A stretch of 32,000 nucleotides of DNA from Candidatus Saccharimonadota bacterium (GTDB lineage: Bacteria > Bacteroidota > Bacteroidia > Cytophagales > Amoebophilaceae), in the NCBI RefSeq assembly GCF_003351905.1, contig NZ_CP022339.1:210001-242000 (forward strand), read 5' to 3'. The position numbers and the translations under genes were made by a program. Below the pieces are notes generated by a model, which saw only the letters and a program-made list of their open reading frames with translations, did no database searches and was not told the DNA's origin. Position 1 is the stretch's first letter; every line of letters starts with the position of its first letter. Shown here in pieces: positions 1 to 32,000 of the stretch.

Positions 1-147
1 GCTAATGGATTAGCTATGATAGCTGCCCATTATTTACTACCTCAACCACCTGGTAAAGGATGGATTGGAGTAGGCCAGCAATATAAAAGAATGAAACAAT
101 TGATACGAATTTTTAAAAAACATAAAAAAAGTATAGATCTAGAGTAG
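1..147 (+). CDS. 3' end of a sodium:solute symporter family gene (5' part lies outside the window)
   Basis: Frame 1 is open from base 1 to TAG at 145-147 and reads ANGLAMIAAHYLLPQPPGKGWIGVGQQYKRMKQL... This aligns by eye with ...ANGLAMMAAHYFLKQPKGTGWVKP... at the end of the transporter domain of the 1197-aa protein at 5366..8959. This paralogue stops where the long protein continues. Confidence 0.6.
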   Translation, partial: ANGLAMIAAHYLLPQPPGKGWIGVGQQYKRMKQLIRIFKKHKKSIDLE

Positions 148-150
148 GAC

Positions 151-259
151 TTTCTTAGGGTCTCTCTTTTTAAGTGTCATACGTTTATGTTATAGGATTA
201 TCTTAATTAAAGATCTGGGGGGCGGAACGTGTAAAACGGTATCTAATACCAGCACTTGA
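151..259 (+). repeat. Copy A of a ~110-nt repeat also present upstream of the IS110-family transposase gene (copy B, 24142..24270); the distal ~42 nt are in opposite orientation in the two copies
   Basis: 151-218 aligns with 24142-24209 (TTTCYT.GG.TCT.TC....TAAGTGTCRTACGTTT..GATTATCTTA.TTAAAGAKCTGG). 217-259 (GGGGCGGAACGTGTAAAACGGTATCTAATACCAGCACTTGA) is the reverse complement of 24221-24262. Confidence 0.65.
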
Positions 260-261
260 AT

Positions 262-490
262 AAAAAGTTATAATTTAAAATAATTACTAACTAAATTTTT
301 TAGACATCGAAGAAACAATGAATAATGGATATGTTAGCTTAGTAGATTACAAAGTTTTTGATGAATACATTTTATCCTCCATCCGTTTAGGTAAACCTTT
401 GACAGGAAAAAATGGTACTTTGATCCCTCTGATAAAGAGGCTTTGATAGGCAAGTTTAGAAGGTGAAATAGTGCATCATTTATCTTGTAG
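262..490 (+). pseudogene. IS256-family transposase gene, 5' fragment only, with in-frame stops
   Basis: Nucleotide-level similarity to 13150-13385 of the intact element (AAAAGTTATAA.TTAAATAATTA...TTTTTAGACAT; MNNGYVSLVDYKVFDEYILSSIRLGKPLTGKNGTLIPLIKRL*). Stops follow after about 40 codons. The IRL of the intact copy is absent. Confidence 0.7.
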
Positions 491-523
491 TAGTTAAGAT
501 TTACTCTGACAGGCAGTAAAAAT

Positions 524-778
524 TTAGTGCCTAAAGTTGTCAGTTAAGTTTAATGTGTCAGTCATGCTTTTAAGATAGGCGATTTTATTATTTTTTTCAA
601 AGATTAATTTTTTACTATCCTGCCAAGTTTGTCTAGGTGTTTTTCCGTAACAATACTTTCCAGAATGTGGTCGCTCTTGATTGTAATAATCTAACCAGGT
701 ATCTAAGTCCTGTTGCAAGTCATGGAGATCTATATAGATTTTTTTACGCATAGCTATATCAAAGAATTCTTGTTTCAT
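524..778 (-). pseudogene. C-terminal fragment of an rve integrase-core transposase (IS481/IS3-type)
   Basis: The 84-aa ORF reads ...EFFDIAMRKKIYIDLHDLQQDLDTWLDYYNQERPHSGKYCYGKTPRQTW, the typical end of the DDE integrase core (YN.ERPH..L.G.TP). A TAG lies two codons upstream of its Met and only decayed similarity (..LPILGKISIA*V) continues above it, so the catalytic core is missing. Confidence 0.6.
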
Positions 779-934
779 AACCTATGCTATAGAAATTTTA
801 CCAAGAATCGGTAAATATTCCACTCACCAATAAGTTGACTGAAAGACAAATTAGAAACTAGGTGGTATATCGGAAAAATTCCTACTTTACTCAATCGGAA
901 CGATGGAATAGGTTTTTAGAACGTACTATTTATT

Positions 935-1234
935 TGTATCTAAACTTATTTCGCTGTATGGCGAAAAGCTGAAACCTAAACCTTACAAAATGCCTTCAGA
1001 AATTATACAGGCTTTAAATCAACAAAAAACACTCCTTTCTCAGCTCAAAAAACAACTTACGATGTCTTAATAATTTGCTAGCGTCTTTTAGTATGTTGCC
1101 TAAGTCAGATGATGCATCCTTAACCATGCTCAAGGAAACTATAGCTTATCAAGAAAAGAAAATAGCTCTATTATAAAAATAGATACTTTCTATTACGCAG
1201 GCACACTATAAGGAACTCTATGAACGCATTAGCT
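935..1234 (+). pseudogene. Decayed internal fragment of an IS110-family-like transposase gene
   Basis: One frame reads SKLISLYGEKLKPKPYKMPSEIIQALNQQKTLLSQLKKQLTMS*. This resembles the linker region of IS110 transposases (compare FKLARYGQERGLKAN...RREELVATLSNEKKRL at 26658 onward). Multiple stops and frame changes follow. Confidence 0.35.
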
Positions 1235-1700
1235 CTACTGGCTTATCTCCTTCTCAGATTCAGGATCTTGTGTAGGCTTTAGTTTAATAGGGCTATCTTC
1301 TTCCATACATGCCATATGTTTCGGTTCAAACACTCCGGTGTTAAACAGGTCTTTATTGACCCAAGATACGTCTACCTCTTTCGTTTTTGTTAATAACTCT
1401 TTAGCGCACAATTCCGCTAGTCTATCAGACCGATCAGGCATATTGATATATCTCATAGATCTATTAAATTCTTCTATATTAAATAGAAATTTTTCTTCTG
1501 TAAAGGACTGATAATTTGTTACAAATTTTACAACATTAAAATCCATCCAAACATGCTTTTTAGCAATTTGTTTCTTTAATACCAATCCTTCTAAACTTGT
1601 ACATGCTAAAGGCAACATAGATTTGACCGTGTGCAAATGTCCCTTTTCCTATATCTAAGATTACTTTCTCAAAGGTTTTGCCTTGACTTTTTTGGTATGT
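1235..1700 (-). pseudogene. Chimeric remnant: C-terminal piece of a PIF1-like helicase gene fused to a paralogue of the 10579..10968 ORF
   Basis: About 1500-1700 is near-identical at nucleotide level to about 3850-4020 of the helicase gene (...KSQGKTFEKVILDIG.GTFAH..TSLEGLVLKK.IAKKHVWMDFNVVKF). 1235-1500 encodes FTEEKFLFNIEEFNRSMRYINMPDRSDRLAELCAKELL...WVNKDLFNTGVFEPKHMAC, paralogous to aa 52-120 of 10579..10968. Confidence 0.7.
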
Positions 1701-2074
1701 CTTAAAATTTAAAATCTAGCACTAAATATTTAGTGATCAATATACCCTACTTTGTTATATAATTAATATTATGTATACAACAAATTTTTAGACTCTTGAA
1801 TTGATTTATCTATAAAATAATCTCATTAGGTGAACAAATGCTTTGTGCTTATTATCCACCTGCAGTTTACAATTTTAAAATTAATTATTAATAACTAAAA
1901 TTAAAAATTATCGTCTTGATATTTAATAGAGCCCGATTTTATTCATTAGTTCCTTCTATTTCTGCATCATACACAAATAAATTTGGATAACTTCACAACT
2001 ACCTTTCAATCAAATAAAAAATTTTATTACACAAACAATTTATATTACCCATATATATCTCATATAGTCTCAAA

Positions 2075-2106
2075 TGTAATCAGATTATTGCCTTAATCTG
2101 ATTACA
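2075..2106. repeat. Perfect hairpin, 13-bp arms TGTAATCAGATTA / TAATCTGATTACA with a 6-nt loop
   Basis: Read directly: tgtaatcagatta ttgcct taatctgattaca. Shares its core with the palindrome at 2316..2349. Confidence 0.85.
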
Positions 2107-2315
2107 TAAAAATATTTTTAAATTGATTATGAATATTTAATGAATTTTGTAAGCAGAAGCAGCTAGATTAACTATATAACTTCAATAAATTAGGTTTTAA
2201 TAAAAGGTAAAGGTAAATGTAACTATTATACTCAATTTATTTGACTACATTATTTTATATCAGAAATGTATTTATATTATATAACACACTATCAGCCTCT
2301 TTTATAGATTTATTT

Positions 2316-2349
2316 ATGTAGTCAGATTAAAATTTTAATCTGACTACAT
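2316..2349. repeat. Perfect 34-bp palindrome ATGTAGTCAGATTAAAA/TTTTAATCTGACTACAT
   Basis: Read directly. The core TAATCTGAYTACA is the same as in the hairpin at 2075..2106. Confidence 0.85.
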
Positions 2350-2456
2350 CTGCTTACAATGATGAACTATTGATCGACTCTAGTTTATAACGTAAGTCTA
2401 CTGTAATAGACTTTTAAGATTTTGCATAAAAATATTTCCTGGTGCGATATGTGAGA

Positions 2457-3497
2457 TCAATCATCTTCTATGTCATCTAAATCCTTAGCAAGTTCTGCTT
2501 CCAGTTCCTCAATGGTTGGAAGCACTGTTTGTAATTTTTTAGGCAAGCTTTTAGTAAGCCTGTATGTTGAGAGGCCTATAGGTTTATTGATATCACGTAA
2601 GGTGTATTCTGCTAAAACACCGACCTTGGATCGGCATAAAATTAACCCAATAGAAGGATTATCGCTTGAGTGGCGTAATAAGTCATCCACAGCAGAAAGA
2701 TAAAAATTCATCTTCCCTATATATTCAGGCTTAAAATCCCCAGATTTTAACTCTATAACTATAAAGGATCGAAGCTTGATATGGTAAAATAACAGGTCTA
2801 TATAAAAATCTTGTTCTTCAACTTGAATATGATATTGACGACCTAAGAAAGCAAATCCTTCACCTAATTCAAGTAGAAATTTTTCAATGTGAGCAACTAA
2901 TCCTTTTTCTAATGCTCTTTCATGGGCTTCATCTCCAAGACTTAGAAAATCGAATAAATAAGGATTCTTTAGGGTAGCTTGGGCTAAGGCGGCGTGTGGG
3001 GGAGGTAATTGTTTATCAAAATTGGTGATGGCACCTGACTGACGTTTATATAAATTGGTTTCTATGTGCATAGACAAACTATTTCTTGACCAGCCATTTT
3101 TAATGGTACATTCTATGTAAAACCTTTGTTGAATTTTATCAAGCCCAGAATAGATTAGGACTACAATATGGCCCCATGGTATTTGGTCAACAGCTTGTTG
3201 ACCAATTTCATCTTGATCATATGCTTGAGCAAACTTTCGCATATACTTGAGGTTTTGTGGGCTGAATCCTTTCATCTCTGGAAAAGCAGCTCTTAAATCC
3301 TTTGACAACTCAGCAATAACACCAGTGCCCCATCGTTCTTGCATTTGCGTATGCAGGATACGACTGCCTATATGATGATATAGGGAAACAAGTGCTTTAT
3401 TAACATGCAGAGAGGCTTTATATTTAGCACTGGCTACACTGGTTTTTAAATCATTTAATAATTGATGGTAAGCTTGGTTAATGATACTTTTGTTCAT
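2457..3497 (-). CDS. YhcG-like PD-(D/E)XK nuclease domain protein (DUF1016 family)
   Basis: 346-aa ORF with family-typical strings: IPWGHIVVLI...RFYIECTIKNGWSRNSLSMHIETNLYKR and GFAFLGRQYHIQVEEQDFYIDLLFYHIKLRSFIVIELKSGDFKPEYIGKMNFYLSAVDDLLRH..DNPSIGLILC. Confidence 0.85.
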   Translation of the reverse strand: MNKSIINQAYHQLLNDLKTSVASAKYKASLHVNKALVSLYHHIGSRILHTQMQERWGTGVIAELSKDLRAAFPEMKGFSPQNLKYMRKFAQAYDQDEIGQQAVDQIPWGHIVVLIYSGLDKIQQRFYIECTIKNGWSRNSLSMHIETNLYKRQSGAITNFDKQLPPPHAALAQATLKNPYLFDFLSLGDEAHERALEKGLVAHIEKFLLELGEGFAFLGRQYHIQVEEQDFYIDLLFYHIKLRSFIVIELKSGDFKPEYIGKMNFYLSAVDDLLRHSSDNPSIGLILCRSKVGVLAEYTLRDINKPIGLSTYRLTKSLPKKLQTVLPTIEELEAELAKDLDDIEDD

Positions 3498-3582
3498 ATA
3501 ATGAAGGGATCAGATAATAAAAAGGTACGACAGATACAAAATTTTGACTTCGACCACTAGTGGTGCTTATGCACGTTACCCT

Positions 3583-5130
3583 TTACGGGCTAATCTCCAA
3601 TATTCTATCTACCCTAAATACTCTATATTCTTGCCGTTTTAAGCAAAAAGCCTTTACACCAATATAAGGTTTATTCAAATATTCCATTTCTCCTACAGCA
3701 ATAGGTGTAATGGATCTTTTCGATTTTTCATCTTTTGCTTTTAAATAAGTAATATGGATAGTAGCTTTATGTTGAATAGCTTTTTCTATTATGCTAATTT
3801 TATCCTCTAAAGTACATAAAAGATCATATTTTTTATACTGATAATCTGTTATAAATTTTACAACATTAAAATCCATCCAAACATGTTTTTTAGCAATTGG
3901 TTTCTTTAGTACTAAGCCTTCTAAACTGGTGCATCTGCTAAGGGCAACATAGATTTGACCGTGTGCAAATGTCCCGTTTCCTATATCTAGGATTACTTTT
4001 TCAAAGGTTTTACCTTGGCTTTTATGGATGGTAATAGCCCATGCCAGCATGACTGGATATTGCGTAAAAGTACCCGTAATAGTTGATTTTAATGCACTGC
4101 CCTCTAAGTAAAATTTATAAGATTCCCAAGTATAAGGAGTAATACTGACCTTCTTTCCCGTTTCAAGCAAAATGACCAATTTAGGAGTAGCATGATCTGT
4201 ATCAATATCTATGATTTTGCCAATAGTGCCATTAATAAATTTGCCATTAGGCTCATTATTAAGCATCATTACTTGCGCCCCAACTTTTAACTTTAATGCA
4301 ACAAGTGTAGGTAGTTGTTCTTTTGCAAACGCTCCTTCTAATATACCAGTAAAGGTAAACTCTTTCTGCTTGATACCTTTTAATTTTTGAGCGTTAATAG
4401 CTTGGGCATTTGCATTAGTAGTGGTTAAATAGATATAAAAGTCATCTAAAGAAGGCTCAAAGCCAGCATCATATCGCTCATTAATGATTGCTATTTCACG
4501 GTCCGTTATAGAATTATTGCGAATATTGTTTAACAGCTCGATAAATTTTGTATCACTTTGTCGGTATATTTTATCAAGTTCTATTAATTCAAGGTCCAGT
4601 GATTTGAAACAATGTGCGCTAAAGAAATAGGGGGTAGGATAGTGTGATTGAAAGATTGATTTTTCTTGACTTTGTACCACTGGTGGCAATTGATATAAAT
4701 CACCGATACATATTATTTGTATTCCTCCAAATGGCTCACTTTCCTGTCTACCATTAAGGCGGAGAAAGCCATCTATACAATCAAGTAAGTCAGCCCTAAC
4801 CATTGAAATTTCATCAATGATGATGGCATCTATATTTTTATATATATTCTCTTTTTTCTTACTTTTTTTAGTCGTTTGGATGGCTTCAAGGGTTACATCA
4901 GGTTTAAACCTAAAAAATGAATGAATTGTCTGCCCTTTAATATTTACTGCAGCAGTACCTGTAGGCGCAAGCACTGCTATTTTCTTTTGGGTATTTTCTC
5001 TAAAATGCTTTAATAAAGTTGATTTCCCTGTTCCTGCTTTACCAGTAATAAAAATATTTTTTGCACTTGATTCCATAAGATCAAGTGCTTTAATAAACTG
5101 CTCATTTAGTTCTATATTGGTCTGAGTCAT
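3583..5130 (-). CDS. PIF1/RecD-like superfamily 1 helicase with C-terminal WYL-like domain
   Basis: 515-aa ORF with Walker A ITGKAGTGKSTLL, Walker B IIIDEISMV, GDLYQLPPV and TIHKSQGKTF. The C-terminal 70 aa (ATIHITYLKAKDEKSKRSITPIAVGEMEYLNKPYIGVKAFCLKRQEYRVFRVDRILEI) match the WYL-domain pattern. Confidence 0.85.
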   Translation of the reverse strand: MTQTNIELNEQFIKALDLMESSAKNIFITGKAGTGKSTLLKHFRENTQKKIAVLAPTGTAAVNIKGQTIHSFFRFKPDVTLEAIQTTKKSKKKENIYKNIDAIIIDEISMVRADLLDCIDGFLRLNGRQESEPFGGIQIICIGDLYQLPPVVQSQEKSIFQSHYPTPYFFSAHCFKSLDLELIELDKIYRQSDTKFIELLNNIRNNSITDREIAIINERYDAGFEPSLDDFYIYLTTTNANAQAINAQKLKGIKQKEFTFTGILEGAFAKEQLPTLVALKLKVGAQVMMLNNEPNGKFINGTIGKIIDIDTDHATPKLVILLETGKKVSITPYTWESYKFYLEGSALKSTITGTFTQYPVMLAWAITIHKSQGKTFEKVILDIGNGTFAHGQIYVALSRCTSLEGLVLKKPIAKKHVWMDFNVVKFITDYQYKKYDLLCTLEDKISIIEKAIQHKATIHITYLKAKDEKSKRSITPIAVGEMEYLNKPYIGVKAFCLKRQEYRVFRVDRILEISP

Positions 5131-5151
5131 TCAATTAGTTAGTTACTTACT

Positions 5152-5290
5152 TAATAACCTGCGTGGGAGATTAGGGGTTAAAAATTGAGTTTTGAAAAGC
5201 TCCTTTATGTTGTAAACTTGAAGATCAAATTTTTCACTCAACTAGCAAAGAAGAAAACTATGCGTGTAGGAAAGTTAATGGCCTTTTAAA
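5152..5290 (+). mobile_element. Solo left-end remnant of the IS982-like element seen at 20862 onward
   Basis: TAATAACCTGCGTGGGAGATTAGG...AAAAGCTCCTTTATGTTGTAAACTTGAAGATCAAATTTTTCAC aligns with 20862-20990 (ATTAACCTGAGTTCGGGATTAGA...AAAAGCTCCTTTGTGTTTTAAATTTGGAGATCAAATTTTCAAC). Similarity fades shortly after the position of the transposase ATG. Confidence 0.6.
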
Positions 5291-5365
5291 AAATGATGAT
5301 TGCTTATATTGACACTATTGGTCAAAACAAGTGTATAATTTAAGCAAATTTTTAGGGAAAATGTA

Positions 5366-8300
5366 TTAACTATCTTTATCCTTTCTTTTACTATTTTCTT
5401 TATTTTTACAATCCTCTAGCGCTTGTTTAGCGGCTTTTTCTAATAGCTTTCCTATCTCTGGCCCCAAATATTCGTTTGCTAACCTAACATCTATGGCTAA
5501 CGTTTCTTTAGCCATATGCGCTACTTCTTGTAGATGAATATATCCTGCTGCGTGGCGTAGGTCATAGAGTCGTTCAGCTAGTTTAATAAAGAGGACCGAA
5601 AGTTGTACGTGATCTTCCTTGATCGCCTCTTTCAATCGATTCTGCACATAGAGCAAAGAAGGATGATCTAAGTCTTGGCGCTTATCTATGCCTATTACAT
5701 TTAACACAAAGGCATAGACACCTAAATTATAATGTTCTTTAATGTAAGAAATAGGTAAACAAGTATGGCGCACAAGCTCATAGAGCAAAGAAGCATAAAT
5801 CACTTTAGGAGAGTGAAAAACCCATTCTATCACTAATTCAGTAATCCCTACCGCACGCACATAAAACAATTGACCAGAAGCATGCCGTTTAAATCCAAAA
5901 TGCTGCCTTAACAGTAAAAGCAACCCTGAAATGATTTTTATATCAATAGGATCCTCTGCATGAGACGCTTTACAAATATAGTCATGGAACCTCATTAATG
6001 CCATCATAGAATTAGCTTGCTCTTTAGGCGTGGCTAGTCCTTCTGAGGTTAAACAATCTAGAGGCAATTCGACAGTCATATTATCTAGAATATCCGTAAC
6101 ATTGCTAGGAAATACGAGCAACATAGTAGGGTGCTGGCTATCAATAGAAACTTCCAAATAGCCATAATGGGCACGCACTATAGTGGATATGGTGTCTTGC
6201 TCCAGATCTATGGATGGTAGTACCTTTTTCTTGCCTTGAGCTTCTGTAGCATCTATTGTATCATTATAAACCTCCTTTACCTTAAGAAGTGCACCAGAAT
6301 CAATAGTAGCCTGGCTAATTACTAAAGCAGTAGCTTGAAAATCTATAAAGGCAGCATGGCTGCTATCAATAGGATCAGCTCGCTTAAATTGCAAAGAAGT
6401 GGCATACAGTTGTATGCTAATAATAGGTACATTTGGGCCCTCTAGCTTACCAATTCGTAAAATAGACTTAACCAATGAATAGACTACTTGATGGATATCG
6501 CATACCATATCGAGACATGGTTCTCCATTAGGAAGACTTGTAGTTTCTACCAGCAGCTTAGGTGGAGCAGCTACTTCTTGAGATAAAGCAATCTCTACCT
6601 TACGTATCAACTTTTCTAAAGTGATTTTATCAGGTTGTAGTAGTGCATGATCCTTAGCTTTTTCTCTTCTATTAAAATAGATGATCCAGTCATAAAATTT
6701 ATTAATAATACTTTGAAGATCTTCTTTAAAAAGTGGAGTATGGTTGTCTAAAAAAGAGATAGATTCTTCAACTTTACGCACTACTTGGTTTAAAATAAAG
6801 CCATACCCTTTAGGTGGAGCAGCTCCATTGGAGGGAACGAGAGCCACGTCATAGAGGAATGCTTTGAGTTGTTGGGATGCTCTAATTTCTTCTTGATTTT
6901 TTAGGTAGCGCACTTGCTTCATACAATTACCTAGGTTGACTTTCAAACAAATAATAATGGTAAATAGAAACATAATCAATATAAATATAAATGTCGGGAG
7001 TAATGAGCATAATACTGGATAGGGTAATCCATTAGAAGTCGGATAAATAACCACTAATAAAGTGAGTACTAAACCTGCTATGCCTAGATAGAGTGGCAAT
7101 ACCCATAAGATTACGGCGCAATGGGCTAAAGATAATGATGTGGTAAAGATGGAGTTTTCCGCATTCCACGAATGCCAAAATAAATTTAGAGGCAGATAAA
7201 GCGTTAGGCCTATTAGCCAACATAGGCCAATAGACCAAGCTGGAATCAATCTTATCTTTTTCGAGATATCATAAATAAATGGATAACCTAAAAAACAAGT
7301 AGATACAAAGAGTTGAAGTATAAGCCAAGAACCATGATGGGTAATATGCTCTATAAAATAAGCTAGCAAACTAGTGACGGTAGTATAGCATCCTATATAT
7401 ACAATCGTAGTATGGCTGGGTACCAGATTAGCCAATATAACCTTTCTATTTACCCAAACATTTTTAATTGTTTCTCTTCGTTCCGCGCGCTTACGGGCAT
7501 TTTCTTGTTTAATTTGTGTAAATATGCTATCTGGCTTAACCCAACCTGTACCTTTTGGCTGTTTGAGAAAATAATGGGCTGCCATCATGGCTAATCCATT
7601 GGCTAACATACAAGAGAAAGCACCATCTATACCTATCTCTGGATCAAGTGGTTCAACCCATTTGCTCCAAACTAAAATAGCTAGTGTACCTGTAGCCATA
7701 CCAATTAGGGCTGTACGAGAAGTGCCTCGAAAACCAAAAACCGATAATATAAAAGGAGCAGTTACTATGGGTATTGAAAAGTCAATAGCTAGAAACATTA
7801 ATTTCAATAAATCCCTGCACCAAAAAGCTACACACATAGCACACAGGCCAATTACTATAGTAGTCAGCCTAGCTACCCGTATTTGATAGATATAAAGAGT
7901 TTTTTTTACTCCTCGGATACTTCCCACAATATCATGACTAACCATAACGGCACAAGAATTTAAGTACGAATCAGCTGTAGACATAGACATGGCTAGCAAA
8001 CTAATGGAAAAACAACCTTTAAAAGTAGGGGGGATATTGTGCATTATATAGGGCCAAATCTTTTCTTTTGGTAAATCAGGTGTTCCAACAAAAATAAACA
8101 GACCCACTAGAATAATACAACCTTCTATAAGAAGACTAAAAATACTACCATATGAGAAAACTTTTTGGGCCTGAAGTGGGTCTGAAGCCATATATAATCT
8201 CTGGATAGTTGTAGGTTTTATATAATACACTATGCCAGATAAAATCAGCGAAACTATAGCTGCTAGCTTAGTATCAAAATGCAATACAGTGCTAAACTGA

Positions 8301-8959
8301 AATTTTCCCCGTCTTTGTAAAGAAGCAATAACTTCTGATATGGGGATCTCTGTTTTTATAAAAACAAACCAAGCTAAAAGAGGAATAATCATGGAAAAGG
8401 TTAGAAACTGCAATACATCTGTAAAGGTAACCGAACGAATACCCCCAAAAGCAGAATAAGCAATAAGAATTAAGGTAGCGAGGATTGTAATTTCTCCGGA
8501 GTCAACTGGTCCTACACAGATACTAATTGTTTTAGAGATTACAACAATTTGGATGGAAAGACTAACAATAGATCGACAAATATTAGATATAGCAGTAATA
8601 ATCCTTGGATACTTACCATATACATGCCCTATGGTCTCTGCCATAGAGAGGTGTTTCATAAATGGTCTCATACGTACTGCCAATCGACTAATAATCCAAA
8701 TGCAAAAACTGCTATCGAAAATTAGAAATATTATCCAATAAAGTCCGATATCATGGATTTTCTCTACCTCACGCACCAACCCTCCTCCACCAAAATTAGT
8801 AGCCAACATTGTAGCTACTAACGTAGCTGTAGCAAACTGTTTATTCCCTACTGCATATTCTCGGAAGGTGGTTGTTTTTCTACTAAAATAAAATCCCACG
8901 GCTAGTGTGAATAATAAAAAGGCCACGACCATTAAAAGGGGTATATTAAGAGATGTCAT
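5366..8959 (-). CDS. Multidomain membrane protein: N-terminal sodium:solute symporter domain, additional TM block, degenerate kinase-like middle region, C-terminal degenerate RelA/SpoT-type HD domain
   Basis: 1197-aa ORF. aa 1-480 are polytopic with the SSF signature region SAFGGIRSVTFTDVLQF. aa ~510-680 carry further hydrophobic helices. aa 1018-1165 align by eye with the SpoT/Rel HD domain (HFGFKRHASGQLFYVRAVGI / ASLLYELVRHT / VLFIKLAERLYDLR / AKETLAIDVRLANEYLG). Confidence 0.8.
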   Translation of the reverse strand: MTSLNIPLLMVVAFLLFTLAVGFYFSRKTTTFREYAVGNKQFATATLVATMLATNFGGGGLVREVEKIHDIGLYWIIFLIFDSSFCIWIISRLAVRMRPFMKHLSMAETIGHVYGKYPRIITAISNICRSIVSLSIQIVVISKTISICVGPVDSGEITILATLILIAYSAFGGIRSVTFTDVLQFLTFSMIIPLLAWFVFIKTEIPISEVIASLQRRGKFQFSTVLHFDTKLAAIVSLILSGIVYYIKPTTIQRLYMASDPLQAQKVFSYGSIFSLLIEGCIILVGLFIFVGTPDLPKEKIWPYIMHNIPPTFKGCFSISLLAMSMSTADSYLNSCAVMVSHDIVGSIRGVKKTLYIYQIRVARLTTIVIGLCAMCVAFWCRDLLKLMFLAIDFSIPIVTAPFILSVFGFRGTSRTALIGMATGTLAILVWSKWVEPLDPEIGIDGAFSCMLANGLAMMAAHYFLKQPKGTGWVKPDSIFTQIKQENARKRAERRETIKNVWVNRKVILANLVPSHTTIVYIGCYTTVTSLLAYFIEHITHHGSWLILQLFVSTCFLGYPFIYDISKKIRLIPAWSIGLCWLIGLTLYLPLNLFWHSWNAENSIFTTSLSLAHCAVILWVLPLYLGIAGLVLTLLVVIYPTSNGLPYPVLCSLLPTFIFILIMFLFTIIICLKVNLGNCMKQVRYLKNQEEIRASQQLKAFLYDVALVPSNGAAPPKGYGFILNQVVRKVEESISFLDNHTPLFKEDLQSIINKFYDWIIYFNRREKAKDHALLQPDKITLEKLIRKVEIALSQEVAAPPKLLVETTSLPNGEPCLDMVCDIHQVVYSLVKSILRIGKLEGPNVPIISIQLYATSLQFKRADPIDSSHAAFIDFQATALVISQATIDSGALLKVKEVYNDTIDATEAQGKKKVLPSIDLEQDTISTIVRAHYGYLEVSIDSQHPTMLLVFPSNVTDILDNMTVELPLDCLTSEGLATPKEQANSMMALMRFHDYICKASHAEDPIDIKIISGLLLLLRQHFGFKRHASGQLFYVRAVGITELVIEWVFHSPKVIYASLLYELVRHTCLPISYIKEHYNLGVYAFVLNVIGIDKRQDLDHPSLLYVQNRLKEAIKEDHVQLSVLFIKLAERLYDLRHAAGYIHLQEVAHMAKETLAIDVRLANEYLGPEIGKLLEKAAKQALEDCKNKENSKRKDKDS

Positions 8960-9197
8960 AATGAGATGAATCTATATTTTTGGATTCTATGTTTTCTCTC
9001 ATTTGGTCTATACCTTCCTTATTTTCAAGGAAAATGTATACAGCTTGATAAAAGAATTCATCTTGAGTCATATTTTTACAATAACAATAATCCTGAATTT
9101 CCTCTATCATATTAGTTGGTAACACTGCTGGTACTTTTCGTGTCTCAATACTTTTATCAGTATCAGTTGAAGTATATTGATCCTCTTGTTCTTTCAT
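8946..9197 (-). CDS. Small ribbon-helix-helix (CopG/Arc-like) protein, overlapping the start of the symporter-fusion gene by 14 nt
   Basis: 83-aa ORF. RKVPAVLPTNMIEEIQDYCYCKNMTQDEFFYQAVYIFL fits the beta-strand/helix/helix RHH pattern (..V.LP......I........S..EFI..AV...L). Its stop is at 8946-8948 and the downstream ATG is at 8957-8959. Confidence 0.6.
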   Translation of the reverse strand: MKEQEDQYTSTDTDKSIETRKVPAVLPTNMIEEIQDYCYCKNMTQDEFFYQAVYIFLENKEGIDQMRENIESKNIDSSHYDIS

Positions 9198-9841
9198 TTT
9201 GTATTAGGTTTTTTTATGAAATGGCATCTAATATTAGTTTGGAAGCTATCCCTTACTTAAAACGAATATAAAAAATATTTATATATATACATACATATGT
9301 ATATATATAAATATGTATGTATTTAAGAAACAAACTGATTATTTAAATTGATTATCTGATTATTATGAAATAGGATAGGGTGGTTAAGAAATATTAAATA
9401 GTATTTTTATTAAAAAAATTTAGTCTAAAGCTAGTTGGATAAACTATAGATTCTTGTTAAAAACAACTAATATAGATATATTGTTTTTCTATGAAATTCA
9501 GTAGATTATGTATCTATAAAAGATATTAAGTATTTTTTAAGGATTTAACTTTAGGTATTGAAGACTTAACTTTCAAAGATAAATCGAAACACCTACTGTA
9601 ATCTGTTTAGAGAGGCTATTGGGAGAACCTCAACTTGATAGCTTACAAAGAATTAATTAAAATCAGTCTATGATTCTGGTTCTGGTTCAGAGTATCCCCA
9701 AACCGCTTTGTTAGTATTAATATGTTTGATTATATTTATATGTATATATATACGGCATGCTTGTTGATTGTATACTAAGAAACAATTTCTAAATCAGACT
9801 TAGATCTGGTTGCTTCAATTTCAGTTCAAACATAGTAAAAA

Positions 9842-10102
9842 ATGAAAGAAGAAGATCAAGGTAATACAACTGATACTGATAAAAGCATTGAGACACGAAA
9901 AATACTTGCAGTTTTACCAGTCTCTATGATAGAGAAGATTCAAGATTATTGTTATTGGAAAAACATGACTCAAAAAGAGTTCTTGTATCAAGCTGTAGCT
10001 GCGTTTCTAAAAGGGAAAAAAATTGAAAGTAGACCAGATTCAGTTAAGTATAGAGATGAATTCCTTAGAAAACGTAAAGCTAAAAAAAACAACATACCAT
10101 AG
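9842..10102 (+). CDS. Small ribbon-helix-helix protein, inverted paralogue of 8946..9197
   Basis: 86-aa ORF MKEEDQGNTTDTDKSIETRKILAVLPVSMIEKIQDYCYWKNMTQKEFLYQAVAAFL. Most positions are identical to the other copy over the first ~55 residues and the similarity is also clear at nucleotide level. Confidence 0.6.
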   Translation: MKEEDQGNTTDTDKSIETRKILAVLPVSMIEKIQDYCYWKNMTQKEFLYQAVAAFLKGKKIESRPDSVKYRDEFLRKRKAKKNNIP

Positions 10103-10578
10103 ATGATTAACCTATTTGCATAGCAAATGACCCTCTTGGTAGTATGTAATTTTTTTGCATTGCACTTAAGTAAGAAGTGATGCTTGCTAATTTTTAATAT
10201 TTCTCCAAAGGGGTTTTCAACTGAAGTGGACGGACTATATTATTACTTAAATTACAACTCTGAATGAATACGAAAAATAGGTTAGTAAAAGAATAAAATC
10301 TAAGAAGATATATAGTAATTGTGATAATCTGACTTTAGGATTACAGATTTTTTAATCTGATAATCAACATTAATAAAGAATTATTGCATCTACTTTACAT
10401 AGAACTAAATAGAAGGCTTATAGATAAATGGTTTTGATTATCATTATATTATATAATATTGCAATAAAACCAAATACAATACCATTTCATTAGATACAAA
10501 CATTAATCAATTAAGTATTATAAGTTACTGTAAATCAGCTAGATAAATACCGGATTTAGGTTATTGAGTAATAATATT

Positions 10579-10968
10579 TCAGGGGTACCAAATAAGACTA
10601 TCTTCGTCCGTCCGTACACACACCATATGTTTCGGTTCAAAGACACCTGTATTAAATAGAGCTTTGTTCACCCAGTACACGTCTCCATCTTTAATTTTTG
10701 CTAATAAAGCTTTAGTGCATAGTTCCGCTAGCCCATCAGATGGATGCGCTATATTGATATATCTCATGAATCTATTAAATTCGTTTACTCTAAATAAGAA
10801 CTTTTCTTCTGTAAATGCTTGCTTATAAATTAGGTACTTTATGAGATGTCGAGCAGTATTTGAAAGGTCATTTATAAAAGATTCATCGAATATTTTTTCT
10901 GATTTATAGTTTAAAAAAGGGTTATAAGAGAACCTTTTTAAGTCTTCTAAATTGTGTTTTTTAACCAT
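10579..10968 (-). CDS. Hypothetical protein (paralogous fragment at 1235..1500)
   Basis: 129-aa ORF starting 12 nt downstream of the ankyrin gene on the same strand. No family recognised. Conservation with the remnant at 1235..1500 argues that it is a real coding sequence. Confidence 0.5.
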   Translation of the reverse strand: MVKKHNLEDLKRFSYNPFLNYKSEKIFDESFINDLSNTARHLIKYLIYKQAFTEEKFLFRVNEFNRFMRYINIAHPSDGLAELCTKALLAKIKDGDVYWVNKALFNTGVFEPKHMVCVRTDEDSLIWYP

Positions 10969-10980
10969 AACTCAGTTATT

Positions 10981-11715
10981 TTATAGTGCATGCTGTTCCC
11001 ATGCATAAGACTGGCGTAATTGATCAACATATTCATGGTAAAAAGACCATTTGGCTATATCAACAGGCGTTTGGTTATACTGATTTTTAATGCGTACATT
11101 AACGCCTTTTGTTTTAAGTAATACTTTAGACACTTCTAAGTACGCCTGACAAGTTGCCAAATGCAATGCAGTACTGCTATATTTATTTTTTGCATTGATA
11201 TTTATAAATTTGTTCTCCAGTAGCAGTTGTACTACTTCTATTTTTCCACTGTATGCCGCTAAATGTAAAGGCGTATTATCATCTTTATCTCTGGCATTTA
11301 TATCAATACCTATTGTATTCAATAATAGTTCAACTGTTTCTACATCACCATTATTGGTTGCTAAATGAAGAGGCGTCAAGTCATCTTTATCTTTACTATT
11401 TACGTTAATAAAAGGTTGATCCAATAATATTTGAATAATATTTAAATGCTTTGCATATACTGCCAAATGTAGTGCAGTATCACCATCTCTATTTTTAATA
11501 TTGACATTAATTTCTTTTATTGTCAATAACATTTGAATGTGTTCTACATTACCTTCACATGCTGCAAAATGTAACGAGGTATCTCCATATGTATTTTTTG
11601 CATTCACATCAATTCCTTCAATTTTAAGTAGTTTGTTAAGGCGCCCTATATCATTAATGACTGCTGCCCAATGTAGGAAAGTATTCTCGTGGTCATCTTT
11701 TGCATGCATTAACAT
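10981..11715 (-). CDS. Ankyrin-repeat protein (about 6-7 ANK repeats)
   Basis: Repeated ~33-aa units with G(D/N)T.LH.A...G....(V/I)..LL...(G)I(D/N)VN.K(N/D): GDTSLHFAACEGNVEHIQMLL, GDTALHLAVYAKHLNIIQILL, LTPLHLATNNGDVETVELLL, NTPLHLAAYSGKIEVVQLLL, STALHLATCQAYLEVSKVLL. Confidence 0.9.
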   Translation of the reverse strand: MLMHAKDDHENTFLHWAAVINDIGRLNKLLKIEGIDVNAKNTYGDTSLHFAACEGNVEHIQMLLTIKEINVNIKNRDGDTALHLAVYAKHLNIIQILLDQPFINVNSKDKDDLTPLHLATNNGDVETVELLLNTIGIDINARDKDDNTPLHLAAYSGKIEVVQLLLENKFININAKNKYSSTALHLATCQAYLEVSKVLLKTKGVNVRIKNQYNQTPVDIAKWSFYHEYVDQLRQSYAWEQHAL

Positions 11716-12135
11716 CTGATCTTTTTGATTTAGTAAGCGTTAGGTGATTCATTTGATAGATTATTCCATTTCTTAACAGATGGCTATGCGTCATATGCAT
11801 ATACACCTTAAATTTATATGACTGTATTAGGTAAGTGTAGTTTAATGCATTAATTTTAACTGATAACGAAATATATGCACGAAATATATGCATAATATAA
11901 GCTATATTCATATAAAAAAGAATATATAAATGCAAGTTAATATCGTATATTAAATCTATTTTAACTTTATAAATTCTTTTACAAGTTTTTTATCTACTTT
12001 AGCGGTTAAGAAATCCACAATTATATGCGTAAGAAGAAATTAGTATGACTACATCACACATTTTTCAGTGCGATCCGCAAGTCACCATTTTATAAAGTTT
12101 AAATTCTTTTTCCTTAGGTATCAATCATATAACAC

Positions 12136-13104
12136 ATGTCAACCAGACTAAAACATGATGCACTAGTTAAGAAAATCCTAACACAACAAGAGGCTGCTCA
12201 AGAGTTTTTAGCCCATTATTTACCATCAGAGGTCAAAGGAAAGTTAGATTTAACCCGAATTACTATTGAAAGAGAATCTTATGTGGAGCATAAGCTCAGG
12301 AAATCCCTAAGTGATCTAGTCTACTCGGTACGAACGAAAGATAATGACCAGGCATTTGTCTACATACTTATAGAGGCAGAGGTAAAACCTAATTACTGGA
12401 TTGCACTGAAATTGTGGCAATATATGCTTCGTTTATGTGAGCGCCATAAAAAAAGAGATAAAGACAAATTACCTCTGATCGTACCCATTTTGTTCTACCA
12501 TGGTAGTAGACCCTTTAATGCACCAAAGAATTTATGGGCATTATTTAGTGGTCCAAAGCTTGCTAAACAGCTTATGGGTGGAGACTATAAACTGGTAGAT
12601 TTACAGTCCATATCAGATGATGATATCAAGCAAAAGAAATATCTAGGAATGCTTGAATATGTTATGAAACATATCTATCAGCGAGATATTCTTAATCTAT
12701 GGGAGGAATTTTTACAAAACTTTAAACCTTATATTCTACTTGACAAAGAAAAAGGCTATATTCATATTAAAAATTTCTTATGGTACACTGATAGCAAATT
12801 ACCTGAAGATAAACAAAAAGACTTAGAAAGAATCATCGATCAACATTTACCTGAACAAGATAAAGAAGATATTATGAGAACTATAGCACAAAAATATAGG
12901 GAAGAAGGGGTTCAAATTGGTCAGAAAAAAGGGAAACTAATGGGTATCCAAATTGGCCAAGAAAAAGGCAAGCTAGAGGGAAAGTTAGAGGGCAAGCTAG
13001 AAATAGCTAGAGTCCTATTGTCCGAAGGAGAATCGATAGAAAGAGTCATACGCCTAACCGGCCTATCTACTGCTCAGCTTAAAGGCCTTAAACCAACTAA
13101 CTAG
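12136..13104 (+). CDS. Rpn family recombination-promoting nuclease / putative transposase (YhgA-like PD-(D/E)XK, Transposase_31)
   Basis: 322-aa ORF. The N-terminus HDALVKKILTQQEAAQEFLAHYLPSEV...LSDLVYSV....AFVYILIEAE...LPLIVPILFYHG matches the E. coli RpnA/YhgA layout. The C-terminal tail is of the type GKLEGKLEIARVLLSEGESIERVIRLTGLSTAQLKGL. Confidence 0.8.
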   Translation: MSTRLKHDALVKKILTQQEAAQEFLAHYLPSEVKGKLDLTRITIERESYVEHKLRKSLSDLVYSVRTKDNDQAFVYILIEAEVKPNYWIALKLWQYMLRLCERHKKRDKDKLPLIVPILFYHGSRPFNAPKNLWALFSGPKLAKQLMGGDYKLVDLQSISDDDIKQKKYLGMLEYVMKHIYQRDILNLWEEFLQNFKPYILLDKEKGYIHIKNFLWYTDSKLPEDKQKDLERIIDQHLPEQDKEDIMRTIAQKYREEGVQIGQKKGKLMGIQIGQEKGKLEGKLEGKLEIARVLLSEGESIERVIRLTGLSTAQLKGLKPTN

Positions 13105-13116
13105 GTAGGTATTTTA

Positions 13117-14464
13117 GGAAGTGTTCGATGAACTGTGTCAATTCCTAAAAGAGTTATAAATTAAATAATTAACGACTAAAGGTTTTTAGACATGGAAGAG
13201 CATATGAACAATGATTACGTTGGTTTAGTAGATTATAAAGATTTGGAGGAAAACATTTTGTCCTCTATCCGTTTAGGTAAGCCATTGACAGGCAAAGGTG
13301 GGGCATTAACCCCTCTGATAAAAAAGCTTCTAGAGGCGAGTCTAGAAGGTGAGATGGCCCATCATTTGTCTAGTGAGAGGATAGTAAATAATCGAAGGAA
13401 TGGTAAAAGTTGTAAAACTTTTCGTACAAGCTCTGGTTCCTTTGACTTGGTAACCCCTAGAGATAGAACAGGTAGTTTCGATCCACAAATAGTTAAAAAG
13501 CGTCAAACAAATCTTCATCCTGAACTGGAAACCAAGATTTTAAGCATGTTTTCTAGTGGTATGAGCTATAAGTCTATAGCCGCTCATATTGAAGAAATCT
13601 ATGATCATAAAGTATCAGCTGCTGAAATATCGGCTATTACAGATAGCTTATTGCCAGTAATAAATGAATGGCGTAACCGTCCTCTTCAATCGGTCTACCC
13701 CATAGTTTTTATGGATGGTATGTTTTTTAAGGTTAAAGAAGATGGGAAATGTGTAAGTAAATGTCTGTATACCTTATTAGGCATAGATCAAGAGGGTAAA
13801 AAAGAAGTGTTAGGCTTCTATTTATCTGAAAGTGAGGGAGCTAATTTCTGGTTAGGTGTACTCAACGAGCTTAAGGCAAGGGGTGTAGAAGATATCCTTA
13901 TTGCCTGTGTTGATGGACTAAAAAGCTTCCCTGCAGCCATTAATAACGCTTTTCCCAATGCACAGGTGCAGGTCTGTGTAGTACACCAGATACGCAATTC
14001 CATCAAGTATGTAGCTAGCAAAGATGTAAAACGTTTTTTAACTGATTTAAAGCAAGTATATCAAGCTTCAAATAAGGAAGTTGCAGAACATTATCTATTG
14101 GAATTAGAAGAAAAATGGGGAGAAAAGTATCCAATGGTTATCAAATCTTGGCAAAACAACTGGGAGCATTTGTCTGGTTACTTTAAATATTCAGATCCTG
14201 TCAGAAGGCTAATTTATACGACCAATCCAATAGAAAGCCTCCATAGACAAATTAGACAGTTTACCAAAACAAAAGGGGCATTTACCAGTGTCAATGCTTT
14301 GTATAAATCAGTATATTGCGCTATCAAGAAGATGGAGGATAAATGGACTATGCCGCTCAGAAACTGGGCACTGACCATATCTCAGATAGACATCTTTTTT
14401 CCTGGAAGAGTCAAATCTGAGTTGACGTGAAGCCCGAAACTGACACAGTTAATTGAACACTTCC
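13117..14464 (+). mobile_element. IS256-family insertion sequence, apparently intact (1348 bp)
   Basis: IRL GGAAGTGTTCGATGAACTGTGTCAATT (13117-13143) matches the reverse complement of 14438-14464, GGAAGTGTTCAATTAACTGTGTCAGTT, at 24 of 27 positions. A single transposase ORF fills the element. The flanking 8-mers differ (GTATTTTA vs TCAGGATC), so there is no target-site duplication. Confidence 0.85.
13192..14430 (+). CDS. IS256-family (Mutator-type) DDE transposase
   Basis: 412-aa ORF with family-typical strings: LLEASLEGEMAHHL, NGKSCKTFRTSSGSFDLVTPRDRTGSFDPQIVKKRQ, MYKSIAAHIEEIY, IVFMDGMFFKV, ACVDGLKSFPAAINNAFPNAQVQVCVVHQIRNS, TTNPIESLHRQIR. Confidence 0.9.
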   Translation: MEEHMNNDYVGLVDYKDLEENILSSIRLGKPLTGKGGALTPLIKKLLEASLEGEMAHHLSSERIVNNRRNGKSCKTFRTSSGSFDLVTPRDRTGSFDPQIVKKRQTNLHPELETKILSMFSSGMSYKSIAAHIEEIYDHKVSAAEISAITDSLLPVINEWRNRPLQSVYPIVFMDGMFFKVKEDGKCVSKCLYTLLGIDQEGKKEVLGFYLSESEGANFWLGVLNELKARGVEDILIACVDGLKSFPAAINNAFPNAQVQVCVVHQIRNSIKYVASKDVKRFLTDLKQVYQASNKEVAEHYLLELEEKWGEKYPMVIKSWQNNWEHLSGYFKYSDPVRRLIYTTNPIESLHRQIRQFTKTKGAFTSVNALYKSVYCAIKKMEDKWTMPLRNWALTISQIDIFFPGRVKSELT

Positions 14465-14644
14465 TCAGGATCAGAAAACATTGATAATAAACTATTTGAA
14501 CCTTTATATGCTTTTTGGCCATTATATATACAGATATTTAATATGACCGGTAAAAGAACATTACCTTTTTCTTTTAAATGCTGGCGTATTAGCTGAATGT
14601 TGTTATCTAAGCAGAGGAAGTCTCCTTCCCCTACTCGACTTCAA

Positions 14645-14677
14645 AACCGGACGTGATAGTTTCCCATCATCCGGCTC
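14645..14677 (-). ncRNA. Group II intron domain V (AGC triad type)
   Basis: The minus strand reads GAGCCGGATGATGGGAAACTATCACGTCCGGTT, the canonical domain V hairpin with a GAAA-type loop, located just downstream of the IEP stop. Confidence 0.8.
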
Positions 14678-14696
14678 CTCTCTGGTTTGGTGCCTG

Positions 14697-16371
14697 TCAT
14701 GCACACCTTCTGTGTAATTCATCATGACAATGTCCATGCAACATAGATAGGTTTTGGTATGTATTATTGCGTCTGTTTCGGTCTCTATGATGTATTTCTA
14801 AGATATCATCATGTTTGAACCAAAGTTGGCAATAGTCACATTTACCCTGTTGTAGATTCAATAGTTTTATTACTCTTGGTGACTTATCTGGTATTTTCTT
14901 TAGACGATTCCCCCAGTAAATCCAATCACCATCGTATGGTGAGCGGGTTCCTTGCACTTTGACATGCTTTTTAATGTCATGGTCTCCATGCTTAATAAGT
15001 GTAATTTTATTACTTGTCATAAATCGCCAATTGTCATTGCCATACTTTTTGAAGTATCGTCTTTTAATCCAACGTTTCCCTTTGTTGGGGTGTCTATACA
15101 TTGCCCATTTCCAAAGTTTTTTATGCATCAGATCATCCATTCTGCTAAAGTTCCTCTTTGATCCTATAGAAGAAGCATAATATTGACTCCATCCTTTAAT
15201 GATAGAATTGAGTTCTTTTATTACTACTTCCTGTGTCATTCCTCGCATTTGCTTAAGCTTATGTTTGATCTTTAGATTGTGGTGTTTACTGGATTTATGA
15301 CTTGGTTTAATAGATAACTTGTAACCTTTCTTATTGTGTTTTGTTGGAACATGTCGTATGTTAAATCCTAGAAAGTCAAATCCTGGTTGGTCGCCTTTTA
15401 CTGTATGTGAAATCTTCGTCTTTGATGGTTTTAGTTCTAAACCAATGGTTTTTAACCATGTTTCGACTATAACCTTTGCCTTTTTAATGATTTCTTCATC
15501 CTCGTGAATAACAACAAAGTCATCAGCATAGAATATTACACTGATATATCGTTGAGCTTCTTTACATGATGCTTTCCCTCTTTTCTTTTTCATAAACTGA
15601 AAAAGTTCTTTGCTCAGCTCTTTCTTGATATGATCTTCCAATCCATGCAGTGCCACGCAGGCCAAGAGTGGAGATATTGTTCCACCTTGTATTGTACCTT
15701 GTGGTGTGGATATAAACTTTCTATCTTCCATTACTCCAGCGTTTAGCCAACCTTTTATAATTCTTTTAAAGGTGGGGGTAGTGTTGAGTTTTTCCAATAG
15801 TACGTTTTGGTCGATCTTATCAAAACATTCAGCAATATCTGCGTCTAAAACATATGCAGTTTTTTTGACCATAGTGATGAATATTGCTTCAATTGCATCA
15901 TGACATGACCGCCCAGGTCTAAAACCATAAGTGTTTGGAGCAAACTTTGCTTCCCACTCTGGTTCCAGGGCCATTTTCATAAGTGTTTGTTTTGCTCTAT
16001 CAGATATAGTGATAATGCCTAACGGTCTTTTGTCATTTTTCCCAGGTTTGGGAATCCAAACTCGTCTGGATGGTTGTGCTTTAGCTCTTAATATCTAATG
16101 AATAGGCTAATTCTATTCTTTCTTCTTGGTTAAGATTTGCTTTCCCATCAATACCAGCGCTCTTTCTTCCTCTATTGTCCTGAGTTACTCTTCTGACTGC
16201 TAGCAATTTTGCACTTATGGAATTAAGTAATAGTTTTTGAAGTTTATGTACATTCTTGATATCCTTACGTTTTTCAGCTTGGTAAATTCGCTTTTGTAGC
16301 TTGAATACTTTTTTCTCTAGCTTACGCCAGGGAATTATATCCCATTTATACCAAGTTTTATCTTGGTCCAT
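14697..16371 (-). pseudogene. Group II intron-encoded RT-maturase-HNH endonuclease, interrupted by one frameshift/stop near 16080
   Basis: The upstream ORF (16371..16081) carries RT domain 0/1 (LLAVRRVTQDNRGRKSAGIDG). The downstream frame has ..AQPSRRVWIPKPGKNDKRPLGIITISDR..YGFRPGRSCHDAI..FYADDFVV..KGWSQYY.. and the HNH region CDYCQLWF...EIHHRDRNRRNNTYQNLSMLHGHCHDELH. The two parts are offset by +1 at TAA 16083-16081. Confidence 0.85.
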
Positions 16372-17314
16372 TATTTATATACTACTACTTGCAACTTTAC
16401 CATCCAAACCAAAGTGCCTACGTCAGCGTATCCTAAGCATTACCTTAGACATTAGCTTCTTAGACAATCCTTCCACTTAATAGCCTACGGCTGGCTGCCT
16501 GCTTATTATTCTTAAAAAAAAAAGAAATAGTAAGAACTTTTAAGTGGTTAACCCGTTCCATGGTTTTGTTTCGCGTTAAACTTAGATTCCTACTATTTGC
16601 CGGAAAATGAGAACATCTATAATCGAGTGAATACAACCTCGATTCCTCTTTTGCTTCAAACCTTATGGTTTATGTGTATCAACCTTATTTTCACACTTAT
16701 TATTAACGACAATTCAATCATAGGTTCCTTGCGTAATCATATTTAACTCTGCTTGCAGGAATGCTCCATAAGGTTTGGATTGACCTACTTTTGTATCATG
16801 CTTGCACCCCAGAGGTTGCCACGCTTTGAAGTGTGATACATGCATTATCCCTGATGTCTAGGGAAGATGGAATTGAACCATCACAAAACCACGACTTGCG
16901 GGTCGCACATACTCCATAAAACGCAGGGGCATATACGAATCTTCAATAGATTGATGCTCGCAAAGAATATACAGGTATCCTTCCTGCCCATTTATATTGG
17001 TTTTGAACACTAAATCAGACTCTCCTCTTCTTCCAACTGGGTCCACAAAGCTTTTATTGGTCAGTTCTAAATTTTCTTGATCTATTTTAATAAATAGATC
17101 GGAAGGTAGATTGTAAGCCAGAAAATCTAGCATAGCTTCTTTATTACAAAAAGTATTTTTAAAAACGCTGTCGTGAGGTTTGTCCGCTCCTTCTTTTTTA
17201 TCCTTTTCCTTGTTTTTTTTCTTACTCATGTGATTAATACATTAAGACAAATAAACGGTATTAAAAATGTGAACCCTCCTGTAATAGTAGCAAAAATAAA
17301 GCAACATACTTAAT

Positions 17315-17992
17315 TTAAGAAAGCTGTTGTATGTCAGGCTCAGATAAACCTGTAAACCGTATAATCTTTTCTATGGGTTCACCTTCTTGGATCATTGCCT
17401 TAGCTATAGCAAGGGATTTGTCCTCTTCCCCTTTTTTAAAGATTAACTTATTATTTTCTTTTTGAAGTTCTATTATATTATTGAGTTGAGTAATTTGTTT
17501 CATGAATAGTGCTTCTGCCTCAGGTTTAAGTAAATATTTTGTACTTAATTCTAACCCTTCCATGATATGTTGATCCTTAAAGCTATAATAATGATTGGTT
17601 TTACCCCTGTAGCCACCTAGGATCAGATGGTCTACTACTTGTATATTCACTATGTCGCCTATTCTTGTAACGTGATCTGTAAAATCTATATCTGTTTCTG
17701 ATGGTGTGAAACGACCACTAGGATGATTATGAATAAGGATAAGCGTGGCTGCTTTTTTTTGATAAGGTATACAAAAGATATCCTTTAGCGGGACAGCTAC
17801 CCTATAAGATGAGCCTATACCAAGGAGTTCTATATTGACTATTATTTTTCTTATATCCAGTGCGATAGTCCAGAAATGTTCTTTAGTCAGGTCTATTTCC
17901 TTATCACGATTTAATATATGCTGCATAATCTTATGTGCATCATAAGAATTATGAATAGCAATTTTATCCTGATTTCTTAATCTGATTATCAT
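17315..17992 (-). CDS. RadC-like JAB/MPN domain protein with Rpn-type C-terminal tail
   Basis: 225-aa ORF with the JAMM motif LILIHNHPSGRFTPSETDIDFTDHV and ...VDHLILGG. The C-terminus LAIAKAMIQEGEPIEKIIRFTGLSEPDIQQLS resembles the tail of the Rpn protein at 12136..13104. Confidence 0.8.
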   Translation of the reverse strand: MIIRLRNQDKIAIHNSYDAHKIMQHILNRDKEIDLTKEHFWTIALDIRKIIVNIELLGIGSSYRVAVPLKDIFCIPYQKKAATLILIHNHPSGRFTPSETDIDFTDHVTRIGDIVNIQVVDHLILGGYRGKTNHYYSFKDQHIMEGLELSTKYLLKPEAEALFMKQITQLNNIIELQKENNKLIFKKGEEDKSLAIAKAMIQEGEPIEKIIRFTGLSEPDIQQLS

Positions 17993-18063
17993 GATACTAG
18001 ATAGATAACTTCGCTAAATAAGCTTGTCAAATAAGATAACGCAAGGCAAAATTGTTTCTACAA

Positions 18064-18717
18064 TCATACAAGTTTTTTTACTTGGCTCAGAGACAGACCC
18101 GTTATGCTTGCAACTTTTTCTAGGTCATAGCCATCTTTAAGCATAGCTTCAGCTATTTCTAGTTTTCCCTCTATTTTCCCTATATTTTTTCCTGATTGCT
18201 CAACAGAAGTCATTTTTTTAGTCATATCGCTTATTTCTTTTTTGAGTCTTTGTTCCATCTCATGACTAGGGAGATACTTGCCACTTTTATATATCTGATC
18301 CATCAAGCCATTGTTTTTAAAATCATAAAAACTACCTTCTGTAATGATGAGATGATCTAATAGCTTGATACCCACTATAGCTGCTGCCTGATGGAGACGA
18401 TCTGTAATATCTATGTCTTCTTCAGATGGGGTTAAATCCCCTGTTGGGCAGTTATGAATCAGGACAATACCAAAAGCTTTCTTTTGTAAAGGTATGCTCA
18501 ATATATCTGCTGGCTCTTTTACTACTGTACGATAGCTACCCATGCCGCAGAGTTCAAGATTTAAAATACTTTCTCCTTTATCTAACGCAATTACCCATAA
18601 GTTTTCCGTATTCAGATCTGGCTTATCTGGTTGTTCTAATAACGCAGACATCACCCCAAAAACATCATAAGCGTCCACAAGAGGTTGCTTATTTCTCTTA
18701 CTTTTCTTGACTGACAT
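18064..18717 (-). CDS. RadC-like JAB/MPN domain protein (variant HNC motif) with Rpn-type C-terminal tail
   Basis: 217-aa ORF with IVLIHNCPTGDLTPSEEDIDITDRL and ...LDHLIITEG. The C-terminus reads GKIEGKLEIAEAMLKDGYDLEKVASITGLSLSQVKKLV. Confidence 0.75.
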   Translation of the reverse strand: MSVKKSKRNKQPLVDAYDVFGVMSALLEQPDKPDLNTENLWVIALDKGESILNLELCGMGSYRTVVKEPADILSIPLQKKAFGIVLIHNCPTGDLTPSEEDIDITDRLHQAAAIVGIKLLDHLIITEGSFYDFKNNGLMDQIYKSGKYLPSHEMEQRLKKEISDMTKKMTSVEQSGKNIGKIEGKLEIAEAMLKDGYDLEKVASITGLSLSQVKKLV

Positions 18718-19213
18718 AATGCAAAAAATTTAAATCAATAGGAACCTAAATAGACAAGCATATACTTATCTAGTTATTTATCCATTGGAATATAATTTAT
18801 TTTATAAAGTAAAAAATTTAAATATATATTTTATCCATAGCCTAAATAGACAGGTCAACTTAACTATATATATGGAGCCATTGCGATAAAAATTTGTAAA
18901 ACATTTTTATACAAATTCATACTTACTTAATTTAAACACTTTTGTAATATCTTAGCGTTAAAATATCATTATAGGGTTTTTTAAGTAATTCTTGGATAGA
19001 CCTTTACATCTTTTATAAAATTCAAAATCAATCCGTCATAATAAATAATTTAAAATCATTCATTTTCAGATTAATAAAGCTTATTGTACTAAGCTCATGT
19101 TGATAAGTACAATTCTATATTTGGAGAATTGAAATTTAATTAATAAATACATATTGACCTAAGCTTGTTAGGTGCAGTTATTACTTAAATAGAATCCTCT
19201 TAAACCTCCTACA

Positions 19214-20374
19214 ATGAAATCGTGTAATTTCAAAATACAGTGCTTATTATACTTAACAGTTATAATAAGTATATTAGGTTGTCAACAATATAACAAGGTG
19301 CACATGCAAAGTATACCTGTACCTCAAGCATCTACATCTGAATCTGGATCTCGACCTAAATCTAGAACAGAAAGTAAACCCATCATAGTATACTTGCATG
19401 GTGGGGGTGCGGACAGGCATGAAGTTAACCCGTTTATAAAAAAGCTCGGCGAAGAAGAATTCTTGTACATTTCATTAACATGTAGGGAGGGAGCGTTTAA
19501 AGCGATGCATATCCCAATGGAAACACAAGTAAAGGCATGTGCTAAAGAAATATTAAAAAAACTCAAAGAACATTATCCAATGTTTACAGAGCAACAACTT
19601 CAAACGCTCCCTATCCATATAATAGGTAATAGTCAAGGTGGAGTGGTAGCCTGCCTTTTAGGAGCAAATCATAAAAATAAACTTAATATTAAGAAGATAA
19701 TCTGCTTCCATTCATGTTTATCAGGAATGGACTTAATGAGCAATGATGGAGCTGATATAAGAACTTTTTTCAACAAGTCACGAGAAGTATTTGGTCACAC
19801 TACCCAATGGCAAGACAAGTTCAAAATTTACGCAATGACAAAAATATTATTCGGAACAAGCAAGATTGCCAATTTTTTATTTCCAGCTATATCAAATCTC
19901 CATTATTTAGAAGATGTAAAGAATTTCCTACGTGACTCTACGCATCATATTCCTATATTAATTGTAGCTGGTGTAGTAGATCTTATGGAACGTATTGATC
20001 CCGGTATTGTAAATCCTAACAGGAATCAGGTTCATAATCTTGTTAAAGAATATGCCAAAATTATTACTAAAAAGGAGGGCACTGCTGAGCAAAAAGACCG
20101 GGCACATGATACCATGCTTTCACTGAAAAACCAGCTTGGAAGAACAGATAGTTATGACTCACTTGTAGAGTGTATACCAGAAAATGATCCAAATTTCTTG
20201 ACTGCATGTCTTTCTGTTTACCCTGAAAATGTAAAATTATACATCGCCGATAAGGAATTTCACCTTCTCAATGATGATAACATATTAATTCCTTCTAGAT
20301 GTATTCTGAATCATACAACGTTAAGTGAAAATACTGTAGAAACAATAAGATCATTTTTACTGCAACCATCATAA
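19214..20374 (+). CDS. Putative lipoprotein alpha/beta-hydrolase (esterase/lipase-like)
   Basis: 386-aa ORF. The N-terminus is a hydrophobic leader ending in the lipobox-like ISILGC. It also carries IVYLHGGGADRHE and the nucleophile elbow IIGNSQGGVV (G.S.G). Confidence 0.65.
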   Translation: MKSCNFKIQCLLYLTVIISILGCQQYNKVHMQSIPVPQASTSESGSRPKSRTESKPIIVYLHGGGADRHEVNPFIKKLGEEEFLYISLTCREGAFKAMHIPMETQVKACAKEILKKLKEHYPMFTEQQLQTLPIHIIGNSQGGVVACLLGANHKNKLNIKKIICFHSCLSGMDLMSNDGADIRTFFNKSREVFGHTTQWQDKFKIYAMTKILFGTSKIANFLFPAISNLHYLEDVKNFLRDSTHHIPILIVAGVVDLMERIDPGIVNPNRNQVHNLVKEYAKIITKKEGTAEQKDRAHDTMLSLKNQLGRTDSYDSLVECIPENDPNFLTACLSVYPENVKLYIADKEFHLLNDDNILIPSRCILNHTTLSENTVETIRSFLLQPS

Positions 20375-20479
20375 AGAAAAGGATAAAAACCTTGTGGAAG
20401 ATTTATAATTTATCATATGGTAACTTATATGATATAGATTCGGGCCTTTCCAGCAGATTGTGTAAAATCATTTTCGTTG

Positions 20480-20835
20480 TTCTACTATATTACTATAAGT
20501 TCAAGCAGCGATAGATTTATTGTTAGAAGGTGGCGCAGATTTATCGACTATCTTTGCTCAAGATGGTCTATTCAAGGTTTTTAACGAAAAATATAGTAGA
20601 GCGGGCTCTAGCCTCTGAGTTAGACAATCATTTAGGGTATAGTAAATATGTTAGAAACCATTCTGATAATTCCAGAAATAGCAGCTACAACAAGCGCTTA
20701 ACCACGGATCAGGGAGGGATAGACTTGGATGTTCCAAGAGATAGATCGGGTATATTTGAACCTATGATTGTTCCGAAGCATTAGCGAAGAATAGATGGCC
20801 TTGACCAGAAAATTCTATACTTTATATGGTTTTAT
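20480..20835 (+). pseudogene. Divergent IS256-family transposase gene, N-terminal fragment with frameshift and in-frame TAG
   Basis: ..IVERALASELDNHLGYSKYVRN..NSRNSSYNKRLTTDQGGIDLDVPRDRSGIFEPMIVPKH*RRIDGLDQKILY matches the N-terminal third of IS256-type transposases (compare 13192..14430). An upstream part (AAIDLLLEGGADL..GLFK) lies in another frame. The fragment ends where the IS982-like end begins. Confidence 0.7.
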
Positions 20836-20861
20836 AATCTGCTTTAAAAATCACATGTTAA

Positions 20862-21420
20862 TATTAACCTGAGTTCGGGATTAGATTTTTCATAAATAGT
20901 TTAAAAAGCTCCTTTGTGTTTTAAATTTGGAGATCAAATTTTCAACCAAATTAACAAAGGAGCCAATTATGAATGTAGAAAAATTAGTTGAAATATATTA
21001 TGCTGTTGATGAATTTCTCATAAAATTTATGCCTTATATGGAAAAGAAACTGCTGACCCATTCTGAAAGAAAACCAACTAGGACGTGTTCATTAAATTTA
21101 AGTGAAATAATGACTATCCTTATTGCCTTTCATGTAATTGGATTTAGAAATTTTAAGTCTTATTACATTCATTTACAAAAATTTCATTCCAGTGAATTTA
21201 AGAAACTAGTAAGCTATAATCGCTTCATAGAGTTGGTACCTAGAGTACTAGTTCCGTTATTTTTTTTTTACACAAAGTCTGCCTAAAAAGAAAACAGGCT
21301 GTTATTTTATAGATTCCACGGCCATCAAGGTTTGTAACATCAAAAGAGCCTATGCTCATAAGGTTGCTAAATCGATTGCTACTAAAGGTAAAACTAGTAC
21401 CGGTTGGTTTTTTGGATTAA
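20862..21420 (+). pseudogene. IS982-family element, left end plus N-terminal half of the transposase gene; frameshifted and 3'-truncated
   Basis: The likely ATG is at 20969: MNVEKLVEIYYAVDEFL...LSEIMTILIAFHVIGFRNFKSYY...LVSYNRFIELVPRVLVPL. After the T10 run at 21260-21269 the homology continues in the +1 frame (KKKTGCYFIDSTAIKVCNIKRAYAHKVAKSIATKGKTSTGWFFGL) and stops at about 21420. Confidence 0.7.
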
Positions 21421-21458
21421 GTGTGCCGCAGATGTATTCGGGAGAGGTAGAAATGTAA

Positions 21459-22195
21459 ATAACTTCTCTAAATACAGTACAGCTATGGAGGATTCGCCAG
21501 AGATGTTGGAAATATGATTGGGTTCTTGAATTTGATATCAAGGGTCTTTTCGACAACATTGATCATGCTTTGCTAATGAGCGCTCTAAGAAAACATACAG
21601 ATAAAGAGTGGATTCTTCTTTATGTAGAAAGATGGTTGAAAGCTCCGATGATACGGGAGGGTATTCTCTCAGAACGTACCCAAGGCACACCCCAGGGTGG
21701 GGTTATTGGCCCTCTTCTAGCCAACTTATTTTTGCATTATGCTTTTGATTTGTGGATGAAAAGGACATTTCTCGGCGTGGAATTTTGCCGTTACGCGGAT
21801 GATGGACTTGTACATTGTAAAACGAAAAAGCAGGCAGAATACATAAAAGAGAGATTTACGAAGCGCTTTAAAGAATGCGGACTAGAGCTCAACGAGAACA
21901 AGACCAGGATTGTTTACTGTAAGGACAAACTAAGAGTCCAAGATTATTCTATAATAAGCTTTGACTTTTTAGGGTACACTTTTAGGCCTCGGTTATCCTA
22001 CAGTACATCCAAAGAAGAGTTCTTCGTGAACTTCTCTCCAGCTGTAAGTAAAGCCTCTATAAAAGCTATGAGTCAGGAAATGAGACGGTGGAAGCTCAAT
22101 CTGAGAAGCTCACAATTTCTTGAGGACTTCTCAAGAATGTATAATCCGGTTCTTCGAGGCTGGTGGCATTATTATGGATTCTTTTACAAAATTGA
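21459..22195 (+). pseudogene. 5'-truncated group II intron-type reverse transcriptase/maturase
   Basis: ..RQRCWKYDWVLEFDIKGLFDNIDHALLM...TPQGGVIGPLLANLFLHYAFD...FCRYADDGLVHC...FDFLGYTF...LRGWWHYYGFFYK covers RT domains 3-7 plus the start of the X domain. RT domains 0-2 are absent, no domain V was recognised downstream, and the ORF tail after about 22195 has no RT-like features. Confidence 0.75.
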
Positions 22196-22299
22196 AAGAT
22201 TGAAACAGGACCTAAGGTGCGCAAAGAAGGTGCTAGTACTAAGGTTACTCCTCCTAAAAAAGATTATAGTAGTGACCCTAATACCTATGATAAGAATAG

Positions 22300-22433
22300 A
22301 CCTAGACGTGGTGGCAATCAATGATCATGGTGCAGGTCCTAGTGGCGTGAAAAGAAACCTTAAGTTCTAGAGGGTGCTAGTGGAAGAAGAAGTAAATGAT
22401 CGTGTTACCTTCAGCAGATTTTGTAGCATTTAA
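22300..22433 (+). pseudogene. Possible tiny remnant of an IS5/IS1182-like transposase N-terminus
   Basis: ..GAGPSGVKRNLKF*RVLVEEEVNDRVTFSRFCSI* resembles the ..GRP.....L.....LEE.L.DR.SF.RFLGL motif of IS5-type transposases. It is very short and interrupted by a stop. Confidence 0.25.
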
Positions 22434-22592
22434 TTATGAGCGCTAAACTATTTTATATTTTTAATATATTAGTTTGCATGGGAACCAGTGTTTGAAATAG
22501 GGTAAGGATGTTTCTTAATAAGAATATTTATTATTAAGGGTTCACTTTACGGTTGTATATCTGAGCAAGTACTATTTAAATCTATATCCATT

Positions 22593-23318
22593 ATGATAAG
22601 ATCAATGTATAAATTTTTACATGTGTACATAAGATTTATAAAATCACGGAATAAAGTAATATTATTGTATACTGGTTTATTCTTACACTCTTGTAGCGCT
22701 ATTAGAGCGCATAGGTCGAATATAACTCCTATTACAAGGCAGGATCTATTAGAACAAGATCTCTTAGTAAGGGGAGCAGGTATTACAGTGGCACAAGAAA
22801 ATAGGCCATTGATCGAGGAGTTAAGAAGTAAACTTGGGAGATTACGAAACGAAGGTTTTGTAGACGGTACTGATCATAATAATACTAGTATGAAAAAACA
22901 TTTCATGTTTGTGTTTTATCATTGTCTTAGATGTAAGCAAAGTAGAATGTCCATTCCAGAAAAGGTAACCTATTTTAGTGGGCTTAACGATACCCCAAAT
23001 TTAGTTTGGGATCTAGTACATACTAGGGAGGATACAATAGAGTTTAGGCTCAAGAGTCTTTACGACCAAGGGTCTGATCCAAATTGGCGCAGTAATTTGG
23101 CTAAGTCAAGACGGGGGACTTCGCCTATTTCCGATTTCGGAAGTGGGCTCGAAAAGGTAGATATAGATCATTTACTTAGAAGTGATCGTGTAACAATTGA
23201 GCTACCAGTAAGTTTACACAAAGAGAAAACTCGGTTTATAGATAATCTCACAAATATTCCTAAAAGAAACGTGACCAGGAACTCTTATGATTACTGGAGA
23301 AGTAGAGTTGGCCACTAA
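22593..23318 (+). CDS. Hypothetical protein with lipoprotein-like leader
   Basis: 241-aa ORF whose N-terminus has the hydrophobic stretch ILLYTGLFLHSCSAI. No catalytic family recognised. Confidence 0.5.
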   Translation: MIRSMYKFLHVYIRFIKSRNKVILLYTGLFLHSCSAIRAHRSNITPITRQDLLEQDLLVRGAGITVAQENRPLIEELRSKLGRLRNEGFVDGTDHNNTSMKKHFMFVFYHCLRCKQSRMSIPEKVTYFSGLNDTPNLVWDLVHTREDTIEFRLKSLYDQGSDPNWRSNLAKSRRGTSPISDFGSGLEKVDIDHLLRSDRVTIELPVSLHKEKTRFIDNLTNIPKRNVTRNSYDYWRSRVGH

Positions 23319-23390
23319 TGAGCTAGATGACAAGCTTGTAAATCGAGTAAAAAAGAAGTTAATATATAAACTAATAAATTAAATATTTTA

Positions 23391-24137
23391 TTGTATATCA
23401 TGAACTCTACAAAAATTCATATTATGTTAAGAACCATAAGAATAAAAAACATATACCCTTTATTATTCATAGGTGTAACGCATTTAGGGTGTTCATCAAG
23501 TTATCGTTACCAAATGGAAACTGGAGATACAAGCGTCCAATCTAGTTCTAAGAAAGAAGGTGAACATAGTGTGCCTCAACGTGGAACTAATACACAACTG
23601 GATGAAAAGATAAAAAAATTCTTGGACAAAGAAGATTTTGAAAAAGGATCACCTGTAACTAATGAAGAACTGGATTTGGTAATTAATAAGCTGGGTAGAA
23701 CTGTAGATATGTTTAATATGTCTAGTATAGACAAAGAGTATAAAGCATTTTTAAATAAATATGGATCTATAGATGGTGGAGGTTTCGAGATATATGGACC
23801 TACTGTACATACCGGTGATAATGAAAAAAGAATTCAATATATATCATCGATACAACGTGGATTTGAGAATCGTTGTAGAACGAGTAAAATGAAAGCAGCA
23901 CAAATAAAATCGTGTTGGTTAATAGCAGGTATAGATCAAGGTGACGAGTATTATATAAATTTGTCTGGGAAAAAGAAAGAAAATATATATTCTATTAGCC
24001 CTGATGGTAAATCAAAGCTTTTTGCTAAAGATTTTTTAGAGTTTTTGGATAAGTTCTTTGAATCTTATGAGAGAAAATTTGAAGAAGAAACTTATCAAGG
24101 AGAAGTTTATCAAGAGGAAGGATCCGATTCCGATTAG
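23391..24137 (+). CDS. Lipoprotein-like protein with SMI1/KNR4 (SUKH)-like C-terminal domain; the ATG at 23400 is the more likely start
   Basis: The leader is YPLLFIGVTHLGCSSS. The C-terminal region NEELDLVINKLGRTV....EYKAFLNKYGSIDGGGFEIYGP.....WLIAGIDQGDEYYINL...IYSISPDGKSKLFAKDFLEFLDKFF fits the SUKH pattern (..E..LG..LP..Y..FL...NG.....I.G ... D.G..Y.....G.V........A.SF.EFL). Confidence 0.55.
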   Translation: MYIMNSTKIHIMLRTIRIKNIYPLLFIGVTHLGCSSSYRYQMETGDTSVQSSSKKEGEHSVPQRGTNTQLDEKIKKFLDKEDFEKGSPVTNEELDLVINKLGRTVDMFNMSSIDKEYKAFLNKYGSIDGGGFEIYGPTVHTGDNEKRIQYISSIQRGFENRCRTSKMKAAQIKSCWLIAGIDQGDEYYINLSGKKKENIYSISPDGKSKLFAKDFLEFLDKFFESYERKFEEETYQGEVYQEEGSDSD

Positions 24138-24141
24138 TATA

Positions 24142-24270
24142 TTTCCTGGCTCTGTCCAATTAAGTGTCGTACGTTTGTATTAAGTAAGATTATCTTATTA
24201 AAGAGCTGGAATAAGGTCGCTCAAGTGCTGGTATTAGATGCCGTTTTACACGTTCCGCCCCCAGCTCTTT
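24142..24270 (+). repeat. Copy B of the ~110-nt repeat; contains a 10-bp perfect inverted repeat (AAAGAGCTGG / CCAGCTCTTT) bracketing a 51-nt segment
   Basis: 24142-24209 aligns with 151-218. 24221-24262 is the reverse complement of 217-259. AAAGAGCTGG at 24200-24209 pairs with CCAGCTCTTT at 24261-24270. Confidence 0.65.
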
Positions 24271-24366
24271 TCATCTTAAAAACTGAATAGTTCGTTGGCC
24301 CTTAGAGCCCGTGGTTGCGACGATAGTTTATAAGATGATTCAATTTAGTATAAACTTTCTAATAAT

Positions 24367-32000: not shown

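Follow-up and report, generated by a model that had tools for sequence, protein, structure and literature searches.

One gene in the window, the 32,000-nucleotide stretch of DNA analysed here, encodes a membrane protein of modular construction in which a sodium:solute symporter, six additional transmembrane (TM) helices, a kinase-like region and a SpoT-type HD domain follow one another, and in which neither cytoplasmic domain keeps its catalytic residues. The host of this gene is Cardinium, an insect endosymbiont. On the basis of sequence comparison and structure prediction, the protein is read with moderate confidence as a Na+-coupled transceptor, in which an ancestral output by (p)ppGpp hydrolysis would have been converted into a non-catalytic regulatory or binding module. 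A transceptor had been suggested in a preliminary description of the same DNA, and we likewise infer one. The modules and the neighbouring features are listed in Table 1.

Table 1. Position of the gene, of its modules and of the adjacent features in the window (aa, residues of the encoded protein).
Feature	Position	Strand	Basis and remarks
3' end of a second symporter-family paralogue	1..147	+	tblastn to aa 453-485, 55% identity, E 4e-7
SSF-6TM-pseudokinase-pseudoHD gene	5366..8959	-	ORF list and translation; 1197 aa + stop; stop codon 5366-5368
Lys/Glu-rich helical C-terminal tail, aa 1166-1197	5369..5464	-	AF2 helix 1167-1196; poorly conserved
Pre-HD helix and Rel/SpoT (RickSpo-type) HD domain, aa 978-1165	5465..6028	-	Pfam HD_4, motif table; catalytically degenerate
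CA (HATPase_c)-like alpha/beta domain, aa 777-963	6071..6631	-	Foldseek, hhalign; N, G1 and G2 boxes absent
Long exit helix and DHp-like hairpin, aa 676-770	6650..6934	-	AF2; conserved phospho-acceptor His absent
Six extra TM helices, aa 516-675	6935..7414	-	AF2 model; family-specific module between symporter and cytoplasmic domains
Basic linker helices, aa 478-511, probably cytoplasmic	7427..7528	-	AF2 helices 478-503 and 505-511; K/R-rich
SSF/SLC5 sodium:solute symporter core, aa 1-470	7550..8959	-	Pfam, TIGR00813, Foldseek
Small ORF, 83 aa	8946..9197	-	Upstream; 14-nt overlap with the start of the symporter-fusion gene; no Pfam match

The symporter core is recognized by the Pfam model SSF (PF00474) over aa 35-424, with an E value of 6.9e-13 and 48.7 bits for a cut-off of 22.8. 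TIGR00813 gives E 2.5e-21, but its 76.2 bits remain below the curated cut-off of 184. In the AF2 model of the full-length protein (pLDDT 81), the LeuT-type fold of the SSF/SLC5 domain is complete. Its best Foldseek match in the PDB is the sialic-acid symporter SiaT (5nva, TM 0.85, rmsd 3.4 A), followed by CHT1, SGLT2 and NIS. The residues S327/T328 in TM8 correspond to S342/S343 of the Na2 site of SiaT, and D330/S331 to S345/S346 of its Na3 site; both pairs are near-invariant in the family. The extra TM helices are modelled at aa 516-536, 543-569, 574-599, 603-620, 623-641 and 653 to about 675, and neither this region nor the kinase-like region has a Pfam or NCBIfam match. The N-terminal transporter and the six or so further hydrophobic helices that had been noticed by eye are both borne out. 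Likewise, the partial paralogue at the edge of the window, which had been said to end where the extension begins, meets its stop codon 16 residues past the end of the match at aa 485, just beyond the SSF core. The small upstream ORF has a conserved counterpart of 74 aa in syntenic position in two further genomes of Cardinium.

At the other end of the protein, Pfam HD_4 (PF13328) covers aa 1019-1162 (nt 5474-5905) with E 5e-7 and 30 bits for a cut-off of 27.2; when the C-terminus is scanned alone, the score rises to 35.2 bits (E 1.3e-8). A PDB search with the single sequence returned marginal matches only (7qps, E 0.008; mycobacterial RelA, E 0.8); the homology is based on Pfam and on the members with intact motifs, to which the region is homologous without break. 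In Rel/SpoT hydrolases, Mn2+ is held by H53, H77, D78 and D144 (Rel_Seq numbering). Alignment to the intact homologues places R1035, Y1060, E1061 and E1129 at the positions of these H..HD..D ligands. In terms of motifs, HP is changed to RA (R1035), HD to YE (Y1060, E1061), the catalytic ED dyad to RH (R1064, H1065) and D..HN to E..YD (E1129, Y1132, D1133). The preliminary description had proposed a Rel/SpoT HD domain near aa 1018-1165 in which every metal and catalytic position was substituted, and it is upheld on both counts. The intact pattern H-HD-ED-D-HN is present in all 13 distant homologues, whereas each of the 88 sequences from the Cardinium clade has R-Y[DEG]-R[YHR]-E-YD, with replacement residues that are nearly fixed. 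The Cardinium paralogues are only 45-63% identical overall, and their pairwise identity is highest in the HD domain (0.69, against 0.56 in SSF, 0.41 in the CA-like domain and 0.40 in the C-terminal tail). Relative to the syntenic orthologues, dN/dS is 0.28-0.30 for the whole gene and 0.20 for the HD region, the lowest of all regions. These values point to purifying selection on a catalytically dead HD domain that is strongly conserved.

The same values bear on the most serious alternative, improbable in our view, according to which the protein is a plain nutrient transporter and everything in it that resembles a kinase or an HD domain is a decaying remnant of an ancestral protein with a signalling role. 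Both output domains do lack their catalytic residues, copies reduced to SSF or shortened exist (the paralogue at the window edge and proteins of 493 and 483 aa at loci L033 and L059), and the family is handled as transporters in the literature (PMC5698495, PMC8831229). Decay is nevertheless difficult to reconcile with an HD domain that is the best-conserved region of such divergent paralogues, has the lowest dN/dS and carries nearly fixed replacements; about 700 relic residues would moreover not be expected to last in at least 12 copies in a reduced genome of about 1 Mb.

Less probable still is an HD domain that remains an enzyme, with a remodelled site, metal-independent or differently liganded, acting on a new substrate. 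Polar or charged residues, themselves conserved, occupy the substituted positions (R1035, Y1060, E/D1061, R1064, E1129, Y1132, D1133), and the non-catalytic positions G1029, K1126, R1130, T1066 and E1152, common to active homologues, are invariant, so that the pocket of the HD domain may persist. All four Mn2+ ligands and the ED dyad are however gone, the replacement of a metal ligand by arginine is a typical pseudoenzyme change, and we know of no precedent in the HD superfamily for hydrolysis without a His-Asp metal site.

Equally unlikely is that this particular copy is a young or incipient pseudogene, or that its ORF is an assembly artefact made of two genes. In two lineages and three assemblies (Cardinium of Nabis limbatus, L079; CP101107/VMBH01, L080 and L081), the syntenic orthologues are interrupted, with 1-nt indels at codons 351, 39 and 923, and because of these frameshifts in two Cardinium lineages the paralogue of the window may be dispensable. 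One of the indels, however, falls within a run of eight A and may reflect a sequencing error, comparison with the broken orthologues still gives a dN/dS of about 0.3, and the reading frame of the window copy (8959→5366) is unbroken over 3.6 kb. Full-length homologues from dozens of genomes, about 100 in number and 1110-1250 aa long, have their parts in the same order, which excludes an assembly fusion of two genes and agrees with the single gene described previously.

The kinase-like region is recognized through its fold and through profile alignment. TM6 is prolonged to aa 706 as an exit helix and is followed by helices at 719-735 and 742-769. The top 50 Foldseek matches of the AF2 model in the PDB are all DHp+CA structures of the histidine-kinase type (best ZraS, E 5e-10), including bona fide kinases and degenerate relatives (RetS, DivL, plant phytochrome A). 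The family profile aligns with the sensor kinase ThkA (3a0r) at E 7e-6 with the DHp covered, the H-box of ThkA falling opposite non-His residues. With hhalign, the pseudokinase matches the canonical kinase of its relatives in Rickettsiales at E 2.4e-4, and here the N-box and the 'vHgG' motif stand opposite degenerate positions. No conserved DHp histidine is present in the 25-48 aligned members, the Pfam models HisKA and HATPase_c match none of 25 family members, and the N, G1 and G2 ATP-binding boxes are missing in the alignment with the canonical-kinase relatives. Only Y898, H931, G933 and P951 are invariant in the region, and the CA-like domain carries a family motif A-H-Y-G (H931, Y932, G933). 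The degenerate HATPase_c-like fold, put forward earlier as the weaker part of the description, is hereby corroborated. An active CbrA/CrbS-type sensor histidine kinase phosphorylating a response regulator, to which the DHp+CA fold and the canonical kinases of close Rickettsiales relatives could point, is contradicted by the missing phospho-His and ATP boxes and is most improbable.

The family is multi-copy and found in obligate intracellular bacteria, namely the Amoebophilaceae, including Cardinium, and the Rickettsiales. Its members, of which Cardinium cEper1 has 12 and Amoebophilus 19, have been reported as expressed and named 'putative sodium/solute symporters' (PMC5698495, PMC8831229); lateral transfer among Rickettsiales, Amoebophilus and Cardinium, together with a kinase-fused form in Rickettsia, has also been described (PMC5615194). 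The Rickettsiales relatives are of two types, in which the symporter is joined either to a canonical kinase or to a pseudokinase. Most of them (36 genes) carry canonical HisKA and HATPase_c domains (2.6e-14 and 3.7e-25) and no HD domain; the 6TM module is also found in these canonical-kinase relatives. A stand-alone HD_4 hydrolase gene adjoins five of the seven pseudokinase loci against none of the 36 canonical-kinase genes, an adjacency resting on five Rickettsiales or MAG loci. The adjoining protein (207 aa, E 2e-28) has intact motifs and shares its N-terminal helix and its C-terminus with the fused HD domain; the relationship is one of split versus fused versions. At a single locus (L024), the gene immediately upstream of family members in tandem encodes a truncated (p)ppGpp synthetase of the Rel type. 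No such synthetase was next to family members on two further contigs, and no Cardinium-named RSH synthetase appeared among the 120 best matches to the truncated Rel of L024.

In other Amoebophilaceae paralogues, the SpoT active site is fully intact. A free-living Bacteroidota origin was rejected for these intact-HD homologues: they come from Amoebophilaceae/Cytophagales genomes of about 0.9-1.45 Mb, a size from which the bacteria that carry them are probably symbionts too. The degenerate-HD clade is monophyletic in a neighbour-joining tree of the SSF domain alone, and a single origin is therefore deduced. The HD degeneracy is a derived trait of the Cardinium clade and not one of the whole family. 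An evolutionary series is shown by the relatives: a symporter with 6TM module and canonical kinase; the same membrane part with a pseudokinase and an adjoining stand-alone small alarmone hydrolase, in Rickettsiales; the pseudokinase protein and the hydrolase fused, with the site intact, in other Amoebophilaceae; and finally the proteins of the Cardinium clade, whose hydrolase site is dead as well.

Dead descendants of a fold that are kept for regulation or protein-protein signalling have counterparts in other systems. The pseudo-hydrolase domain of E. coli RelA is one, and by analogy the Cardinium HD domain would resemble it. RetS and DivL, which are among the best Foldseek matches, are such descendants of the kinase fold. 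Unlike the protein described here, RelA, RetS and DivL have no transporter fused to them, and they are either soluble or anchored in another way. As for the small alarmone hydrolases of the RickSpo type (about 200 aa, HD_4), the C-terminal domain is homologous to them, and the homology takes in the helix in front of it as well as the C-terminal end. It forms, however, the terminus of a large membrane protein, and in the Cardinium clade it is devoid of any metal-binding or catalytic residue; it is a homologue and not an enzyme of that family.

The SLC5/STAC sensor kinases CbrA, CrbS/MxtR and RpuS (PMC7096432, PMC5715377, PMC9100948, PMC13022988) combine likewise, in one polypeptide, an N-terminal SSF/SLC5 domain and a DHp+CA kinase fold, and they share the 'transceptor' logic of a transporter doubling as a sensor. 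Unlike them, the window protein has a kinase fold without His and ATP motifs, ends in a SpoT-type HD domain instead of operating by phosphotransfer to a response regulator, and has six TM helices joining the transporter to the cytoplasmic part. A Pfam scan to E 10 found only SSF and HD_4 and no STAC, PAS or REC domain, the STAC model being perhaps not in the library; in the AF2 model, the place of STAC is taken by the basic helix and the six TM helices. The transporters of the 'SLC5sbd+HK' type in Rickettsiales, which are annotated as PanF or PutP, have proliferated and are linked to mobile elements (PMC5615194, PMC10732058). They are true homologues, with a matching SSF core and six extra TM helices, but in most of them the kinase is canonical and an HD domain is missing, in contrast to the pseudokinase and fused pseudo-HD domain of the window protein.

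The following mechanism can be proposed for the transceptor. A host-derived solute would be taken up with Na+ by the SSF domain, and the symporter's state, of transport or of occupancy, would be relayed through the 6TM bundle and the exit helix. The recipient would be a pseudokinase scaffold in dimeric form that in turn controls the C-terminal HD module. The signal may run from transporter to HD domain or in the reverse direction. Relatives whose site is intact would have (p)ppGpp hydrolysis as their output, so that an influx of nutrients would lower the starvation signal. The HD domain of Cardinium would not hydrolyse and might serve instead as a nucleotide or alarmone sensor gating the transporter, or as a protein-interaction surface. 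It is proposed more tentatively that this SLC5 transceptor lineage gave up a two-component kinase as its output and came to control alarmone hydrolysis directly, the hydrolase later becoming a pseudoenzyme receptor in Cardinium. If this is true, host-metabolite import would switch the starvation signal off, a nutrient transporter family of 12-19 copies would be gated by, or report to, (p)ppGpp-like nucleotides, and a new class of transporter-embedded second-messenger module would be at hand.

The architecture had been called undescribed at the outset. This holds for the tripartite fusion, which was not found in the papers searched on RickSpo, SLC5/STAC, Cardinium or Amoebophilus symporters and SpoT, whereas the family itself is known, annotated in databases and multi-copy. 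Neither the pseudo-enzyme status of the two output domains nor the link to stand-alone alarmone hydrolases was found in these papers. The family is known in the literature only as 'putative sodium/solute symporters' or as HD domains counted in the 'rickSpo[H] expansion' (15 RSHs) reported in Amoebophilus by Atkinson et al. in 2011 (PMC3153485), and our results suggest that part of this hydrolase expansion consists of the HD domains of these membrane proteins.

With 12-19 copies, estimated at roughly 5% of a 1-Mb genome, the family provides the dominant transporters of Cardinium and Amoebophilus. It offers a natural series for the origin of pseudoenzymes, from an active kinase to a pseudokinase with a hydrolase and then to a double pseudoenzyme. 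The conserved dead domains suggest that intracellular bacteria link the uptake of nutrients to signalling by stress nucleotides. Taken with the adjoining hydrolases and the opposition of intact and dead sites, the pseudokinase and SpoT modules lead to the testable hypothesis that host nutrient supply may be coupled to the growth control of the endosymbiont.

The gene at 5366-8959 is a single uninterrupted ORF, read from 8959 to 5366 on the minus strand and encoding 1197 residues. Pfam assigns aa 35-424 to the SSF symporter domain (E 6.9e-13, exceeding the curated cut-off) and aa 1019-1162, near the C-terminus, to the Rel/SpoT-type HD_4 domain (cut-off 27.2; 30 bits, and 35 bits in a scan of the C-terminus by itself). 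The remaining segments, delimited on a full-length AlphaFold2 model using 48 homologues as input (pLDDT 81, pTM 0.67), are listed in the table. The symporter core superimposes best on the Na+/sialic-acid symporter SiaT (TM 0.85), followed by CHT1, SGLT2 and NIS. The residues aligned with the Na2 and Na3 positions of SiaT, S327/T328 and D330/S331 respectively, are near-invariant across the family. The association in one ORF of a symporter, a degenerate kinase-like region and a dead Rel/SpoT HD domain, put forward in the preliminary description, is borne out in full by Pfam, by AlphaFold2 and Foldseek, and by the uninterrupted reading frame. Its interpretation was largely right, even if novelty was overstated: the protein is an SLC5-fused signalling "transceptor" from a family already in the databases.

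Segments of the window protein (residues) and neighbouring features of the window (nucleotides)
Feature	Position	Strand	Remark
Symporter core	up to ~aa 470		AF2 model
Basic linker helix	aa 478-511		AF2 model
Six more TM helices	aa 516-675		AF2 model; last one extends into the cytoplasm as a long helix
Helical hairpin, alpha/beta domain, all-helical C-terminal domain, in this order	C-terminal to the TM helices		AF2 model
Small ORF, 83 aa	8946-9197	minus	directly upstream of the window gene, 14-nt overlap with the gene start
Ankyrin-repeat protein	10981-11715		
YhgA-like transposase	12136-13104		
Mutator-family transposase	13192-14430		
Group II intron reverse transcriptase/maturase	14697-15980		

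The middle region of the window protein and of 24 relatives gave no match in Pfam. The family profile, however, matches the Thermotoga sensor kinase ThkA (3a0r) with an E value of 7e-6, the match extending over the DHp and into the first part of the CA domain. A second AlphaFold2 model, limited to aa 681-1003 (pLDDT 75), was compared with the PDB using Foldseek, and the top 50 matches were exclusively DHp+CA regions of the histidine-kinase type, ZraS being the best (E 5e-10), followed by RetS, HK853, CckA and DivL. Even if this fold is that of a kinase, the possibility of an active enzyme is directly contradicted: among the aligned members, the DHp has no conserved histidine, the N, G1 and G2 boxes are absent, and the only invariant residues are Y898, H931, G933 and P951. 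This segment is a dead histidine kinase, and moreover a narrow, family-specific pseudokinase, since its profile, run against 1.84 billion proteins, detected no more than 272 cluster representatives; in most of the full-length ones (~1100-1250 aa) the region lies at ~680-990, and the remainder are shorter proteins or fragments.

The window belongs to Candidatus Cardinium (Amoebophilaceae, Bacteroidota). The homologue search returned 327 sequences, and the full-length form makes up a large family of paralogs, of which a single 1.19-Mb Cardinium chromosome bears at least 15 copies. The HD motifs were compared across 101 aligned full-length sequences. In the 13 distant members the Rel/SpoT hydrolase signature is complete (R.SGEP[FY]..HP, LLHD.VEDT, KLADR.HNMR), whereas all 88 sequences of the Cardinium clade display R, Y[DEG], R[YHR], E and YD at these positions, in agreement with the substitutions that had been read by eye in the window protein. 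These replacement residues are almost fixed. At least one direct result speaks against the domain being a remodelled enzyme. The degenerate clade is monophyletic in a neighbor-joining tree of the symporter domain alone, and a single ancestral inactivation is therefore the simplest reading. Among the sequences aligned, and judging from their residues, the predicted dead SpoT-type hydrolase is confined to the Cardinium clade. Elsewhere in Amoebophilaceae, the HD site has been partly inactivated on further, independent occasions, in genomes that also keep intact paralogs. For the Cardinium clade, the reading as a vestigial tail is contradicted by the conservation of the dead domain. Its mean identity among paralogs (0.69) is the highest of the protein, the symporter reaching 0.56 and the CA-like domain 0.41, and its dN/dS versus the closest orthologs (0.20) is the lowest of all regions. 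The HD domain of the Cardinium clade is a maintained pseudoenzyme, not debris.

The relatives were sought in a scan covering a single genome for each species, the query being the membrane-to-kinase part of the intact-HD proteins, which often occur as tandem copies. A free-living origin of this group was rejected, the source being Amoebophilaceae or "Cytophagales" genomes of 0.9-1.45 Mb. A complete 1.45-Mb genome labelled "Roseivirga sp." (CP136537.1; loci L025, L026, L028, L031, L033 and L007) has at least seven family copies, some of them in tandem. Among these, intact HD sites coexist with others degenerate to various degrees, and the genome, by its size and content, seems to be that of a symbiont of the Amoebophilaceae type, not of a free-living Roseivirga.

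The family is also widespread in Rickettsiales, where it exists in two forms. The first (36 genes, about 930-950 aa) combines the same symporter and six TM helices with a canonical kinase (Pfam HisKA 2.6e-14, HATPase_c 3.7e-25), in which the H, N, G1 and G2 boxes are all present. The second comprises seven distinct loci lacking both the canonical kinase and the HD domain, with proteins of ~915-1018 aa where uninterrupted. L030, L036, L037 and L041 display the degenerate AHYG-type kinase-like region, and L039 (split into two ORFs), L046/47 and L062 were counted as pseudokinase loci because of their length and because they lack a canonical kinase. Five of the seven pseudokinase loci, but none of the 36 canonical-kinase genes, have a stand-alone HD_4 gene of 200 aa at a distance of 0-900 bp (Fisher ~2e-5, calculated from the counts). 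The motifs of this gene are intact, its leading helix and C-terminal end are the same as in the fused domain, and its nearest relatives are small proteins with an HD domain that are frequent in Rickettsia and Tisiphia. In addition, hhalign aligns the pseudokinase with the canonical kinase of the Rickettsiales relatives (E 2.4e-4), the N-box and the "vHgG" motif facing degenerate positions. On the basis of the two forms, the hydrolase adjacency and this alignment, the family thus constitutes a four-step series, from an active transceptor kinase to a pseudokinase with a partner alarmone hydrolase, then to the fusion of both and, in Cardinium, to the death of both.

Another neighbor was encountered in a Bacteroidota MAG (L024), where two tandem symporter-pseudokinase genes (3758-6517 and 6480-9938) are preceded, at 113 bp, by the gene of a 418-aa truncated Rel-type protein (2388-3644, plus strand; RelA_SpoT 6e-32, HD_4 weak and degenerate); no family gene adjoins the two other truncated Rel-type synthetase genes that were checked. 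The last ~40 residues of the L030, L036, L037 and L041 proteins form a short conserved tail (…IAK[VI]TKLSLEE[IV]..L) resembling, by eye, that of the YhgA-like transposase of the window.

The surroundings of the window gene are rich in mobile elements or genes of host interaction, including a PIF1-WYL helicase and a YhcG nuclease in addition to those of the table, and this helicase and nuclease also follow the ortholog in two other Cardinium lineages (three assemblies). These syntenic orthologs, 92-94% identical to the window gene at the nucleotide level, are broken by 1-nt indels, at codon 351 in the Cardinium of Nabis limbatus (L079 5243-8541, OZ239769) and at codons 39 and 923 in L080 and L081 (5850-9439; CP101107/VMBH01000001). 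The L079 copy also lacks parts of its N-terminus through deletions and lies beside a transposase gene. In such a context, the window copy could be taken for a pseudogene or an artefact, but unlike these orthologs it is intact, which contradicts this explanation. The family evidently follows birth-and-death evolution.

The small ORF upstream of the window gene, for which Pfam gave no match, looks by eye like a ribbon-helix-helix protein, and a 74-aa version is kept at the same position in L079 and L080. It may be compared with cbrX, the small, translationally coupled ORF upstream of Pseudomonas cbrA (PMC6591292). At window positions 1-147 (plus strand) lies the 3' end of another symporter paralog, ending right after the SSF core; it may have been truncated by an IS, since about 150 nt further on (~300-520, plus strand) there is a fragment similar to the N-terminal end of the Mutator-family transposase. 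A 133-aa ORF at 1235-1636 (minus strand) is chimeric in appearance, its N-terminal part repeating the C-terminal region of the PIF1 helicase at 3583-5130 (…SLEGLVLKK.IAKKHVWMDFNVVKF…) and the remainder repeating the ORF at 10579-10968, which suggests local duplication and rearrangement.

Parts of this family have been reported. Cardinium and Amoebophilus were listed with 12 and 19 "putative sodium/solute symporters", their function being unassigned there (PMC5698495, PMC8831229), and a metabolic reconstruction of Rickettsia described SLC5 and SLC5+kinase transporters laterally transferred to Amoebophilus and Cardinium (PMC5615194). The census of RSH proteins noted a "rickSpo[H] expansion" in Amoebophilus and mentions no membrane fusion, the words "symporter" and "transmembrane" being absent from its text (PMC3153485). 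In the literature searched, whose coverage is incomplete, no account was found of the tripartite architecture, of both domains being pseudo-enzymes or of the tie to stand-alone hydrolases, a provisional result.

Mechanistically, the symporter domain would bind or transport a host solute with Na+, and its state would be relayed through the six-helix bundle and the exit helix to a dimeric pseudokinase scaffold controlling the HD module. In the members with an intact site, the output would be (p)ppGpp hydrolysis coupled to nutrient influx. The HD module of Cardinium would be non-catalytic and may either sense a nucleotide and thereby gate transport or provide an interaction surface. Joined to the demonstrated fold, domain order, loss of catalytic motifs, purifying selection and fused or adjacent relation to a SpoT-type hydrolase, this putative transceptor mechanism makes up an overall picture judged to stand slightly on the favorable side of an even chance. 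What is new here is that the anatomy of the family and its evolutionary series are laid out, which yields a testable hypothesis.
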